Shown here: one piece after another, positions 1 through 64,000 of the stretch
How positions within the stretch are numbered: position 1 is the first letter of the stretch
Layout of the letters: each line of letters starts with the position of its first letter
Source: Candidatus Latescibacterota bacterium
Lineage (GTDB): Bacteria; Latescibacterota; UBA2968; UBA8231
Direction: 5' to 3'
Assembly: GCA_965203175.1 (NCBI GenBank)
Contig: OZ241867.1
Coordinates: forward strand, 2,240,001-2,304,000
Length of the DNA stretch: 64,000 nucleotides
Translations under genes and position numbers: made by a program
The notes under the pieces: model-generated
Databases searched by the model: none
The model's input: the letters and a program-made list of their open reading frames with translations, nothing else
What the model was told of the DNA's origin: nothing

Positions 1-156
1 TGCTGCCCGGTGCAGTGGTGTCGCCTCCTCGCTGTTCTTGGTGTTGACGTCTTGGATATTGGCGAACACAAGGAAGCCAATGACCAAGAGCACCACTAGG
101 CCCAAGACCTTGGCCAATCGCCGGACATTAGTCTTTTTTGGCGGTCCGTTGCTCAT
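1..156 (-). CDS. Membrane-anchored ankyrin repeat protein, N-terminal part (runs off the left edge); tandem paralog of 304..2298
   Basis: Hand translation from ATG at 156: MSNGPPKKTNVRRLAKVLGLVVLLVIGFLVFANIQDVNTKNSEEATPLHRAA. DNA at 1-178 is nearly identical to ~2143-2320. Confidence 0.85.
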   Translation of the reverse strand, partial: MSNGPPKKTNVRRLAKVLGLVVLLVIGFLVFANIQDVNTKNSEEATPLHRAA

Positions 157-303
157 TTCGTTTCTCGCAATTGGGTGGGTCTAGGAAGGTCACATCTTCG
201 ACCGCGACGTGGATATTCTGTCGCCTCGGCTCAGGGCGCTGTGGGGCTGAACGGGGCGACTTAGCGACTGCTCCATAAAACCGTATCGCCAGCGTCTGCT
301 CAT

Positions 304-2298
304 TCACTCTCGGCCACCATAGCGGTTTAATAGCTCGGCTGTCTCAATAGCATTGTGATTCGTCGCAATGTGTAGTGGTGTTAGGCCCTCGTCGCTCTCA
401 GCGTTGACTTCGGCTCCCTGCTTAAGCAGCAGTTCGGCTGTCGCAGCAGCGTCCGTCTCTGCCGCATCGTGCAGCGGCGTCAGCCCCTTGTCGTCTTTGG
501 CGTTTATCTCGGCACCTTGGGTCAGTAAGAGTTGGGCTGTTTCGGTTGCGTTGCCCATCGCCGCTAAGTGTAGCGATGTCCGGCTACATTTGTCCTTTTC
601 GTGAACATCGGCTCCTTGGGTCAGTAAGAGTTGGGCTGTTTCCGTCGCATTTTTCCACGCCGCAGAATGCAGCGGTGTCTGGCCTTCGTCGGCTTTGGCG
701 TTTATCTCAGCTCCTTGCGCGATCAACAATTGGGCTGTTTCGATTGCATTTTCGCACACTGCATTGTGCAGTGGTGTCTGGCCATATTCGTCCTTTTCGC
801 TGACGTTGGCTCCTTGGGTTAGTAAGAGTTGGGCTGTTTCAGCCGCGTTGTTCCACGCCGCAGAATGCAGTGGTGTCTGGCCATACTTATTCTTTTCGTT
901 GCTGTTGGCTCCCTGTGTCAGCAAGACTTTGGCCGTTTCAGCCGCGTTGTTTGCTGCCGCCCGGTGCAGTGGCGTCTCGCCATATTCATCCTTTTCGTTG
1001 CTGTTGGCTCCCTGTGTCAGCAAGACTTTGGCCGTTTCAGCCGTATTTTTCCACGCCGCCCAGTGTAGCGGAGTCCGGCCCAATGTGTCCTTGGCGCAAA
1101 TCTCGGCTTCTTGAGTTAGTAACAGTTGGGCTGTTTCAGTCGCATTTTTCCACGCCGCCCAGTGCAGTGGTGTCGCCTCCTCGCTGTTCTTGGTGTTGAC
1201 GTCGGCTCCTTGGGTTAGTAACAGTTGGGCTGTTTCAGCCGCGTTGTTCCACGCCGCATGGTGCAGCGGTGTCTCGCCCTTATCGGCTTTGGCGTTTATC
1301 TCAGCTCCTTGTGCGATCAACAATTGGGCTGTTTCGTCGGCATTGTTCCATGCCGCATAGTGCAGCGGCATGTCGCCATCTTGCTCCTTTTCGTTGACGT
1401 TGGCTCCCCGTGTCAGCAAGACTTTGGTCGTTTCAGCCGCGTTGTTCCACGCCGCCCAGTGTAGCGGTGTCTGGCCCAATGTGTCCTTGGCACAGATCTC
1501 GGCACCTTGCGTCAGCAACAGGTTGGCCGTTTTGTTTGCATTGTTTGCTGCTGCCCAGTGCAGTGGTGTCGCCTCCTCGCTGGTCTTGGTGTTGACGTTG
1601 GCCCCCCATGTTATTAACAGTTGGGCCGTTTCAGCCGCGTTGTGTGCTGCCGCATCGTGTAGCGGAGTCGATCCCTGGTCGTTTTTGGCGTTTATCTCGG
1701 CCCCTTGGGTCAGTAAGAGTTGGGCTATTTCGGTTGCATTTTTCCACGCCGCATAATGCAGCGGTGTTGCGCTGTGGTCGTTTTTGGCGTTTATCTCGGC
1801 CCCTTGGGTCAGTAAGAGTTGGGCTGTTTCGGTTGCGTTGTTCCTCGCCGCCCAGTGTAGCGGTGTCCGGCCATATTCGTCCTTTTCGTTGATGTTGGCT
1901 CCCTGTGTCAGCAAGGCTTTGGCCGTTTCAGCCGCGTTGTTCCACGCTGCCCGGTGCAGTGGTGTCTGGCCTTCTTGGTCCTTTTCGTTGATGTTGGCTC
2001 CCTGTGTCAGCAACAGGTTGGCCATCTCAGCCGCGTTGTTCCACGCCGCCCAGTGTAGCGGTGTCCGGCCCAATGTGTCCTTGGCACAGATCTCGGCTCC
2101 TTGCGTCAGTAAGAGTTGGGCTGTTTCGGTTGCGTTGTTTGCTGCTGCCCAGTGCAGAGGTGTCGCCTCCTCGCTGTTCTTGGTGTTGACGTCTTGGATA
2201 TTGGCGAACACAAGGAAGCCAATGACCAAGAGCACCACTGCGCCCAAGATCTTGGCCAATCGCCGGACTTTGGTCTTTTTAGGCGGTTCGTTGCTCAT
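304..2298 (-). CDS. Ankyrin repeat protein with 19 tandem 33-aa repeats and an N-terminal TM anchor
   Basis: Repeats of A-x-I/V-N-x-K-D-x-x-G-x-TPLH-x-AA-x-x-NA-x-ETAQLLLTQG; hydrophobic segment LAKILGAVVLLVIGFLVFA. Confidence 0.97.
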   Translation of the reverse strand: MSNEPPKKTKVRRLAKILGAVVLLVIGFLVFANIQDVNTKNSEEATPLHWAAANNATETAQLLLTQGAEICAKDTLGRTPLHWAAWNNAAEMANLLLTQGANINEKDQEGQTPLHRAAWNNAAETAKALLTQGANINEKDEYGRTPLHWAARNNATETAQLLLTQGAEINAKNDHSATPLHYAAWKNATEIAQLLLTQGAEINAKNDQGSTPLHDAAAHNAAETAQLLITWGANVNTKTSEEATPLHWAAANNANKTANLLLTQGAEICAKDTLGQTPLHWAAWNNAAETTKVLLTRGANVNEKEQDGDMPLHYAAWNNADETAQLLIAQGAEINAKADKGETPLHHAAWNNAAETAQLLLTQGADVNTKNSEEATPLHWAAWKNATETAQLLLTQEAEICAKDTLGRTPLHWAAWKNTAETAKVLLTQGANSNEKDEYGETPLHRAAANNAAETAKVLLTQGANSNEKNKYGQTPLHSAAWNNAAETAQLLLTQGANVSEKDEYGQTPLHNAVCENAIETAQLLIAQGAEINAKADEGQTPLHSAAWKNATETAQLLLTQGADVHEKDKCSRTSLHLAAMGNATETAQLLLTQGAEINAKDDKGLTPLHDAAETDAAATAELLLKQGAEVNAESDEGLTPLHIATNHNAIETAELLNRYGGRE

Positions 2299-2520
2299 TT
2301 CGGTTCTCGCAATTGGGTGGTAGTGTCTAGTGGTGTTGGCGGCTGCGTTGGGTTTTTGTTATTGCTCTCTTGAGCCGACATTTGCTTTGCGCGATGGCTC
2401 CCTGATGTCTAAAACATAATGTAGCTTAGTATAGATGTCGGTTGAAGCTCATGGCAAGCGTCGGTGCCGCGTTGCGGAGACTGTAACTTAAAATCACATC
2501 TTTCTCGGAGGAGTAATCCC

Positions 2521-3327
2521 ATGAGCCGCGATCTTCCCCGTACCATTTTAGGCCGCACCAATCTCGAGGTTACCCGATTCGGCATTGGCGGCACGTATTG
2601 CGAGACGGTCGATGGATACAAGGCTGCGCTCGATTGTGGCGTCAACTACGTCGATACGGCACGCAGCTATCAGGGCGGTGAAGACGAGAAGTTGATCGGC
2701 CAAGCGATCCAGGGCCGGCGTCACGATCTCATCGTAGCCAGCAAATCCGCGCGGCGCGGTGCCGAAGAGGCGCGCCAAGAGTTGCAAACCTCGTTGCGCG
2801 CGCTCAAAACGGACTACCTCGATATTTTCCAGCTCCACCATTTGAACACCGAAGAAGAACGCAACCAAGCGCTGGGCCCCGGCGGAGCATTAGAAGCCGC
2901 CCAACAAGCCCGCGAAGAGGGCCTAGTGCGCTTTATCGGCGTCACCGGACACGATTGGGTGCAAGTGGAACAGGCGGTCCGCACCGGTCATTTTGATACG
3001 GTACTTTGCTGGTATAATTGCGCGATGAAAGAGCCGGAAGAAACGGTTTTTCCCGCAGCGCAGGCCGCCAATACGGGCGTGGTGATCATGAACGCCTCGC
3101 GCAACGAGCGGTTGCTAAAAGGTCCCGGCGCGCCCGCTCCTGAACAATTCTATCGCTACGTGCTCAGCCACGACGCCGTGCATACCACGGTCATGGGTTT
3201 GCGGAGTATCGATCTCTTTGCACGAGTTGCCGCTAGTTTGTCGGAGCGCGAGATGATCACGCCAGAAGAGCGGGCTGAGCTCGAAGCCTATGGAGCACAG
3301 CAGCGGGCGTCTGGGGAGCTGGAATAA
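2521..3327 (+). CDS. Aldo/keto reductase
   Basis: LGRTNLEVTRFGIGG, NYVDTARSY, SLRALKTDYLDIFQLH, IGVTGH. SD GGAGGAG precedes ATG 2521. Confidence 0.92.
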   Translation: MSRDLPRTILGRTNLEVTRFGIGGTYCETVDGYKAALDCGVNYVDTARSYQGGEDEKLIGQAIQGRRHDLIVASKSARRGAEEARQELQTSLRALKTDYLDIFQLHHLNTEEERNQALGPGGALEAAQQAREEGLVRFIGVTGHDWVQVEQAVRTGHFDTVLCWYNCAMKEPEETVFPAAQAANTGVVIMNASRNERLLKGPGAPAPEQFYRYVLSHDAVHTTVMGLRSIDLFARVAASLSEREMITPEERAELEAYGAQQRASGELE

Positions 3328-3329
3328 GT

Positions 3330-3378
3330 ATGGCTAAACGAGAATTCCCCATCCACATGGCGGTGCGCGAGGGCCATG
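3330..3378 (+). pseudogene. Internally deleted remnant of the ankyrin gene at 4366
   Basis: Reads MAKRE-FPIHMAVREGH. 3330-3346 matches the gene start 4366-4382 (1 mismatch); 3348-3378 is identical to 4609-4639. Confidence 0.8.
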
Positions 3379-3406
3379 TAAGCAGGGCGTGTGTGGTCGG
3401 TCGTAG

Positions 3407-3790
3407 TTACGTCTGTACTATCTGAATCAGGTTACCGCAGGTGTCGTCAAAGACTGCCACGGTGACGTTGGCCAATTCTGTCGGATCCATCGTAAAAGCT
3501 ACGCCCAGTGACTTCAGTTTCTCACACTCTGCACCGATGTCCGTAACGCCAAAGGACGCCGCTGGGATGCCTTGGTCAAATATCCCTTTCTGAAAGGCCT
3601 GTGATACCGGGTTGTCATTTGGTTCAAGCAGAAGCTCGGTCCCATCTGGGTCATCGGGCGAGACGACGGTAAGCCACTTGAATTCCCCCACAGGCACGTC
3701 ATGCTTCTTCACAAAGCCGAGGGTCTCCGTGTAAAACCTCAGCGCTTCGTCCTGGTCACTTACGAAAACGCTGGTGAGTGTAATGCGCAT
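3407..3790 (-). CDS. VOC/glyoxalase family protein
   Basis: SVFVSDQDEALRFYTETLGF ... AVFDDTCGNLIQI. Confidence 0.93.
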   Translation of the reverse strand: MRITLTSVFVSDQDEALRFYTETLGFVKKHDVPVGEFKWLTVVSPDDPDGTELLLEPNDNPVSQAFQKGIFDQGIPAASFGVTDIGAECEKLKSLGVAFTMDPTELANVTVAVFDDTCGNLIQIVQT

Positions 3791-3817
3791 ATCTGGCCTT
3801 CTTTTCTTTTCATAGTG

Positions 3818-4090
3818 TCACTTGAGCCATCGGTTCATGACAGTCTTGATGGGTTCATCGTTGAAGACAAGCATCCGATACTTGCCACGCTTCTCTGATC
3901 TCACAAGCCCCGCCTTTTCTAAGACATCAATGTGCTTGGCTATTGCCTGTCGGGAGATGGCGACTTTGTGTCGCATGATCAAGCGCACCGAGAGTTCGTA
4001 AAGCGTCTGCTCCTTGCGCTCGGAGAGCTCGTCCAGCATCAACCTCCGTGTTGGGTCTGCGAGCGCCTTGAAGACTAGGTCTTTGTGCAT
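3818..4090 (-). CDS. ArsR/SmtB family transcriptional regulator (start 4090 or 4096)
   Basis: VFKALADPTRRLMLDEL ... SRQAIAKHIDVLEKAGLV. Confidence 0.93.
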   Translation of the reverse strand: MHKDLVFKALADPTRRLMLDELSERKEQTLYELSVRLIMRHKVAISRQAIAKHIDVLEKAGLVRSEKRGKYRMLVFNDEPIKTVMNRWLK

Positions 4091-4098
4091 TGACATAT

Positions 4099-4128
4099 AC
4101 TATACGCAACCACAGGGTTGCGTGTCAA
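4099..4128 (-). promoter_or_regulatory. Sigma70 promoter with overlapping palindromic operator for the ArsR-VOC operon (probably leaderless)
   Basis: Minus strand TTGACA-N18-TATAGT. Inverted repeat ACGCAACC-acag-GGTTGCGT at 4104-4123 lies in the spacer. Confidence 0.75.
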
Positions 4129-4365
4129 GAGGCGATTTCCCAGGCTGGCAGGAACCACATCCCCAGCTATCGGCGGGATTGGGCGAAAACTTGGAGCTAG
4201 TGGACGAGTTGGAATATATCGGTTGAGGCCCAAGGCGAAACAAGCTGCGGTACTTGCGGCGCAGATGCGCCTGTGAGTTTTATTGATAGCAGGTATTTTA
4301 CCTAAAAGATTTACCAGACCCGCGATGCAGGTCAACAATCCGCTTCTACAAGAGGGATGCTGAAG

Positions 4366-6078
4366 ATGGCTAAACGGGAATTGCAGGGACAGGCTCCTTC
4401 GCCCGATGAGCGCTTTGAGCAACGGGTCGCGCATCTGCTTCAGCCTGAAGACATGAAGACCGAGCACTACCAATACGGGATCGAAGCCGTGGACGGGAAT
4501 CAGGCTTGGGCGCTCTTTTGCGCCAGCGGCGCTGGTGATCTGGCGCAGGTCAGCGCGTTGCTCGACCGCGATCCCAAGTTGGTCAATGCCCAGTACTGGT
4601 ACCAGTTTCCCATCCACATGGCGGTGCGCGAGGGCCATGCTGAGGTGGTCCAGCTACTGTTGCAGGCTGGGGCCGATCCGGGCCAGTCGCGTTATACTTA
4701 TAATTCGTGGGACAAGTTGCTAGCCATCGCCGAGGAGCGCGGCTACGGAGAAGTGCAGGCGCTGCTGGTGGCAGCGATGCGCGGGCGATTTGGCTACGAT
4801 CCGGGTTTTGTCGCGCTAGCCGAGGCGATCAAAGGCCGCGACCGGGCGCTGGTCGAGGCGGTGTTGGCCGAGCATCCCGACTTTATTCGCGCCGCCGATG
4901 CGTTGGGCAATGGGCCGCTGCACTGGGCGGCGCTGACGCGGCAAAACGACTTGGTGGATTTCTTTGTCGCGCAGGGTGCCGACCTCGAAGCTCGCCGCGC
5001 CGATGGCCAGACACCGCTATTGGTCTCGCTCAACGGCGACTACTGGTTTCGGACGCGCGATCTGCCGGCGGAAGCGCCGCGAGATCCGTGGGTTGTTACC
5101 CGCCACTTGCTCGCTTGCAGCGCGGAGTACGCTCTCAGCATTGCCTGTGCGGCTGGCGATGAAGATCGCGTCAATGAAGTGCTGGTGGCCGATCCGGCTC
5201 AGGCCCGTACTCTCGATGCCGGACGGCGCAGTCCGCTGTCCTATGCCGCTCGCAACGGCCATACCCGGATCGTCGAAAAATTGCTGGATTTGGGTGCCGA
5301 TCCCAATCAGCCCGAAGAAAACGCGTCGCGCGGCAAAGCACTCTTCGAGGCTTGCGCGGGTAACCATTTGGAGACAGTGAAACTGTTGCGCGAACGCGGT
5401 GCCGATCCCAATGCCGGGGTGGACTCTTCGGGCTCTTGCCTGACTATCGTCGAGTTCAATCACAGCAAGAAAGGCCAACAAATGCAGGCTCTGTTACGCG
5501 AATACGGTGCTGTGACGCCGCCTTATGCCATGGACGACGCGGCGCTGGAACGGGCGATGCGCGAGGGAGATGCTGTCATTTCGCACTCACAATTCCTGCA
5601 CGAGTTGATGGGACGGGATAATCCCGCGCTCATTGGCGTCTTCTTGGAAATCACACCGGATGTGGGCGACCTGTTCCAATTGACCGATATCTGGGGCGGC
5701 AACTATCCTTCAGACCCCGATACAATCCGCACCTTGGCCGACCGCGGCCTCGACCTGCACCGCGCCAACTGGATCGGCCGCACCTTTCTGCACGGCTGTG
5801 CGGAAAAGGGCGATGTTGCGGCGGCTCGCGTCTTTTTGGAGTTGGGAGCCGATATAGAGGCGGTCGAATTGGAATACGGAGGCACGCCTTTGGCCGCTGC
5901 GGCGCGCAAGGGGCAGGCGGAGATGGTGCGTTTTTTATTAGAACAAGGTGCCGATCCAGCCGCGCCAGCCGAGTCGCCTTGGGCGCAGCCGCTTTATTGG
6001 GCGGAGAAGGAAGGGCAGGGGGAAGTGGCGGAGTTGCTTAAGGAAAGGCTCAGAGGGAAAGGCGCTAGCGGCGATTAG
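4366..6078 (+). CDS. Ankyrin repeat protein (cytoplasmic, divergent repeats)
   Basis: FPIHMAVREGHAEVVQLLLQAGADP, GNGPLHWAA, RSPLSYAARNGH, GTPLAAAARKGQAEMVRFLLEQGAD. Start 4366 follows AGAGGGA. Confidence 0.9.
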   Translation: MAKRELQGQAPSPDERFEQRVAHLLQPEDMKTEHYQYGIEAVDGNQAWALFCASGAGDLAQVSALLDRDPKLVNAQYWYQFPIHMAVREGHAEVVQLLLQAGADPGQSRYTYNSWDKLLAIAEERGYGEVQALLVAAMRGRFGYDPGFVALAEAIKGRDRALVEAVLAEHPDFIRAADALGNGPLHWAALTRQNDLVDFFVAQGADLEARRADGQTPLLVSLNGDYWFRTRDLPAEAPRDPWVVTRHLLACSAEYALSIACAAGDEDRVNEVLVADPAQARTLDAGRRSPLSYAARNGHTRIVEKLLDLGADPNQPEENASRGKALFEACAGNHLETVKLLRERGADPNAGVDSSGSCLTIVEFNHSKKGQQMQALLREYGAVTPPYAMDDAALERAMREGDAVISHSQFLHELMGRDNPALIGVFLEITPDVGDLFQLTDIWGGNYPSDPDTIRTLADRGLDLHRANWIGRTFLHGCAEKGDVAAARVFLELGADIEAVELEYGGTPLAAAARKGQAEMVRFLLEQGADPAAPAESPWAQPLYWAEKEGQGEVAELLKERLRGKGASGD

Positions 6079-6113
6079 GTACTGAGTAAACGCTACTTGA
6101 TAGAAGGAATAAA

Positions 6114-7496
6114 ATGGAAGAGCAAATTGGTGTAGTTATCGAGCAGGGGCCGGCGGATTGGCAGGTTGTGCAGCAGGACGAGCGCGGGAAGGGGAGGATT
6201 GAGTTGGGGGGGAGGTGGAAGTTCGAGACGCCCGGACAAGTGGAGGTGCGCTTGGTGTGGGAGGATACGGGGGTGGCTGTTGCGGCCGGTTTGGACTGGC
6301 AGGCTGTGCCGACAGAGGAAGATGGGACTTGGAAGGGTGCTTTGGAACACATACCGGCGGGAGGGCTCTATCGGCTGGAGACGCGGTTGCGGACGGCGGA
6401 GAATCCGGCTGGGGAGTGGTCGCCGAGGGGAGATATGCGGCACTTTTTGGGCATAGGCGATTTGTGGGTGATTGCCGGGCAGAGCAATTCGGCTGGATAC
6501 GGGCGCGGGCCGTACGAGGACCCAGCGGAACTGGGAGTGCATCTATTTAGGAATAGCGAGCAATGGGCGCTGGCGGCGCATCCGATGAACGAATCGACGG
6601 ATACCCAGCACGCAGTGAACCGAGAGGCCGCCAATCCAGGGCACTCGCCCTACCTGCAATTTGGGTGCACGCTCAAAAGGACGCTCTCGCACCCGGTGGG
6701 TTTGGTGCAGACGGCGTTGGGAGGCTCTCCGCTTACTCGGTGGAATCCCGGCGAGCCGGGGGCGGCGGATTTGTTTGACAATATGGTGCAGTGCGTGGAG
6801 AAGGTAGGGGGGAAGGTTCGGGGGATTGTGTGGTATCAGGGGGAAAGCGATACGGGGACCGACGCGGACGCGACCAGTTATGCGGAGCGGTTCCAGCAAG
6901 CAGTCGCCGCTTGGCGGGAGGCCCTTGCGGACGTGGAGTTGCCGGTGCTCACCGTGCAGCTAAACCGCGTGTACCAACCCGCAGACCCGGATGCCGATCG
7001 GCGCTGGAGCCAAGTGCGTGAGGCGCAGCGACAGGTGGCGCGGCAAACGCCGGGCATAGGCGTGGTGCCAGCGCTCGACTTGCCGCTTGCGGATCAGATC
7101 CACACCAGTCCCGCTGGCAATATGCTCTTGGGCGAGCGATTGGCGCAGGCGGCTTTGGGGTTGGTTTATGGACAAGCAGTAGCTTGGCAGGCACCGGATT
7201 TGGTAGCGGCTCGGCGGCGGGAGGACCGTGTCGAGCTAGAGTTTGCAGCCGTCGAGAGCCGGATGGACAGCATTGACCTAGAAGCCAACAGCTTCCGGGT
7301 CGAGGATGCGGCCGGCGAGGTTCCGGTCGCGGCAGTGAGCTATCCCAAGGACCATCGCGTCGAGTTGATTTTGGAGCGGCCCTTGCAAGGGGTGGCTAGG
7401 GTCCACGGCGGCTACGGCAAGGATCCGGCCACCGTGCCAGCGGACATGGAGCGCTTTTTGCCGATGTTGGGCTTCTGGGGCGTGGAGATCGTCTGA
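6114..7496 (+). CDS. Sialate O-acetylesterase-like SGNH hydrolase (SASA/DUF303)
   Basis: GDLWVIAGQSN, GIVWYQGESD, DQIH catalytic motifs. Confidence 0.88.
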   Translation: MEEQIGVVIEQGPADWQVVQQDERGKGRIELGGRWKFETPGQVEVRLVWEDTGVAVAAGLDWQAVPTEEDGTWKGALEHIPAGGLYRLETRLRTAENPAGEWSPRGDMRHFLGIGDLWVIAGQSNSAGYGRGPYEDPAELGVHLFRNSEQWALAAHPMNESTDTQHAVNREAANPGHSPYLQFGCTLKRTLSHPVGLVQTALGGSPLTRWNPGEPGAADLFDNMVQCVEKVGGKVRGIVWYQGESDTGTDADATSYAERFQQAVAAWREALADVELPVLTVQLNRVYQPADPDADRRWSQVREAQRQVARQTPGIGVVPALDLPLADQIHTSPAGNMLLGERLAQAALGLVYGQAVAWQAPDLVAARRREDRVELEFAAVESRMDSIDLEANSFRVEDAAGEVPVAAVSYPKDHRVELILERPLQGVARVHGGYGKDPATVPADMERFLPMLGFWGVEIV

Positions 7497-7563
7497 TTAT
7501 ACATCACGCGGTGAAGTGAGCTAAGGTGTTTGGCCGGATCTCCCAATCGCTGGAAGGATTCGT

Positions 7564-10500
7564 ATGAGTGACATATCCTTTGAGCACGTGTTGAGTAGCC
7601 AGTATACGGTCTTTGATGGGCTAGCTGGTATGCACGTGGAAGACATCTACCAAGATCGCCAGGGCTTCCTCTGGATCGCCACAGCCGACGGCGGCGTTAG
7701 CCGGTTCGACAGCGCTCGGTTCGATACGTTTGGCCTCAAGGACGGCCTGCCCAATCTGACAGTCATGGCCATTGCCGAAGACGCCGATGGGCGGCTGCTA
7801 TTCGGCACATTCGGTGGGGGGCTTGCCGCGTACGACGGGCGTGAGTTTCAGGTGTACACCACCGAGCACGGCCTGCCTTCCAACAAAATTTTGGGTCTGC
7901 AAGCCCAGCCAGACGGCTTGATTCTAGTGCTGACTGATGCGGGTGTGGCGTGGTTTGTCGAGGGACACTGCATAAGGTGCATAACCGAAGTTGGCGGCCA
8001 ACCGTTGAAGCGAGTGCGCGATATGGCCACCGACGCGGGTGGCACTACTTGGTTGGCGACGATGAACCGAGGCGTCCTCAGCTTGGATGGGCGGTATATG
8101 GGTATGAGCGAGGGAGCGGGCCAATGGCCTTGGAAATTCGCCCAAGAACCCTCCGGCTATTTGTGGATTTCCTTCCATTACACGAGTAGCGAAGTCTTGA
8201 TCGGCTGCTACGACCCACAGGACCAACAGCTCGCGTTCGTTGATGTGGGCAAAGGCGACGAGGGGGTGGTGCAGCACGGGACGCGGCACGTGCGGGCTGA
8301 CGAGAGGGGCTGGCTCTGGCTGACTCACAGGGGTGTTATGGTATACGACGGGCAGGAGTGGCATCCCTTTTCTGCTTCCTTGCCAGATATTGACTTTTCG
8401 GCTACGCGGCTGACATACGAGGACCGCGAGGGCAATATCTGGATTGGGCTTTGGGGAGGTGGGCTGGTTTTTTGCGATCCGGTCAGCATCCGGCGCTACA
8501 CAGAAGCCGATGGCCTGCCTGATCGAGAGATTCGCTGCTTAGGTGAAGATCCTGGAGGGCGGATATGGATTGGCACGATGGGAGGCATGGCCTGTATGGA
8601 AGAAGGCCAAATCCGCCCGGTCAAGACGGGGGAAATCGTCTCGGCGATAGTGGTAGATGGCCAGGGCCAAGTCTGGAGTGGTGGAGATGCAGGCAAGGTG
8701 TACAAGTGGGAAGGCCAAACGCCCCAAGCGATCCCTGTAACCGAAGAGACCCATCCCGAAGAAATCGCTGGGCTATGTGAAGATGGGCAAGGGCGTATCT
8801 GGGTCGGCACGTCTGAGAGCCGCTTTGGCTGGATAGAGGGAAATTGCTTTATCTCTCTTGAATGCGGCACTGCGCTACAAGACCAAGACGAGTCATTCTG
8901 GATTGGATCATTGCTGCGAGACCAAGACGGAGTATTTTGGCTTGGTTCAGTTGGAGAAGTACCCGCACTATACTGTTACGAGGATGGCCACTTGCGCCCG
9001 GCGGATATAGCCGAAGTAGAGTCCATCGCTTATGTCAACGTCTTGTGGGAGCATCAAAACACGCTGTGGGTGGGTACGGGCAAGGGGCTTTTTGCCCTTA
9101 ATCTCCAGTCTCGGCAGGTGTACCACTTTACCGCCGAGCAGTTTGGGCTGTCGGCCAATGGCATCTTGGCGCTGACCGCCGACTCGCAGGACAACATCTG
9201 GATGGGCACCAGCGGAGGCGGTGTCCTCCGCTACGACGGCCAGACCTTCCAGAGTATCCGTTTGGGACCATCCGCTCTCGAAAACATGGTCGAAGCCGTC
9301 CTGTGCGATCGTCGCGGTCGGCTGTGGTTTGGCACGCGGGCAGGACTAGTCGCCTATCAGCCGGGACACGCGCCGCCGCGCCTGGTCATCCGCGAGGTGA
9401 TGGCTGGCACCCGCTTGGCCGCGCCCGAAGCCGTATCCTGCCCAGAGAGCACCCCTGAGATACGCATTCATTTTCAAGGCATTAGCTTCCGCACGGGCGC
9501 AGGTCAGATGCGCTACAGCCACCGCTTGTTAGGCCACGGCCCGACGGAACAGTGGAGTGCGTTTACAGCCGCCGATGCGGTCGCGTACGATGCCCTGCCG
9601 GTAGGCGAGTATTGCTTTGAGGTGCGGACGATGGACCGCGATGGCCTGCTGTCCGAGGTCGCCAGTCTGGAGATGCAAATCCTCCCCGACGCCAAAACCG
9701 AACGCATCCACGCCCTTGAAAACGTGCTGCGAGCTACCGACCACGTCGTGCATAGCCAGAGTTGGTCCATGCGCCAGGTGCTGGAGCAGACCATGCGAGT
9801 CGCCGAGACGGCGATGACCGTGCTGGTGCTGGGCGAGACCGGTACCGGCAAGGGCTTACTGGCGCAGGTTATCCACGAAACAAGCACCCGCCGCATGCGG
9901 CCCTTTATCCATGTCAACTGTGGGGCCCTACCCGCCGGGTTGGTCGAAAGCGAGTTGTTCGGTCACGAGAAGGGGGCTTTTACTGGCGCAGATAGCCGCC
10001 AGCTTGGCCGCTTTGAACTGGCCGATGGCGGCACCCTCTTTCTCGACGAAATCGGCGATTTGCCGTTGGAGTCTCAGCGGGTGCTGCTGCACATCTTGGA
10101 GGAGAATACGCTGACTCGCGTCGGCGGTCAGCAGCCTGTACCCGTGGACGTGCGGGTCATCGCGGCGACCAACCGCGACCTGCGTCAGGCCATCCAGGAA
10201 GGCACGTTCCGCGAAGACCTGTTCTACCGCCTGAGCGTTTTTACGCTAGAGCTTCCGCCGCTGCGGCAGCGGCAAGAGGATATTCCGGCTTTGGCAGTGC
10301 ATTTTGCCGAGCGGTATGCCCAGCACCTACAGCAGCCGGTGCCGACGCTAGACGAGGGGGTGGTTGCGCACTTGCAGGCGTATGCTTGGCCGGGGAATGT
10401 GCGGGAGTTGGAGCACCTGATCAATAGGGCGGTCTTGCTGTGTGAGGACGGGGTGATACGCGTTGGTGATTTGTTGCTGCCGTCGGTCGGTCATCGGGTT

Positions 10501-10689
10501 GGCGATGCGGTGCCTCCAGCGCCAGCGGCTGGCGAGGGCTTGGACGAAAAGCAGCAGATTGTGGAGGCACTGCAAGCGACCCACTGGAGAATCTATGGAG
10601 TACATGGTGCAGCCGCGTTGTTGAGTATGCACCCGGAGAAGCTGCGTTACCGCATGCAGAAATACGGGTTACAACGCCCGAAGAAGTAG
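7564..10689 (+). CDS. Sigma54-dependent activator fused to a Reg_prop beta-propeller and Y_Y_Y domain
   Basis: DGL..I..I.ED..G.LW repeats; YDALPVGEYCFEVRTMDRDG; GETGTGKG; ESELFGHEKGAFTGA; GTLFLDEIGD; WPGNVREL; FhlA-like C-terminal HTH. Confidence 0.93.
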   Translation: MSDISFEHVLSSQYTVFDGLAGMHVEDIYQDRQGFLWIATADGGVSRFDSARFDTFGLKDGLPNLTVMAIAEDADGRLLFGTFGGGLAAYDGREFQVYTTEHGLPSNKILGLQAQPDGLILVLTDAGVAWFVEGHCIRCITEVGGQPLKRVRDMATDAGGTTWLATMNRGVLSLDGRYMGMSEGAGQWPWKFAQEPSGYLWISFHYTSSEVLIGCYDPQDQQLAFVDVGKGDEGVVQHGTRHVRADERGWLWLTHRGVMVYDGQEWHPFSASLPDIDFSATRLTYEDREGNIWIGLWGGGLVFCDPVSIRRYTEADGLPDREIRCLGEDPGGRIWIGTMGGMACMEEGQIRPVKTGEIVSAIVVDGQGQVWSGGDAGKVYKWEGQTPQAIPVTEETHPEEIAGLCEDGQGRIWVGTSESRFGWIEGNCFISLECGTALQDQDESFWIGSLLRDQDGVFWLGSVGEVPALYCYEDGHLRPADIAEVESIAYVNVLWEHQNTLWVGTGKGLFALNLQSRQVYHFTAEQFGLSANGILALTADSQDNIWMGTSGGGVLRYDGQTFQSIRLGPSALENMVEAVLCDRRGRLWFGTRAGLVAYQPGHAPPRLVIREVMAGTRLAAPEAVSCPESTPEIRIHFQGISFRTGAGQMRYSHRLLGHGPTEQWSAFTAADAVAYDALPVGEYCFEVRTMDRDGLLSEVASLEMQILPDAKTERIHALENVLRATDHVVHSQSWSMRQVLEQTMRVAETAMTVLVLGETGTGKGLLAQVIHETSTRRMRPFIHVNCGALPAGLVESELFGHEKGAFTGADSRQLGRFELADGGTLFLDEIGDLPLESQRVLLHILEENTLTRVGGQQPVPVDVRVIAATNRDLRQAIQEGTFREDLFYRLSVFTLELPPLRQRQEDIPALAVHFAERYAQHLQQPVPTLDEGVVAHLQAYAWPGNVRELEHLINRAVLLCEDGVIRVGDLLLPSVGHRVGDAVPPAPAAGEGLDEKQQIVEALQATHWRIYGVHGAAALLSMHPEKLRYRMQKYGLQRPKK

Positions 10690-10734
10690 CGCAGGACACA
10701 AGAGATTATACAGGAGGCCAACGGCCAACAAAAG

Positions 10735-10784
10735 TCGTGGAAGTCCACGAAAAAATCGTGGAAGTCCACGGAAAAATCGTGGAA
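10735..10784. repeat. 21-bp-period direct repeats (2.5 copies), each a palindrome CGTGGA-ag-TCCACG; probable enhancer (UAS)
   Basis: TCGTGGAA starts at 10735, 10756 and 10777, ~120-170 bp upstream of a sigma54 promoter. Confidence 0.75.
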
Positions 10785-10855
10785 ACCCTTGCGCCGATGG
10801 CGAGGAAGTGCCCTATAGAAAGACCGCTCCTATAATTCTAAATATCATGTTTTTC

Positions 10856-10881
10856 AATCCTTTAGGATATCCTAAAGGATT
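10856..10881. promoter_or_regulatory. Perfect 26-bp palindrome between the UAS and the sigma54 promoter
   Basis: AATCCTTTAGGAT|ATCCTAAAGGATT. Confidence 0.6.
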
Positions 10882-10902
10882 TTTTGTCGGCGGCCGAATG
10901 TT

Positions 10903-10917
10903 TGGCACGGAATGTGC
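10903..10917 (+). promoter_or_regulatory. Sigma54 -24/-12 promoter
   Basis: TGGCACG-GAAT-GTGC versus consensus TGGCACG-N4-TTGC. Confidence 0.75.
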
Positions 10918-10971
10918 TTATATATCCTCAGTAGTGCACCCTATTCACAACCTTATGCAAGGAGCCACATT

Positions 10972-11880
10972 ATGAGGTATCGGTTCATGCTAATCATCTG
11001 CTTGGCAACGCTGGGACTGGCCGACGCTGGCTGGGGGGAAGCCGACGGTAAAATCGCATTTATCTCCGGTCGCGACTCTGGTCGCGAAGAGCACCACCAT
11101 GACGTGTGGATTATGAATGCGGATGGGAGTGACCCTGTAAACCTGACCAAAGGACGGCATTGCACTAGCCCGGCTTGGTCCCCGGATGGCACGAAGATCG
11201 CCTATATCGGTGACATTTTTGACGACGAGCAGTACGGTGGGGAGATTTGGTTGATGGATGCCGACGGCGGCAACCCACAGCAACTAACAGACGATTCAGT
11301 CGATGGACTATTGCTTTCGTGGTCTGAAGATGGGCATAGCATTTACTATACCGTGCAGACTACGGACGGTCCGAGAAACTCTCCTAGTACATTTGTTTTG
11401 GCGCTGGACGGAAGTGGCTCCTCGCCCGTGGACAACTGGAGAGAGGTGCCCCACAATCGTCGCGCCAGTCGTTCCCCGGATGGAACCAAAGAAGCAATCG
11501 TCGTGCTGCAAGAACAAGGGGACGAAGAGGGCCATGTCCGCCTCTATGTCCGAGATGCGAGTGAAGACGAATTTATCCCCCGACCTACTGATGAGCACCC
11601 GGGTGTTCTCCTGTCTGGCATGCCCTCCCAGAGAGATGAGACCGAGCGCGACTGGACAGTGTCAACTCGTCCTACTTGGTCGCCCGATAGTATGAGGATA
11701 GCCTTCTCTTCTCGCGACGGCATTTGGGCCGTTGATATAGACGGGGGCAACTTGGTCGAACTGACCAACGGCTTAGGTGGAAACTCTCCTGCTTGGCAAC
11801 CGACTATCCCCGCTGCTACAAGCGTCGAGGCCCAGTCGTGGGGACGGATCAAAGCGCTACTTTCAACAGCTATCCGTTAA
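10972..11880 (+). CDS. Secreted TolB-like (PD40) beta-propeller protein with C-terminal TSVEAQSWGRIK motif
   Basis: Signal peptide MRYRFMLIICLATLGLADAGWG; repeats SPAWSPDGTKIAY and PTWSPDSMRIAF. SD AAGGAG precedes ATG 10972. Confidence 0.88.
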   Translation: MRYRFMLIICLATLGLADAGWGEADGKIAFISGRDSGREEHHHDVWIMNADGSDPVNLTKGRHCTSPAWSPDGTKIAYIGDIFDDEQYGGEIWLMDADGGNPQQLTDDSVDGLLLSWSEDGHSIYYTVQTTDGPRNSPSTFVLALDGSGSSPVDNWREVPHNRRASRSPDGTKEAIVVLQEQGDEEGHVRLYVRDASEDEFIPRPTDEHPGVLLSGMPSQRDETERDWTVSTRPTWSPDSMRIAFSSRDGIWAVDIDGGNLVELTNGLGGNSPAWQPTIPAATSVEAQSWGRIKALLSTAIR

Positions 11881-11891
11881 TCACGCCTCGT

Positions 11892-11923
11892 GCGTAGGGC
11901 GGTTAGCAAGCCCACCCCTACGC
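11892..11923. repeat. GTAG-type REP-like hairpin between convergent genes
   Basis: GCGTAGGG-cggttagcaagcccac-CCCTACGC. Confidence 0.5.
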
Positions 11924-12004
11924 GCCCTTCCGCTCCAACCCCGCCTTCTCTTGGACCCGCTGATCAAGAGAAGGCGGGAGCACAACACCCGTATCTATCG
12001 CCTA

Positions 12005-12958
12005 CTATTGATGCGCTCGGTTAATCAACACGGCACTCAAGATCAACGCCCCCCGCACCACGAGTTGCCAGTATTCGCTGATGTTCATCAGCGTCATGCC
12101 GTTGACCAAGATGCCCAAGAACACCACGCCGATCAGGGTGCCGCGTATCTGACCCTCGCCGCCCATCAAGCTAGTGCCGCCGATGATGACCGCGGCGATC
12201 ACGTCCAATTCCCACCCCCTAGCCGTCGTTGCCGCACCGGACATGATCTCGGCCGACTGCATGATGCCGGCCAGTGCCGCCAAGAAGGCGACAATCGCCA
12301 TGACGGTGATCTTGATTTTGCCGACCTCAATGCCGCTCAATCGCGCGGCCTCGGCATTGCCACCCACTGCGTAGATCGAACGCCCCAGCGTGGTGTAGCC
12401 CATCAGGAAATGCGTCGTCAGAAAGACCAGTGCGAAGACCAGCGCCGGAAAGGGCACTCCGAGGAGATAACCGCCGCCTAGGAAATTGTACCACTCGGGA
12501 AAGGGCGTCAGCGGAAAGCCCCCGGTGATGAGTTGCGCCGATCCGGTCAAGACCGTCATCCACGCCAAGGTGATGATAAAGGTTGGTACCCCGAAGCGCA
12601 CGCGGATGAACCCGCTCAGGGCACCGACGCTCAAGCCCACCAATAAGGCCGCTAGCATGGCTACGGGTACTGCCAATTCTACCGCCAGCCCAGCCCCGGC
12701 CAAGTGCTGCGTCAAATAGGCGGTCAGGCAGCCGGCAAAAGCCACCGCCGACCCCACGCTCAGGTCGATCTCCCCGGAGATGATGACCATCGTCATGCCA
12801 AAGGCGATAATGCCCTGCATGGACACGTTGCGGAGCACGTTGAGCAGATTGTCCACGGAGAAAAACCCTTCGGCCTCAAACGCCAAGATCGCGCAGAGGA
12901 CGAAGAGAATGATCTCCATAATCGAGCGCTTCACCCACGCCAAAAGCCGTTCACGCAT
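12005..12958 (-). CDS. Sugar ABC transporter permease (RbsC-like)
   Basis: GEIDLSVGS, GRSIYAVGGNAEAARLSGI, ELDVIAAVIIGGTSLMGG. Confidence 0.95.
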   Translation of the reverse strand: MRERLLAWVKRSIMEIILFVLCAILAFEAEGFFSVDNLLNVLRNVSMQGIIAFGMTMVIISGEIDLSVGSAVAFAGCLTAYLTQHLAGAGLAVELAVPVAMLAALLVGLSVGALSGFIRVRFGVPTFIITLAWMTVLTGSAQLITGGFPLTPFPEWYNFLGGGYLLGVPFPALVFALVFLTTHFLMGYTTLGRSIYAVGGNAEAARLSGIEVGKIKITVMAIVAFLAALAGIMQSAEIMSGAATTARGWELDVIAAVIIGGTSLMGGEGQIRGTLIGVVFLGILVNGMTLMNISEYWQLVVRGALILSAVLINRAHQ

Positions 12959-14453
12959 TGCGGGTCTCCCCCATGCAGCGCAGCGCTAGCTCGTCGGTGC
13001 TGATTTCTCCGGGCCGCACTTGGCCTTCGATTCGTCCCTCGCGCATGATTAAGATCCGGTGGCAGACTTCAACTAGCTCTTCCAGTTCGGTCGATACAAA
13101 AAGCGAGGCGATGCCCTGACGGCTCAAATCCCACATGGCTTCGAAAATCTGCTGCTTGGCCTGCACGTCTACGCCGCGCGTCGGCTCGTCGAAGAGGATG
13201 ACCCGCGGACGATTGCCCAGCCAATTGCCCAGTACCACCTTTTGCTGGTTCCCTCCGCTCAGCGCCGAGACTGGGGCCTCGGTGTCGGCGACTTTGATTT
13301 CGAGTTGGGTTACTAGTGCGTCCACTACGGATTGCTCTTCCACGCGGGTGATGTACCCTCGGCGGGCGATCCGGTCCATGCTCGCCAAGCACATATTGGC
13401 GCGAATGCTATGGGCCTGGATCAGGGCTTCTTCCTTGCGGTTCTCAGGCGTAAAGGCCAAGCCCTGCGCCTTCATTTTCGGGGGGGTTGGCGCTTGTACG
13501 CGCTGGCCTTGGATCAATATCTGCCCGCGGTCGCAGGCGTCTGCGCCGAAGAGGGCGCGCAGCAGTTCGGTGCGGCCCGCGCCCAACATCCCGGCAATGC
13601 CGAGGATTTCGCCTTCGTAGAGCGCGAAGCTCACATCGGTGAAGGAGTCTCCGCGCGACAAGCCCTGCACTTCCAGCACTGGAGTCGCGCCCGGCTGCAA
13701 ATCATCCGGCCGCTCTTGTTGTGCGACTTCGCCGAACATCATTTGCACTATCTCCGCGATGCTCGTGTCCTGCATCGCCACCGTACCGATGTGATGCCCG
13801 TCGCGCAGCACCGTAATTCGGTCGGCGATAGAGTGCAATTCCTGTAGGCGGTGAGAGATGTAGATGATTGCCACGCCCGCTGCCGCCAGCCCTTTGACCA
13901 CGCGGAAGAGTTGTTCGGTCTCGTGCGTCGCCAGCGCCGAGGTCGGCTCGTCGAGGATGAGCACGGCCGGGTCAAAGGACATGGCCTTGGCGATCTCGAC
14001 GATCTGCTGCTGCGCCACCCCGAGATCGCCGGTGCGCACTCGGACGTCGATGGCGACTCCCAGCCTTGCGAGAACCGCCTCGGCCCGTGCGTAGGTTGCC
14101 GTCCAGTCGATGAGTCCGCGCCGCTTCGGCGTCCGGCCGAGCAAGATGTTCTCGGCTACGGTCAGCCCTGGAACCAAGCTTAGTTCCTGATAGACCATGG
14201 CGATGCCATAGTCAAAGGCGTCCTGCGGCGAGCGCAGCGCGACTGGTACCCCATCGCAGAGGATCCGCCCTCTGCTTGGAGCGACCGATCCGGCTAGGAT
14301 CTTGACCAGCGTGCTCTTGCCAGCGCCGTTTTTGCCGATTAGCGCGTGGACCTCGCCGGGGGCAAACCCCACCGAAACCTCGTCGAGTGCCACCGTCCCT
14401 GGGTAATCCTTGCCGAGGTTTTCGACTGCTAGTTTGAAGGAAGACTGACTCAC
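12951..14453 (-). CDS. Sugar ABC transporter ATP-binding protein (RbsA-like, two NBDs)
   Basis: GKNGAGKST, LDEPTSAL, LSGGNQQK, DEPTRGVDV. Confidence 0.95.
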   Translation of the reverse strand: MSQSSFKLAVENLGKDYPGTVALDEVSVGFAPGEVHALIGKNGAGKSTLVKILAGSVAPSRGRILCDGVPVALRSPQDAFDYGIAMVYQELSLVPGLTVAENILLGRTPKRRGLIDWTATYARAEAVLARLGVAIDVRVRTGDLGVAQQQIVEIAKAMSFDPAVLILDEPTSALATHETEQLFRVVKGLAAAGVAIIYISHRLQELHSIADRITVLRDGHHIGTVAMQDTSIAEIVQMMFGEVAQQERPDDLQPGATPVLEVQGLSRGDSFTDVSFALYEGEILGIAGMLGAGRTELLRALFGADACDRGQILIQGQRVQAPTPPKMKAQGLAFTPENRKEEALIQAHSIRANMCLASMDRIARRGYITRVEEQSVVDALVTQLEIKVADTEAPVSALSGGNQQKVVLGNWLGNRPRVILFDEPTRGVDVQAKQQIFEAMWDLSRQGIASLFVSTELEELVEVCHRILIMREGRIEGQVRPGEISTDELALRCMGETRNA

Positions 14454-15436
14454 TGATTGCCGAGGGCGATCAGGTCCGCGAGCCGCGAGCCGAAGGCCCG
14501 CACGCCATCCGGGTCGCGGCGCGCTACAAGCACCCCGTCCATCACTACCTTGGGCGCGACATCTTGCCCTTTGAGCGCCGCGATGGCTAGCCCCATGGCC
14601 TTTGTGCCCAATTCGAAAGGGGTCTGGGTGGTGAGGGCCTGCAAGATGTTGTCCTCGGCGAGCATGAACTCGACGAGCTGCTGGCTGGCATCGGTGCCAA
14701 AGACGACTACCTTCCCCTCGCGGCCGGCGTTTTTGACCGCCATTACCGACCCGACGGTGCCGCCTTCGTTGGCAGACCAGATGATGTCGATTTCTGGGTG
14801 GGCTGTGAGAATGTCCCCGGCTTTCTTGAGCGCCATTTCTGGCAGCCAGGCGTCCTGCTCGGCGACGAATTCCACGCCCGGCAACTGCCCGACCACCTCG
14901 ACGAACCCGTTGCGGCGCGCGTCGCTTTGCTCGGCGAGTTGCGACTTGAAGGCGAGGGTTGCAATTTTGGCTTGCCCTCCTAGCTGCTCTTCGATGTAGC
15001 GCCGTGCCACAAGCCCGGTCTGTCGGCCCAAGTCCCCTTGGTCGCTCTCGATATAGGCGGTGGGGATATCCCCTTCTACCGTTGTATTGTACGTCACCAC
15101 CACGATCCCGGCGTCCTTGGCTCGTTGCAAGGCAGTGGCCGAGGCTTTGGCGCTCAGCGGCGAGATCACAATGGCATCGACGCCGCGCGCGATATAGGTG
15201 TTGACTAGCTGAATTTCCTTGTCTGGCTTATTCGCGCTATTGGCCAGCAGCAGCTCGACGCCCGCTTTGTCGGCCGCGTCCTGCATCCCAAACTGGATCA
15301 GGCGGAAGAATTGGTCCTCCTGAAAGACGATCCCGGCGATTTTGAGTTTTTTCTCTGCTGGTGCTTCCTGCTGATCGCCGCAGCTTAGGGCGACTAGTCC
15401 CAAAACGGCTGCGATAGTCCATTGGCGCAATGTCAT
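14450..15436 (-). CDS. Sugar ABC transporter substrate-binding lipoprotein
   Basis: Lipobox LVALSC; periplasmic binding protein type 1 pattern; operon context. Confidence 0.92.
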   Translation of the reverse strand: MTLRQWTIAAVLGLVALSCGDQQEAPAEKKLKIAGIVFQEDQFFRLIQFGMQDAADKAGVELLLANSANKPDKEIQLVNTYIARGVDAIVISPLSAKASATALQRAKDAGIVVVTYNTTVEGDIPTAYIESDQGDLGRQTGLVARRYIEEQLGGQAKIATLAFKSQLAEQSDARRNGFVEVVGQLPGVEFVAEQDAWLPEMALKKAGDILTAHPEIDIIWSANEGGTVGSVMAVKNAGREGKVVVFGTDASQQLVEFMLAEDNILQALTTQTPFELGTKAMGLAIAALKGQDVAPKVVMDGVLVARRDPDGVRAFGSRLADLIALGNQ

Positions 15437-15476
15437 GTGTACCTCTCTGAGCGTGTTGTTGCGTTTAACGGCTCCG

Positions 15477-16370
15477 TTAGGGACGTAGGTGTTTTTCTAG
15501 CCACGGAAAAATGATGCGCTGTTGAGCGGGCATTCGAATGAGATGGCCACTTTGGTGCCAAATCAACTCTTTGGACTGGGGCAAAGCGTCATATAACTCT
15601 TCTACCGCCGCCTTGGTCGCGTACTCGTCCTCGGTGGCATTGACCATCAGGACTGGTGCCGAGACGCGCGGAGCAAAGTTGAGTGAATTGGCAAATCGAC
15701 CGAATGGCCCCGTGGTCGGGAATTCTCCGGCTGCCGTAACGACAAGTACCAGCCCGGCTAGGCGAGGGTCAAGCCCGGCGGCGCGGATGCCGATAAGGCC
15801 GCCCATGCTTTCGCCCATCACTGCAATGCGCGTCGTATCGACCTGCGTGCGCGTATAGAGATAGTCAATAGCTCGGCGCGTATCGGTGGCCTGCTGGATC
15901 GTGCGTTCGCGCCATTCGTATAGCCCCATGTCTTTATTTTGTTCGGAGTCGAAGCGTTCGCCGTAGCCATAGGCGTCAATGGCCAAGGCACAATACCCAG
16001 CCTGTCCTAGGATATCTAGCCAAGAACGGACCCAGTGGTGGTCGATGCCTTGTGAGCCGTTGTTGCCGTGTAGCAAGACGACGGCGGCGCAAGCGGAGTC
16101 GTCGCGCGGATAGGCGAACAGGCCGGGGACGACTTCGTTGTGGCTCGAACGGAAATGGACCTTATCGACAGCGTGGGGGTGCTGTGGATCGTAGATCTGC
16201 GTATCGAGTACTTTGGCGTGCAGCGGCAAGTCTGGATCGTAGGCGTAATAATCTGCGACTCGGGCAAAGGTGGGGTCGTCAATAGGCGTCCTATCGTCTG
16301 CTGCATCTTGGGCGGCAAGCGGGCAATAGGCTGCACAAAGCGCGATGAGTATGCGTGCAAAAAGGGCCAT
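15477..16370 (-). CDS. Secreted alpha/beta hydrolase (esterase family)
   Basis: Start MALFARILIALCAAYCPLAA; VVLLHG, nucleophile elbow GESMGG, C-terminal SGH. Confidence 0.82.
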   Translation of the reverse strand: MALFARILIALCAAYCPLAAQDAADDRTPIDDPTFARVADYYAYDPDLPLHAKVLDTQIYDPQHPHAVDKVHFRSSHNEVVPGLFAYPRDDSACAAVVLLHGNNGSQGIDHHWVRSWLDILGQAGYCALAIDAYGYGERFDSEQNKDMGLYEWRERTIQQATDTRRAIDYLYTRTQVDTTRIAVMGESMGGLIGIRAAGLDPRLAGLVLVVTAAGEFPTTGPFGRFANSLNFAPRVSAPVLMVNATEDEYATKAAVEELYDALPQSKELIWHQSGHLIRMPAQQRIIFPWLEKHLRP

Positions 16371-16497
16371 CTCGTATGTATATCTTATTCCTGCGTCAGT
16401 TGTAGGTTGAACAATGCCAACATCAGACTCCGACATTCGCACGGTCCCATCCACGACCGCGATGCGGAGATGCTGCCGCGATTTGGAGCGATCAGGC

Positions 16498-18285
16498 CTA
16501 TCCCTGTACCGGCTGCAAATTGAGCAACACCAACAGCCACACCCGGTGCCAGTAGGCGCTATTGATGTACGGGCTGTATTCCGAAGGCCAGTTGCGCCAG
16601 TAGGTTTGGTTGTGCGGAATGCGGTGATACCACTGCAAGAGCGGAATCGACGGGAGCTCGGCGAGCCAGATTTCCATGGCTTGGCGATACAATTGCACCA
16701 GTTGCGGATCGCGCGGCGAGACTTCCGCCATTTGATCGACGATCCGGTCGAATTTCTCGTTCTGCCAGCGCCAGACGGACTCGGCGGGCTGGCCGGTTGG
16801 CTGCACGAAGCGGCTGTGGTAGAGCCGCAGCGTAAAATACGGATCGCGCACGCCGCCGGCGTGCCCGGTGATAAAGGAGCGGGCCGTGCCGTGCGATATA
16901 CGGGTGTACGTGTCTGGGGTATTGCGGAAGTCGGCGTCAAAACCTGCTCGCTCTAGCTGGGCGACCAAGACCGGCGTTATGTCTTGGAAGATCGGGAAGA
17001 TGTCGATGAGCATTTCAAATGGCTCGCCGTCTTTGGTCCAATAGCCCTTGGCGGACCGCTGCCAGCCCATGCTCCGCATCAGGGCCGCGCTCTTGTCTAG
17101 GTCAAAGACGCCTATTTCGTATTCCTCCAACAGATCCTCGACCTCGCTGAAGTACGGCCTAAGGGCCGGGTAGTCGGGCAAGGGTAGGAGCGTAAAAATT
17201 CCGGCTCCCTGCCAGCCCACTTCCACTAATTGCTGCCGGTTGATGGCATAGTTGATCGCCCGCCGCACGCCCACGTCTGAGAAGGGGGCTTCAAGGTTGT
17301 TGAAGCCGAGGGAAATGGGCCAGAAATCGACGTAGCCGTACGGCGGCTCGCGCCCGGTCCAAGTCGTCACCTTGGGATTTTTGTCGAGTACGGTCAGGAT
17401 GTTGGGCGGACGCAGGTCGAGGCTGGTGTCAATGTGGTTGGTAATCAGGTTTTGGACGCGCTTGGCCTCCTCCATGTAAGGCAGGTAGATGATGCGCTCG
17501 ACTTTGGGCAGGGATTGGAAGCCGGTGGCCGCGGCCCACCAGTCTGGCCGCAGGTCCCAGATGCGCTGTTGCGGCGTGGAGAGCACCAGCTTGTACGGCC
17601 CGGAAAACACGGGCCAGCCTTTTTGCGGATCGAAGTTTTCAAAGGTGTCTGGCGACTGCCCTTCCCACACGTGCTTGGGCACAATCGGCACCCCACTGCC
17701 GAAGTTGTGGGTGAAATACGAGAAGACAAAGCGCGGATTGGGCGCGGTCAGGGCTATGCGCGCCGTCAGGCTATCGACGGCCACGGCCTCTTGGACCCAA
17801 TTTTTTATGTCGGTTGAATAGGACAACAAAGGTGCGTTGTCCTTGAGCATGTTGATCGTAAAGACCAAGTCGTGCGCCGTCCACGGCATGCCGTCGCTCC
17901 ACTGGACCCCCGGGCGAATGGTGATTTCCACTTCGGTATAGGCGTCGTTGAAGCGGTGGTCTGTGGCGATCCAGGGAATTAGCTTGCCCTTAAAGGCATT
18001 GTAAAAGTACAGCGGCTCGAAAACGAAATTGTACCCAGTGCGCGAGGTGGATTCCGGCCGATAGGGGTTGAAGGTATTGTAGTCTTTGATCTGCCCGGCG
18101 CACGTGCCGCTTTCGGCGCAATCCATGATCAAGGTGCGGTTGCGCGGGACCTGTATTAGTGCCGATTCTTCGACCTCGGCGTCCTCGGGCTGGTCGGCCG
18201 CGTCCGATGGCTCTTGGTCTGAGGGGGTATCGCCGCAGCCGCTAAGCAGCCACGCGCTGAGCAATGTGCAGATACTGCGTTTCAT
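16498..18285 (-). CDS. ABC transporter family-5 (peptide/oligosaccharide) substrate-binding lipoprotein
   Basis: Lipobox LLSGC; WSDGMPWTAHDLVFT; VRRAINYAINR. Confidence 0.93.
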   Translation of the reverse strand: MKRSICTLLSAWLLSGCGDTPSDQEPSDAADQPEDAEVEESALIQVPRNRTLIMDCAESGTCAGQIKDYNTFNPYRPESTSRTGYNFVFEPLYFYNAFKGKLIPWIATDHRFNDAYTEVEITIRPGVQWSDGMPWTAHDLVFTINMLKDNAPLLSYSTDIKNWVQEAVAVDSLTARIALTAPNPRFVFSYFTHNFGSGVPIVPKHVWEGQSPDTFENFDPQKGWPVFSGPYKLVLSTPQQRIWDLRPDWWAAATGFQSLPKVERIIYLPYMEEAKRVQNLITNHIDTSLDLRPPNILTVLDKNPKVTTWTGREPPYGYVDFWPISLGFNNLEAPFSDVGVRRAINYAINRQQLVEVGWQGAGIFTLLPLPDYPALRPYFSEVEDLLEEYEIGVFDLDKSAALMRSMGWQRSAKGYWTKDGEPFEMLIDIFPIFQDITPVLVAQLERAGFDADFRNTPDTYTRISHGTARSFITGHAGGVRDPYFTLRLYHSRFVQPTGQPAESVWRWQNEKFDRIVDQMAEVSPRDPQLVQLYRQAMEIWLAELPSIPLLQWYHRIPHNQTYWRNWPSEYSPYINSAYWHRVWLLVLLNLQPVQG

Positions 18286-18344
18286 GTTAGACCTCGCCTC
18301 GATTTAGAGTGAAAGGGCCGCGCCGATTGAGCGCGAGCAAACCT

Positions 18345-20072
18345 TTAACCTCGCGTTGGTTGTAGGTTCAACAATACTAAAAGCCACGTTCGGTGCCAGT
18401 AGGCTGTATTGATATACGGATTGTCCGCTGACGGCCAGTTGCGCCAGTAGGTTTGGTTGTGTGGCAAGCGGTGGTAAAATTGCAACAAGGGTACGGCTGG
18501 CAACTCGCGCAGCCAAATCGCCAGCGCCTTTCTGAACAGGACCACCAAGCGCGGATCGTCGGGTGCGGTCTGTCCCATCTGATCAACGAGTGCGTCATAT
18601 TCGGAGTTTTTCCACCGCCAGAAGGTCGGCGTCGCCGTGCCCGTGGGCTGGGCGAAGCGGCTGTGGTAGAGCCGCAGGGTAAAGTACGGGTCGCGCACCG
18701 AGCCTCCATTGCCAAATATATAGGTTTTAGCCGCGCCCGTAGTCATCCGCGTGTAGTTGTCCGAGGTCATCCGCATGTTGGCTGCAAAGCCAGCCCGCTG
18801 CAACTGCTCGACTAGAATCGGCGCGATGTCTTGGAAAGTTTGGCTGATGTCGAGCAGCACCTTGGCCTGTGTCCCGTCCCGAGTCCAGATGCCTTCGGCG
18901 TCCTGCTGCCACCCGGACTCCTGCATCAGGGCCGCGCTGCGGGCTGGATCGAATAGGCCCACCGGATGTTGTTCTAGCAAGTCTTGAACTTGGTCCGTGT
19001 AGTGCCTGAGCCGCGGGAAGTCGGGGAACGGCAATAGGGTTGGTTTTCCTGCTCCTTGCCAGCCGACTTCCACTAGCTGCTCGCGGTTGATGGCGTGGTT
19101 TACGGCCCAGCGGAAGGCCAGCTCGTCGTAGGGCGACTCTTGGGTATTGAAGCCCAGCGAGAGGGGCCACCAGTCCAGATAGCCATAGGGCGGCTCTTGG
19201 CCACTCCAGGTCGTCGCATTGGGGTTTTGCTCTAGTACTGTGCGGATGTTGGGCGGCAGCATGTCGGCGCACAGGTCCATGGCATTGGTAGCGAGGTTTT
19301 GGACCTGTTTGGCTTCCTCCATGTAGGGCAGGTAGATCAGCCGCTCGACTTGCGGCGGCTGGTGGAAGCCGATTTTGGCGGCCCACCAGCCCTCGCGCCG
19401 ATCCCAGATCCGTTGCTCTGGCACGGAATGCGCTAGGCGGTACGGACCACTGACTACGGGCCAGCCCTGCGCTATATCGAAGTTGGCGAAGGTCTTGGGA
19501 TCTTGGCCTTCCCAGATGTGCCGGGGCACAATCGGTACGCCATTGTCGAAGTTGTGGGTGAAATACGTGAAGACGAAGCGCGGGTTGGGGGCCGTCAATG
19601 CAATGCGCGCCGTCAGGCTGTCGCTGGCCACGGCTGTTTTTACCCAGGTCTGCATATCGACTGCAAAGGTCAGTTCCGGCGCGTGGTCGCGGAGCATGTT
19701 GATCGTAAAGACCACGTCGTGCGCCGTCCACGGCTGCCCATCGCTCCACTCGGCTCCGGGCCGAATTTTTATGGTGACCTCGGTGTAGTCTGCGTTGTAC
19801 TCGTGCCCGGTGGCGATCCAGGGGATGATCTCGTCGCGGTAGGCGTTGTAAAAGTAGAGCGGCTCGTAGAGGAAGTTATATCCCGTGCGCGAGACCTTGC
19901 CGGGCAGGTAGGGATTAAAGGCGTCGTAGTCTTGGAACTGGCCGCTGCACGTGCCCTGATCGACGCAGTCGGTGACCAGGGTGCGCTCGCGCGGCACGTG
20001 TTGCAGGCTACCTTCGCCGCTACAAGCGGCGCAGACCAGAGCGAGGATTAGTGAGAAAGCGGGGCGCGTCAA
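18345..20072 (-). CDS. ABC transporter family-5 substrate-binding lipoprotein, tandem paralog
   Basis: WSDGQPWTAHDVVFT; lipobox VCAAC; probable TTG start at 20072 after SD AAGGAG. Confidence 0.9.
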   Translation of the reverse strand: MTRPAFSLILALVCAACSGEGSLQHVPRERTLVTDCVDQGTCSGQFQDYDAFNPYLPGKVSRTGYNFLYEPLYFYNAYRDEIIPWIATGHEYNADYTEVTIKIRPGAEWSDGQPWTAHDVVFTINMLRDHAPELTFAVDMQTWVKTAVASDSLTARIALTAPNPRFVFTYFTHNFDNGVPIVPRHIWEGQDPKTFANFDIAQGWPVVSGPYRLAHSVPEQRIWDRREGWWAAKIGFHQPPQVERLIYLPYMEEAKQVQNLATNAMDLCADMLPPNIRTVLEQNPNATTWSGQEPPYGYLDWWPLSLGFNTQESPYDELAFRWAVNHAINREQLVEVGWQGAGKPTLLPFPDFPRLRHYTDQVQDLLEQHPVGLFDPARSAALMQESGWQQDAEGIWTRDGTQAKVLLDISQTFQDIAPILVEQLQRAGFAANMRMTSDNYTRMTTGAAKTYIFGNGGSVRDPYFTLRLYHSRFAQPTGTATPTFWRWKNSEYDALVDQMGQTAPDDPRLVVLFRKALAIWLRELPAVPLLQFYHRLPHNQTYWRNWPSADNPYINTAYWHRTWLLVLLNLQPTRG

Positions 20073-20207
20073 AACTTCTCCTTTTGGCGGTGGCCGCCAA
20101 AACGTATCAACGCGCGTTGGGAGGGTCAACCAGCTTGAGCGAAGCCGCCAACCCGCCTATACTACCTCCATCCGATTCCGAACTCCATCAACCACTCCGG
20201 AAAGACT

Positions 20208-21812
20208 ATGTACGATCTGTTAATCCGCAACGCCCAGCTCCTCGACGGCAGCGGCCAGCCGGCTTTCCGCGGCGACATCGCCGTTGAGCAGGGCCGCATC
20301 GTGGCCATCGGAGATCTTGCCGCAGCCGAGGCGAGTCGCACTATCGATGCCGAGGGCTGCATCGCCTGCCCCGGCTTTATCGACATCCACACGCATTCGG
20401 ACTTGACTATCGCCCTCGACGGCCGTGCGCTCAGTTCCCTGACGCAGGGCATTACGACCCAAGTCATGGGCAACTGCGGCGTGTCGGCCGCGCCCACCCG
20501 CGACTACGAGCCGTACTACGGCCCGCTCGACCCGGCGATGACCCGTGGTTTGGCGTGCGATTGGACGCATTTCGGCGACTATTTCCAGCGGCTCGAAGCC
20601 AATGGATTGGGCACGAATACCGCGACCTTGGTCGGCCACGGCAACGTGCGCGTCGCCGCCATGGGCTACGACGACCGCCCGCCGACTGCGGCTGAAATGG
20701 AGCAGATGAAGGCACTCGTCGCCCGCGCAATGGAAGACGGCGCGATGGGGCTGTCGTCGGGCTTGGCGTACGCGCCCGGTCCGTATGCGGCGCTGGAAGA
20801 ACTCGTCGAGTTGGGGAAGGTCGTCGCTGAGTACGGCGGCATCTACACCTCGCACATCCGCAACCAGACCGAGTCGATTGCCCAAGCTGTCGGCGAGGTC
20901 ATTGCCGTCGGTGAGCAAGCCTCGGTTGCAGCCCACGTCTCGCACATGCAGCCCGGTGCGCCAATGATCGGCGCGACCCGCGACCTGCTCGCTACCATCG
21001 ACCAGAAACGCCGCGAGGGCTGCGACATTAGCTGCGACGCCATTCCCTATACGATTGGCAGCACTACCCTCAAGTCGCTGTTGCCTCCTTGGGCCTTGGC
21101 TGGCGGCGACGAGGAGTTGCTGAGGAGGTTACAAGACCCGGAGACTCGCGCCAAGATCGAACAGGACACCGTGCAGTACGGGGCCGAGAGCGGCGGCAGC
21201 CGCAAGCGCAACTTGGCGCGGGATGGAGAATGGGACAAGATCTGGCTGGGCAGCGCCGAACAAAACGCCGCCCTAGTCGGCCTGAGCTTTGCCGAGATTG
21301 GTCGGCGGCGCGGCCAAACCCCTCACGACGCGGTTTGCGACATTCTCGTCGAAGAGCGCGCGCGGCCGTGGATGCTGGCTGAGGACGTGTCTGAGGAGGA
21401 CTTCCTCAACATCGCCCGCCACTCTACCGGCGGCGTCATCTCCGACGGCTTCTCGCTGGTGCCCGAAGGCACCTTGGCCGAGGGCAAGCACCATCCCCGC
21501 TCCTATGGGGCCTTCCCCTACTTCTTGCGCCACTTCGTCCGCGAGCAAGGCGCGCTGCGCTGGGAAGAGGCCATCCACAAGCTCACTGGCCACCCCGCCG
21601 CCCGCTTCCGCTTGCGCGCGCGCGGCCTGTTGCGCGAAGGCTACTGGGCCGACCTCGTGGTCTTCGACCCCGCAGCCATCGGCGAGTGCGCCGACTTTGC
21701 CGACCCCTATCGCTATCCGCAGGGCATTGACTGCGTAATTGTCAATGGACGGATTGCCGTTGAACGAGGAGAAATAGCAGACAGCCGCGCCGGACAGATC
21801 GTCCGGGCATGA
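20208..21812 (+). CDS. N-acyl-D-amino-acid deacylase (D-aminoacylase)
   Basis: PGFIDIHTHSD, QGITTQVMGNCG, HPRSYGAFP, ADLVVFDP. Confidence 0.92.
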   Translation: MYDLLIRNAQLLDGSGQPAFRGDIAVEQGRIVAIGDLAAAEASRTIDAEGCIACPGFIDIHTHSDLTIALDGRALSSLTQGITTQVMGNCGVSAAPTRDYEPYYGPLDPAMTRGLACDWTHFGDYFQRLEANGLGTNTATLVGHGNVRVAAMGYDDRPPTAAEMEQMKALVARAMEDGAMGLSSGLAYAPGPYAALEELVELGKVVAEYGGIYTSHIRNQTESIAQAVGEVIAVGEQASVAAHVSHMQPGAPMIGATRDLLATIDQKRREGCDISCDAIPYTIGSTTLKSLLPPWALAGGDEELLRRLQDPETRAKIEQDTVQYGAESGGSRKRNLARDGEWDKIWLGSAEQNAALVGLSFAEIGRRRGQTPHDAVCDILVEERARPWMLAEDVSEEDFLNIARHSTGGVISDGFSLVPEGTLAEGKHHPRSYGAFPYFLRHFVREQGALRWEEAIHKLTGHPAARFRLRARGLLREGYWADLVVFDPAAIGECADFADPYRYPQGIDCVIVNGRIAVERGEIADSRAGQIVRA

Positions 21813-23086
21813 GCTATGCCCAGCTAACGCGCTTCATGTTGCCCTTGGTGGTGACGGCGCTGGTGCAAGAGCTCAGCGGCCAGTTCCTCAACGGCGGCAT
21901 GGCGCGGATGCCGCGGGCGGTCGAAACGCTGGCCGCCTTTGGCTTGGCCTTTGGCTTGGCTCTATTCCTCGCTGGCACCTTATCTCAGGTACGGCAGCTC
22001 GGCTTGGTCCTCGTCGAGCACACCCAAGGCTACCGAGTCTGCTTCCGCTTTGTGCTCGCCGCTGGGCTGCTATTGGCCGGGATCTTAGCCAGCTTGGCGC
22101 TGACGCCTCTGGGAACTTGGATCATCAACGATCTGCACGGGGTCGATCCCGCACTCGGCGATGCAGTGCGCTTGGCCCTGCTGTTGCTTGTTCCCTTCCC
22201 CGTGCTGTACGGGATGACGCGCTTTTATAGCGGCGAACTCATCCGTGTCCGCCGCACCGACATTCCCGCTTACGCCATTACCACGGGGATCGCCCTCAGC
22301 ATCCTTGCGGTTTTTGTGCTGCTGCCGCTCGGCTTCGTCCGCCAGACTCCCATCTTACTGCCGGTCCTCGCCACGTACACGGGTGCCCTCGCCGAGCTTG
22401 GCGTGGTCGCGTGGGGCCGCTGGCGCTTGGTGCGCTGGCCCGAGCCAGCTAATGAGCCGCTCCTGACCTACTTCTACGTCCTGCGCTTTTTTTGGCCCTT
22501 GGCGCTGATTATGGCGGTGCAGGCTGGCACCCGGCCGCTGATCAACGTATTCGTCGCCCGCAGTGCCGATGGCACCGAAGCGCTGGCCGTGCTGACCGTC
22601 GTCTATGCGCTCGGCCACATTCCCTATGGCTGGCTCAACGAACTGCGCAATCTGCCGACGGCCTTCCGCCAAGAAGGGGATTTGAGCAAGATCCGCCGCT
22701 TCTGCTGGGGCTGTTGTCTGTTTTCCTGTGCGTGGATGGCGGTGTTGTTTTGGACGCCGGCGGTCGATTACATACTCGGCACTTGGATCGGCATTGGCCC
22801 CGATTTGATCGCCCACTGCAAGACGCCGCTGCTTCTCTTCATGGGCTTTCCCTTTGTCGTCAGCCTGCGCAGCTACTTCCACGGCATTGGCCTGCTTCAG
22901 CACCGCACCCAAGCCATGGCACCGAGCGCTCCGTCGCGCGTAGCGACCGTCTTGCTGGTGCTAGCCCTGCTGGCCAATTTAGATCTGCACGGCGCGACCC
23001 AAGCCGTGGGAGCCTTAGTTAGCGGCCACACTGTGGAGGCCTTGGTCGTCTGGTGGAGCATCGGGCGCGGTAGGCGCGCCTCTTGA
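21809..23086 (+). CDS. ANKH-like (MOP/MATE superfamily) membrane transporter
   Basis: Multiple TM segments; WIINDLHGVD, FFWPLALIMAVQ..RPLINVFVAR and GHIPYGWLNELR match recalled human ANKH motifs. Confidence 0.8.
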   Translation: MSYAQLTRFMLPLVVTALVQELSGQFLNGGMARMPRAVETLAAFGLAFGLALFLAGTLSQVRQLGLVLVEHTQGYRVCFRFVLAAGLLLAGILASLALTPLGTWIINDLHGVDPALGDAVRLALLLLVPFPVLYGMTRFYSGELIRVRRTDIPAYAITTGIALSILAVFVLLPLGFVRQTPILLPVLATYTGALAELGVVAWGRWRLVRWPEPANEPLLTYFYVLRFFWPLALIMAVQAGTRPLINVFVARSADGTEALAVLTVVYALGHIPYGWLNELRNLPTAFRQEGDLSKIRRFCWGCCLFSCAWMAVLFWTPAVDYILGTWIGIGPDLIAHCKTPLLLFMGFPFVVSLRSYFHGIGLLQHRTQAMAPSAPSRVATVLLVLALLANLDLHGATQAVGALVSGHTVEALVVWWSIGRGRRAS

Positions 23087-23220
23087 CGCAGCTAGGTCTG
23101 TGTCCAACGTTCTACGCAAATTTTGTGGAGGGGCAACCGCTCCTGCAGAATTCCCATAGGAACCGTCCTTTGTGGCGGTCTTGATCCAACGACAAAAACT
23201 CGGGAAAGGACGACATAACC

Positions 23221-24855
23221 ATGAATGGCAACCAAGCCATTGCCCACATCCTCAAGGCCGAAGGCGTCGAGTGGCTGTCGGCTTTTCCCAACCAGCCGCT
23301 GATTGACGAGGGCGCGCGCGCTGGTATCCGCCCCATTATCTGTCGCCAGGAGCGGACGGGTGTCAACATGGCCGACGGCTTCAGCCGCACGACTAATGGC
23401 CGCCCTTTTGGCGTCTTCACCATGCAGACCGGGCCGGGAGCTGAAAACGCGCTCGGCGGCGCGGCCCAAGCCTACGCCGATGCCATCCCCTTGCTGCTCC
23501 TGCCCGGCGGCGTGTCCACGGCCCGAACGCAAGTGCCGCCCAACTTCGAGGCGGTGGACAATTATCGCGGCATCACCAAATGGGCCGCGAACATCAACCA
23601 AGTCGAGCGCATCCCCGAGCTGATGCGCCGCGCCTTTAGCCAGCTCGTCCACGGCCGGCCCGGCCCGGTGCTCGTGGAAATCCCCAGCGACTTAGGTGCC
23701 GCTGAATTTCCCAGTGACCTCGACTACCAACCGGTCAAAGCCTGCAAATCCGCAGCGGATTCGGACGCGGTCCGCGACTTGGTTGCCGCGCTGGTCAAGG
23801 CCGAATGCCCGATCATCAACGCTGGGCACGGCGTGATGTGGGCCGAAGCTACGGACCAGCTCGTGGCCCTCGCCGAACTGCTCAACGTACCCGTTATGAC
23901 CACCTTGGCCGGCAAGAGCGCGTTTCCCGAAAACCATCCGCTCGCGCTGGGCACTGGCGGCCACACTGGCACGCTGATGGTCGATCGCTTCTTGCAAAAG
24001 ACCGACTTCGTCTTGGGTGTGGGCACTAGTTTTACCATCTCGGTTTTCAATGCGCCTATGCCCGATCGCGCCGTCTTGGCGCAGGTGACAAACTGCGCGG
24101 AAGATCTCAACAAGGACTATCGGATCGACTTGGGGGCTATCGGCGATGCGCGGATCGTGCTGGAGCAGATCAGCGAGGAAGTCCGCCGGCAGCTTGGGGC
24201 CGACGGGCGAGGAGATGGCGGAGTTGCGGCTGAGATCGCGGCGATCCGCGCTGAGTTCAACGCCGAGTGGGCACCGCGATTTCGCTCGGACGAGGTGCCG
24301 ATAAACCCCTACCGGGTCTTCGCCGAGCTCGCCCGCGCCGTGGATGTGCCCAATACCATCATTACCCACGACTCGGGCTATCCCCGCGATCAGCTCGTGC
24401 CTTTCTGGCGGCCCCAAGTTCCCAGAGGGTACATGGGCTGGGGCAAATCGACCCAGCTTGGCTACGGCTTGGGGTTGGCCTTGGGAGCCAAGTTAGCCGC
24501 GCCGGACAAGCAGGTCATCAACATCATGGGCGACGCGGCTTTTGGCATGGCGGGTCTCGATATTGAGACCGCAGTGCGCGCAGAGATTCCCATTCTCACG
24601 GTGGTGCTCAACAACGGTGTGATGACGCACTACAACCACCACATGCCTTACGCGACCGAGCACTGGCAGAGCGACCAACTCGGCGGCCACTACGCGCAGG
24701 TGGCCGAGGCGCTTGGTGCCCACGCCGAGCGCGTTGAAACGATCCCGGACTTGGCACCGGCCATCCAACGCGCCCTCGCGGCCAACCGCGAAGGCCGAGC
24801 CGCTCTGTTGGAGGTGATGACCAAGGCGGAAGAAAACGTAGCCAAATTTTGGTAA
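23221..24855 (+). CDS. Thiamine pyrophosphate-dependent enzyme (acetolactate synthase-like)
   Basis: CRQERTGVNMADG, GRPGPVLVEIP, MGDAAFGM...VLNN. Confidence 0.92.
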   Translation: MNGNQAIAHILKAEGVEWLSAFPNQPLIDEGARAGIRPIICRQERTGVNMADGFSRTTNGRPFGVFTMQTGPGAENALGGAAQAYADAIPLLLLPGGVSTARTQVPPNFEAVDNYRGITKWAANINQVERIPELMRRAFSQLVHGRPGPVLVEIPSDLGAAEFPSDLDYQPVKACKSAADSDAVRDLVAALVKAECPIINAGHGVMWAEATDQLVALAELLNVPVMTTLAGKSAFPENHPLALGTGGHTGTLMVDRFLQKTDFVLGVGTSFTISVFNAPMPDRAVLAQVTNCAEDLNKDYRIDLGAIGDARIVLEQISEEVRRQLGADGRGDGGVAAEIAAIRAEFNAEWAPRFRSDEVPINPYRVFAELARAVDVPNTIITHDSGYPRDQLVPFWRPQVPRGYMGWGKSTQLGYGLGLALGAKLAAPDKQVINIMGDAAFGMAGLDIETAVRAEIPILTVVLNNGVMTHYNHHMPYATEHWQSDQLGGHYAQVAEALGAHAERVETIPDLAPAIQRALAANREGRAALLEVMTKAEENVAKFW

Positions 24856-24866
24856 AGGAGGAGCAG

Positions 24867-25949
24867 ATGGACCAATACAAAGCCGTTCTCATCGGCTGCA
24901 GCCGCATGGGGGCTTTCATCGATAACGAAGTCCCGGCCAATATGCGCCCGTACTCTCACGCCGCTGGATACGAGGCTTGTGAGCGCACGGATCTCATCGC
25001 CTGTTCGGATCTGCGACCCGAGGTGATGGAAAGGGTCGGCGCGCGCTACGGCATCCCTGCGGATAAGCAGTACACTGACTATCGCGAAATGCTCGCCCGC
25101 GAAAAGCCGGACATCGTCAGCGTGGCCACCCAGCCCGAGCACCGCGCCGAGATCGTCATCGCAGCGACCGAAGCAGGTGCTCGCGCGATCTACGCGGAAA
25201 AGGCGTTCTCGGCCTCGCTGGAGGAGGCCGACCGCATGGTCGAAGCCTGCCAGCGCCACAACGTCGCGCTCAACATGGGTACCAATCGCCGCTTCCACCC
25301 CGGCTACGACCAGATGAAGGCCATCATCGACTCCGGGGAAATCGGCGCGTTGCAAACCCTCATTATCCACCAGACCAGTGCGCTTTTTAACGGCGCCAGC
25401 CACAGCTTTGACCTGCTCCAGCGCCTCAACTCCGACGCTCCTGCCGATTGGGTGCAGGCGCATTTGCCCAATGGCGACGAGATCATCGACGGCGATATCC
25501 TGCGCGAAGACCCCACTGGGCACGGCATGATCCAGTTCGCCAACGGGGTTACTGCGTACGCGCTCAATTCGGGTCGGGGACTGGAAGTGGAAGCCGTCTG
25601 CGAAAAAGGCGTGGTGACGGCGCTGGGCAATGATAGGGAGTGGCAGTTGCGGGCACCGGTAGCACGCGATCACCGGGGCCGCAATAAATTGGGCTTGGTG
25701 GAATTCCCTGCTTTCGAGGACCGGGCTTCGACGCTTTGCTTGGTCGAGGATTTGGTACGCTCTCTCGATACGGGCGAGCCTCCGCGCGGTGGCGCAGAAC
25801 TGGCGCGGGCTAATACCGAACTGATTTTCGCGTTTGTGGAATCGCACCAGCGCGGCGGTGCTCGCGTGGAGTTGCCGCTTGAGGGGAGCGTTTATCGGCT
25901 AGAGCGGGATCGCGGGCCGAGGCAGCCGAAGTACGAGGCAGACGCCTAA
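24867..25949 (+). CDS. Gfo/Idh/MocA oxidoreductase
   Basis: IGCSRMG, YTDYREML..EKPDIVSV, YAEKA, NRRF. Confidence 0.9.
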   Translation: MDQYKAVLIGCSRMGAFIDNEVPANMRPYSHAAGYEACERTDLIACSDLRPEVMERVGARYGIPADKQYTDYREMLAREKPDIVSVATQPEHRAEIVIAATEAGARAIYAEKAFSASLEEADRMVEACQRHNVALNMGTNRRFHPGYDQMKAIIDSGEIGALQTLIIHQTSALFNGASHSFDLLQRLNSDAPADWVQAHLPNGDEIIDGDILREDPTGHGMIQFANGVTAYALNSGRGLEVEAVCEKGVVTALGNDREWQLRAPVARDHRGRNKLGLVEFPAFEDRASTLCLVEDLVRSLDTGEPPRGGAELARANTELIFAFVESHQRGGARVELPLEGSVYRLERDRGPRQPKYEADA

Positions 25950-26947
25950 GTCCTTAGAGCACGACCGTCGGTTATGCCGCAGCCCTTGAACAAGGTCCGC
26001 TGCACGGCGCGGTCGTGCGCGAGGGCAAAGTCCGGCGTCTTTTCGCCGCGAATGCACGCGGCTAGCTCCCGCAGTAAGCTCGGCGGGGCCGGTCCTGGAT
26101 CAAGCTCCACGTCCTGCCACTCGCCGGCTTGATACTCTTCGGTCTCCTGAGCCAAGAAGACGCGCAGCTTGTTTGAGCCGAGTGGGTCGTGCAGCAGGGT
26201 TCCTTGGGTGCCGTGGACCTCGATTCGCCGGTCCATGCCGATCTGCATGGCGGTCGTATCCACGATGCCGATTCCATCTCGACACTCGTGGACGACCACT
26301 GCGTTATCGACTTCGGCTCGCTCCCCATAGTGCTTGCCCAACACGCCCTGGACGGCCACTGGCTCGCCCATCATCGCCACCATTAAATCCACCAAGTGCC
26401 CGGCCATCTCAAAGTACACGCCGCCGTGATAGGCGGTAAATTCCCCGTATAGCTGCTTGTGCCAGTTGATCGGTTTGGGTATGTGGCCGCGATACATGAA
26501 GACCTGCCCTAGACAGCCTGACCCCACCAAGCGCAGCATCTCGGCTACTGCCGGATTGTAGCGCCACATATAGGCCATTTGTAGCATCAACCCCTCGTCC
26601 TCGGCGAACTTGTGGAGCCGTTCCAATTGGGCCAGATCGACGCCGGCCGGCTTTTCCAACAACACGTGCTTGCCAGCGGCGAGCGCTCGTTCGGCATAGT
26701 CGAGGTTTTGATATACGTGTCCTTCTACGACCACGGCCTCTGCTTGGCTATTTAACACGTTTTCGATGGAGTCAAAAACTGGAATGTGCAGCCCGTATTC
26801 CGCCCACCGCTCCAGATTTTGCTGAATCACTGCGGGGTCGGCATCGTACATACCCACTAGCTCCACTTCGCCCGGCCTTGCCGCGGCCTCCCGCACGTGC
26901 ATGGACGCGTGACTGTGCCAAGCGCCTAGGAATGCAAATCTCAACAT
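25946..26947 (-). CDS. Gfo/Idh/MocA oxidoreductase
   Basis: GKHVLLEKP, YMWRYNPA, HLVDL. Confidence 0.9.
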   Translation of the reverse strand: MLRFAFLGAWHSHASMHVREAAARPGEVELVGMYDADPAVIQQNLERWAEYGLHIPVFDSIENVLNSQAEAVVVEGHVYQNLDYAERALAAGKHVLLEKPAGVDLAQLERLHKFAEDEGLMLQMAYMWRYNPAVAEMLRLVGSGCLGQVFMYRGHIPKPINWHKQLYGEFTAYHGGVYFEMAGHLVDLMVAMMGEPVAVQGVLGKHYGERAEVDNAVVVHECRDGIGIVDTTAMQIGMDRRIEVHGTQGTLLHDPLGSNKLRVFLAQETEEYQAGEWQDVELDPGPAPPSLLRELAACIRGEKTPDFALAHDRAVQRTLFKGCGITDGRALRT

Positions 26948-26961
26948 GTGTTTATTCCCTC

Positions 26962-28230
26962 CTACCAAGTAGTTACAAATTCGTCCACGCCAAAGCCCTC
27001 GGGCATCTCGCTGTTAAAGGTGCGCAGGGGCCGGGATTCAAAGTTCGGCGGATCGGCTGCGGGCCGGAGATCGGCGTACATGTCGCTGTAGTGCTGGTGG
27101 ACGCGAGCCTCATCTTGCAGCAACCGCTCGTTGAGTGCAGCCAAGCGGCTTTGTAGGGCCTCGGCCTCGGCGGCGGTGAAGCGCTGCGCCATGTCTTCGG
27201 CGTAGTTCGCGGGCGGTGATCCGTCGACCAGCGGCTTGCGCTCCTGCTCGGACATCTGGGCGATCTCCGGTCGGTGCAGGAAGACGACTTTGTTGGCGAT
27301 TCGGCACAATAGTACCACGCTCACCATGCGGCCGAACTCGCCCGGGTGCAGTTCGGCCAAGCAGGTGCGGAATTTTTGCTCGTCGCGGGCAATCAGCGCG
27401 CGGAAGAGCGTCTCAATCTGATCCCGCTCTCGATCGTAGCACTCGGTCCAGTGGGCAAACTGGGCCTCGGCCGCGGGTGAGAGGTGTTGCCGGAAGCCGT
27501 CGGCGTGATACCAGTCGAGATGGTGGTGGTACGAGAAAATCTGGCCGCCAAAGGAGCGGTAACCGAGGTGGATGGTGCGGCGCATCCGGCTGGTGTACTT
27601 GCTGCCCCAGTGCATCATCAGGTTGGGATAGACGATGCCGTCGCCGGGCTGTAGCTCGACGGGGATGCCGTCTTTTAGTGGCACTTTGGGGTCTAGCATG
27701 AGCTGCCGTCGCTGGGCTTCGTTGGTCGGCTGTTTGTGGCTTTCGGGGAGGATCCAGAATACGTCGTCTTCGTAGAGGGCGATGTTCCACTGCACGTATC
27801 CGGGAGCGTTGGCCATTAGATCCGCTTGCATGCCGCTGAGCGGTGCCTGCTCAGCCGAGCTGGCGTCGCGGTGCCAGTCCGTGTACCCGTAATCGACCAG
27901 CCCGCTGCACAGCGCGCCAAAGGCGGTGAGGGCCGTCACCGGAGCCTGCATGAGTTAGGAACTGACGCCGAAGGTGGTCTCGTCGAGGCAGAAGTCGATG
28001 ACATCGGCGGTCTCGGCGTCAATCGAATTTATGTTCAGTCGCGGATGGATTTTTTCATACCAAGCACCGCCGAGCGGATCGCCGGGTTGGCGCGCGGCCG
28101 CGGAGCGCGCCTTTTCCCGGTCCACCATCCACTCGATAGCGAGCCGCATCGCGTCCAACCGCTCGGGCGGTACGACGTTGCGCAAGATCAGAAAGCCTTG
28201 GCGGCGGAATTGTTGCAGATCGACGTGCAT
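26962..28230 (-). pseudogene. Phytanoyl-CoA dioxygenase (PhyH) family gene split by one in-frame TAA at 27955-27957
   Basis: ORFs 27955..28230 and 26962..27951 are in one frame (GVSS*LMQAP). Motifs QFRRQGFLILRNVV, WHRD, LQPGDGIVY..MMHWG. Confidence 0.8.
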
Positions 28231-28239
28231 GATTCTCTC

Positions 28240-29682
28240 CTATTGGTTGGGAGATCGCTGCATGGCTTGTTCGATCAAGAGCCGATCCTGCTGTGTGGCT
28301 TGTTCGATTAAGAGCCGATCTTGCTGGCTTTGCCGCACCTGCGCCTCTATAGCTACCGGGTCCCACTCGGACAATAGCCGCTCTTGGAGGTCGGCTAGGG
28401 TGGCCGCGTGGGCTGGCTGGTCTGCTAGGTCGTCGAACTCGTTGGGGTCGGCCTCTACGTCGTATAGCTGGGGTGAATCGCCCAAACTGTAGTGGAGCTT
28501 GTAGCGACCGCGTCGCAACATGGCTGTTGGTCGCTGCACGCCGTGGGCGAGGTATTCGGAGAATGCTTCGTCCTTCCAGTTTGCGTCTTGCCCTTGCAGC
28601 AATTTCAGCAGACTATCGCCGTCCAGCAGACCTGCGCTGGGTGCGTCGGCGACTTCGACGATGGTCGCTACTAGATCCACCAGCGACACTACTTCGCTGA
28701 TGCGCCGACCGGCTGGGATCTGACCGGGGTAGACCATTTGCAGTGGCACTTTGGCGGATGCTTCGTACATGCTCGACTTCCGCCACATGCCGTGCTCGCC
28801 GTTCATTTCTCCGTGATCGCTGAAATGCACGATGAGCGTGTTGTCGCGCTGTCCGGTTTCTTCTAGGACGGCGAGCAAACGGCCGATCTTCTCGTCGAGA
28901 TAGGTAATGAGTCCATAGTAACCGGCGCGCGCGCGGCGCACCTGTTCTTCGGGAAAATCGACTCCCCCGAACATGGCCCGCATCCGCTGGTGTACAGGGT
29001 GCTGGCTTTCGAGGTGGCCGGGGGGAATCTCCGGCATGTCGATTTGGTCGAGGGGATAAAGGTTGAAAAATCGCTCGGGCACTACGAGTGGAAAATGCGG
29101 CGCAATAAACGAGACATTCAGCGCCCAAGGCCGCTCCTTGCGGGCCGGATCGCGCAGATAGGCCAGCGCTTGTTCCTCGACCAGATCATCGACTTCGATC
29201 TCCAAGGTCGTCCCCGGTCCGGCTTCGGCAACCCCACCCCAGGGCTTGTCGGCCGGCGGTGTGCCCTTGCTCCAGTCGGGCGTGCCGCGCAGGACGCCGT
29301 CTTTGGTCCACAGTTCGGCGTGCAAATCGCGCGCTAGCTGGGCGCGAAAACCGTGCAGTTGGTCGGGGCCGCAAAAGTGCTGTTTGCCCGAGAGTACCAC
29401 ATCGTAGCCAACAGCGCGCAGCCGATGGGCCCAAGTGACCGCATCAGACGGCAGGGGAGTGGCATTGTCAAAGGCACCAATCTGGTTGATGTAGCGGCCG
29501 GTCATAAATGACATCCGCGACGGCAGGCAGAGTGGAGAGTTGCAATAGGCGTTGGCAAAGGTTGCGCCCTCGGCGGCCAATTGATCCATAAAGGGCGTCT
29601 GCACGAGCGGATGTCCGTAGGGGCCGCTGTACATGGGTGCGTGCTCGTCTGTCATAATGAGCAGGATATTGGGGTGACTCAC
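28240..29682 (-). CDS. Sulfatase (choline-sulfatase-like)
   Basis: PNILLIMTDEH, FGly motif CLPSR, GKQH, SDHGEM. Confidence 0.93.
   Translation of the reverse strand: MSHPNILLIMTDEHAPMYSGPYGHPLVQTPFMDQLAAEGATFANAYCNSPLCLPSRMSFMTGRYINQIGAFDNATPLPSDAVTWAHRLRAVGYDVVLSGKQHFCGPDQLHGFRAQLARDLHAELWTKDGVLRGTPDWSKGTPPADKPWGGVAEAGPGTTLEIEVDDLVEEQALAYLRDPARKERPWALNVSFIAPHFPLVVPERFFNLYPLDQIDMPEIPPGHLESQHPVHQRMRAMFGGVDFPEEQVRRARAGYYGLITYLDEKIGRLLAVLEETGQRDNTLIVHFSDHGEMNGEHGMWRKSSMYEASAKVPLQMVYPGQIPAGRRISEVVSLVDLVATIVEVADAPSAGLLDGDSLLKLLQGQDANWKDEAFSEYLAHGVQRPTAMLRRGRYKLHYSLGDSPQLYDVEADPNEFDDLADQPAHAATLADLQERLLSEWDPVAIEAQVRQSQQDRLLIEQATQQDRLLIEQAMQRSPNQ
28263..28326. repeat. 33-bp tandem duplication in the sulfatase 3' end (QQDRLLIEQA twice)
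   Basis: tggcttgttcgat(c/t)aagagccgatc(c/t)tgctg at 28263 and 28296. Confidence 0.85.
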
Positions 29683-29757
29683 GGGTTGCTCCTAGTTTGC
29701 AGGTTTGAAAAGTTGCGGCGAAGATAAGCCAAACAGATTCCGACAACCAGCCGTTGC

Positions 29758-30186
29758 TCAGCCATCGGCTTGTACACCCAAACCGTGTATATAGACCAAT
29801 TCGCTGCCGCAGTAGCCCGTCCACAAAACCAAGCCGCCGATCAGGACGCCGATCCCGATCCACGCATAGAGTGGCCATCCTTCGAGCCGCCCCTTGAGAT
29901 GCAATGGCAAGCGCCCGAGGACGGCTCCTAATCCCAACAGCAAGGTCCAAGTGGCGAGGGATTCGTGGGTGGCTAACGGCTCAGCGGCCGGCCCATCCCA
30001 AGCCTTGTCCGCGGCTGCGTTGCCGCTGAGGACGGCGGCGGTCGCCGCTAGTACGCCCAACACCAGCAAGCCGTACGCTAGGTGGTGTCCAGCGCGGCGA
30101 CCCAGCCACAGCGCGCCTAGATCGCATAGCGGGCTCAGCGACAAGAGGGCGATGGGGTAGTGGACGATGAAGGGATGCCAATCCAT
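29758..30186 (-). CDS. DUF2231-type membrane protein
   Basis: HPFIVHYPIAL ... HE ... TGYCGSELVYIHGLGV. Confidence 0.85.
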   Translation of the reverse strand: MDWHPFIVHYPIALLSLSPLCDLGALWLGRRAGHHLAYGLLVLGVLAATAAVLSGNAAADKAWDGPAAEPLATHESLATWTLLLGLGAVLGRLPLHLKGRLEGWPLYAWIGIGVLIGGLVLWTGYCGSELVYIHGLGVQADG

Positions 30187-30267
30187 ATTGTATTGTTATT
30201 GTTAATGAAACTTGGGATTGTTAATGAAGCGTTGGGAACGCGACACCTCAAACCGGAGCAATGCCCC

Positions 30268-31563
30268 ATGGCCACGGATCTGTCTCAACACATCGAAGAC
30301 ACGCTGCTAATTGACACGCACGAACACCTGCGCAAGGAGCGCGACTGGGTCGAGAACGGCCCGGACATTTTGCAAGACCTTTTTGGCAACTACGTGCCCG
30401 CCGATCTGATCGCCGCTGGCGCTATCCCCGAGGATCTACACAAGCTCAACGACGCCTCTGACCCAGATTTGGGAGCGCGCTTTGACGGCATCCGCTCGGC
30501 CTTTGCAGCCATCCGCTTCACTGGTTACGGCGAGGCCGTGCGCATCCTCGCGCACGAGATCTATGGCATGGCCGATTTTGGCGAAGACGAGCTGTACAAG
30601 GCGCAAGAGAAGCTCAGCGCTTGGCGTCAACCCGGCGGGCGGCACGAGCTGCTCAGCCAAATAGGCCGGCTGGACCACGTGCAGACCGACGACTTTTCTT
30701 GGCCCTGCCTGCCCGACGAGTCCGGCGTGGATTTTTTCCTCTACGACTTGTCTTGGGCCGCCTTTTGCAACGGTCAAATCGACGCCGAGGCCATTGAGCG
30801 CGAAACCGGCGTGGCCGTCACCGACTTGGCTAGCCTCAAGCAGGGCATGGAAGCCATCTTTGCCGAGCACGGCCCCCATGCCATAGCGGTCAAAGCCCAG
30901 CACGCGTACAACCGCACGCTACGCTGGGAAGAGCGCGCCGACGCCGACGCCGAGCGCGTGCTCCAACGCCTGCTCCAAGGCGCGGAACTCGATGAGCCGA
31001 GTCGGTTGCTGTTGGGCGACTGGTGCTGGGCGCGGGGGACCGAACTGGCGATTGAATACGAGTTGCCGTTCAAGATCCACACGGGCTACTACGCTGGCAA
31101 CGACCGCATGCCCGTTGACCGCATCAAAAGCGGCAACCTCTGCCCCTTGCTGGCCCGCTACCTCGATTGCCGCTTTGTGCTGATGCACATTGCCTATCCC
31201 TATTCCAACGAATTGGTCGCGCTGACCAAGCACTATCGCAACGTGTACGCCGACCTCTGCTGGGCGTGGTCCATTGATCCGTACAGCTCGTGCGACTTTG
31301 TGCGCCGCTTTATCCACGCGGCTCCCGCGTCCAAGCTCTTCGCCTTTGGCGGTGATACTGGCTGGCCGACCAGTTCGGTGGCCTATGCGATTCAGGCGCG
31401 GCGCTGGCTCACCCGCGCTCTCCAAGGCGAGATAGACGACGGCCTGCTGACCGAGGCCGAGGCCATAGAGTTGGCGACCCGCTTTATGCGCGGCAACCAA
31501 GAGGCCTGTTTCGACTTGGCTGGGACGCGGCAGGCGCTGCGCCGGTCGCTTTCAGCCGCTTAG
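30268..31563 (+). CDS. Amidohydrolase family protein
   Basis: IDTHEH, FKIHTG, FVLMH, FGGD. Confidence 0.88.
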   Translation: MATDLSQHIEDTLLIDTHEHLRKERDWVENGPDILQDLFGNYVPADLIAAGAIPEDLHKLNDASDPDLGARFDGIRSAFAAIRFTGYGEAVRILAHEIYGMADFGEDELYKAQEKLSAWRQPGGRHELLSQIGRLDHVQTDDFSWPCLPDESGVDFFLYDLSWAAFCNGQIDAEAIERETGVAVTDLASLKQGMEAIFAEHGPHAIAVKAQHAYNRTLRWEERADADAERVLQRLLQGAELDEPSRLLLGDWCWARGTELAIEYELPFKIHTGYYAGNDRMPVDRIKSGNLCPLLARYLDCRFVLMHIAYPYSNELVALTKHYRNVYADLCWAWSIDPYSSCDFVRRFIHAAPASKLFAFGGDTGWPTSSVAYAIQARRWLTRALQGEIDDGLLTEAEAIELATRFMRGNQEACFDLAGTRQALRRSLSAA

Positions 31564-31646
31564 GTTGCGCCAGGGTAGATCGGTTGGCGAGAAGAACGGA
31601 GCCGACAGAACAGGTCGCGTCGCCAGTGATCGGAGACAGCAAGTAC

Positions 31647-31701
31647 CGTCATTCCCGTGGAAGAACGTCACCCCGTGCCCCGACACGGGGCGGAAATCCA
31701 G
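31647..31701. repeat. Nested palindromic (CGTC-type REP/RPE-like) element
   Basis: CGTCATTCCCGTGGAA...CGGAAATCCAG encloses CGTCA-CCCCGTG-cccga-CACGGGG. Confidence 0.55.
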
Positions 31702-31863
31702 AGTGGTCAAGAGCAAACGCGATCTAAAAATGTGTCGCTTTGTATGACCGCTTACTTGTCTCGTTTTTCCTATTTATAAGTAATTGTTTTCAAATAACTA
31801 ATATAAATTAGTGTGATAAAAAAGCATAAAAAGTGTCAGCAATTTTGACAAGAAAAATGACAT

Positions 31864-31998
31864 CGGTGTTTCCGCCAATTTGCGAGTCGGTGGGCCCTTG
31901 CTTTGCTGACGAAAGGCGCGTACGTCCCGCACGCGCTCACGCAAAGCCGGTGCCTGCCGCAGCGGGTCGGGCGGTGCCTCGCCGAGCCACAGAATCCA
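31864..31998 (-). pseudogene. Fragment of an MmeI-like (Type IIL) restriction-modification gene
   Basis: Hand translation WILWLGEAPPDPLRQAPALRERVRDVRAFRQQSKGPPTRKLAETP resembles the recalled MmeI-family WxLWL...ERVxxVRxFRxxS...TRKLAETP segment. Confidence 0.65.
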
Positions 31999-32254
31999 AC
32001 AGCCGGACGCCCATGAAGCACAGAAATGCGCCGAGGTTGAAGCTGTGGGCGTACATGGCGGACTCTATCACTTCGACGAGCGGCTCGTTCTCGTCGCGTA
32101 TCTGGTCGAGCTAGTCGTAGTGGACGTTGTCGCCCCAACGCCACTAGTCGGGAGACTTGCCGCCCTTGCCCTCGCGGTTGCGGCCCGTGTTGAAGAGCGG
32201 GTCGGTGGCGATGAGGTCAACGGTCGATGAGTTCATGCCGCGCAAGACGGCGAG
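31997..32254 (-). pseudogene. Fragment of an N6/N4 DNA methyltransferase (beta class), two TAG stops
   Basis: LAVLRGMNSSTVDLIATDPLFN...D*WRW..VHYD*LDQIRD...GAFLCFMGVRLL; catalytic DPPF has become DPLF. Confidence 0.8.
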
Positions 32255-33192
32255 GAATACATCGGCCTTCTAGAAAGATATTCGGCGTCTAGAAAGGTCT
32301 TAGCCCAATCCGACTCTTGACAACCAAGCAATTTTACAATCAGCCGCTTTAGCAAAATTCGCGTCCTTTCTGTCTCGTAGTATAAGACCTCGTTGCAAAT
32401 GGTCTCTGCGCTGTGAATGAGCGCGTTGCGAAAATCTATAAAAGCCGGCCTGCTTCCAGCCTTATCTGAAGGATACAGATTTTTCCACTCAACATCATAT
32501 TTATTAAGAAGGATTTCTAACACAGGCCATAGATGATACCCACTATTTTTATATTTATATTTTTCAGTCTCTTTCTCATTGTTCTTCGCATACATGTCCT
32601 TTAGTTTTTCAAGAGCTAGAAAATAGAGTATAAATTTTTGTTCAGGGGGCTCTGTCCTCGCCGTTATCCAGTTGCCCAAAGGAATAGATAGGTCAAATTT
32701 TTCTTTTCTACGATCTCGTAGAGCCTGCACAGCCTTTGCAAGAAATCCTTCTAAAAATTTCCCTCTTTCCCCGCAATCATGTCTGATTTCATCAGCGTAG
32801 TCTCTTTCTGATGACCGGACATGATACACATGCTTATCTGAAGAATAAAACTCCCAAGAAAACCAATCAATCCAGCACCCAGCTACCATGGATGACACTC
32901 GGAGTATATCATTCACAATCTCAATCGCTAGAGACTGGAACTCGTCGTCTGACCTTTCTTTGGGCGACTCATTAGTTTTGACAGTAATTGAAGGGTAGTA
33001 ATCTGATATTTCAAATCCATATCCATCGTCAGATACGTATTCTGGACTTACTCGGATATTAAGAAGGTTGCATATATCTATATTTAGAGGCCTATAAAAG
33101 TGGCGTGTTTCAATGACTTCTGTGCCTTTCTTCTCCATCTTCTCAAGCAAGTCTGGGTCGAAATATGCGTCGCCGGGTTCTATTTTTTTTCT
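32233..33192 (-). pseudogene. AT-rich HEPN-domain (ApeA-like) protein, 5'-truncated by an IS5 remnant
   Basis: KFILYFLALEKL and FRNALIH (Rx4H). The frame is open up to the IS end near 33194; the last codons run into the MTase remnant. Confidence 0.65.
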
Positions 33193-33193
33193 G

Positions 33194-33376
33194 AGAAGCC
33201 GTCTGAAAATTCTATTTTCATTTGATCCGTTTGAGTAGCAAGTGGATCATGGCAATCTGAATCAAGGCTTCACTATGGTGGGTCAATACCTCATAATCTC
33301 TCTCATGTCGGCGAAAATTCATCAACCACGCAAACGTACGCTCAACGACCCACCGGCGTGGTAAAACCTCAATGCC
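33194..33376 (-). mobile_element. IS5-family (IS1031-like) remnant: transposase C-terminus and right end
   Basis: 33218-33376 encodes [29 protein letters not shown]...[12 protein letters not shown], followed by terminal TTTTCAGACGGCTTCT. Confidence 0.85.
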
Positions 33377-33417
33377 GTGCTAGGGATTGCGGATACACTG
33401 CGAGTAGATTGTCCACG

Positions 33418-33923
33418 CTACGGCCCTTCACCATTGGTTTCTTCTTCACCAGCTAGTGCGAGTACGCGACGCCGGATTCCATCCGACAGCCACATGCCGG
33501 TGCTTTCTAGCAAATCCACGTGAGGGGCAATGCGTTCGACCAAACCTTGCGATTTCGCTTCGATGAGGATTTTCAGCGTTCCCCACACATTGAGCTCGGC
33601 GGCCTGTGCGATACGCCGTGCCTGCCTGTCGTCCAGTAGAACGGTGCATTCAGGATGCTCTAACGCCAAAGCCAGTACGGCCAATTCTCCCACCCCTAAA
33701 TCCAGATTCAACCATTCGGGCGGAATGACGCGAGGGTCAACGATCTTGAGCCACTCGTAGCCTTGCGGATCGGGAACGTCGTATCCCCTTTGTCGTCCTT
33801 CCGACAATTCTTGCGCCACGGCTTGGGGGATCTGGACTTCATTGCACAGAATGGGCAGCCAACTTAGGGCGTCGATACGATGAAGATACAGCAGCGCAGA
33901 GTGTTGCTGATGAACTCAGACAT
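33418..33923 (-). pseudogene. DUF3368 PIN-domain toxin with a 1-nt frameshift near codon 8
   Basis: ATG 33923 gives MSEFISNT, then a shifted frame reads SALLYLHRID...IPQAVAQEL...LGVGELAVLALA...LLDDRQARRIA...GTLKIL. Confidence 0.8.
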
Positions 33924-34167
33924 GCTCGCGTTCTAGATCATTCAACTCCGTCTCAAGTGGAAAGACCTTGTAGCGATCAAGCGTCAACAGAAATTCCACG
34001 CGTGCCATCCCGGCAAGCTCCGCAGCCCGGCCAGACGAAAGACGGCCAAGTTCGTAGAGCTTGACTGCGGCTAGCATACGGAGTTCACGTGCAAAAGCGC
34101 GCTCGTCGGTCTTCTCGGCTAGCAGTACGCTCTCTGGAACATCGATTGCGATTTTCCGCGTAGTCAT
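33916..34167 (-). CDS. UPF0175 family antitoxin
   Basis: AVKLYELGRLSSGRAAELAGMARVEFL; overlaps the DUF3368 start. Confidence 0.9.
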   Translation of the reverse strand: MTTRKIAIDVPESVLLAEKTDERAFARELRMLAAVKLYELGRLSSGRAAELAGMARVEFLLTLDRYKVFPLETELNDLEREHV

Positions 34168-34239
34168 TTCCCCTTGCTCCTTCGATCAACGGAGGCGAAC
34201 TGAGTCCACTTCATATATAACTGACGTTACGCGGCGACC

Positions 34240-34494
34240 CTACTCGTCGGCGTCTAACAGGTTGCTAAAGGCTTCGAGGCTGGGCACCTGTATAGCCGCC
34301 CGAAACAACTGCTTGAGGCGCTGCACATCTTCAATGGCTCCAATGCGAGCGGCCAACGGATCCGACGCGGCTAGCCCAAAGCGAATCTCTAACACGTCGA
34401 GCAGATATTCAACGGCGCGTTCTCTGCTGCCTTGCTCAATACCCTGCTCAAGGGCCTTTTCCGTGAAATACTGCACTACCGACGATTCGTACAT
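34240..34494 (-). CDS. Putative internally translated small protein (RpnS-like antitoxin), 84 aa
   Basis: In-frame GGAGGAG-ACC-ATG inside rpn (AEETM) gives MYESSVVQYFTEKALEQG... Confidence 0.55.
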   Translation of the reverse strand: MYESSVVQYFTEKALEQGIEQGSRERAVEYLLDVLEIRFGLAASDPLAARIGAIEDVQRLKQLFRAAIQVPSLEAFSNLLDADE

Positions 34495-35124
34495 GGTCTC
34501 CTCCGCGATGATGGTCATAATCGTTTCTAAGTTATACACCAACCCGCTCAAAATCGCAAGATCGGCCAAGTAATTCGCCTTGAGGGTTTCGTCCATAGGT
34601 ACTGCTTGCGCCCGGTTTACGCACTGGCGCAACCACTCCTCGGCCTCCACACCCGCTGGCTGCTGCATCAACGGTGCAAACGGAATCAAGCCCGAATGCC
34701 CTGCGTCGAGCATGCGTTGGCCGTCTAGTTCACTCAGCCGAATCACTTGGTATTGCACCAAGACGCGGAAGCCGGGCCGCTCTTGAAGATAGTACCCTAG
34801 ATCAGTTCGGCCGGCATCGGGACGCAGATAGATGACGCTGGAGTAGGTCGGCAGGCCGTAGCGCTCGATAAGGCGGCCGATGTAGCCGGCCATGCGCCGT
34901 GGCATGGCCGGATCGGTGCTATCGGTGGTTTGAAATTCGTGATGCACCAACGCCTCCTCGCTGTCGACGCGCACGCGGAGGAGGCTATCGGTGCGGCGGA
35001 CCGTAGGTTGCTCGGTATCGAGTACTTCGACGACTTCGATATCGTCACGCTGAAGGGCGAAGCGGGCGAAATCGGTGGGGTAGGTGTGGATGAGATGTTT
35101 GGCGATGGTATCGAATTCGGCCAT
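34240..35124 (-). CDS. Rpn family recombination-promoting nuclease / putative transposase (PD-(D/E)XK)
   Basis: FDTIAKHL, RRTDSLLRV, HHEFQT, MPRRMAGY, SVIYL, EQGIEQG, LEIRFG. Confidence 0.9.
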   Translation of the reverse strand: MAEFDTIAKHLIHTYPTDFARFALQRDDIEVVEVLDTEQPTVRRTDSLLRVRVDSEEALVHHEFQTTDSTDPAMPRRMAGYIGRLIERYGLPTYSSVIYLRPDAGRTDLGYYLQERPGFRVLVQYQVIRLSELDGQRMLDAGHSGLIPFAPLMQQPAGVEAEEWLRQCVNRAQAVPMDETLKANYLADLAILSGLVYNLETIMTIIAEETMYESSVVQYFTEKALEQGIEQGSRERAVEYLLDVLEIRFGLAASDPLAARIGAIEDVQRLKQLFRAAIQVPSLEAFSNLLDADE

Positions 35125-35166
35125 AAGCCCTGCCTTGAGTTGCGGGTGAGGTGGTATCCGCAACGG

Positions 35167-35181
35167 GCAAGAATCGTGCCA
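35167..35181 (-). promoter_or_regulatory. Sigma54 -24/-12 promoter of rpn
   Basis: Minus strand TGGCACG-ATTC-TTGC, a perfect consensus, 42 bp upstream of the ATG. Confidence 0.75.
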
Positions 35182-35324
35182 CGGCGATGGCTCAGAGGGG
35201 CGGAGGGGATATGAGGCGTTGGAGTGTAGCGGAAAGGATACAGGGATGGAAAGTTGGGGACAAAAACTGCGTAACGTCAGTATATAACTAGCGCTTATTT
35301 ATGAGATAGCGTTCTAGTAACTCC

Positions 35325-36056
35325 CTACTGAAACAACTGTACCGTCGGCTTAATCACCAAGAGGGGCACGCAGGCGTGGGGTGGTAGCGCGGCGACGAAA
35401 AGCGCGGCTTGGGCCAGTTCTTCGGGTTGCAGCATGGTGGCCCGGCGTTCGGCGCTGACGGGTTCGGGTCGCTGGTCCAGAATCGGCGTCTCTACTTCGC
35501 CGGGGCAAATCGCGCAGGCGCGGATGCCGAAATCGACCTCTTCCTCGTTGATCGAGTTCGTCAGAGCCACCGCTCCGTGCTTGGAGGCCGAGTACGCAGC
35601 ACCGCCTAGCTTGCTGGCCCGCAGACCGGCGATGGACGAAATGGTGATGATGAGGCCGTCGTTTTGTTGCCGCATTCCCGGCAGCACCGCCCGCACCATG
35701 TTGTACACTCCGGTAAGATTGATGGCAATGGTCTGGTCCCAGTCCTCGGGTGCCACGTCGCCGACCGCGCGCGGATTGGTGTTGATGCCAGCGTTGTTGA
35801 CTAGCACATCGACGGCACCCCACTCGGCCGCGACAGCGGACGCTAAGGCCTCGACAGCGCTGCGGTCGGATACGTCGCAGGAGTGGAGCATGATCCGATC
35901 GGCATTGAGACCGGCGGCCGCGGCGGCGAGCGGCTCGGGGCGTCGCCCGACGAACGCCACCCGCGCTCCTGCGTCGGCAAAACCGCGCGCTATGCCTGCG
36001 CCGATCCCCGTGCCCGCGCCGGTGACTATCACAACTTTATCGACGAATTGCCGCAT
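35325..36056 (-). CDS. Short-chain dehydrogenase/reductase
   Basis: VTGAGTGIG, LVNNAG, YSASK. Confidence 0.95.
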   Translation of the reverse strand: MRQFVDKVVIVTGAGTGIGAGIARGFADAGARVAFVGRRPEPLAAAAAGLNADRIMLHSCDVSDRSAVEALASAVAAEWGAVDVLVNNAGINTNPRAVGDVAPEDWDQTIAINLTGVYNMVRAVLPGMRQQNDGLIITISSIAGLRASKLGGAAYSASKHGAVALTNSINEEEVDFGIRACAICPGEVETPILDQRPEPVSAERRATMLQPEELAQAALFVAALPPHACVPLLVIKPTVQLFQ

Positions 36057-37525
36057 TATTCCGCTTCCTTTTTGAGTGCCTGTAAGCGCGGGAATTCCTC
36101 GCGCTCCTTGTAAAACGAGTCGAGGGGAAAGCAACCGGAAATCATGCCGTTGCGCGGCGCGGTCGTGCAATCGGAAAACGTGCGGCAGATGACGCGGCGT
36201 TGCATTTGACCCGTTTGCAACACGTCACAGGGCAGGTCGGGATAGGACAGAACCATCCGCCCCAAGCCGATAAAATCTACCATGTCCGCCCGCACGAGGG
36301 CTTGACCCACATGCGGCAGATACTCCTGCAAGTAGGAATAACCCGACCCGACGAATAGGCTGCGCGGAAAGCGCGCCTTGAGCCGGGCGACCATCGCCAC
36401 TTGCCGCGCCACCCCGCACAGCGGGTCTTCCGGCGGCAGGTATCCATCGGAAGGGGGAAAGAGCGCCGGCCGCTGGATGTGCGGATTGTAATAAGGGCTG
36501 CCGCAGGACAAGTTAATCAGGTCCACGCCTAGGCTCTCCAACAAGGCGATGAACTGCTCGGCCTCACCTAAGTCCATTTGCCGAGGGTCGTCTTGGTCAA
36601 TTCCAAAGCCGTACTCGTAGGGCAGGCAGTTTTGGTACGGCTCGGGCACTCCATGCCCCGGCTTGCCGTTAATACTCGCGTCTGGGTCGGGCCGGAAGGG
36701 CACGAAGTCGAAGGCACTCAGCCGCACGCCAATGCCGAGCCCGGGTGCTCGGTTGCGGATCCCCTCGATGATGGAGCGGACAAAGCGCGTGCGATTGGCA
36801 AAGGAGCCGCCAAAGGGGCCGGGCCGCGTAAACGCGCTGAGGAATTCGTGCCCTAGGTAGCCGTGGCAATGCTTGATGTCCACGAAGTGATAACCCAGTT
36901 CATGGGCGATTTGCGCACCGATGACATAGCGGTTGATCAACTCTTCGATATAGGCGTCCGTCAAGAGCGGATAGTCTGCATCGAGGCCGAATTTGCGGTC
37001 CAAGATCGGGTGGTGATAGAGAATGGCCGGCGCGGATTGGTCCTTGCGCCAGGGACGGCAAAACCGCCCCGAATGCGTCAGTTGCAATCCGAGGAGCAGG
37101 TCGTCGGTGGTGCCGAACCGCTCGTCGTGCGCCGACAGGAGGATGTCGCGCAGTTCGGCCATGCCGGTGCGGTTTTCCTCTCGCGCCATGAGCTGGTTCG
37201 GGTTGGCACGGCCCTCGGGCACCACGGCAAATGCCTCTCCACCCCAGATGAGCTTGGCCCCGCTGCGCCCGAAATTTAGCCAGCGCCGACGCGTCAAATC
37301 GCCCGGCTGGCCATCTTCAGTCCCATCCCACCCTTCCATAGGCTGAATGGCAAAGCGATTGCCGATGCGATTGCCGCCGCTGTGGGCCGCTTGGGCCAGC
37401 GGGGAAGTGGGAGCGGTTTCGATTCGGTCGTCGCAGGGCAATTCCGCGCCCAAATGGGCCAGATGGGCGCGGAAGTCCGCGGCCTGCTTAAAGCTGGAGA
37501 TGCGCGGATAGCGCGTCTTGGCCAT
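36056..37525 (-). CDS. NADH:flavin oxidoreductase (Old Yellow Enzyme family)
   Basis: NRFAIQPMEG, LQLTHSGR, DIKHCHGYL, GGSFANRTRF. Confidence 0.9.
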   Translation of the reverse strand: MAKTRYPRISSFKQAADFRAHLAHLGAELPCDDRIETAPTSPLAQAAHSGGNRIGNRFAIQPMEGWDGTEDGQPGDLTRRRWLNFGRSGAKLIWGGEAFAVVPEGRANPNQLMAREENRTGMAELRDILLSAHDERFGTTDDLLLGLQLTHSGRFCRPWRKDQSAPAILYHHPILDRKFGLDADYPLLTDAYIEELINRYVIGAQIAHELGYHFVDIKHCHGYLGHEFLSAFTRPGPFGGSFANRTRFVRSIIEGIRNRAPGLGIGVRLSAFDFVPFRPDPDASINGKPGHGVPEPYQNCLPYEYGFGIDQDDPRQMDLGEAEQFIALLESLGVDLINLSCGSPYYNPHIQRPALFPPSDGYLPPEDPLCGVARQVAMVARLKARFPRSLFVGSGYSYLQEYLPHVGQALVRADMVDFIGLGRMVLSYPDLPCDVLQTGQMQRRVICRTFSDCTTAPRNGMISGCFPLDSFYKEREEFPRLQALKKEAE

Positions 37526-38280
37526 TAAGGGGCCTCCCGCCAGCGTTGCAGATACAGCATCAGCCCCAAGCCAAAGACGATCATGGCGATGCTGAGAAAC
37601 TGGGCTTGGCTTAAGCCCCACAATACGCGCGGATTGAGCCGAATGAACTCCACTAAGAATCGCGCCAGCCCGGCGAGGATGAGATAGAAGCTAAACGACA
37701 GGCCCGGGGGCTTGAAGCGGGTGCGCATTTTCCACAGGAAGGCCGCAATTCCCAAGTGGGAGAGGGTTTCGTACACTGGCGCGGGATGGACCTTTTCGGT
37801 GGTCGGCACCACCCCGTCGGGATAGGCCATGCCCCAGGGAAGATCCGTCGGCACCCCGTAGTCGCCATCGCCGGCGAGTTGGCAGCCGATCCGCCCGACC
37901 CCGTAGCCCACGGCAAGGGCAATGCCCACCGCGTCGGCGACGTGGCCCAGCGGCGCATTGTGGCGGCGAATTTGCCACAGCACGCCGCCAGCGGCGACGA
38001 CAAACCCCCCGTACCAAGTCAAGCCGTAGCCGGAAAACAGCAGGTCGAACACCTCGTCCCAAGTCTCAGGCGACGTTTCAAATAGCACGAAGTAGAGCTT
38101 GGCCCCGACTATCCCGCCAACCATACAGGTGGTGACAATCGTCGAGCCCAGATCTTTGTGCAGCCCTTGGCGCTCGAATTCGCGGTTGAGCACGTACAGG
38201 GCCGCTAGGAAACCGAGGGCGACCATGAGGCCAAACGTGCCGACGTTAATGGGGCCGATCTCAAATAGGTAGGGGTACAT
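37525..38280 (-). CDS. lgt: Prolipoprotein diacylglyceryl transferase
   Basis: GLTWYGG, GRIGCQLAGDGDYG, HPAPVYE, RFLVEFIR. Confidence 0.92.
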   Translation of the reverse strand: MYPYLFEIGPINVGTFGLMVALGFLAALYVLNREFERQGLHKDLGSTIVTTCMVGGIVGAKLYFVLFETSPETWDEVFDLLFSGYGLTWYGGFVVAAGGVLWQIRRHNAPLGHVADAVGIALAVGYGVGRIGCQLAGDGDYGVPTDLPWGMAYPDGVVPTTEKVHPAPVYETLSHLGIAAFLWKMRTRFKPPGLSFSFYLILAGLARFLVEFIRLNPRVLWGLSQAQFLSIAMIVFGLGLMLYLQRWREAP

Positions 38281-38282
38281 AA

Positions 38283-41200
38283 TCAGATATTTTTGCGGCC
38301 TAGAGCCTCGATCTGCCGCTTAAGAGCCGCGGCGATCTCGTAGTAGATCTCATAGGGACTCAACGCTGCGGCGGATTCCTTAAAAGAGGTGGTTTCTAAA
38401 GGAGGGCCAAAGAGCAGGCGCAAGGGGTGACGCGATGGCGTGCGCGTCCCCTTGGGCAAGGCCTCGTGGGTGCCGGCAATGTGCAGGGGCACTATGGGTG
38501 CATCTAGCTCATAGGCCAAAAGCCCTACGCCCGCCTTAAACGGCTGTAGCTGGCCATTGACTGAGCGCGTGCCTTCGGGAAAGACCAGCAGCGGGCAGCG
38601 CATCCCCACCAATTGTCTCGCCCGCACTAAGCCGGCGGCGAAGTTGTCGTGGCCGTCGAAGGGGATGGCATTGACAAAGGTGGACAAAAACCAGTGCAGC
38701 TCGGAGTCGGTAAGGTAATGCTCGCTGGTTGCGATATTGAGGTGATCGACATGGGAGTGCACGGCCGCGTACACGCAGGTACCGTCGAGGTGGCTGGCGT
38801 GATTGGCGGCAATCAGGTAGGGCCGATCTTGGGGCAAGTGCTCTAGGCCGCCAGCCCGGAAATCGAAAAAGCGGCGGAACAAAGGGCCGCCGGTCTCCCA
38901 CAGGAATTCTTGCAGCATATTTTTGCCAGCCTCGCTCTCTGGCTCGGCACTTGGCTCGGCGTGCAAGATGCTCGACCAGTACGCGGGCGATTGCTCCACC
39001 TCCCAGTCCACCCCGTCTTGCAAGTGAGCCTCCAGCCGCGCCAAGACGCTGCGGAGCGTGTCCTGTGGCTGCAAAAGTCCATCGACTTGGGTCCCCAGCC
39101 GCTGGCCGAGCCACGCGGCGAACTCCACTGCCATCAGCGAATCCAACAAGGTGTCGAGTGGTGCATCTATGTGAGCCGCTACCTCCTCGGTACTCAGCCC
39201 CGCAAGTAGGCCGATTTGGCGCTGGATCGCCCGCTCCCATTCCGGCAGAGCCGTACCCGGGCAGTCTTCGCGCTCGATGGCAGACGCTAAGGCACGGCGG
39301 TCCACGGTGCCGTCGTCCAGCCGCGGCAGCGGTCGGGTCCAAAAGTGCAGGCGCTGGATCCGGTGATGGCTGGGCAAGGTGTGCGAAATCTCGTACGAGC
39401 GCACTTGGATGGCCTCGCGCAAGTCCTTGGTCTGCTCGTCTTCGCGGTTGAGCACGGCCACGCCGTGCACTTCTTCGCCCCCAGTGCGAGCCGAAGGCAC
39501 GCCGACCACGCTCAGCTCAGCCACGTGCGGCAAGCCTTGGTAGAGCGATTCGACTTCGCGGGGATAGACGTTGTGGCCGGCCCCGTTGACAATCAGGTCT
39601 TTGCTCCGCCCCTCGACAAAGAGATAGCTGTCGTCGTCGAGACGGCCGAGGTCTCCGGTGTGTAGCCACTCGTCGCGCAACACCGCTTGGGTCAGTTCCT
39701 CTTGGGAGAAGTACCCCTCCATGACGTTGATACCTCGCACCAAGACTTCGCCGACGCCGCGCTCGTCCGGCTCAGCGATCTGCACTTGCTGTCCGGGCAG
39801 CACCTGCCCCACCGACTGGGTTTTGCGCTGCATGGGTGTGTTGACGGCCACGACGGAGGCCGCTTCGCTCAGGCCATAGCCTTGGCAAATCGCCACGCCG
39901 AGACGCTCATAGGCGCTGATGAGGTCGTCGGACAGGGCCGCGCCGACGCTGACGACTCGCCTCAGAGCGGCTAGCCCAGCCGTGGCCTCGGCCCCGAGGC
40001 GCTCGACGCGATCGGCCAAGACGCGCAACAGGCGCGGCGCGGTCAACAGTACAGTCGCATTCGTATCGCGCAGAGCGCGGAGCATCTCGCGACTGTTGAC
40101 GGATTCTAAATACGTGATGGTGGCCCCGCCGAGCAGCGGCAGCAGCAAGCCCCCGGTACATTCGAGGACTTGGTGCAGCGGCAGGGTCGAGAGCATGCGG
40201 TCGGATTCGTAGATGCGCAGCACCTCGCCTTGGGCGAGGACGTTGGAGATGAGGTTGCGATGGCTCAACACCACGCCGCGCGGCTCGAGGACTGAGGTAA
40301 AGATGATCGACGCTGTGGAGTCTGGATTGACTCTCGGTCGCTTCCAACGGCCTTTTTTGGCGGACGCGTCTGGCTCGGGAGCGTGCCCGAACGGCAGACC
40401 GTCGCGATCTACATTGAAAAAGGCCATTTCCTTGTGGGCTGCCACGCCCTCGGGCGAGAGTTGGGAAAAGCGCTTTTCCGCGGCAATCAGCGCCCGCGCT
40501 TGGACGAAGTCGCACAGCCTCCAAATGTCTTCGTCGCGCATCTGCGGGCCGATGGGCACGACGGCTAGCCCAAGCAGGTTGGCCGCCATATAGGCGACGA
40601 CCCACTCCGGCCCGTTGTCCCCACACAATAGGACCCGCGTCCCCGCCGACAAGCCCTGTGCTTGCCAACGGCGCGCCACGCGCTCGGCGTGGGTGAGCAA
40701 CTCGTCGTAGCTGATCCGCGTCCAGCCGGATTGGCGCTCGATTTGCAAGGCCGTCTTGGCAGCGTAGCGGCCGCAGGCCCAGCGCAACAGATCCGGGATT
40801 GTGCGGATGCTTTCCTCGATGCGCCAACGCTGCTCCTCGCCCCCCACTTCGCTCGGTGCCGCGCTCAACGGCTCTTGGTCGTCGTCGGACCCGCCTAGTT
40901 CGTGGCGCCGGAGGCCGGGTAGGTGGGTCTTTTGATAGTATTGATACCAGTCAATCCGCCGCACGTCCATGTTGAAGATCCGCTGCTCTTCGGGGGGCAG
41001 CGACTCGTAAAGGGCCAACATGCGCTTGGCTTCATAGCGGCAGTCGAGGGTCGTGTACGGGCTGAATAGGTCGATGAAGTACTGGACGCGCTTGAGTCGC
41101 GTCTTGAGTGCGGCCAAACGGCGCTTCTTCTGGGGCGGTGCCCAGCGCTCGGGTAGGCACTCGTAGAGCTTTTGCTTTATTTCCAGAGGATAGAGGTACT

Positions 41201-42503
41201 TCCAGTTGAAGACGCGCTGGAAGCGGGCTACCGTCGGGAAGGTCCAATCCACTAGCTCGGGCCGTGAGCCGTCTTTGTTGAGGAAGGGATGTTCCTCAAA
41301 GTAGCCCTTGACGTATTTGAACATCCGAGTGTTGGGCAGTGGGTTTTCTCCGCTGGTTGCCGCGTGGAAGACCTCCACTGAGGAGGTCGTAGCCTGCGTG
41401 GCCGCGGCCAGCACGGTATTGACGACGATGTCCACAGGCACCAAGTCCATGGGCGCGCCCTCTGCGGCCGGGAAGTCCGGGACGATCCCCCGCCCGTAGG
41501 CCACTATCAGTGGATCGGTTACTTTGAGCCCGTGGATCCAGCCTGGATGCGGGTCTTCAAGCGCGCCTTCGGTGACGCTGGGTCGTACAATGGCCAGCGG
41601 TACTTGGCCGCGGTTTTTGACGAGCAATTGTTCGCCCATGGCCTTGGTAAAAGTGTACACGTCATTCCAGCCGTGCTGCCGCGCTCGCCGCATCCCCTCC
41701 TCGACTAGCTCGCGCTCAATCCAGCGGCGACAGCGGTCGTCAATCAGTTTTTGCAAGCGGCTGTCCGAGAGGGTGCGACGGTGGCTCTGCTCGACGATCT
41801 CGCGGCGGAACGCACGCTGTTGCTCGTCGCTTTGCGCTTGGTCGCGGATTGCACGGCAGCGGGCTTGCGCTTGGGCGATTTCTTCTTCGGGGACGAAAGG
41901 TTGTAGCGGTGCGCTGTCGTCGATTAGGTGCTGAATCGTTCGGTCAATCGAAAGCGTTCGCTCGGGGACGGCACCGGTGAGGCGACCGTTAACGTACGCG
42001 GTTGATACGTGTACTAAGACGGGATTTTTGCGGCCTTCGCGGGCCAGCCGCAACAGCTCTTGAGGTGCCAAGGTGTTGAATTGGATCGCCGAGTCGAGCG
42101 GCTCGTCGAAGGTGACGCTGGCCGCGTTGCCGATGATGAGGTCAACTTCCGCGAGCAGTTCGTCGCGGGATGCTTCGTCTAGCCCGAGGCCCGGCTGCCG
42201 CATGTCGCAGGCAAGGGCGCGCACCTTCTGTCGCGCCGCGGCAAAGGCGGCTGGCTCCTCTTGGCGAAAGCGGTCGAAGACGACGAGCTTGAAGAGTTCG
42301 TCTAGCCGCTCCTCTACCGGCAGCGCGGCCCCACCAGGTCCCCGACCGGGGCGCAACACGAGGTACAAGCGCCGCACGCCGGGCAAATAGCGCAGGATCT
42401 TGGCCGTCAGTCCCTGCCCGTAAAACCCGGTGCCGCCGGTCAGCAACACGGTGCGGTCCTGATAGAATTCTCTGATCATAGCGGAAATGGACGAAAGCCC
42501 CAT
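38283..42503 (-). CDS. Multidomain fatty acyl reductase - acyl-CoA synthetase - ACP - acyltransferase (ElbD-like)
   Basis: TGGTGFYG, HVSTAYV, YTFTK (FAR); GYGLSE, WLHTGDLG, GRSKDLI (AMP-binding); LDSL (ACP); NHASHLD, FPEGTRS (PlsC). Confidence 0.88.
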   Translation of the reverse strand: MGLSSISAMIREFYQDRTVLLTGGTGFYGQGLTAKILRYLPGVRRLYLVLRPGRGPGGAALPVEERLDELFKLVVFDRFRQEEPAAFAAARQKVRALACDMRQPGLGLDEASRDELLAEVDLIIGNAASVTFDEPLDSAIQFNTLAPQELLRLAREGRKNPVLVHVSTAYVNGRLTGAVPERTLSIDRTIQHLIDDSAPLQPFVPEEEIAQAQARCRAIRDQAQSDEQQRAFRREIVEQSHRRTLSDSRLQKLIDDRCRRWIERELVEEGMRRARQHGWNDVYTFTKAMGEQLLVKNRGQVPLAIVRPSVTEGALEDPHPGWIHGLKVTDPLIVAYGRGIVPDFPAAEGAPMDLVPVDIVVNTVLAAATQATTSSVEVFHAATSGENPLPNTRMFKYVKGYFEEHPFLNKDGSRPELVDWTFPTVARFQRVFNWKYLYPLEIKQKLYECLPERWAPPQKKRRLAALKTRLKRVQYFIDLFSPYTTLDCRYEAKRMLALYESLPPEEQRIFNMDVRRIDWYQYYQKTHLPGLRRHELGGSDDDQEPLSAAPSEVGGEEQRWRIEESIRTIPDLLRWACGRYAAKTALQIERQSGWTRISYDELLTHAERVARRWQAQGLSAGTRVLLCGDNGPEWVVAYMAANLLGLAVVPIGPQMRDEDIWRLCDFVQARALIAAEKRFSQLSPEGVAAHKEMAFFNVDRDGLPFGHAPEPDASAKKGRWKRPRVNPDSTASIIFTSVLEPRGVVLSHRNLISNVLAQGEVLRIYESDRMLSTLPLHQVLECTGGLLLPLLGGATITYLESVNSREMLRALRDTNATVLLTAPRLLRVLADRVERLGAEATAGLAALRRVVSVGAALSDDLISAYERLGVAICQGYGLSEAASVVAVNTPMQRKTQSVGQVLPGQQVQIAEPDERGVGEVLVRGINVMEGYFSQEELTQAVLRDEWLHTGDLGRLDDDSYLFVEGRSKDLIVNGAGHNVYPREVESLYQGLPHVAELSVVGVPSARTGGEEVHGVAVLNREDEQTKDLREAIQVRSYEISHTLPSHHRIQRLHFWTRPLPRLDDGTVDRRALASAIEREDCPGTALPEWERAIQRQIGLLAGLSTEEVAAHIDAPLDTLLDSLMAVEFAAWLGQRLGTQVDGLLQPQDTLRSVLARLEAHLQDGVDWEVEQSPAYWSSILHAEPSAEPESEAGKNMLQEFLWETGGPLFRRFFDFRAGGLEHLPQDRPYLIAANHASHLDGTCVYAAVHSHVDHLNIATSEHYLTDSELHWFLSTFVNAIPFDGHDNFAAGLVRARQLVGMRCPLLVFPEGTRSVNGQLQPFKAGVGLLAYELDAPIVPLHIAGTHEALPKGTRTPSRHPLRLLFGPPLETTSFKESAAALSPYEIYYEIAAALKRQIEALGRKNI

Positions 42504-42568
42504 CCCGTGTCAGGACAGGGCGCAAAACGCTGTAATATAGAAGGCAGGAAGCCCTCCCACAAGGAGGC

Positions 42569-42715
42569 TCACTGCTTTGGACGCTTGGGCTCGCGGCCCT
42601 TGCCGCCGCGCCGATTCCGGTCTAGCCCTTGCTTGGTGATATAGGGGTGCTCGACCTGTTTTTCCAGTTCGCGACGCTGGTCGGTCCAATCGATGTCTCG
42701 TTTTCGCTTGGCCAT
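42569..42715 (-). CDS. Small basic hypothetical protein (48 aa)
   Basis: MAKRKRDIDWTDQRRELEKQVEHPYITKQGLDRNRRGGKGREPKRPKQ; fills the intergenic gap; not in the ORF track. Confidence 0.45.
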   Translation of the reverse strand: MAKRKRDIDWTDQRRELEKQVEHPYITKQGLDRNRRGGKGREPKRPKQ

Positions 42716-42781
42716 ATTTTGATATTATCTTTCTACTAAAGTTAATCTACGCGCAGGGTCGCTGACGGGACAGCCCAAGCT

Positions 42782-43687
42782 ATGGCCAAACACTGGGTTT
42801 TAATAGCCAATCCAACGGCGGGCAACGCCCGGGCCCGCAGCGTCGCTGAGCAAGCCGCCTTGGTGCTGCAAGCCGCCGGGCAAGCAGTCGAATTGCGCTA
42901 TACGCGGGCCCAAGGCCACGGAGCCGAGCTGGCACAGCAGGCCGTGGCCGAGGGCGCGGCGCGGCTCGTGGTCTGCGGCGGCGACGGGACCATCAGTGAG
43001 ACGCTCGCACCTCTCGCGGGTTCGCACACGGCCTTGGGGCTGCTGCCCTGCGGCACGTGCAACGACTTGGCCCGCGCCCTCGCCGTACCGCTCCGAGCGG
43101 AAGCGGCCATCGACAACCTGCTCCGAGGCGAGGTCCGCGCCATAGACTTGGGCCGGGCTGGCGACCGCTTCTTCGCCACGGTCGCCGCCTTTGGTTTTGA
43201 CGCCGAAGTCAACCGTCGCATGGAAAGCGCCCAAGGACCTCTATCCGGGCGGATTCGCTACATTTGGGAAGCATTGCGGCATGTCGTTAGTTACCAGCCG
43301 ACCCGGGTCCGCCTCTGCGGCGATTTCGGGGAGATAGAGCAAGAGGTGCTACAGGTATCTACCGCCAATGCGCGGAACTATGGAGGCGATTTGCGCGTTG
43401 CCCCAGATGCCGACCTCGGCGATGGTCTCTTTGACGTGGTCGTCGTCGATGCGGTGCCGCGGCGGGCGATCCTGTCGCTGATGCTCCGGCTCTTTTGGCA
43501 AGCACACGTCCGCCATCCAGCCGTGCGCATCGAGCGCACGGCCCGCCTAGCGCTGCATACTGACGCGCCGCACCGCGTGTATGCAGACGGCGACTATCTA
43601 GACCAGACGCCGCTCGTGCTGGAAGTTAGCCCGGCGGCTCTGCGGGTGGTGGTGCCGAGTTCTTGCTCTCAGGGGGTGCGTTGTTGA
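42782..43687 (+). CDS. Diacylglycerol/lipid kinase family protein (YegS/DgkB-like)
   Basis: NPTAG, GGDGTI, LPCGTCNDLAR, GFDAEV. Confidence 0.92.
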   Translation: MAKHWVLIANPTAGNARARSVAEQAALVLQAAGQAVELRYTRAQGHGAELAQQAVAEGAARLVVCGGDGTISETLAPLAGSHTALGLLPCGTCNDLARALAVPLRAEAAIDNLLRGEVRAIDLGRAGDRFFATVAAFGFDAEVNRRMESAQGPLSGRIRYIWEALRHVVSYQPTRVRLCGDFGEIEQEVLQVSTANARNYGGDLRVAPDADLGDGLFDVVVVDAVPRRAILSLMLRLFWQAHVRHPAVRIERTARLALHTDAPHRVYADGDYLDQTPLVLEVSPAALRVVVPSSCSQGVRC

Positions 43688-43737
43688 TATTGCCCTAAGA
43701 GGCGGTATTTCAATCACGACTTATTCCACAGCGTCTT

Positions 43738-44715
43738 ATGGCTACCCGAGCACAGCAGATACGCCTGGGCATCTTCTTCTTGGTTTCGCTCGCCGTCCTC
43801 GCGCTGTTCTTCATCGTCGTCGCTGGCAGCCATCTCCTGCGCCAGCGCGATACCTATTACATCGAGTCCAACTCGCCCGTTAGCGGCCTCAATAAAGGCG
43901 CGGACGTCAAGTACTTGGGCTTTAGTATTGGCCGCGTCGAGGACATTGCGATCGCACAGGATAATCTCGCCACCGTGGTAATTGAGATTTCGGTTGAACG
44001 GCGGCTGGCCGAAAATGCTATCCGCACCGATACCCAGGCGCGAATGGCTTCGCTAGGGCTCACCGGCCTGAAGTACATCGAACTTTTCGGGGGCAGCGAC
44101 GACGCCCCAGTTCTTCCCCCAGGGTCCACTATTGTCGCGGGCGATACCTTTTTTAGCAGCATGCAAGAGCGCGCCGAAGTACTCAGTGCCAAGGTTGAAC
44201 AAACCATCGACAACCTAAACGCGCTGCTGAGCAGCGACAACCAGCGCACCTTCAATGAACTGCTGAACAACGCGGGCAATCTGCTGGCTACGGCCAACGC
44301 GCTGGTCGAGGACAACCGCTCTGCATTCGACGAGACCGCGGCCAATATGGTTGCCACCAGTCGCTCGCTCGCCAAAGCCAGCGCGACTTTGGCGACGACG
44401 GCCGATTCCCTGCACGTCTTGCTCGTGGGTGCGAAGTTGCAACAGACGGTTGACGACATGCATGTAACGATGCACAAGTGGCGCGAGCAAATGGACGGCC
44501 CGATTCCCCTGCTCGTCGCGCGGATGGACACCTTGATAAGCCACGTCGATCAGACTTTTGTAGGCATTGACCAGACCGTGGGGGCCAGCCGCCAGAATCT
44601 CCTGCGAGCTATACGAGAACTGGAGGAAACGTTGCAAAACATTCGCGAAACCACCGAACTAGTCCGCGAGAATCCCGCGGTGCTCATCCGAGGTCGCAGT
44701 GGTGAGGCCCAATAG
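43738..44715 (+). CDS. MCE/MlaD family protein
   Basis: N-terminal TM; VSGLNKGADVKYLGFSIGRV; GLTGLKYIEL; helical tail. Confidence 0.92.
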   Translation: MATRAQQIRLGIFFLVSLAVLALFFIVVAGSHLLRQRDTYYIESNSPVSGLNKGADVKYLGFSIGRVEDIAIAQDNLATVVIEISVERRLAENAIRTDTQARMASLGLTGLKYIELFGGSDDAPVLPPGSTIVAGDTFFSSMQERAEVLSAKVEQTIDNLNALLSSDNQRTFNELLNNAGNLLATANALVEDNRSAFDETAANMVATSRSLAKASATLATTADSLHVLLVGAKLQQTVDDMHVTMHKWREQMDGPIPLLVARMDTLISHVDQTFVGIDQTVGASRQNLLRAIRELEETLQNIRETTELVRENPAVLIRGRSGEAQ

Positions 44716-45457
44716 CCAAGTGCTCCGCTGCGGCCAAGCCTTCGTCTTGGCCGCAGTTCTATCCGGCTGCGCCCAGTTGCTAGGCGGCGACACCAAGTTG
44801 CCGCAGCGGCGCTATTTTAAGCTGCATATCGAACCCTTGCGCGGTAGCGTGGAAGATTCCGAGCGCCCGTACCCTTTCCGATTACAGGTCAAAGGCTTTG
44901 AGATGCCCCGAGCGTATGACCGCACCAATATCATCCTCCGCCGCGACCAGTACGAACTGCGGCGCGACAACCTCCACTACTGGATGGAGCGTCCCAGCGA
45001 CATGATTACCGATGCGGTCAAGCAATACTTGCGCCAAGCCGACCTCTTTACCTATGTCGGCGGGGATCGCGATTTTTTTGAACACCGCCCGGATTACGTG
45101 CTCAGCGGCTCTGTCAAAGCCATCGAGCGATTCGACAGCGGCGACCTGTGGGCAGCCCATCTCGTCATGACGATGGAATTGGTAAGGCAGGACGATGGCA
45201 AAGTTATATGGCAGGACGATTTCGACGAGGAGAGGCAGGTGTTTTCCCCGGCCATGATCCACACGGTGGCTGCGTTGAGCGGGATTTTGGGCCAGCGGAT
45301 GCAGAAGGTGATCGGGGAGATCGACTTCAAGTTCAGCAACAAGCAGCGGCCCGCGCCCATCGCGTCCAACGGGGAAACCGCACCGGCGGTCCGAGATACA
45401 GTGCTGCAAAACGAAGCTGATCACTACGAACTCATACCGGGAAAGCTAGCCCCCTAG
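44699..45457 (+). CDS. ABC-type transport auxiliary lipoprotein (PqiC-like)
   Basis: Lipobox VLSGC; YD..NIILR...YWMERPSDM; MCE operon context. Confidence 0.8.
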   Translation: MVRPNSQVLRCGQAFVLAAVLSGCAQLLGGDTKLPQRRYFKLHIEPLRGSVEDSERPYPFRLQVKGFEMPRAYDRTNIILRRDQYELRRDNLHYWMERPSDMITDAVKQYLRQADLFTYVGGDRDFFEHRPDYVLSGSVKAIERFDSGDLWAAHLVMTMELVRQDDGKVIWQDDFDEERQVFSPAMIHTVAALSGILGQRMQKVIGEIDFKFSNKQRPAPIASNGETAPAVRDTVLQNEADHYELIPGKLAP

Positions 45458-45465
45458 GACTTGGT

Positions 45466-46977
45466 ATGTACAAGTTACTCTACATCCTGATCGCCCTGCC
45501 GTTGCTCGCCGGTTCAGCCCTAGGCGACAGCTACACTTGGATCGCCTCACCTGGGCGCGGCCAACTCGAACAGGATCCAACGCTGATTCCCAAGGGCAAG
45601 GGTTTTCTTTTTGTGCCGACGATGACCGGCTCCCTCAACGAGCCGAGCTTTCTCGTCTTACAGGGCAACAAACCCATCCGCGAAGCCTCCCCCGGCACCG
45701 GCGTGTTGCTATCACCCGGCAACTACAAATTGCTGGTCGGCTCGGGCACGGACCTCCAGATGATGATCCGCACCGTGCCAATCCAAGAGGGCATGACGAC
45801 GCTAGTAAAGCCCTTCTGGGCCGGACTAGTCATCAATGTCATGTCCGAGAACCGCGCATCGATCAACGAATCCTATGAACTGTACCGGGAGTCCTCGCAG
45901 GAAAACTACGGCCTCGGCTTCGGTGTCGAGGAGGAGCGAGGCGAGGCGGTCAAAACTTGGCTCCTGCCCCCAGGCGTTTACTCGGTAGTGCGACTAGGCG
46001 ACAACGTATCAACCACCCGCAAGTTCAGCGTCCGCTTGGAGCCGGGCGAGTTGGTCCAGCGCAATCTAATAGTGGATACCAAGGACAATACCTTCATCGG
46101 CTTCTACCCTCCGGCTCAGTATGGACTCCTCACTCAAGTAGTTGATTCGCGCTGGAAGACCTCCTTACAGCTAAGCGGCTCGCCTCAGTTGTCCACCTCG
46201 CAGAATACCACCGGCGCAGATCGCTCGATCCTCTTGCTTTCTGCTGAGGTCATCGGCAGCAGCGTCTATAACACGGACCGCCACTACGCCAATCTGCGGC
46301 TGGACTTTGAAGAGGGCTTCACCCGCAAGGAGGGCGACGACTTCCAGATTCTCGACGACAAGTTCGAGGTCCGCGCTACGTATATCTACCGGCTTTCCAA
46401 GCGAATCGGCCCCTATTTGCGCGGGGTGTTCAACACCAAGCTATTCGCTGAAGAGGAGCGCTTCGAAAAGCCGAAAGACCTTCTGGTCCGCATCAGAGAC
46501 CGGATCGAGCCCATGACGGGCATTAGCAAATTTACCCTCTCTCCGCCCTTCAGTCCCCTCGAACTGCGCCAGGGAATCGGCATCAACTCCCAGGTCATCA
46601 GCAGCTTTCCCCTGAACCTCGACATGCGCGTTGGTTTTGGGGCGCGCCAGACTTACGTTACCGACTCCTTCACTCTTGAGCCATATGCCGACCGCACTAT
46701 TGCCCGCAAGTTGGAGGACAAGACCTCCACCGGCTTGGAGGCCGTGCTGCTCCTCCGGTCGCGTTTTTCGCGCTTTCCCAGCTTGGATTCGGAGTTTGAC
46801 CTCCTTATCCCGAAGACAGCTACCGATACTTGGGAATTCACTTGGGAAAACAGCTTGCGCTTGCCGCTTAGTCGCTTCGTCAACGTGGTCGTCCTCTTCG
46901 ACTTCAAGCGCAAGCCTCCACTACAGCGGCTGCAATCTGAGCAACAGGTCCTGCTGCGTCTGAACTATTTGCTATGA
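45466..46977 (+). CDS. Exported protein, probable C-terminal outer-membrane beta-barrel
   Basis: Signal peptide; alternating amphipathic strands in the C-half ending VLLRLNYLL. Confidence 0.65.
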   Translation: MYKLLYILIALPLLAGSALGDSYTWIASPGRGQLEQDPTLIPKGKGFLFVPTMTGSLNEPSFLVLQGNKPIREASPGTGVLLSPGNYKLLVGSGTDLQMMIRTVPIQEGMTTLVKPFWAGLVINVMSENRASINESYELYRESSQENYGLGFGVEEERGEAVKTWLLPPGVYSVVRLGDNVSTTRKFSVRLEPGELVQRNLIVDTKDNTFIGFYPPAQYGLLTQVVDSRWKTSLQLSGSPQLSTSQNTTGADRSILLLSAEVIGSSVYNTDRHYANLRLDFEEGFTRKEGDDFQILDDKFEVRATYIYRLSKRIGPYLRGVFNTKLFAEEERFEKPKDLLVRIRDRIEPMTGISKFTLSPPFSPLELRQGIGINSQVISSFPLNLDMRVGFGARQTYVTDSFTLEPYADRTIARKLEDKTSTGLEAVLLLRSRFSRFPSLDSEFDLLIPKTATDTWEFTWENSLRLPLSRFVNVVVLFDFKRKPPLQRLQSEQQVLLRLNYLL

Positions 46978-48068
46978 CTTGGGTGCAGAGCGACGAACAG
47001 GGGATCGCGCTCGGGGGTGCGCTTTCGCTACAGACCATCGGCGAGCTCGCTCCCCAAGTCCGCAATCTCATCGCTGAACACCCGCGCTCCGCGCTCCGCG
47101 CTGACTTGCGCCAAGTCGAACACCTCGACACTGCGGGGGCCGTCTTCCTGCGCGGCTTGCCCGACCTCGCCCGCTCCTTGGACAAGGAACTCCGCCTCGA
47201 TGGGCTGCCTGCTCACTTGCAGCCCGTTTTCGACTTTGCCTCGCCCGCGCCGCCGTCCGCGCCGTCCGCGCCGTCTCGCGTCGCTCTTGAACGCCTCGGC
47301 GCGTGGGTCCGTGCTCATGGCGTCCGCGCCGCCGACTTTTGCTACTTGATGTCCGACCTGACCTTTTTCTCGGTTAGCGCCTTGTTCCGCCGCGATCAGA
47401 TTCGCCGGGGCAGCTTTGGCGAGCAAGCGTACGCGATTGGCGCGCAGGCCCTGCAGATCGTCGGGCTGATCCTCTTTCTCGTCGGCGCGGTTTCGGCCCT
47501 CCAGTCCGCGGCTCAACTCCGCCAGTTCGGGGCCGATATTTTCGTCGCCAACCTGCTGGGCATTGGCCTGACTCGCGAGTTGGGGCCGCTGATGACCGCG
47601 ATTATGGTGTCTGGCCGCTCTGGGTCGGCCATTGCTGCGGAGATCGCCACCATGAAGTTCACCGAGGAATTGGACGCCCTGCAGACTATGGGAATTGATC
47701 CGCTGCGCTTTGTGGTGGTGCCCAAGCTGTGGGCCATGGTCGTCTGCATGCCGCTTCTGACGATCATGGCCAACTTCGTTGGCATCCTCGGCGGCACCTT
47801 TATCGGCGTGGTGTCGCTAGACATCCCAGCTACTGTGTTTCTCAACCAAGTCTTCTCGTCGCTCTTTCTCAAGGATTTGCTCACTGGGCTGGTCAAAAGC
47901 GCGTCCTTTGCGTGGCTTATCACGATCATCTCGGTTTACCACGGCCTCAATTTCAGCGGCGGAGCCGAGGGCGTCGGTCGGGCGACGACTTCCGCGGTCG
48001 TGTCATCGCTGTTTGGTATCATTATCCTCGACGCCTTCTGGGGCATTGTCTTCTACCTCAAATGGTGA
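46974..48068 (+). CDS. mlaE: MlaE family permease with N-terminal STAS domain
   Basis: VEHLDTAG (STAS); RELGPLMTAIMVSGRSGSAIAAEIATMKFTEELDAL; GVGRATTSAVV. Confidence 0.92.
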   Translation: MTWVQSDEQGIALGGALSLQTIGELAPQVRNLIAEHPRSALRADLRQVEHLDTAGAVFLRGLPDLARSLDKELRLDGLPAHLQPVFDFASPAPPSAPSAPSRVALERLGAWVRAHGVRAADFCYLMSDLTFFSVSALFRRDQIRRGSFGEQAYAIGAQALQIVGLILFLVGAVSALQSAAQLRQFGADIFVANLLGIGLTRELGPLMTAIMVSGRSGSAIAAEIATMKFTEELDALQTMGIDPLRFVVVPKLWAMVVCMPLLTIMANFVGILGGTFIGVVSLDIPATVFLNQVFSSLFLKDLLTGLVKSASFAWLITIISVYHGLNFSGGAEGVGRATTSAVVSSLFGIIILDAFWGIVFYLKW

Positions 48069-48808
48069 CTCGCGTTATCGACATCCAAGATCTCTGCGTG
48101 TCCTACGGCGAGACCACCGTTCTGTGCGGGATTGACGCGCACGTAGATGAGGGGGAAATCGCCGTCGTGCTCGGTGGCAGTGGCTGCGGCAAGAGCACCT
48201 TGCTCAAGGCGACCATTGGCTTAGTGCAACCTGCCTCGGGCCGCGTTGAAGTCCTCGGCCAAGACGCGACGGTCCTCGGCGAGGAGGAGTTAGCGGCCCT
48301 GCGCAAGCGGCTAGGCGTGATGTTCCAATACGGCGCGCTGCTCAATTCGTTGACGGTTGAGCAAAACGTCGCCCTGCCCTTGGAAATGCACACGGACCTA
48401 GAGCGATCCTTGATTGGGGAGATTGCGCGCACCCGCCTTGCTTCGGTGGGCTTAGGGCACGCCTGCGAGCACTTTCCCGGCGAGCTGTCGGGTGGGATGC
48501 GCAAGCGCGCCGCTCTCGCGCGGGCCATGGTCATGGACCCGGAGATTCTCTTTTGCGACGAGCCGGGTGCGGGCCTCGACCCGGTCACCGCCGCCGAGAT
48601 CGACGCGCTGCTCCTCACGCTCAACCGCGAGTTGGGCATCACTATCGCCATTATCACCCACGAGCTACTCAGCATCGAACGGCTCGACGGCCGTCTCATC
48701 ATGCTGGACCAAGGCCGAGTGGCATTTACCGGCACGGTCGCCGAGGCCAAGCGCGCGGATCACCCGGTCGTCCGCTCTTTCTTTTACCCGTCCGATTCGT
48801 CCGCATGA
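48062..48808 (+). CDS. mlaF: MlaF family ABC ATPase
   Basis: GGSGCGKST, LSGGMRKRAALARA, DEPGAGLDP. Confidence 0.92.
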   Translation: MVTRVIDIQDLCVSYGETTVLCGIDAHVDEGEIAVVLGGSGCGKSTLLKATIGLVQPASGRVEVLGQDATVLGEEELAALRKRLGVMFQYGALLNSLTVEQNVALPLEMHTDLERSLIGEIARTRLASVGLGHACEHFPGELSGGMRKRAALARAMVMDPEILFCDEPGAGLDPVTAAEIDALLLTLNRELGITIAIITHELLSIERLDGRLIMLDQGRVAFTGTVAEAKRADHPVVRSFFYPSDSSA

Positions 48809-49281
48809 AAACCATTATCATCGCCGCCCTGAGCGAGAACAGGGTCATTGGCCGCGACAACGCCATCCCGTGGCACTACCCAGCCGACATGAAGCACTTT
48901 CGCCGCGTCACGCGGGGCCACGCGGTCGTGGCTGGCCGCAAGACCTACGAGACTTTTCAGACGCGCCCCTTGCCACAGCGCCGCAACTTCGTCCTCACCC
49001 GAAATCTGGACTACGCGGTCGCCGAGGGCGTAGTTGTCTGCGCGAGTTTGGCCGAGGTTTTGCAGCGCGCCCGCGCTTGCGGCAGCGAAAAACTCTTCGT
49101 GCTCGGGGGTGCCCAAGTCTATGAGCAGGCCCTGTCCTTGGCCGACGAAATGATTCTGACGCATTTGCCCATCGAAGTCGAGGGCGACGCGTACTTTCCG
49201 GCGTGGGAAGAAGGCGAATGGGAGGTGGTGGAAAGGCGCAGCGAAGGCGAGCTGGTCTTTGCGACGTATCGCCACTGCTGA
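48805..49281 (+). CDS. folA: Dihydrofolate reductase
   Basis: IIAALSENRVIGRDNAIPWHYPADMKHFR, GRKTYE, RPLPQRRN, GGAQVY, GDAYFP. Confidence 0.95.
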   Translation: MKTIIIAALSENRVIGRDNAIPWHYPADMKHFRRVTRGHAVVAGRKTYETFQTRPLPQRRNFVLTRNLDYAVAEGVVVCASLAEVLQRARACGSEKLFVLGGAQVYEQALSLADEMILTHLPIEVEGDAYFPAWEEGEWEVVERRSEGELVFATYRHC

Positions 49282-49375
49282 GGAGGTGCATAAAACCCGT
49301 CTTTGGGGTTTGATTATAAGGACGGGCGGTGTACATTCACCTCTTTAAGTTACTTTATCGGGAGAGGAGACCATC

Positions 49376-50116
49376 ATGAAACGCAGCTTTTCTTTTTTAT
49401 ACGTCCTAATCCTGTGGGCTTTGCCCGCCGCTGGCCAGGACGGCCTACTGGGCACTTGGGAAGTTATTGAAGAAGGAGTCGTCGAGTTGACCAGCGTCGA
49501 AGAAGACGGCACCCTCCATCGCCAAACGCTAGAGGGCGAAACCTCTCTCCGGGCCACCTTTGCAGAAGACAACTCCTGCCAACTTGACATTAAGATGCGC
49601 TTCGACGACGCCGAATACTTCTCGGGGTTGTTCTTCGACGACGATTTAGTGCGTTTAGTGAAAATCGCCACCGCAGTGGATTCGATCACTAGCGACTGGC
49701 TGGGCACCTGGCGTCAGCGAGTTACTGATGCACTCGCAAGGCAGCATGTGGATTCGATGACTCTTGTCTGGCTGGGTACCTATAGCACCGAGGGCAACAG
49801 CTTGCGGATGGATTTTGACGACGCTGCCCTGTACTTGGGCGATACTGAGGCTGTTGAGTTCTTTAGCGATTTCTTTGCTGAGGTACTCGGCTCGGACGAG
49901 CTCCCTGACGACTTAGTGGAAGAGATTACTTCCCATTTCGGCGGTCCGCCTGAACGGAAACAGACTATCGCCGCTAATATCTCAAGCGACAGCGGCAATC
50001 TCGTCTTCTCTTTCCCAGATCCAGACGGCTCTGTCAACACCTTTGAGCTTACCCGCATCTCTACCCCCACAGCCGTGGCCCCCATCAGTTGGGGAGAACT
50101 AAAAGACAGATGGTAG
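49376..50116 (+). CDS. Secreted hypothetical protein with C-terminal TAVAPISWGELK motif
   Basis: Signal peptide MKRSFSFLYVLILWALPAAG; SD GAGGAG. Confidence 0.8.
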   Translation: MKRSFSFLYVLILWALPAAGQDGLLGTWEVIEEGVVELTSVEEDGTLHRQTLEGETSLRATFAEDNSCQLDIKMRFDDAEYFSGLFFDDDLVRLVKIATAVDSITSDWLGTWRQRVTDALARQHVDSMTLVWLGTYSTEGNSLRMDFDDAALYLGDTEAVEFFSDFFAEVLGSDELPDDLVEEITSHFGGPPERKQTIAANISSDSGNLVFSFPDPDGSVNTFELTRISTPTAVAPISWGELKDRW

Positions 50117-50124
50117 TATAACGC

Positions 50125-51309
50125 ATGTTCAAACAATTAACGATGGCGCCGGCCGACCCCATCATGGGGCTAAGCGCGGCGTTTAAGAGCAACGAGAATC
50201 CAAACAAAATCAACCTCAGCGTCGGCGTCTATCAGGATGCGAGCGGTCAGACGCCGGTTTTGGCTTCAGTGCAAACGGCGCAAGAGCGCGTCTTGGCTGC
50301 GGAAAAGACCAAGAGCTATTTGAGCATTGAGGGCAGTTCGGAATACGGTGCTGCCGTGCGGGAGCTGATTTTGGGCGTCGGGCACGAGGCGGCCGGGCGC
50401 GCCATCACCGTGCAAAGTCCCGGCGGCACCGGAGCCTTGCGCCTAGCCGGCGATTTCCTCGCCCAACACCTAGGCGACCGGCCCGTGTGGATAAGCGAGC
50501 CGACTTGGGCCAATCACCCCAGGATTTTTGCCTCGGCCGGCCTACAGGTCGAGACCTATCCCTATTTCGACGCCGGTGTCAATAGCATAGACGCCAGTGC
50601 CTTGCTCGCCGCGCTCGGGCAAATTCCCGCCGGCCACGTGGTGCTGCTGCACGGCTGTTGCCACAATCCCACCGGCTGCGACCCAACCCCGGACACTTGG
50701 CGGCAGATCGCTGAGGTCGTCGCCGAGCGCGGTCTGCTGCCCTTAGTCGATTTTGCCTATCAGGGGTTCGGCGACGGGTTGGACGAGGACGCGACTGGCC
50801 TGCGGGCAATCTGCGACACGGGCTGCGAGTTGCTCGTGGCCAGTTCCTTTTCCAAAAACTTCGGCCTGTACAACGAGCGCGTCGGCGCCCTGACTTTGAT
50901 CGGCGCGGACGCGGACACCGCGGAAAGAGCCTTGAGCCACCTCAAAATCGCCGCGCGCACCAGTTACTCCAATCCCCCGGCCCACGGCGCGGCCATGGTC
51001 TGCGAAATCCTCGGCGACGCGGTGCTCCGCCGCCAATGGGAAGGCGAATTGGCCCAGATGCGCGAGCGGATCAATCGCGTGCGCCAACGGCTCGTCGCGC
51101 GGCTCAGCGAGCAGGGCGTGGAGCGCGACTTTTCGTTTATCGAGCGGCAGCGGGGGATGTTCTCTTTTTCGGGCTTGAACGCCGAGCAGGTCGAGGTGCT
51201 GCGGGAACAGTACGCGATCTACATCGTAGCGGGAGGGCGCATCAATGTCGCCGGCCTGACCGAGGACAACCTCGATTACTTCTGCGCCTCGGTGGCCGCG
51301 GTCTTGTAG
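50125..51309 (+). CDS. aspC: Aspartate/aromatic amino acid aminotransferase
   Basis: APADPIMGL, GGTGALR, HGCCHNPTG, DFAYQGF, SFSKNFGLYNERVG. Confidence 0.93.
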   Translation: MFKQLTMAPADPIMGLSAAFKSNENPNKINLSVGVYQDASGQTPVLASVQTAQERVLAAEKTKSYLSIEGSSEYGAAVRELILGVGHEAAGRAITVQSPGGTGALRLAGDFLAQHLGDRPVWISEPTWANHPRIFASAGLQVETYPYFDAGVNSIDASALLAALGQIPAGHVVLLHGCCHNPTGCDPTPDTWRQIAEVVAERGLLPLVDFAYQGFGDGLDEDATGLRAICDTGCELLVASSFSKNFGLYNERVGALTLIGADADTAERALSHLKIAARTSYSNPPAHGAAMVCEILGDAVLRRQWEGELAQMRERINRVRQRLVARLSEQGVERDFSFIERQRGMFSFSGLNAEQVEVLREQYAIYIVAGGRINVAGLTEDNLDYFCASVAAVL

Positions 51310-52374
51310 CTATTGCACGGAAAAACTCAGGGCGCGCACTAACACTGGAGTGCCGGTGAGGATCTCCGCTTGGCTCGACAGAGTGCTGCCGTCGTCGTAC
51401 ACGATAGTCTCTGGCCTGCCTAAGGGAATATCCTCGTCGCCGCGCAAAACCGCGATGGGTTCGGGGCGCTGGAGAAATTCGATCAGGGCCTGATCGAGCA
51501 ATTCTAACCCGGTGAAGCGGTCGATTTGTCCCTCTCGGACAAGCGTGGCGAATTGCTCGTAGAACGGCGCGGCGTTTTCGGCCAATAGCTGCGGGCCGGC
51601 GAGGAAGTACAGGGTATAGACTTGATCGATCTCGTTGAAGGTGATCCAATTATTTTCCCCTGGACCGTATTGGACGATGTCCGAATAGACAAATTGTTCG
51701 TCAAACACGGTCTCTAACGCGCCGTCAGACCTGCACAGAAAGGCGTGGACCTCGGTGTCTCGGCTTAGCTTGAAGCGCAGTTGCATCTGGTCGCCTTGCT
51801 GCAATTGCACGCCCTCTGTTAGCTCGACGACCTGGTAGACGCCTCCTTCTTCGCGCTTGGTAATCAGGTGCAAATCCACTTCAATTGGACCATAGATCTT
51901 GCCAGTTCCGAGCTGACGCGAGGCGACCTCGTGGCGTACGTCCCGCTCCAAGACGTGGGCGGTGCGAACTGCCACTAGCTCGCCGCTGGTCCGCTCGACT
52001 AAAAACATCCGCACGTACATCCACGGGGCATCTGCTTCGAGCCGTCCGCCCAATGCGAGCGCGGCTTGTCCTCCTTGCTTGAGGCCCACCAATTCCTCGT
52101 CGCGCCACCGCTTTCCGGTCGTGTCCACCAACCCCACCGCGACTTTGGCCTTCATCAGCGCGGACAGCAAGTAGTCGTCGAGCACCTTGGTCTCCTCGGT
52201 CTGCACGCCAGCGGGGTCGCGCAAGCCCAGCCAGTCAACTTCGCTTTCTCGGGCCTCGGCGATTTCCACGAGGTCTTGGGCCGCAGCCGCCAGATGACGG
52301 CTTTGCTCGCGCCCGCCGATAAAGGGCACACAGCCGCCAAGCGAAAGAGTGAGTGCAATCACCAGGACAGTCAT
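51310..52374 (-). CDS. Hypothetical lipoprotein (possible DUF4384-like domain)
   Basis: Lipobox SLGGC; LQQGDQMQLRF segment. Confidence 0.65.
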   Translation of the reverse strand: MTVLVIALTLSLGGCVPFIGGREQSRHLAAAAQDLVEIAEARESEVDWLGLRDPAGVQTEETKVLDDYLLSALMKAKVAVGLVDTTGKRWRDEELVGLKQGGQAALALGGRLEADAPWMYVRMFLVERTSGELVAVRTAHVLERDVRHEVASRQLGTGKIYGPIEVDLHLITKREEGGVYQVVELTEGVQLQQGDQMQLRFKLSRDTEVHAFLCRSDGALETVFDEQFVYSDIVQYGPGENNWITFNEIDQVYTLYFLAGPQLLAENAAPFYEQFATLVREGQIDRFTGLELLDQALIEFLQRPEPIAVLRGDEDIPLGRPETIVYDDGSTLSSQAEILTGTPVLVRALSFSVQ

Positions 52375-52375
52375 A

Positions 52376-54085
52376 TCACTTCTCCAGCCGCCGCAAAACG
52401 GGCAACAGCATATCCTTGGCCACGCGCTCCCAACTCATCTTCTGGGCCGCGGCATATCCTTCGGCAAGCAACTTTTTGCGGCCGGTCGCGCCCGCGGATA
52501 ACTGGCTGGCCAAGGCGCTGGCCACCACCCGGCTTTGCACTGCTTCGGCCTGGGTGCATTCCCGCACTCCAAGCGGTTGGCTGGCTCGGTCGGCTTCGTC
52601 GAGTTGGGTATAGGCTCCCTCGATAAAGCCGCCCAATCCCACCTCGCCGGCTGCTTGGCGCACAAAGCCGCGGCAACCGCACACATCGCTGACCACGCTG
52701 ATGGTGCCAGAGCTCAAGCACTCGACTTGGGAAATGCCGAAAGGCTCGTAAATCGACTGCCCGAACTCCGCGTCGCTGCCCCGGCGCAAATCGGCAAACT
52801 CCGCATTGGCCGGCAGGAACGCGCCGCAGCTTTGCTGGTCCCATCCGAATTGGTTGACGAAAAGCGCCTTGATGGCGCGCGTGCGCGCATTAAAGGCGCG
52901 CACTAAAAGGTCGAATTTTAGCTCGCCGCTGCTGAGATCGCTCCCCCCCTCGCGATGGACCAGCGGCCAACCGTACGCGGCCATGCGCTGGACGTCTTCG
53001 GGATCGCGCCGGCCGGTCTCGGTCGCCAACGCGATAAACAGCGCCCGTTGCCCTCGTTCCCATAGGTGGTGATCGAGGTGTTCGAGCACCAGCAAATCGC
53101 GCCACAAGCCCTTGCTCTCGACTAGGCGAGCGACGTGCGTGAAGAGCAGATCTGGGGTCCAACCCAGGAGCGCGGATCCGCTGGTTTGGACTTTTTTCCG
53201 CGCCGCCTCCCGCTCGGCCGCGGACAACTCGGCGGCCGGCACTCCGTTATACACGAGATCGATGGGGCGGCTGGCGAATTCCGGCCCGAGAAAGCGCAGC
53301 TCCTCCACCACCCAATCGCCGACGGCGAGGACTGCGTCGAGACGCCAAGCTTGGCTGACGAGGGCGTGTTTGAAATAGCCGTCTTGCGGGCCAAATAATT
53401 CGTCGATGTACCGGCCGTTTGCGCGCGCTTGGCGCAGCGCATTGTAAAAGGCAATGTCGCGTCCGGGCCGCTCCTCCACCAAGGGCCGCACGGTGGCTAC
53501 TTCGTGCGCGTAGAACAGGGTCTTGCATGCCGCATCGCTCATCAGAGCCTTGAAGGTGGTGCCTAGCCCCATGAATTCATGTGCCAATAGCAAGAAGGGC
53601 GCGTCTCCGACTAGGGAGCGCACGGCCGCGAAACCCGGCTCGGCCAAACGCATGTATTGCTCGTATTCCCAATGCTGTTCGTAGCGGTGCGATTCGAGGC
53701 CGAATTGAAGGAATAGGTCGCGCTTGAATTCGTTTAGTCGCCGAGGCGGGCGGCTCACATCCACCAGCAGAACTTCTGGCGCGGCGCGGTGCCCGTCTTG
53801 GGTCAGCAAGCGCCGGCCATAGACCAAGCGCACGCCAAATTTCCGCTCGACCGCGCTGAGTTGGTCGGCGATGTCGGCGGCGCGGATGCTGCGGGTGGCG
53901 TCGTAGAGGATCTCGCCGTCCGGGCCGAGTGGTTGGGCACTGTCTGGATCGGTTAAGGGGCCGAGCAGGATGGTGCGCTGGCAATGGGTTTGGTAGCTGC
54001 GGGCGGTGATCAGGCCGCGCAGGACTGTGCCGATTCCACCGGCTTGCTGCACGGCTTCGTGCGTGACGTGGACGAGCGTGGCCAT
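52376..54085 (-). CDS. Glycosyltransferase, glycogen synthase (GT3)-like
   Basis: HEAVQQAGGIGTV, AHEFMG, VYNG, SIYEPFGIS. Confidence 0.75.
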   Translation of the reverse strand: MATLVHVTHEAVQQAGGIGTVLRGLITARSYQTHCQRTILLGPLTDPDSAQPLGPDGEILYDATRSIRAADIADQLSAVERKFGVRLVYGRRLLTQDGHRAAPEVLLVDVSRPPRRLNEFKRDLFLQFGLESHRYEQHWEYEQYMRLAEPGFAAVRSLVGDAPFLLLAHEFMGLGTTFKALMSDAACKTLFYAHEVATVRPLVEERPGRDIAFYNALRQARANGRYIDELFGPQDGYFKHALVSQAWRLDAVLAVGDWVVEELRFLGPEFASRPIDLVYNGVPAAELSAAEREAARKKVQTSGSALLGWTPDLLFTHVARLVESKGLWRDLLVLEHLDHHLWERGQRALFIALATETGRRDPEDVQRMAAYGWPLVHREGGSDLSSGELKFDLLVRAFNARTRAIKALFVNQFGWDQQSCGAFLPANAEFADLRRGSDAEFGQSIYEPFGISQVECLSSGTISVVSDVCGCRGFVRQAAGEVGLGGFIEGAYTQLDEADRASQPLGVRECTQAEAVQSRVVASALASQLSAGATGRKKLLAEGYAAAQKMSWERVAKDMLLPVLRRLEK

Positions 54086-54195
54086 ACTAAAAAACATAGA
54101 TCGCCGGGCATTTTCTGTCTAATGTCAGCGGTGCGGTTGGACTTTGCGTACATTTGCCATGCAGTGTAAATCAGCAACTTTTTTCTGGAAACAAA

Positions 54196-55065
54196 ATGGC
54201 CACAGATCACTCCGCTCCATTGCCTCCCGCCGGGTGTGACCAGCTCATCGACCTAGCCTTGCGGGAAGATCTCGGCGCTGTAGATGTAGAAGCCGATTTG
54301 ACCGCTGCTTGGACCGTGGCGAGCGATGCCGAGGCTCGCGCTCGCATCATCGCTCGCCAAGCTGGCGTCGTCGCGGGCATTGAGGTCGCCCGCGCGGTCT
54401 TCGCCCGTCTCGACCAGGACATTTCTGTGTGCGCCGAAGTCGCCGACGGGGACGAGGTCATGGAAGGCCAGACTCTCATCCGCTTGCAAGGCCGTGCACG
54501 CGCGCTATTGGCTGGGGAGCGCACCGCGCTCAATTTCCTGCAACAGCTTTCGGGCGTGGCCACTCTGACCCGGCGCTATGTGGAGGCCCTAAGCGGCACG
54601 GCTACGCGCATCACCGACACCCGCAAAACCACCCCGGGCTGGCGGCACTTACAGAAATGGGCCGTGCGCTTGGGCGGGGGCGTCAATCACCGCATGGGCC
54701 TGTACGACGCCGTACTGATCAAGGAAAACCACGCCGCTGCTGCGGGCGGCGTCCGCGCTGCCATCCGCGCGGCACGGGGCCAAGCAGCGCCGATCTACGT
54801 GGAAGCCGAAAATCTCGCGGAAGTCGAAGAGGCCCTCGCGGGCGGCCCGGACCGCATCCTGCTCGACAACATGGACGCGCCGACCCTGCGCCGGGCCGTA
54901 GCACTCATTCGCGCTGCCAATCCCGCCGTTGAGATTGAGGCCACCGGCGGTTATACCTTGGCAACCGTGCGCGAGGCCGCCGCCGCCGGTGTGGACCTCA
55001 TCTCGATCGGTGCCCTGACGCATTCGGCACCGGCGTTGGATCTGAGCATGCTTTTTGAGGGATAG
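54196..55065 (+). CDS. nadC: Nicotinate-nucleotide pyrophosphorylase (carboxylating)
   Basis: ERTALNFLQ, DTRKTTPG, NHRMGLYDAVLIKENH, ILLDNM, GALTHSA. Confidence 0.97.
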   Translation: MATDHSAPLPPAGCDQLIDLALREDLGAVDVEADLTAAWTVASDAEARARIIARQAGVVAGIEVARAVFARLDQDISVCAEVADGDEVMEGQTLIRLQGRARALLAGERTALNFLQQLSGVATLTRRYVEALSGTATRITDTRKTTPGWRHLQKWAVRLGGGVNHRMGLYDAVLIKENHAAAAGGVRAAIRAARGQAAPIYVEAENLAEVEEALAGGPDRILLDNMDAPTLRRAVALIRAANPAVEIEATGGYTLATVREAAAAGVDLISIGALTHSAPALDLSMLFEG

Positions 55066-55080
55066 GAGTGACCGGATAAT

Positions 55081-55554
55081 CTAATCGTCCCGCCACTTGC
55101 AGTAGGGATTGCGCACGAGGTTGGCGTTGTAATAGCGCGGATCGTCCGATACTTCGACGCCGGCCCAAGGAGGTTTCTCCACGATTTCTTCTTGGCTGCT
55201 CAGTTCGACTTCGGCGAGTACCAATCCCTCGTTTTCTCCAGAAAATACGTCGATGGTCCAGATCTTGTCTGCCCAAGGCAAGGTATAGCGCGTCTTTTCG
55301 ATGTGTGGCTGCTGGCACAGGGTTGCTAGGATGCTCTCGGCGTCTTGGCGCGGGATTTCGTATTCGTACTCGCGGCGCGCGATGCCGCTATTCTGACCCT
55401 TGAGCGTGAGCACCGCCCGTTCGCCCTCGATCCGCACGCGTACTACGCCGCCGTCTTGGCTGGGAATGTAGCCCTGCCGAAAGGCGACGCCTTCTAGGCG
55501 GTCGAGGCAAGAGAGATCGGTGACGAGGTACTTACGCTCGATTTCCCAGGACAT
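55081..55554 (-). CDS. CYTH domain protein
   Basis: EIERKYLV, REYEYEIP, IEKTRY, LAEVEL, EVSDDPRYYN. Confidence 0.93.
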   Translation of the reverse strand: MSWEIERKYLVTDLSCLDRLEGVAFRQGYIPSQDGGVVRVRIEGERAVLTLKGQNSGIARREYEYEIPRQDAESILATLCQQPHIEKTRYTLPWADKIWTIDVFSGENEGLVLAEVELSSQEEIVEKPPWAGVEVSDDPRYYNANLVRNPYCKWRDD

Positions 55555-55557
55555 CGT

Positions 55558-55635
55558 TTAGGCGGAAGCGGCGCGGTTGAGGGAGTCGATCATTCGATCC
55601 TTGCCTTCCGTCCCACATACTACCGATATGGTCAT
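55558..55635 (-). CDS. 25-aa small ORF with strong SD (possible deletion scar)
   Basis: TAAGGAG-N7-ATG; MTISVVCGTEGKDRMIDSLNRAASA; stop lies 3 nt before the CYTH start. Confidence 0.4.
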   Translation of the reverse strand: MTISVVCGTEGKDRMIDSLNRAASA

Positions 55636-55647
55636 GGCGTGTACTCC

Positions 55648-55962
55648 TTATAAGTGCTTGGACAACCCACGAGCTAAATCGCCGCGCAAGACGCCGATTA
55701 CTTGGGCATCCTCGCGGCCAAAACTCTGAGTCAGCACTTCCATTGCCTGTACTTGGAAGACGCGCGTTCCCCCGCGTTCTAAGCGAGCCAGTTCGCGCAA
55801 CGTCCGCTGCGCTAGGTCGCTGCTGGCAAATACAAAGGCCAGCCCCTTGGAGCGGCGCACAGCCGACAGGCCGACGACCGTGGCCCCAGAGCGGCAGCCG
55901 ATCCCCAAGAGCGCGGATAGCTGCGCAGTTGGGTCGAGGTAGGGTAGCTCTTGCTCAGACAA
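55648..55962 (-). CDS. L7Ae/L30e-like (YlxQ-like) RNA-binding protein
   Basis: LLGIGCRSGATVVG...VFASSDLA...L.QSFGR....VIGV. Confidence 0.7.
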   Translation of the reverse strand: MSEQELPYLDPTAQLSALLGIGCRSGATVVGLSAVRRSKGLAFVFASSDLAQRTLRELARLERGGTRVFQVQAMEVLTQSFGREDAQVIGVLRGDLARGLSKHL

Positions 55963-56974
55963 AGGCTGGCTTTATGGGCACTGACCCGCGCGTCGCTGAA
56001 ATGTTGGCTGCTTCGAGTACGCCGATTACCCGGCCCGCGGATTCGGGGGTAATGACGAGGTCGGCGCGGCCCCGCAAATGCGCGAAAATGTTTTCGTAGT
56101 ACGCGTCCCAATTGGACTCGGCGAAGGGCACCTCGGCGCTCATCTGGCGGCCGTTGATCACCGTCTTGACGAGGTACTTGCCGCCCGCATCCTCGATCGC
56201 GCCCTTCGTGCCCAGCACCCGCCAGCGCGGCCGCGGACTCATCGACAGGTTGGACATGGTCAGGGTAACGGTGCAGCCGCTGTGGAAGCGCAGCGTGTAT
56301 TCGGAGTGGTCCTCGTTGTCGTATTTTTTCCACGCGGGATTTTTGACTTGAAAGCCGCTGACCGAGGCGATTTTTTCCGGGACGATATTCAAAATCCAAT
56401 CCGTAAAATGCGCGCCCCAGTCGTAGATAGCCCCGCCGGAGATTTTGCGATTGGCGCGCCACCAAGTCCCCTGCTCGCCGTAGCCGTAAAATCCAGCTTC
56501 GATGCGGAAGACGGGACCGATGATTTGCTCTTTGAGAATTAGATCGCGCAGCACCACAAAGTCGCCGTCCCAGCGCCGGTTGTGAAACGTCGAGAGCAGG
56601 ACCTTGTTCTTTTTGGCCGCCGCCTGCATGCGCTTGACTTCGGCGCTGGTAATGGCGAGGGGCTTCTCGCAGACTACGTGGATCCCGGCATTGAGGCACT
56701 GCACCGCTAGCTTGGCGTGTGTGTTGTGCGGGGTGATGATGGTCACCAAGTCCAAGTTCGCGTTCCGCAGCATGGCACCGACGCGGCCGTAGGTCTTGAT
56801 GCCGGGAAAGTCCTCTTCCGCTACTTGACGCCGCTCGGGATCCAGCTCGCAAACAGCGGCCACTTCTACGCCCTCGTTTTTGGCCATGGAGGTTAAATGC
56901 AACTGACCCATATTGAACGCGCTGCTATAGCCTATAACACCTACGCGGAAGTGCTCCTGTTTTTTTGCCGCCAC
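55955..56974 (-). CDS. Gfo/Idh/MocA oxidoreductase
   Basis: VGVIGY, TPHNTH, HVVCEKP, FHNRRWDGDF, DWGAHFTD. Confidence 0.93.
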   Translation of the reverse strand: MAAKKQEHFRVGVIGYSSAFNMGQLHLTSMAKNEGVEVAAVCELDPERRQVAEEDFPGIKTYGRVGAMLRNANLDLVTIITPHNTHAKLAVQCLNAGIHVVCEKPLAITSAEVKRMQAAAKKNKVLLSTFHNRRWDGDFVVLRDLILKEQIIGPVFRIEAGFYGYGEQGTWWRANRKISGGAIYDWGAHFTDWILNIVPEKIASVSGFQVKNPAWKKYDNEDHSEYTLRFHSGCTVTLTMSNLSMSPRPRWRVLGTKGAIEDAGGKYLVKTVINGRQMSAEVPFAESNWDAYYENIFAHLRGRADLVITPESAGRVIGVLEAANISATRGSVPIKPAFV

Positions 56975-57124
56975 AATGTGCTCCTCTGTTTAAGGGGTTT
57001 GAAGCCGCGAATCTGCAAAATGCCGCTGTGCGCGTCAATGCGGCTGGTTTGTCCGCGTCCTAGTCTTTTAATATGTTGAACGGAACGAAATTGTCCTCTC
57101 CACAATTAAAATCCCACACGACAA

Positions 57125-60100
57125 ATGGAAACAAGACTAACGAGAAAAGACCTAGCCTTTATCGGCGGCTGCGTACTCCTTGCCGCCGTTAGTTTGGCCG
57201 TTGGAGTTCACTACTTCTACCGGGCTTTTCCCGAAGCCTCAATCGACTTCCGCGTCACCCGCGACGAGGCCAAGGAGCAGGCGGTCGATTTTATCGCCGC
57301 CCGCGGCTTTGATCTGGCCGATTACCGCCACAGCGCCATTTTCCGCTACGACGAACAGACCAAGACCTTTCTCGAGCGCGAGTTGGGTCTGGAGGGGGCC
57401 ACGCAGGTCATTGGCAATCCCGTGCAGTTGTGGCGCTGGAGCAACCGCTGGGTAAAGGAGCTGGAAAAGGAAGAGTTTCAGGCCACGGTTACGACTTCTG
57501 GCGATCTTGTCAGTTTTAGTCACCTCATCGAGGAAGAGGCACCCGGCGCGAGCCTCGAAGAAGCCGAAGCTCGCCGCTTGGCCGAGACCTTTCTCACCAG
57601 CGAGCTCGGCCGCGACCTCGCCGCGCTCGAATTCGTAGAAGTCCAGACCCAGGAACGACCTAACCGCGTCGACCACACCTTTAGCTGGAAACTGCGCGAC
57701 TTCGCCGTTGGCGAGGCCTACTACCGCTTCTACGTGCGGCTGCAAGGCGACCAGATCGGCGGCTTTGGCGAGTATCTCAAAATCCCCGAGGCGTGGGAGC
57801 GCGACTTCGCCGAGCTGCGGTCGCATAACGAGACCACGGGCTTAGTGGCCGGGACCTTACTCATCCTGACCATCCTGGCGATGCTGGTTTCGTTCTTTAT
57901 CGGCGTTCGCGCCCGAGATATCCGCTGGAAGACTGCCGCGATCTTCGGGGCCATCGCCACGGTTCTGACGCTACTGGCCGAACTCAACAACCTGCCGCTG
58001 ACCGCGTTTGACTACGACACGACCGATACATACGGGTCTTTTCTGACGAGACAGTTGCTCAACAGTCTGTTTGCCGCCGCCGCCCAAGGCATCCTCATCT
58101 TCTTTCTCACCGCGGCGGCTGAGCCTTTGTACCGACGCTACTACGCGAACCAAATTCAGATTGGGGGCCAGTTTACGCCAGCGGGCCTGCGCACCAAGCG
58201 CTTTCTCCTCGGCACCATTCTCGGCTTGGCCATGACCCCGGCCTTCTTGGCCTACCAGGTGATCTTTTACATCACGGCCGAACAGTTGGTCGGCGCTTGG
58301 GGTCCGGCGCACATTCCCTACAGCGAGATGGTCAACACCTATATCCCGTGGATCATGGTGCTGTTGATCGGCTTTATGCCCGCGGTCTTCGAGGAGTTTA
58401 TCTCCCGGGCGTTTTCGATTCCCTTCCTGCACAAATACCTCAAGTTCCGCTGGGTTGCGGTCGTCATCGCGGGCCTTATATGGGGATTCGCCCATGCCAA
58501 CTATCCGCAGCAGCCCTTTTACATTCGCGGCATTGAGGTAGGCATCGCCGGTATTGTCGTTGGCTATATTTTTCTCCGGTTCGGGATTCTCGCCCCTCTC
58601 GTATGGCACTATACGATTGACGCCCTGTACACGTCCCTAATCCTCTTCCGCTCGTCCAACAGCTACTTCGTCGTTTCAGCGGCCTTGTCGACGGGTCTGA
58701 TGCTCCTGCCCTTGGCAGTGGCTCTCGTCCTCTACCTGCGGCAACGTCGCTTCGCCGACCCAACGCCCTTGCTCAACAAAAGCGCTGCGCCCCCCGCCTC
58801 GGAAGCCGCCGCGGACGAGCCTACAGCGCAACAGCCCGCCGCCCCGGCCCCCACGTTTGTCTATACCCCGCTGTCTAAACGACGCCTAGGTTGGGCCGTC
58901 GCGGTGGTCGTGGTCTCGCTGGGCTTTTTCGCCCTCGATTACGAGAAGCCGCTCGACTTTGTCGATGTCCGCCTGACCCAGGGCGAGGCCGAGGCCAAGG
59001 CCGTTGAGTATCTAAAGGCGACCGGTGCGGATCCCTCGGCATACGAAGTGGTCACCTATTATCAAAACCAGCCGAACACGATGGCGATCCGGTACATCTT
59101 GGAGCGCGACTCGGTGGCCGTGGTCAATCGCCTATACCAAAAAGATCTGTTGGCCAGCTTGTGGGTGACGCGCTTTTTCCGCTATGGAGAAAAGGAGGAA
59201 TACAGAGTTGCCGTTCATCCGGAAGACGGTTCCCTCTATAGCATAAACCACCTGCTGGCCGAAGAGGCCGAGGGTGCGGACCTCGAAGAGGCACAAGCCC
59301 AGGCAATAGCTGTCGAGCACCTACGTGCCTTCGGCTTTGACGTCGAGGAATTGGAGCTCAAGGAATCCTCGTCGGAAAAGCTGCCCAACCGCCGCGATCA
59401 CCGCTTCGTCTTTGAGGCTGTCGAGGGCGACCCGCGCAACGTCGATGAGCTGCGCTATCGAGTGCGGGTCAACGTCGCCGGCGACGAGCCGGTTTCCATC
59501 TATCGCTTCCTCAAAGTGCCCGAGGATTGGCAACGTGAGCGCGAAGAGGGCACCACGCTCAAGACCGCGCTTTCCGGCCTGCTCATCGTCTTGATTGCCG
59601 CGGTGGTGATCCACGGCCTGTGGCTGCTCGTGCGTCGCGTGCGGAACGAGGGCATAGTTTGGGCACCGCTGATCAAAATTGCCGCGATTGTCGCGGCCTT
59701 CTTATTACTCGAATTTCTCAATGGCCTGTCGGTTGTCGAACGCGCCTACGATACCCGCCTCACGCTGTCGATCTTTACCATTACCCAAATACTCAGCATT
59801 ATCTTGGGCAGCTTGGGGGTCGGCTTGATGATTGTCGCGGCTCTCGGCTTAGCCACCAGCCTCTATCCAGACTGGTCGGCGCGCCTGCGGGTCGCGCGGC
59901 GCGTGCCCGAATTCCGCGACGCTGTCGTCGGGGTTGCGCTGATCCTCGTCGCCAGAGAGGCGTGGCAGCACTTGCGCGGCTACGTAGAGAGCCGATTTAT
60001 CGCCTCCGACCCGAGTCTCGGCTTTGGGCTACCCTCTGGATTGGACCAGTATCTGCCCTTTTGGAATCCCCTGTCCGACGGCGTAATGAACGCCATCTTC

Positions 60101-60478
60101 CTCCCAATTATCGCCGGCTTAGTGCTCTACTATAGCCGCGTGGTAATAAAAAAGCGGCTCTACGCAGTCGTGGCGGGTTTGGGGGTGGGATTGATTATGT
60201 CCGGCGGCAATGCCGTTCACTTCGACGAATTCCTCTTTGAGTTGTTGACGTTTGTCACTAGTATCGGCTTCGTCGTCGCTGCAATCGTCTTGCTCTTGCG
60301 GAACAACCTCCTCGCGTACGTGCTGTTGGGGTTTGTCTCGGTGCTCTTGGAGGTCAAGAGCCTCGGCGCGCTGTCTGCGCCGGCCTATCAGTTGCAAGCC
60401 GGGATTCTGTTGCTGCTGACTCTTCTGGTGGTCTTCTGCCTGTGGTGGCGTTTGGGCGCTGAGCGCGAGGCGTCCTAG
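57125..60478 (+). CDS. Large CPBP (CAAX/Abi) intramembrane metalloprotease with duplicated architecture
   Basis: PAVFEEFISR, WGFAHANY, LVWHYTID; the extracytoplasmic segment E(R/L)PNRxDHxF occurs in both halves. Confidence 0.88.
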   Translation: METRLTRKDLAFIGGCVLLAAVSLAVGVHYFYRAFPEASIDFRVTRDEAKEQAVDFIAARGFDLADYRHSAIFRYDEQTKTFLERELGLEGATQVIGNPVQLWRWSNRWVKELEKEEFQATVTTSGDLVSFSHLIEEEAPGASLEEAEARRLAETFLTSELGRDLAALEFVEVQTQERPNRVDHTFSWKLRDFAVGEAYYRFYVRLQGDQIGGFGEYLKIPEAWERDFAELRSHNETTGLVAGTLLILTILAMLVSFFIGVRARDIRWKTAAIFGAIATVLTLLAELNNLPLTAFDYDTTDTYGSFLTRQLLNSLFAAAAQGILIFFLTAAAEPLYRRYYANQIQIGGQFTPAGLRTKRFLLGTILGLAMTPAFLAYQVIFYITAEQLVGAWGPAHIPYSEMVNTYIPWIMVLLIGFMPAVFEEFISRAFSIPFLHKYLKFRWVAVVIAGLIWGFAHANYPQQPFYIRGIEVGIAGIVVGYIFLRFGILAPLVWHYTIDALYTSLILFRSSNSYFVVSAALSTGLMLLPLAVALVLYLRQRRFADPTPLLNKSAAPPASEAAADEPTAQQPAAPAPTFVYTPLSKRRLGWAVAVVVVSLGFFALDYEKPLDFVDVRLTQGEAEAKAVEYLKATGADPSAYEVVTYYQNQPNTMAIRYILERDSVAVVNRLYQKDLLASLWVTRFFRYGEKEEYRVAVHPEDGSLYSINHLLAEEAEGADLEEAQAQAIAVEHLRAFGFDVEELELKESSSEKLPNRRDHRFVFEAVEGDPRNVDELRYRVRVNVAGDEPVSIYRFLKVPEDWQREREEGTTLKTALSGLLIVLIAAVVIHGLWLLVRRVRNEGIVWAPLIKIAAIVAAFLLLEFLNGLSVVERAYDTRLTLSIFTITQILSIILGSLGVGLMIVAALGLATSLYPDWSARLRVARRVPEFRDAVVGVALILVAREAWQHLRGYVESRFIASDPSLGFGLPSGLDQYLPFWNPLSDGVMNAIFLPIIAGLVLYYSRVVIKKRLYAVVAGLGVGLIMSGGNAVHFDEFLFELLTFVTSIGFVVAAIVLLLRNNLLAYVLLGFVSVLLEVKSLGALSAPAYQLQAGILLLLTLLVVFCLWWRLGAEREAS

Positions 60479-60485
60479 GCGCGAG

Positions 60486-61735
60486 TGATGGAGCTTATTT
60501 CCTACGTCGCCCTGCTGTGGGCATCGTTCGAGCGCCTAGTGGCGGGGATTCCGCGCTTCCTCATCTTCGCCACGGCGACGTACATCATCCTCTATTTTAC
60601 AACGCTGGCCTTGGTTGCTGGGGTATATCGGCACTGGTGGCGCGCCACTTGGTTTCGCCGTCTGTTCTACTGGCAGTTTCCCGTGGCCCTATTGGGCGCG
60701 GTGTTTCGCATCCTGAGCCGCTACTACGATGTGCCTTGGCTGTGGGCTGTCGGTACGAGCCTGTTCTCGGCCCTCACTCTTTACCTCGGGGCCTTCTTCA
60801 TAGCCGCACTGCTGATGACGCCGGTTGTCGTGGGCGTTTTGCTCTACGACCGCTTGCGGCAAGGGGGGGCAGAGGAACCTAGCTCGTTTGAGCGGCGGCG
60901 CTTCCTCAGCCGCGGCCTCGCTGTGGTGCCCGCTCTCGGGGCGGTGGGCGTCAGCCACGGCATCTACACCTCTTGCACTCACGCGCGGATGCCTGCAGTG
61001 CCGCTCCGCTATCCCGACCTGCCCGCCGAGTTAGAGGGCTTAAAGATCCTCCATCTCAGCGACATGCACATCGGGCCGTACGTCCAGCTCGCCGACCTCG
61101 AAGCCCTGCTCGCGCGCGCGGCTCAAGCCGCACCGGACTTGATCGCGATCACCGGCGATGTATGCGACCACAATCCGGATTACTTGGCGACCCTGCGCCT
61201 GATCGAAAGTGTACCAGTCCGGCTTGGGACCTACGCCAGCTTGGGCAACCACGAGTACATGCGCGGCATCCGCCGCATCCGTCGGCACTTCGACCAGACT
61301 GCGATTCCCTTGCTCGTGAATGAAGGGCTGGTGGTGCCGGTGGGCGCGGCGACGCTCTACCTCGGCGGGGTTGACGATCCGCGCTTCCTGCGCAGCCCGG
61401 CGTCCTACGCACGACTCCGCAACTCAGTGGAAAAGGCCGCAAGCGCGTCGCCGAGCGATGCCTTCACTGTGCTGCTGAGCCACCGCTCGCAAGCCCTTGA
61501 CTACGCCGCGCCCCTCGGCGGCACTGACTTGATTCTGGCTGGTCACACGCATGGTTTCCAGCTAGGCATGGCTGGGCGCAGCTTTTTTGAGCCGTTTTTT
61601 CCCGAGCGCTATATCTGGGGGCACTACGAAAAGGGATCCACTCAGCTTTACACCACGGCCGGCGTTGGGCACTGGCTGCCCTTCCGCTTCGGCTGCCCGC
61701 CCGAAGCCCCGATCATCACCCTGCACCGAGCTTAA
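60486..61735 (+). CDS. Membrane-anchored metallophosphoesterase (YkuE-like)
   Basis: SDMH, TGD, LGNHE, LSH, GHTHG. Confidence 0.92.
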
Positions 61736-61750
61736 AGAAAGGAAAGTGCT

Positions 61751-62449
61751 ATGCGCGTACTTGTAACCGGCGCAGCCGGCCGTGTCGGCTCTACTGTAGC
61801 CCGCGGCCTCAAGGATCGCCACGAGGTGCGCGGTCACGACCGCGTGCCCATGCCCGACCTCACTGATACGGTCGTCTCCGACCTCACCGACTTTGACTCC
61901 ATGCTAGAGGCTACGCGGGATGTAGACGCCGTTGCCCACATTGGGGGTCTGCCCGGCGGCAACGAGTGGGAGACGATGCTGCAGAGCAACTTCATCGGCA
62001 CGTACAACGTCTTTGAGGCCGCGCGCCAAAACGGCGTCAAGCGCGTCGCCTATGCCAGCCGCGCCGGGGTCTTAACGCTCTATCCGCGCAGCATTCACCG
62101 CACGGTCGATATGACTACCACCCCAGTGGGTATCTACACAGTCAGCAAGGTTTTCGCCGAGGCGCTGGCCCACTCTTTTGCCCATCAGCACGACATGGAA
62201 TTTGTCTGCGTGCGCATCGGCAACTTCAACATTGAGCGCGACCAGCCCGAACATCCGCACCATCTCAGCCACGGCGATTGCGTGCGGGTTTTTGAGCAGG
62301 CGCTGATTCATCCGGGCGTAAAGTTTGAAATCGTCTTTGGGGTGTCGGGCAGCAACTGGCCACTCTACGATGTCGAACACGGCAAGAGGGCGATTGGGTA
62401 TGAGCCGCAGGATTATTCGGAGGTGCCGGAAGAAGAGTGGGGGAGGTAG
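61751..62449 (+). CDS. NAD-dependent epimerase/dehydratase (uronate dehydrogenase-like)
   Basis: VTGAAGRVG, NFIGTYNVFEAA, YTVSK, VRIG. Confidence 0.9.
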   Translation: MRVLVTGAAGRVGSTVARGLKDRHEVRGHDRVPMPDLTDTVVSDLTDFDSMLEATRDVDAVAHIGGLPGGNEWETMLQSNFIGTYNVFEAARQNGVKRVAYASRAGVLTLYPRSIHRTVDMTTTPVGIYTVSKVFAEALAHSFAHQHDMEFVCVRIGNFNIERDQPEHPHHLSHGDCVRVFEQALIHPGVKFEIVFGVSGSNWPLYDVEHGKRAIGYEPQDYSEVPEEEWGR

Positions 62450-62528
62450 GGCTGCTTAGACACCAATGAGACACTGACAGCGGTAAAATGCGTTGGACGC
62501 TTGGGCTTGAGACGATGGGCACTTTTGC

Positions 62529-62556
62529 TTGACAGTCTCCGAGTCCTTGGTACATT
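62529..62556 (+). promoter_or_regulatory. Sigma70 promoter of the capsid-antitoxin/VapC operon
   Basis: TTGACA (62529-34)-N16-TACATT (62551-56), with an extended -10 TG. Confidence 0.6.
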
Positions 62557-62580
62557 TCACAACATCATTAAAAAACGACA

Positions 62581-62616
62581 TAAGGCGGGTACCTCTGCGA
62601 TGGAGATACCCGCTTA
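62581..62616. promoter_or_regulatory. Imperfect inverted repeat in the 5' leader
   Basis: TAAGGCGGGTACCTC...GGAGATACCCGCTTA. Confidence 0.5.
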
Positions 62617-62657
62617 AAAATATGCAATCAGACGTTGCAGTAGTCAGAAGAAACGAT

Positions 62658-63620
62658 ATGACAGATTCGGAGCTTCAGAAAAGTCGAGAGCTTCTCGAAA
62701 GTTTGACGGTCGAGAGCTTACAGACCTCAGAAGGCCAGGAAGAATTTAATCAGGCGGCGGGAAAGTACATTCGGGGCAAGATCAAAAAGATGTCTTTGTT
62801 TTACAAGGTGATGCCCCCCCAGATCGTAACCGAAGACAAATTGGAGACCATCCTTGGCAACGCGACGGGCGAGCAGCCTGATCTAAGATGCTTCAGGCCC
62901 AGTGTACAGAAGCCAGGCATGGCGATGTTGATGGACATGGGTGGCGAGCCAGTCCCCGAGTATGTAGACGGTAAACAGCGGCTTCTCATCCCGATGCGTA
63001 CTGTCAAGACCAAGTGGTTTGAAAAGACCGCCGAGGAGCTTTCAGGCTCTGGCATCCTGAAGGTTGTCGAGGAGATGGCCTCTTGGGAGGTCAAGGAGCG
63101 TGACAGGAAATTTCTGAAGTACTGCGAGCTAGTGGTCGCGCAGTCGGGACAGGTGCTTAGAGAGAATAGTCCCCTGCAGCACGATCATTTCCGCAAAATT
63201 CAGCATCCGGCTCAGGGTCATGAGATCATGCCCAAGATGGTTCTTCTATCCGAAATAGCCTTCATGGACTTGGACCTACCAGACTCTGCTACAGAGATTA
63301 ACCCCATGACATGTATTCGCTCAATCGACAACGATATACTTGCTTCGACAGAGATATGGTCTTTTCCAGCACCAGACTCTCTGGGATACAATCTGTATTG
63401 CGGGAATTACAAGGTCCAGAGTCAGAGGAAAGCGGACGGGTGGAGGTTCATAGGATGGGAGATGGTTGGTGCAGGCATTGGCAATATCAATGGCATTACT
63501 AAGCTCACTATAACGTCGTCTCGCCGGTTGGGTTTTATGGACGGAGAGATCAAAGTCCCCGACGACTTCGACAGCATGGGCGATTCTGAGATAGAGAAGA
63601 TGTTCGAGGAGGATGAGTGA
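62658..63620 (+). CDS. Phage major-capsid-like (HK97-fold) domain fused to a Phd/VapB-type antitoxin C-terminal tail (start 62622 or 62658)
   Basis: Capsid-like blocks L.TSEG.E...GKYIR, MPPQIVT, WFEKTAEEL, RDRKFL, IRSIDNDIL, WEMVGAGIGNINGITKL; tail RRLGFMDGEIKVPDDFDSMGDSEIEKMF (63522-63620). Confidence 0.7.
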   Translation: MTDSELQKSRELLESLTVESLQTSEGQEEFNQAAGKYIRGKIKKMSLFYKVMPPQIVTEDKLETILGNATGEQPDLRCFRPSVQKPGMAMLMDMGGEPVPEYVDGKQRLLIPMRTVKTKWFEKTAEELSGSGILKVVEEMASWEVKERDRKFLKYCELVVAQSGQVLRENSPLQHDHFRKIQHPAQGHEIMPKMVLLSEIAFMDLDLPDSATEINPMTCIRSIDNDILASTEIWSFPAPDSLGYNLYCGNYKVQSQRKADGWRFIGWEMVGAGIGNINGITKLTITSSRRLGFMDGEIKVPDDFDSMGDSEIEKMFEEDE

Positions 63621-64000
63621 CTTTATTACTGGATACTCATCTGTTGCTGTGGGCGGCAGGCGACTCAGGACAGTTGTCATCGAAAGCTCAGAATCTTCTC
63701 GGCGACCCCGCTACGGAGCTGATGTTCAGCACCGCAAGCATTTGGGAGATCGTCATCAAGAGCGCACTCGACAGAGACGACTTTCGCGTTGACCCGCAGC
63801 GGTTTCGGAATGGCCTGATACAAAACGGCTACAGCGAACTAGAGATTCGATCCGAACACGCGCTCGCTGTCGGGTCTCTGCCGCTAATTCACAAGGACCC
63901 CTTCGACCGCATACTCATAGCGCAAGCGCAGGTCGAAAATGTCACGCTGCTTACCACGGACGACAAGATGGCCCGCTATTCCGGTCCCATCCAAGTGGTC
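63617..64000 (+). CDS. vapC: PIN-domain VapC toxin (stop just beyond the window)
   Basis: GTG overlaps the upstream TGA (GTGA). MTLLLDTHLLLWAAG...STASIWEIVIK...HKDPFDRILIAQAQVE..TLLTTDD; acidic catalytic residues intact. Confidence 0.93.
   Translation, partial: MTLLLDTHLLLWAAGDSGQLSSKAQNLLGDPATELMFSTASIWEIVIKSALDRDDFRVDPQRFRNGLIQNGYSELEIRSEHALAVGSLPLIHKDPFDRILIAQAQVENVTLLTTDDKMARYSGPIQVV

Follow-up and report, generated by a model that had tools for sequence, protein, structure and literature searches.

Is the gene for an Rpn-like nuclease the transposase of the element that contains it, or a passenger between transposon ends moved by another enzyme? The question arises from a 64,000-nucleotide stretch of a Gemmatimonadota genome (the window), in which such a gene lies between short inverted repeats flanked by direct copies of TATATAA. 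For two decades the label 'putative transposase' has been attached to Rpn/YhgA-like proteins, with no transposon anatomy behind it. Kingston et al. 2017 proposed that the genes are eroded ancient mobile elements (PMC5350276, consulted in part), and the available portion of Zhong et al. 2023 (PMC10400941) reports rpn genes without inverted repeats or target duplications and judges it highly unlikely that Rpn proteins are transposases. The initial annotation of the locus held that IS-like ends were undescribed for Rpn genes, in agreement with the absence explicitly reported there.

The unit spans positions 34221–35280 of the window (1,060 bp), with the layout TATATAA-CTGACGTTACGC … GCGTAACGTCAG-TATATAA. 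Its inverted repeat is perfect over 12 bp, mismatched at position 13 and matching again at position 14, which confirms that terminal repeats and a TATATAA duplication bracket the gene. A single long open reading frame (34240–35163 on the minus strand, or 34240–35124 from the ATG) fills the unit and is its one plausible gene, so the proposal that the Rpn-like gene is the sole cargo also holds. Shorter frames overlapping it in the list of open reading frames are mechanical. The initial annotation had placed a promoter in the unit together with the gene; the gene stands, whereas the promoter finds no support: a promoter and terminator scan of the unit gave nothing, with no sigma-70 consensus site. 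The 144-nt leader is nevertheless conserved, with a majority-base frequency of 0.90–0.92 versus 0.84 at third codon positions, and an Rfam scan of the unit gave no match. The features of the locus are as follows.

33418–33819, minus strand: gene for a DUF3368 protein, partner of the UPF0175 gene (PF11848; PDC-S70, E 1.1e-31), a neighbour outside the element
33916–34167, minus strand: UPF0175 antitoxin-like gene (PF03683, E 2e-23; PADLOC candidate PDC-S70), a neighbour outside the element
34214–34220, no strand: left copy of the 7-bp target-site duplication, TATATAA on the plus strand and TTATATA in gene orientation, recurring at 35281–35287
34221–34232, plus strand: terminal inverted repeat at the 3' end of the gene (CTGACGTTACGC), exactly where homology among the five genome copies stops
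34240–35124, minus strand: Rpn-like PD-(D/E)XK nuclease gene, 294 aa from the ATG, with the frame open to a TTG at 35163
34240–34494, minus strand: predicted in-frame internal open reading frame, 84 aa, RpnS-like, with its ATG at residue 211 preceded by GGAGG; translation is predicted from the sequence
34420–34449 (approximate, computed from residues 226–235), minus strand: tetrapeptide repeat tract of GIEQ/GIKQ type, differing in copy number among copies
35125–35268, minus strand: 5' leader, non-coding and conserved, that separates the ATG from the inverted repeat
35269–35280, minus strand: terminal inverted repeat at the 5' end of the gene (GCGTAACGTCAG on the plus strand), a homology boundary among the genome copies
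35281–35287, no strand: right copy of the target-site duplication (TATATAA), the same 7-mer as the left copy
35325–36170, minus strand: short-chain dehydrogenase gene, a neighbour outside the element; the DNA just downstream of it, which holds the element, differs between species of the genus

Within the window, the 12-mer has just these two sites at one mismatch or fewer (0.33 expected), a result that is suggestive at most because 3 of 100 shuffles also reach two matches. Across the 6,579,469-bp genome the exact 12-mer occurs 13 times, with about 0.8 expected by simple arithmetic, and in a sister genome the pattern CTGAYGTTACGC has 124 sites versus 2 for the reversed control pattern. The unit is one of five such units in the genome, with many more in the genus. 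The five copies share 66–100% amino-acid identity, and their homology begins and ends exactly at the inverted repeats. Coding units of the family measure about 1.05–1.1 kb, carry one gene each and end in 12–15-bp inverted repeats (CTGACGTTACGCAGT).

Both ends were recognisable, with at most three mismatches per end, in 34 of 65 loci, and 24 independent full-length copies remained once copies sharing a flank were removed. A perfect duplication flanks seven of the 24 (five of 7 bp and two of 8 bp) and is absent from the other 17, versus 1 of 552 (7 bp) and 0 of 552 (8 bp) in mismatched-locus-pair controls. One full-length copy, in genome G012, lies between two copies of TTATTCA; genomes G022, G013 and G011 contain one TTATTCA followed by the same right flank, and thus represent empty sites.

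The same ends also bound a short, non-coding miniature relative of 101–103 bp, located outside the window and conforming to the definition of a MITE. Its ends are recognisable in all 41 copies, and 30 of these have a perfect duplication (26 of 7 bp, four of 8 bp; control, 9 of 1,640). The 103-bp element in the genome of the window is flanked by TTACTAC and has precise empty sites in genomes G010 and G044, where the alignments of the two flanks share exactly 7 bp. The 26 duplications of 7 bp comprise 22 distinct 7-mers and give the consensus T23 T17 A16 N T21 A19 A20, so that the family target is the palindrome TTANTAA. This palindrome accounts for the flanking TAA/TTA bases, and an extension of the inverted repeat into them was rejected. 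Miniature elements and full units have 15–23 terminal nucleotides in common; derivation of the 103-bp element from the coding unit by simple internal deletion finds no support beyond these. A second miniature size class sharing the ends measures roughly 135–146 bp. Two genus-wide searches found four or five genomes that lack the coding unit and also lack the miniature element, a weak association as these genomes form one clade. With its defined inverted ends and target duplications, the unit is therefore a genuine element of transposon type and belongs to a transposable-element family in a Gemmatimonadota genus.

The protein encoded by the unit is a distant Rpn-like protein that falls below curated family cut-offs. 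It matched no Pfam family at E 0.001 or E 10, and TIGR01784 reached only 14.7 bits (E 0.02) against a curated cut-off of 52.1, so that 'Rpn' in the sense of a curated family could not be upheld; in this it differs from the E. coli Rpn proteins. No Pfam domain of a transposase rises above cut-off in the ORF. A scan of 28 diverse homologues at E 0.01 found PF04754 in one, PF12784 in one and DUF4351 in three, and PF04754 had no match across the genome of the window. A tblastn search against plasmids gave 21 cyanobacterial records at below 60% identity. The 15 of these that were listed are 28–33% identical over 83–98% of the query (best E 6e-23), a distance that also sets the protein apart from E. 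coli Rpn, and they are annotated as 'Rpn family recombination-promoting nuclease/putative transposase' or 'DUF4351 domain-containing protein', with one hypothetical.

Residues D5, D46 and E63 do not vary among the 28 homologues, and Q65 hardly does. An hhalign comparison with E. coli RpnA (E 0.0026, probability 11.6%) paired D46 with D63, E63 with E82, Q65 with Q84 and R77 with R94; D5 lies outside this pairing and corresponds to RpnA D11 by position and conservation only. Catalytic roles of the RpnA residues (D63, E82, Q84 in place of K, and R94) are described in the consulted part of PMC5350276. The AlphaFold model (pLDDT 90.5) displays a PD-(D/E)XK fold followed by helices. Residues 1–133 of the model match NucS (PDB code 2vld; Z 9.4, rmsd 2.8, 101 aligned), and further structural matches of the N-terminal domain include VC1899, Can2, Card1 and several restriction enzymes. 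A Foldseek search with the full model returned no match at E 0.001, its weak rows including XisH and EndoMS, and the family profile found nothing below E 0.2 among PDB sequences. Judged by sequence and model, the protein looks like an active nuclease.

In several respects the protein resembles E. coli RpnA–E and plasmid RpnP2, as far as these are described in the consulted parts of PMC5350276 and PMC10400941. Shared features are an N-terminal PD-(D/E)XK domain with D...D...ExQ...R residues, a length of about 290–300 aa, a helical C-terminal part with a varying four-residue repeat (GIEQ here, KGIE in RpnC), an in-frame internal start for a predicted small C-terminal protein, and a multi-copy, patchy distribution. 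Among 16 copies, the GIEQ/GIKQ tract varies in length by as many as four 4-residue units, and it differs even among the orthologous copies E, L019 and L021; a variable four-residue C-terminal repeat is likewise described for Rpn proteins, where its variation is read as phage-driven selection (PMC10400941, consulted sections). An in-frame internal ATG with GGAG 6–11 nt upstream is present in 15 of the 16 copies, and the tetrapeptide repeats begin about 15 residues past it. This layout matches that of RpnS in the same sections of PMC10400941, and an RpnS-like product is predicted. The 84-aa C-terminal part was modelled with a pLDDT of 80.2; Foldseek gave no significant PDB match for it, and RpnA-S (7th0) was not among the rows. 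PADLOC had no match for the protein. Above all, the unit is unlike E. coli Rpn in having defined inverted repeats, target duplications and miniature derivatives.

The ends accompany the protein over some evolutionary distance. Of 10 loci in a sister family of the class, with homologues at about 60% amino-acid identity, four keep TGAYRTTACGCAAG at the 5' end and another two have more degenerate versions of the motif. Poribacteria homologues (about 40% identity) are multi-copy with variable ends and no visible inverted repeat; the protein is thus not everywhere accompanied by inverted ends. Some Poribacteria homologues adjoin an apparent terminal piece of another transposase gene.

The copies are old. 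The ORF is intact in 16 of 17, dN/dS is 0.15–0.35 (0.19–0.35 at fixed orthologous loci), and divergence among copies within the genome amounts to a dS of 0.35–0.84. The window copy and its flanks are shared with genome G041 at 94% identity, and copy E is shared with G022 and G012; the full-length units thus show no sign of recent movement, and the insertion of the window copy, present in a second species as well, is old. Insertion polymorphism between species indicates that the system was active after the species split.

The search for an empty site of the window copy, which the initial annotation had proposed, yielded no clean one among 40 relatives, the contigs of four public runs or a metagenome 17-mer scan. 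The homologous spot is variable across the relatives: in G011 the same flanks enclose 77–79 bp of other sequence, G022 (read directly) and G001, G023 and G021 (by alignment coordinates) have a shorter spacer, and other genomes have different genes. Among the run contigs, a single junction linking 34194 to 35282 (side 24) appeared, carried by one X1 contig and one X3 contig. It derives from a roughly 90% variant, most likely a G011-like allele, and was rejected as a clean empty site. All 20 hits of the metagenome scan, made with a 17-mer from the right flank, were unrelated chance matches. Copies C and B also lack a clean empty site because both sit in variable segments, and for the insertion shared by G002 (L028) and G013 (L027), the intergenic DNA is too diverged from the genome of the window for an empty-site call. 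The surroundings had been described as a defence island. Among 15 neighbouring proteins, the sole PADLOC match is the adjacent UPF0175/DUF3368 pair (candidate system PDC-S70), and the other Pfam-named neighbours are metabolic or envelope genes, which does not bear out that description.

The ends were searched genome-wide for another transposase or other cargo, as had also been proposed. In the genome of the window, all 13 exact 12-mer sites are Rpn-like units, mini-elements or solo ends beside ordinary genes. Relaxed end pairs (at most two mismatches) in this genome are chance-like apart from Rpn-like units; a 3.5-kb relaxed pair encloses a methyltransferase and a DUF4962 protein. At the 139 listed sites (of 163) in G011 and G013, no DDE transposase is flanked by these ends. 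These sites form 40 adjacent inverted pairs, of which 14 measure 90–115 bp, 22 measure 116–200 bp and two are under 60 bp; the last two are a 1,037-bp pair, which is an Rpn-like unit, and a 4,121-bp pair, which contains an LRR/fn3 protein and an Rpn-like unit and no transposase. No other gene class was found between the ends in these three of the genus's 31 genomes, and no parent element with the same ends and a transposase, over the 13 sites here, the 139 of 163 in G011 and G013 and the pairs examined. DDE transposases are abundant: five genomes have 19–61 PF01609 matches each. In the genome of the window, three multi-copy DDE insertion sequences could be bounded; their ends (GGCGTTGTTGCATGAA, AGAAGCCGTCTGAAAAC and TGGCCTGCCCCC) are unrelated to those of the unit, and their copies are 94–100% identical. 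The DDE transposase sharing the ends that the initial annotation suggested looking for was thus not encountered at the sites covered in the three genomes.

In its roughly 1-kb unit filled by a single ORF, its short terminal inverted repeats, its target duplication of fixed length (7, sometimes 8 bp), its target preference and its many short non-coding derivatives with the same ends and duplication length, the family resembles classical insertion sequences with MITEs. It is unlike them in that the product of the ORF falls outside the DDE, DEDD, HUH, serine and tyrosine classes and has a predicted restriction-endonuclease fold, and in that copies within a genome are 76–89% identical rather than near-identical. 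TnsA of Tn7 is a PD-(D/E)XK nuclease that takes part in transposon-end cutting, and it depends on the DDE protein TnsB and further proteins of a large transposon; the unit shares the nuclease class, but here the nuclease is the only gene. Elements such as MIC231 and those carrying only TnpB or IscB are moved in trans by a transposase made elsewhere, and a parent element with the same ends is known. They likewise have transposon ends around a non-transposase gene, whereas for the unit no such parent was found in the three genomes. The Tn5 inhibitor protein arises from an in-frame internal start of the transposase gene and restrains the full-length enzyme. It is the DDE enzyme minus a short N-terminal part only, while the predicted RpnS-like product would be just the C-terminal 80–96 aa of the nuclease. 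TnsA is named in PMC3424549 and in PMC10400941, each consulted in part.

The initial annotation had set an autonomous element against one moved in trans; this is the right pair of alternatives. We regard an autonomous element with the Rpn-like nuclease as its transposase as the best reading, with an even chance of being correct. The nuclease may be a new kind of transposase because it is the sole gene in the unit and belongs to a family reported without such ends. Counted in favour were the bounding of homology by the ends, duplications above controls, empty sites, miniature elements, the lack of anything else between the ends at the sites covered, the travelling of the ends with the protein, and its nuclease-like character. 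Counted against were the age of the copies (compared with 94–100% identity among DDE copies), purifying selection at fixed loci, which fits a host-useful gene equally well, the Poribacteria homologues and the 17 copies lacking a perfect duplication, and a cargo check covering three genomes (139 listed of 163 sites in two of them). We know of no autonomous transposase with a PD-(D/E)XK fold and of no route by which a hydrolytic nuclease achieves strand transfer.

On the autonomous reading, the nuclease would recognise the inverted ends and the symmetric target, and would mobilise full-length units as well as both the 103-bp and the roughly 135–146-bp miniature elements, so that the unit would rank as an autonomous insertion sequence whose transposase has a restriction fold. 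A nuclease dimer would cut the target with a 7-nt stagger, gap filling would produce the duplication, and joining could proceed via the enzyme or via host repair. The internal 80–96-aa C-terminal product would restrain the full-length nuclease and might, like the Tn5 inhibitor protein, be a transposition inhibitor as well as an antitoxin. Today, the copies in the genome of the window probably serve mainly as a toxin-antitoxin or defence-type gene, since they are old and under purifying selection.

The main competitor, possible and in our view distinctly less probable, is a mobile insertion cassette, in which the Rpn-like gene was captured between the ends and spread as cargo alongside the miniature elements by a transposase encoded elsewhere or lost. 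Passenger-only elements with borrowed ends are a known kind, of which MIC231 of Bacillus cereus is an example, and possible sources of a transposase are plentiful, given the PF01609 counts. Miniature elements far outnumber coding units (36 of the 40 listed end pairs in G011 and G013 measure 90–200 bp), outside the shared termini the 103-bp element bears no relation to the coding unit, Poribacterial homologues lack such ends, and the gene is under purifying selection at fixed loci. Rpn genes are also described as hitch-hikers that are not self-mobile (PMC10400941, consulted sections). However, no transposase gene was present at any of the 13 sites here, at the 139 listed sites or in the 4,121-bp pair, and the three bounded DDE elements have other ends. 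The retention of the 5' motif with the protein in the sister family would be unexpected after chance capture, and the joint absence of coding unit and miniature element in four or five genomes, weak as it is for a single clade, also speaks against a passenger. An improbable further view is that the ends and duplications record ancient transposition by a system now dead in this lineage, with the gene kept as a domesticated RpnL/RpnS-type toxin-antitoxin or anti-phage gene. It concerns present activity and is compatible with an autonomous or a passenger origin. The old copies, the orthologous insertions common to several species, the intact ORFs and the internal start signal retained in 15 of 16 copies all fit it, as does the repeat variation between orthologues, which in Rpn is read as phage selection (PMC10400941, in part); but 30 of 41 miniature copies still have perfect duplications, polymorphism between species implies activity after their split, and the lack of a PADLOC match leaves an anti-phage role unsupported. 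Immobility altogether, with the 12-mer a regulatory or recombination palindrome and the 7-mers chance matches in A+T-rich intergenic DNA, is scarcely credible: the weak window-only statistics and low-complexity A+T-rich flanks would allow it, but the precise filled and empty site pairs, the excess of duplications over controls and the variety of duplicated 7-mers would not.

The lineage supplies the anatomy that the label 'putative transposase' has lacked, namely defined ends, 7-bp duplications at a palindrome, empty sites and amplified miniatures, and the Rpn hallmarks fall in the sole protein encoded between those ends. In its fullest form, to which we give slightly less than an even chance, the autonomous reading makes this protein the transposase of the first autonomous bacterial insertion sequence with a restriction-endonuclease-fold enzyme, one that would bind the 12–15-bp ends, cut TTANTAA with a 7-nt stagger and be checked by its own internal C-terminal fragment. 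If the protein moves the mini-element, it would represent a new catalytic class of transposase and would explain the origin of a widespread defence and toxin-antitoxin family. If it does not, the unit would give the first clear example of a transposon-end cassette spreading an Rpn-type gene as its cargo. Under the former, the immobile Rpn/YhgA 'putative transposase' genes found elsewhere, now read as toxin-antitoxin defence, would descend from such elements by domestication, in line with the suspicion of Kingston et al.

The Rpn-like unit of the window is 1,060 bp long, with a 12-bp perfect inverted repeat inside a 7-bp direct repeat. The initial annotation had proposed an element bounded by such repeats with an rpn gene as its sole cargo, and this architecture was confirmed: TATATAA stands on both sides, and a single long open reading frame occupies the unit.

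Features of the Rpn-like unit (window positions)
34214–34220, left target-site duplication TATATAA, from sequence inspection
34221–34232, inverted repeat CTGACGTTACGC, perfect over 12 bp
34240–35163, minus strand, sole long open reading frame, filling the unit (from ATG, 34240–35124, 294 residues)
35269–35280, inverted repeat GCGTAACGTCAG, perfect over 12 bp
35281–35287, right target-site duplication TATATAA, the 7-bp direct repeat outside the inverted repeat

Within the window, the 12-mer (at most one mismatch) occurs only at the two ends of the unit, with 0.33 matches expected; since 3 of 100 shuffles also gave two matches, the window alone is no more than suggestive. The 144-nt leader (35125–35268) is conserved at 0.90–0.92, similar to codon positions 1 and 2 (0.93; third positions 0.84). 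Neither a sigma-70 consensus nor a match to Rfam was found in it; it may serve as a promoter of a different kind, as binding sites or as an RNA.

The genome holding the window (G000) is one contig of 6,579,469 bp with 59% G+C. The sequencing runs that contain this stretch are sponge or marine metagenomes, and the names on close homologues of the protein are Gemmatimonadota. The exact 12-mer is found 13 times in G000, compared to ~0.8 expected by chance from our own arithmetic. A tblastn search identified five gene copies with 66–100% amino-acid identity. When these were aligned with 400-bp flanks, homology extended from CTGACGTTACGCAG to GCGTAACGTCAG, and the sequences outside were unrelated. 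In gene orientation, the flanking repeats are TTACTAA (copy B), TTATATA (window copy), TTATGAA (copy E), the 8-bp TTATCTAA (copy C) and a decayed TTAAAAA/TCAAAAG (copy A). Many units of ~1.05–1.1 kb per genome, with 70–89% nucleotide identity, were found across the genus; the element query was unmatched in five of 31 genomes (G015, G016, G017, G018 and G024). At locus L022 (G023:C1:7193700–7197190, 1197–2285), TAACTAA stands on both sides of a full unit, and a solo 3′ end precedes the first TAACTAA; either the arrangement is a tandem or the unit was inserted next to an older remnant. Copies lie next to each other in G043 (3911353–3915610) and G045 (2011858–2014187) as well. Beside copy B, a 454-bp segment (L013:1–454, G000:852070–852523) is 100% identical to G010:50241–50694 and 99% identical to G020, whereas ordinary flanks between these species are ~90–93% identical; recent exchange or very high conservation may account for it.

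Target duplications were assessed in 65 loci (five from G000 and 60 from other species), of which 34 have both ends recognisable (at most three mismatches each). Removal of copies that share flanks (orthologues and duplicates) left 24 independent loci; L020, which has a perfect duplication, was also dropped. As a control, the left flank of one locus was compared with the right flank of another (552 pairs).

Flanking duplications of full-length units (same locus; mismatched pairs)
Perfect 7-bp duplication: 5/24; 1/552
Perfect 8-bp duplication: 2/24; 0/552
At least 6 of 7 matching: 7/24; 22/552

The lack of a perfect duplication in the other 17 of the 24 loci is expected of old insertions, yet it limits the evidence for duplications.

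Short non-coding relatives carry the same ends. A 103-bp element in G000 (2217043–2217145), where the exact 12-mer lies outside the coding units, carries both ends and is flanked by the duplication TTACTAC. At its termini it matches the coding unit exactly over 15 nucleotides and nearly so over as many as 23, and its interior is unrelated. Ends are recognisable in all 41 copies of this family (that of G000 and 40 from other genomes), with perfect duplications of 7 bp in 26 and of 8 bp in four; the control gave 9 perfect 7-mers in 1,640. The 26 seven-mers (22 distinct; base counts T23 T17 A16 N T21 A19 A20) define a palindromic target consensus, TTANTAA, with 80% A+T versus the 59% G+C of the genome. 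A second miniature family of ~135–146 bp (G000 1596473–1596617 and 3232291) has identical ends, CTGAYGTTACGC, and a long internal hairpin. Matches to CTGAYGTTACGC number 124 in G013 and 39 in G011, versus 2 and 1 for a reversed control pattern.

The search for empty sites, suggested in the initial annotation, succeeded for other copies and failed for that of the window. At the site of the 103-bp element, G010 and G044 have precise empty sites: in each, the overlap between the two flank alignments is exactly 7 bp, and a single TTACTAC is present in G010. A full copy in G012 reads ...CTGAT TTATTCA, element, TTATTCA CTATTGACATTCCA..., while G022, G013 and G011 read ...CTGAT TTATTCA CTATCAACACTCCA..., with a single 7-mer and the same right flank, which is a clean filled/empty case within the family. 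Among relatives, no empty site was found for the window copy, where the spot 3′ of a short-chain dehydrogenase gene is species-variable. G011 has both flanks with 77–79 bp of other DNA between them; a shorter spacer is present in G022 (direct reading) and in G001, G023 and G021 (alignment coordinates), and the remaining relatives have different genes. Compared with loci L002–L009, the variable spot (34168–34220 and 35281–35324) holds the UPF0175/DUF3368 pair, genes that we take from our own reading to encode putative ATPases, or other sequence. Contigs of four runs provided one joint in a ~90% variant, the letters between its sides being undetermined, and no clean empty site; a 17-mer from the flank, run against metagenomes, gave chance matches alone. 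The same insertion is present in G041, where the 1,551-bp locus including flanks aligns end to end with 94.0% identity. Therefore, the window copy is old.

The surroundings had been described as a defence island, a description that was not upheld. Neighbours named by Pfam are metabolic or envelope proteins (sulfatase, oxidoreductases, Lgt, a lipid-related multidomain enzyme and Mla proteins), and the only PADLOC candidate is the adjoining UPF0175/DUF3368 pair (33418–34167; PDC-S70, E 1.1e-31 and 4.5e-07). The location is a small variable spot.

The Rpn label held in part. Curated models fail: the protein has no Pfam match, TIGR01784 (Rpn family) scores 14.7 bits against a cut-off of 52.1, and PF04754 has no match in G000. 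The family is large, with 2,072 representatives of clusters found at E ≤ 0.001; most of the close homologues listed are unnamed, and those with a name are called "hypothetical protein". No variation occurs at D5, D46 or E63 across 28 diverse homologues, and Q65 is nearly invariant. A statistically weak hhalign match to E. coli RpnA (E 0.0026) pairs D46, E63, Q65 and R77 with D63, E82, Q84 and R94, which are reported in the available text of PMC5350276 to be required for activity. The structure model (pLDDT 90.5) predicts an N-terminal PD-(D/E)XK domain, similar to NucS (Z 9.4) and to Can2, Card1 and restriction enzymes (Z 5.4–7.8). By tblastn, cyanobacterial plasmid genes annotated as [quoted passage not shown] or "DUF4351" are 28–33% identical over 83–98% of the length. 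A GIEQ/GIKQ repeat tract varies by up to four 4-residue units between copies, orthologues included. An in-frame ATG at approximately residue 212 follows GGAGG in 15 of 16 copies and would yield a predicted protein of 80–96 residues with repeats from about residue 15, a layout that matches RpnL/RpnS as described in the available text of Zhong et al. (PMC10400941). Residues, modelled fold, sequence similarity, repeat and predicted internal start together point to a distant Rpn-like nuclease. The reading frame is intact in 16 of 17 copies, and dN/dS is 0.15–0.35 in all 21 pairs tested, orthologues included.

The genome search for paired ends and their cargo returned coding units, miniature elements and solo ends. 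The 13 exact sites in G000 comprise seven in the five coding units, two in miniature elements, one in a remnant of the second miniature family, and three solo ends adjoining ordinary genes (for a beta-propeller protein, a 728-residue protein and, presumably from its translation, a nucleotidyltransferase regulator-like protein). In G011 and G013, the 139 sites listed of 163 include 40 adjacent inverted pairs: 14 of 90–115 bp, 22 of 116–200 bp, two under 60 bp, one of 1,037 bp (a coding unit) and one of 4,121 bp. The last holds a LRR/fn3/leishmanolysin-like protein and a coding unit, and no transposase. At L240 of G013 (295–2043), a protein of 582 residues, which combines leucine-rich repeats and fibronectin type III with a leishmanolysin-like domain, adjoins an Rpn-like unit; eukaryote-like proteins of this kind are often reported in sponge symbionts.

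A DDE transposase with the ends of the unit, which the initial annotation suggested looking for, was found at none of the 13 sites in G000 or the 139 listed in G011 and G013. DDE transposases are plentiful in five genomes (per genome, PF01609 19–61, rve 0–7, DDE_3 0–17). Three multi-copy DDE elements bounded in G000 end in GGCGTTGTTGCATGAA, AGAAGCCGTCTGAAAAC and TGGCCTGCCCCC. These G000 insertion sequences (1,160 bp, ~15 copies; 933 bp, three copies; 1,231 bp, IS3-like, six copies; for example at 29745–30302, 396551–397024 and 1801366–1801653) have copies 94–100% identical and are far younger than the Rpn-like units. Thus, examination of sites in three genomes (G000, G011 and G013) and of DDE ends in G000 revealed no parent element. 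Carriage of the Rpn-like gene as a cassette, moved in trans by a transposase encoded elsewhere, is a possible reading, somewhat less likely than autonomous movement.

In homologues with ~60% identity from another family of the class, the leader is longer and retains TGAYRTTACGCAAG at its 5′ end; a weaker match in inverted orientation lies over the stop codon. At L044 in this sister family (G029:C1:1143000–1145400), the unit lies between direct copies of ~75 bp from the 3′ terminus of a host gene, unlike the 7-bp duplications of the genus. Poribacterial homologues (relatives of P0142; ~40% identity to the window protein) are multi-copy, one 4.25-Mb genome (OZ242325.1; L221–L238) having them at 20 or more loci. 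In all 16 loci aligned, a perfect TTGACA-17-TATAAT promoter precedes the gene and the outer ends vary, and no inverted repeat was seen at these homologues. Five of the 16 have an upstream segment in common, which may be the last part of a gene for an IS1595-type transposase. This picture agrees with the account of rpn genes in general in the available text of Zhong et al. (PMC10400941), which reports inverted repeats and target duplications to be absent from them. Defined ends are thus a feature of the lineage rather than of the whole family.

IS-like ends were said not to be normally described for Rpn proteins, and full-text searches of the literature agree, having found no description of an Rpn-type unit of one gene that combines inverted ends and target duplications with miniature derivatives. 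In the portions available, Kingston et al. 2017 (PMC5350276) suggested that Rpn proteins represent ancient mobile elements that have eroded; for Cas12a-Rpn loci of several genes, Rybarski et al. 2021 (bioRxiv 10.1101/2021.08.16.456562) noted only inverted repeats of 9 bp at the flanks; and a Wolbachia paper (PMC13439711) terms a PDDEXK_2 gene a transposase in text without "inverted repeat" or "target site".

The unit is almost certainly a genuine transposon-type element. Against movement by the nuclease itself stands the age of the full-length copies, which are conserved at fixed loci. A dead system, its gene retained only for a toxin-antitoxin or defence role, is improbable. Chemistry without precedent and distant homologues without such ends also weigh against an autonomous nuclease. 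In its favor, the nuclease is the sole cargo wherever examined, the ends accompany the protein into the sister family, a palindromic target suits a dimeric enzyme of restriction fold, and the three genomes yielded no parent element. The case that the nuclease moves its own unit is evenly balanced.

Follow-up and report, generated by a model that had tools for sequence, protein, structure and literature searches.

A predicted HK97-fold capsid protein with a VapB-type tail as a putative chimeric antitoxin of VapC in a variable defence slot of a Latescibacterota genome

At the end of the window analysed here (the whole stretch of 64,000 nucleotides from a Candidatus Latescibacterota bacterium), two overlapping genes encode a putative chimeric antitoxin and its toxin. 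The first of them, gene 1, carries an HK97-fold capsid protein in the place of a DNA-binding domain and, from about residue 288 onwards, a predicted VapC-binding tail, while the second is vapC itself. The pair lies outside any prophage, and purifying selection keeps it in part of one genus. The best reading of this arrangement, to which slightly less than an even chance may be given, is an antitoxin that works as a sensor or guard and sits in a hot spot of defence genes.

The two genes form a pair of open reading frames on the plus strand, the first running through 62529..63620 and the second from 63617 past the end of the window, and they overlap in a GTGA made up of the GTG start of gene 2 (63617-63619) and the TGA stop of gene 1 (63618-63620), by which the translation of gene 2 is coupled to that of gene 1. 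A promoter-like site, TTGACA-16-TACATT with a TG before the -10 hexamer (62529..62556, plus strand), is sigma-70-like with 10/12 matches, and both its -35 and -10 hexamers are invariant in all 10 aligned loci of the genus; a stretch of 2 kb contained three sigma-70-like sites, where shuffled sequences gave 1.3 +/- 1.1. The two-gene operon with its own promoter and GTGA overlap, as described in the first-pass annotation, was thus recovered, but the TTG at 62529 that had been taken for the start of gene 1 belongs to the -35 hexamer of the conserved promoter. The start is the ATG at 62658 (MT[DN]SELQ...), which is found in most homologues and in 10 of the 10 loci, and therefore the gene 1 protein has 320 aa, i.e., a capsid-like core (residues 1-287; 62658..63518, plus strand) and a tail (residues 288-320; 63519..63620 on the same strand, together with the TGA stop). 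The GC content drops across the operon, from ~0.60-0.66 in the flanks to ~0.48-0.55.

Residues 1-287 are, by structure prediction and profile comparison, an HK97-fold capsid protein related to the major head proteins of phages. The AF2 model of the core (pLDDT 79.8, pTM 0.76) presents the complete HK97 fold, with the N-terminal helices, the E-loop, the spine helix, the A-domain, and the P-domain hairpin, and the prediction is confident in only three of the five models (pLDDT 79.8, 76.1, 76.1, 38.4, and 36.8). Foldseek returned 278 matches in the PDB at E<=1e-3, those displayed being all HK97-fold capsids or encapsulins, and 240 matches in BFVD (best 9.2e-13), while VIA gave a Z of 15.7 with an rmsd of 4.0 over 228 residues, and 550 chains at Z>=8. 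The best VIA matches are encapsulins (Z 15.7-14.5), and the HK97 prohead follows at 14.4, which amounts to a tie within about 1. Three orthologues of the core are devoid of ~20-30 residues of the A-domain. The resemblance of the N-terminal ~290 aa to the major capsid proteins of tailed phages, which had been proposed at the outset together with a check on the HK97 fold, is upheld both by the complete fold (AF2, Foldseek, VIA) and by the profiles described below.

Direct family searches with the gene 1 protein gave no Pfam family at E<=1, PHROGs matches at E 0.2 or worse, and no PADLOC match, and therefore the link between this protein and the phage head proteins runs through profiles. An hhalign comparison of the clade with a set of phage major head proteins, composed of phrog_2522-positive relatives that include the head-module gene of one viral contig, reached a probability of 100 (E 1.8e-53) over 274 columns. 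At E<=1e-3, the core profile retrieved 444 representative proteins, most of them ~300 aa long and ending at the core end. Of 10 relatives sampled, five match phrog_2522, annotated as “major head protein”, and one relative is encoded on a viral contig together with a large terminase and a gene that resembles a head protease. A direct tblastn match was to the major capsid protein of the Salmonella phage Arash, at 22.8% identity over a coverage of 83% (E 7e-5). The tail-less relatives terminate at the core end, so that the junction in gene 1 falls exactly at their natural C-terminus, and the closest of them (P0032-P0035 and P0037) show 43-51% identity. One tail-less relative, in genome G138, is interrupted by an insertion sequence. 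Searches of the core profile against PDB sequences at E<=10 and of the tail-less relative P0033 against phages (tblastn) returned no match, and the clade patterns yielded 178 pattern matches in the IMG/VR viral contigs, and 42 and 468 (two alignments) in metagenome contigs, 0 of which were confirmed in either collection.

The gene 1 protein ends in ...SSRRLGFMDGEIKVPDDFDSMGDSEIEKMFEEDE, and the same tail ends the RHH and DUF433 short antitoxins of the genus, as well as several other proteins, with identities of 63-89% in the genome search and of 68-91% in a tblastn with the tail alone. This segment had been described earlier as a toxin-neutralising tail of the Phd/YefM type; that it is a module common to short antitoxins holds, but the Phd/YefM assignment is ruled out, given that, in this genus, the tail is borne by short antitoxins of the RHH (FitA/VapB-like) and DUF433 types. 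Matches to NCBIfam TA_VapB were below threshold (E 0.088 for gene 1 and 3.2e-4 for the RHH form). Homology supports the tail as a VapB-type, putatively toxin-binding module that is common to canonical short antitoxins. The modelling of the tail with VapC, also proposed in the first-pass annotation, gave a complex score of 0.50 (runs 0.50, 0.52, and 0.47) against 0.01 for the best of three controls, with a partner pLDDT of at least 61 and a contact agreement of at least 89%; on a scale where the mark was reached by 58/80 solved complexes and 2/110 mismatched pairs, and where values <=0.60 are a weak pass, this is a weak pass, which may reflect likeness to known structures because VapBC complexes are solved.

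Gene 2 (63617..64000, plus strand, with its stop 3 nt beyond the window) begins with the GTG and encodes a PIN protein of 128 residues (E 6.7e-13 against Pfam PF01850), the full open reading frame being at 2718-3104 of L001. Its acidic residues D6, E44, D97, and D115 are invariant in 14/14 aligned relatives, in agreement with the intact PIN/VapC nuclease recognised initially. In all seven of the seven loci with the core and the full tail, vapC follows them directly in the same arrangement, and an intact vapC of the clade is present in 10 of the 31 genomes, with the capsid-like gene upstream in seven of these 10. Among the RHH-type loci read, vapC is deleted or broken in 7/10 (four retain the first codons only, one has an internal deletion, one has none, and one has the gene in two pieces), and three more gave no match to vapC; the HepT gene of the capsid-MNT loci, presented below, is broken in two of three. 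Toxin genes that break this often are what selfish toxin-antitoxin turnover typically leaves behind; taken alone, they are no sign of defence.

The fusion of the capsid-like core with the tail was found in 7 of the 31 genomes of the genus, each time with vapC, which answers the proposal that the same fusion be sought next to vapC elsewhere, and it is borne by roughly 30 protein clusters in public data. A 934-nt contig from an independent metagenome DNA run spans 62643-63576 with two differences, and a second contig bridges the tail into vapC, while other contigs in the independent metagenome diverge exactly at 63519 and 63529. An assembly chimera is ruled out by the presence of the fusion in these seven genomes and by the independent contig that spans the junction. 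Contigs from sponge metatranscriptomes match portions of vapC, of the tail, and of the end of the core with ~91-97% identity; they come from relatives and may represent DNA carry-over, and gaps in the cover of these runs carry no meaning.

The frame of gene 1 is intact in 10/10 loci, with a dN/dS of 0.15-0.53 in the core and 0.06-0.33 in the tail, and no window of 25 codons exceeds 0.67, while the values for vapC are 0.13-0.39. The spine helix and the P-domain are strongly conserved (omega 0.11-0.15), and most of the variation and indels of the core are in the E-loop and the A-domain. At ~0.4, the dN/dS of the core is relaxed; together with the losses in the A-domain, this fits a protein that has ceased to build shells, but slow decay would fit as well. 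In the tree, the 24 rows that bear the tail group together with 100/99 support, within a wider set of tail-less relatives, and a single origin of the tail fusion is well supported by this phylogeny. The refuting outcomes named at first, i.e., an artefactual, singleton, or neutrally evolving junction, are countered by the independent DNA reads, by the recurrence of the fusion, and by the non-neutral dN/dS of the core.

Cellular genes make up the flanks of the operon, as read for 7 kb on the upstream side and 1.5 kb on the downstream side; an AbiEi gene is adjacent (E 6.5e-90), and genes for an epimerase and a PhyH-like protein are the other neighbours. The slot from the epimerase gene to the PhyH-like gene is a variable toxin-antitoxin or defence position, which holds AbiEi and AbiEii, capsid-MNT and HepT, or Druantia with DruE-tail-vapC in other genomes. 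The whole 6.58-Mb genome has no match to the Pfam families Phage_portal, TerL_ATPase, and Phage_capsid, nor to phrog_675, and none to Pfam Linocin_M18 (encapsulin family 1), which was matched in the control genomes. A search of 168 genomes from the phylum turned up neither a prophage nor a phage that encodes a related head protein. The statement that no terminase or portal gene lies nearby is borne out by the cellular flanks and the lack of Phage_portal and TerL_ATPase matches in the genome, and the inspection beyond position 64000 showed no prophage head module among the downstream genes. A prophage head module is ruled out by these neighbours and by the absence of any portal, terminase, or capsid family match in the genome, and a capsid-forming satellite by the presence of just one head gene at the site.

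Other fusions involve either the core or the tail. In three loci, the same core is followed by what is left of the tail and then by a domain of the Pol-beta/MNT-like type (Atlas lead 0.95), and this capsid-MNT gene has an overlapping HepT-like toxin gene downstream (PF20797, E 6.9e-33). The MNT-like C-terminal domain had no Pfam match, whether the whole protein or its 97-aa part was searched, and the MNT-like label comes only from the Atlas lead and the HepT neighbour; the second catalytic Asp of this domain appears to be replaced. The tail and vapC, for their part, also come after Druantia DruE (a DruE1 match with E = 0 in the DruE-tail-vapC locus), after a type III restriction-nuclease-like domain, after Nmad2, and after one further protein. 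For a tail-bearing protein of ~300 aa, the AF2 pLDDT was 38.9, and the Atlas leads were all below 0.9. Judging from these sequences, the tail with vapC is a portable module, which has also been joined to DruE and Nmad2, to a restriction-nuclease-like domain, and to other proteins. Given this portability and the second type of antitoxin on the same core, the arrangement may therefore be described as a toxin docked on a sensor or a guarded protein, of which the capsid bait would be one case.

If gene 1 is a sensor or guard antitoxin, its tail would keep VapC inactive on the capsid-like protein. No DNA-binding family of Pfam or NCBIfam was matched by the gene 1 protein, and classical autoregulation is therefore probably absent. 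The capsid-like domain would be the input module for a phage with a related head protein, whose head-assembly machinery would engage the core, either through co-assembly with the coat subunits or through capture by the scaffold, the portal, or the protease; alternatively, the capsid-like domain may be destabilised during infection. The tail would then release VapC, and its RNase activity would arrest the cell, i.e., abortive infection, to which dominant-negative poisoning of head assembly may add. Similarly, in the fusions with DruE, the restriction-nuclease-like domain, and Nmad2, the toxin would be docked on a protein that the phage must touch or disable. The C-terminal extensions of HK97-fold coat proteins usually face outwards, and therefore the stripping of VapC by assembly is not obvious. 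The decoy mechanism, in which engagement by the phage would free VapC, is one that we infer from context and by analogy. The more specific proposal, in which a domesticated coat protein would be an integrated bait for VapC and the VapB tail a plug-in docking peptide that arms defence or bait proteins with a back-up suicide nuclease, is doubtful, and is put forward tentatively.

A simpler view is that of an ordinary selfish or stress-related VapBC, in which the capsid-like domain would be a stable oligomerising carrier of the tail with no phage sensing, and activation would come via general antitoxin proteolysis. The tail and vapC are canonical, they recombine freely as a module (between G000 and G123, dS is 0 in vapC, 0.17 in the tail, and 0.35 in the core), the toxin genes beside related antitoxins are often decayed, and the pentamers and hexamers that HK97 proteins naturally form would give avidity. 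However, this view, which is unlikely while deserving serious weight, has to account for a capsid-like domain that was retained through the swap of the toxin from VapC to HepT, for fusion partners that are bona fide defence proteins, such as the DruE1-matching DruE, for a site that is a defence and toxin-antitoxin hot spot, and for the cost of a viral fold of 287 aa in comparison with an RHH domain of 45 aa. Another conceivable reading is a dominant-negative capsid, in which the domesticated protein would enter the assembling heads of an infecting phage along with the coat subunits and ruin them, with VapBC mainly as a stabiliser of the locus or a second layer. The complete HK97 fold, with its constrained spine helix and P-domain, favours such an assembly poison, the variation and indels are mostly in the E-loop and the A-domain, which make the inter-subunit contacts in capsids, and Fv1 and enJS56A1 are mammalian parallels; on the other hand, the conservation of the tail and toxin with the core in 7/7 loci and the re-pairing of the core with HepT would be left unexplained, and the 168 genomes of the phylum provided no related phage, which makes this possibility quite improbable.

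An encapsulin-like shell, i.e., a nanocompartment that holds VapC by its own C-terminal peptide until the shell is disturbed, is very improbable, even if VapC could be a cargo bound by a peptide on the shell protein. In its favour, encapsulins lead the VIA matches, in a tie with the HK97 prohead, and the HK97 gene stands alone in a cellular setting, unaccompanied by further head genes. Against it, the genome has no Linocin_M18 match, the protein has no Pfam match and is related in sequence to the major head proteins of phages, some orthologues have deletions in the A-domain, and none of the vapC, AbiEi, epimerase, and PhyH-like neighbours is a classical cargo gene with a targeting peptide. In known encapsulins, moreover, the targeting peptide is on the cargo and not on the shell, and the C-terminus of the shell is exterior. 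As for an accidental junction, in which a decaying phage remnant would be read through into a truncated vapB to give a functionless chimera, the GC content below that of the flanks, the recombinogenic tail module, and the broken tail-less relative in G138 are all compatible with it, but the intact frame in all 10 loci, the dN/dS well below 1 over the whole core, the conserved promoter and leader, the numerous protein clusters with the fusion, the single well-supported origin with later elaboration, and the join exactly at the natural C-terminus of the tail-less relatives leave it barely credible.

Among the known systems, type II VapBC with an RHH antitoxin (FitAB-like) is alike in its four-acid PIN toxin, its overlapping upstream antitoxin gene, and the same tail module, but its N-domain is a DNA-binding and dimerising domain of ~45 aa, where gene 1 has a 287-aa HK97 capsid fold, and therefore neither operator binding nor classical conditional cooperativity is expected here. 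The HepT-MntA (HEPN/MNT) system resembles the sister fusion of three genomes, whose C-terminal domain is MNT-like and whose gene overlaps one of the HepT-like type, with the difference that this domain sits on a capsid-like core and a VapB tail remnant. The anticodon nuclease PrrC is kept latent by the restriction enzyme EcoprrI and is freed upon phage interference. The same logic of a latent RNase docked on a defence protein is suggested by the DruE-tail-VapC and restriction-nuclease-tail fusions, but the families are unrelated, and the docking here would be by a covalently appended VapB tail.

Similar comparisons may be made with the proteins that share the capsid-like part. The major capsid proteins of tailed phages have the HK97 fold and family homology in common with the core, but their head module, with terminase, portal, and protease or scaffold, is absent here. 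Encapsulins (families 1-4) are likewise stand-alone cellular HK97-fold genes of ~280 aa and give the top structural scores, whereas the protein described here has no encapsulin family match, phage-head relatives, no cargo operon, a peptide on the shell-like protein itself, and a toxin as its partner. Fv1 and enJS56A1 are domesticated retroviral capsid genes of mammals with shown antiviral action; they too are host genes derived from a viral capsid gene, the antiviral use being presumptive in the present case, but they are eukaryotic, have another fold, and lack a toxin effector.

CmdTAC is reported to be a toxin-antitoxin defence triggered by the phage major capsid protein. The same trigger is described for the toxin-antitoxin defence CapRel(SJ46) (bioRxiv 10.1101/2023.12.08.570793). 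Both systems are like the pair in a capsid-linked input and in a translation-arrest output, which are putative here, but in them the coat protein is bound by a sensor that is not itself a capsid protein, either an antitoxin domain or a chaperone, whereas here the candidate sensor is itself a coat homologue, i.e., a homotypic bait. The toxin and the antitoxin or sensor of CapRel form one polypeptide, whereas here they are encoded by two separate overlapping genes, and the toxin is a PIN RNase.

A literature search returned no HK97- or capsid-fold antitoxin, no encapsulin-VapC link, and no DruE-VapC fusion, and such cases could be contained in the supplements of the NetFlax study (PMC10440598) and of the YprA helicase preprint. 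An HK97-fold antitoxin body would, if true, be a further kind of capsid domestication and a bacterial counterpart of the “integrated decoy” sensors of plants and of the capsid-derived restriction factors of mammals. The known cellular uses of HK97-fold proteins are virions, gene transfer agents, satellites, and encapsulins. The fusions also suggest a design rule, in which a VapB tail of ~33 residues and vapC move as a cassette onto diverse C-termini, including that of the Druantia helicase DruE, and this rule may offer a handle on the triggering of toxin-antitoxin pairs by phages and on the guarding of defence systems against phage inhibitors.

Finally, the ~100-nt 5' leader between the promoter and gene 1 contains a conserved hairpin of 13 bp (62583..62615, plus strand), for which RNAalifold on 10 loci gave 13 pairs and -20.6 kcal/mol. 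No Rfam family was matched at threshold by this hairpin, and the region 62400-64000 gave only sub-threshold matches at chance level. The changes within the hairpin are mainly from G-C to G-U, with one compensatory pair and one broken cell, and the element could be a candidate for post-transcriptional control.

The protein encoded by gene 1 (62658–63620) has no direct sequence-family match in Pfam, PHROGs or a profile search against PDB sequences. Its AF2 model, built on 28 homologues with three of the five models confident (pLDDT 79.8, pTM 0.76, disorder at residues 289–301 and 317–320), matched 278 PDB chains in Foldseek at E<=1e-3, which among the matches listed were all HK97-fold capsids or encapsulins, the best being the SaPI1 capsid (1.2e-8). 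The 240 matches among viral models (best 9.2e-13) were in the majority named major capsid protein, and VIA-align of the core (residues 1–287) returned 550 chains at Z>=8 overall, with M. xanthus EncA at Z 15.7 (rmsd 4.0, 228 residues) and HK97 prohead I at Z 14.4. On the VIA-align scores, encapsulins and phage coats are level.

It is the sequence evidence that decides, by which the core falls on the phage-coat side rather than on that of the encapsulins. A profile search with the core recovered 444 representative proteins at E<=1e-3, mostly of ~300 aa and ending near profile position 297. When 10 relatives were sampled, five had a match to phrog_2522 (“major head protein”) and five matched nothing there; of 10 sampled for Pfam, none had a match. 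One relative, at 23% identity, lies in an IMG/VR contig beside a large terminase (phrog_675, E 2.2e-68) and a head-maturation-protease-like gene. The alignment of the window clade with a phage major-head-protein set by hhalign reached probability 100 (E 1.8e-53, 274 columns). Among 50,697 phage records tblastn found a single match (E 7e-5, with 22.8% identity at 83% coverage), which is the coat gene product annotated as major capsid protein in Salmonella phage Arash. Pfam Linocin_M18 found no match in the source genome (G000). The capsid assignment made in the first-pass annotation is therefore borne out, both by the HK97 fold (AF2, Foldseek, VIA-align) and by the hhalign homology to phage major head proteins.

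The operon lies in a single-contig genome of 6.58 Mb, and consists of two ORFs at the window end (62529–63620, and 63617 to the end) that share a GTGA overlap. The start proposed earlier for gene 1, TTG at 62529, had to be abandoned, as a promoter-like site begins there (TTGACA-16-TACATT) and the TTG belongs to its -35 hexamer; neither of the two hexamers varies among the 10 aligned loci of the genus. Since the homologues start at the ATG at 62658, the protein has 320 aa. The leader that separates the promoter from this ATG contains a conserved 13-bp hairpin (62583–62615, + strand), also present upstream of the capsid-MNT paralogues and with no fitting Rfam family, whose substitutions are mainly G-C to G-U with one compensatory pair; as these changes are mostly wobble-compatible, they fit an RNA structure on the + strand, and the hairpin might serve to control an antitoxin that is devoid of a DNA-binding domain. 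Gene 2, vapC, is complete at 128 aa (2718–3104 in the coordinates of its locus, L001), its stop lying 3 nt past the window, and its product matches Pfam PIN (E 6.7e-13), with the acidic residues D6, E44, D97 and D115 unchanged in 14 of 14 relatives.

Tail-less relatives (P0032–P0035) stop four residues past ...GITKL, and the gene 1 protein extends beyond this end point with SSRRLGFMDGEIKVPDDFDSMGDSEIEKMFEEDE. When 168 phylum genomes were searched with the whole protein, many matches, besides the full-length ones, covered residues 286–320 alone (63–89% identity), and tblastn with the tail alone gave matches at 68–91%. The ORFs, once read and scanned, reveal that this common tail terminates seven kinds of protein: the capsid-like protein, short RHH antitoxins (NCBIfam TA_VapB E 3.2e-4 and Pfam FitA-like RHH 1.3e-3, both sub-threshold), DUF433 proteins (E 3.4e-19), an Nmad2 protein (Pfam E 1.2e-72), a ~300-aa protein of four genomes in three families (no confident AF2 fold, pLDDT 38.9; Atlas leads weak), the 289-aa metagenome protein P0036, whose body resembles the nuclease end of a type III restriction enzyme (PADLOC REase_III 1.4e-30), and the 1884-aa Druantia DruE1 (PADLOC E = 0, 2038 bits), with DruD1 (3.2e-132) upstream.

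Outside the capsid group, an intact vapC (76–98% identical) comes next in six tail-bearing loci. In an independent coral metagenome run, other contigs with the same tail part company with the window at precisely 63519 and 63529, the boundary of the tail module. Between G000 and G123, another genome with the fusion, dS is 0 in vapC and 0.17 in the tail versus 0.35 in the core, and the tail and vapC therefore recombine as a unit. The predicted complex of VapC with residues 279–320 scored 0.50 against 0.01 for the best control, with a partner pLDDT of no less than 61 and a contact agreement of no less than 89%. In the calibration of the method, 58 of 80 solved complexes attained the mark, as did two of 110 mismatches; passes up to 0.60 are weak, this one included, and solved VapBC structures may have inflated it. 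The prior for such a complex is high, since canonical antitoxins carry this tail.

Arrangements of Nmad2, tail and vapC, and separately of the ~300-aa protein, tail and vapC, were observed at L021 (883–1985), L013, L015, L017 and L018. Behind the short RHH/DUF433 antitoxins (L016, L019, L022, L025, L027, L031, L032) the toxin is mostly lost: four loci retain no more of vapC than its first four codons, two have it internally deleted and one has it frameshifted. Among the 31 genus genomes, no intact vapC of this clade follows an RHH form.

Of the 31 genomes of one genus, 10 carry the capsid-like gene, which is single-copy in G000; none of the 137 other phylum genomes has it. Relatives are found in MAGs labelled Latescibacterota or Gemmatimonadota. 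Core and full tail are joined in seven genomes, always with vapC next (7/7), and the ten genus genomes with an intact vapC of this clade carry upstream of it the capsid-like gene (seven), the ~300-aa protein (two) or DruE (one). The tail-bearing sequences, 24 rows in all, form one clade (100/99 support) nested within tail-less relatives, in a midpoint-rooted tree of 33 rows with long-branch warnings on the outgroups. Near-identical DNA is present in sponge and coral metagenome runs, and in an independent DNA run a 934-nt contig bridges core and tail with two differences and a second bridges tail and vapC. Pairwise dN/dS is 0.15–0.53 in the core, 0.06–0.33 in the tail and 0.13–0.39 in vapC; within the core, omega in 25-codon windows ranges from 0.11 (spine helix) to 0.67, and dN and indels are highest in the E-loop and A-domain. 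The earlier worry over an assembly chimera, a singleton or neutral dN/dS is thus answered by the independent contigs, the seven genomes and dN/dS of at most 0.53: the fusion is real and maintained. Three orthologues (L006, L007 and L008, in G123a, G135 and G127) are devoid of ~20–30 A-domain residues (profile positions 188–223) and retain frame, tail and vapC, deletions that suggest relaxed shell-building constraints.

Three genomes have a form in which the core runs into a tail remnant (LGFMAGxIKIPDDFDRMGGP) and then a ~100-aa domain without Pfam recognition, which Atlas groups with ~100-aa Pol-beta nucleotidyltransferases (0.95, as a lead only). The next gene, overlapping the stop of this capsid-MNT form, is HepT-like (PF20797, E 6.9e-33); the G133 copy is intact, that of G137 has a frameshift and that of G123 an internal deletion. 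Given that the capsid-MNT forms branch as a subclade within the tail-bearing clade (100/100), the capsid with the VapB tail came first, and an MNT/HepT cassette later took the place of the distal tail and vapC. Two different antitoxins have thus kept the capsid-like domain as their body.

The operon is preceded by genes for a multi-pass membrane protein of 1117 aa with two repeated halves (57125–60478, + strand; upstream of this slot, its synteny is conserved in three genomes or more), for a metallophosphoesterase and for an epimerase. A convergent AbiEi (PADLOC 6.5e-90) and a PhyH-like gene lie downstream. GC falls across the operon from ~0.60–0.66 to ~0.48–0.55. The contents of the slot vary among genomes of the genus: G134 has AbiEi and AbiEii (AbiEii 3e-106; L069 5807–7428) along with a duplicated piece of the epimerase gene from its 3' end, G123 both capsid fusions, G133 and G137 capsid-MNT with HepT, and G130 a repeat protein of 1633 aa. 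In G141 the slot holds a Druantia type I cluster (L055, G141:C1:4036500-4049500, 4429–11561, - strand) that ends with the tail-bearing DruE1 overlapping an intact vapC, besides a HepT remnant and a duplication of the epimerase gene. The AbiEi of G000 (L001 3196–4005, - strand, just beyond the window end) is, like that of G123, an orphan antitoxin convergent with vapC; in G000 the position of its lost toxin partner is occupied by the capsid operon. The AbiEi/AbiEii and epimerase-fragment pattern suggests cassette replacement at an integration hot spot. Phage_portal, TerL_ATPase, Phage_capsid and phrog_675 had no match in the G000 genome, while control genomes did match.

The system resembles type II VapBC in its PIN toxin, its coupled upstream antitoxin gene and its VapB-type tail, predicted to bind the toxin, but differs in that the antitoxin has no DNA-binding domain; the core has the fold and homology of a phage major capsid protein, yet is found outside any head module. 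No capsid-fold antitoxin, encapsulin-VapC link or DruE-VapC fusion is described in the literature covered (including PMC10440598, 10.1101/2023.12.08.570793, 10.1101/2025.09.15.676423 and PMC8987985), whose supplements might list such architectures. Beyond the established architecture, homologies, linkage, selection and context, a mechanism may be proposed in which the tail would dock VapC and silence it, the capsid-like body would be the input module, and the operon would be controlled otherwise than by classical autorepression, which is not expected given the absence of a DNA-binding domain.

That the capsid-like protein is a phage bait within a toxin-antitoxin defence has a little under an even chance. 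This reading is favored by the complete viral fold kept through a toxin swap, by the presence of the same cassette on DruE and a restriction-nuclease-like domain, by the location of the operon in a defence/TA hot spot and, by analogy, by the precedent of phage coat proteins that often trigger such defences, with CmdTAC, Lit and PifA as cases in point and CapRel described in 10.1101/2023.12.08.570793. Against it, no related phage for this lineage was found in the 168 phylum genomes or in IMG/VR with the clade's patterns. C-terminal extensions of HK97 coats are usually outward-facing, which also counts against a bait. So does toxin decay around the related antitoxins, the signature of ordinary TA turnover, and a capsid-like domain that merely carries the tail in an ordinary VapBC pair is unlikely, though a serious contender, in the face of that retained fold. 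The boldest extension, in which the capsid would be an integrated bait and the tail a “plug-in toxin dock” for defence proteins in general, is rather doubtful.

A protein that spoils phage head assembly, for which the complete HK97 fold would speak, faces the same lack of related phages in the phylum genomes and is improbable. An encapsulin-like shell, to which the structural tie would lend itself, is distinctly improbable, the protein not being a family-1 encapsulin by sequence and the A-domain deletions of three orthologues suggesting relaxed shell constraints, and an accidental junction, for all the mobility of the tail, is highly improbable beside the maintained fusion.

Finally, the genus has a second solitary capsid-like gene, tail-less and distant, which is now a pseudogene split by an insertion-sequence transposase (L056, G138:C1:555000-574999, ~10059–11618), and is set among uvrB, a restriction-enzyme-like gene, dnaK and methyltransferase genes.
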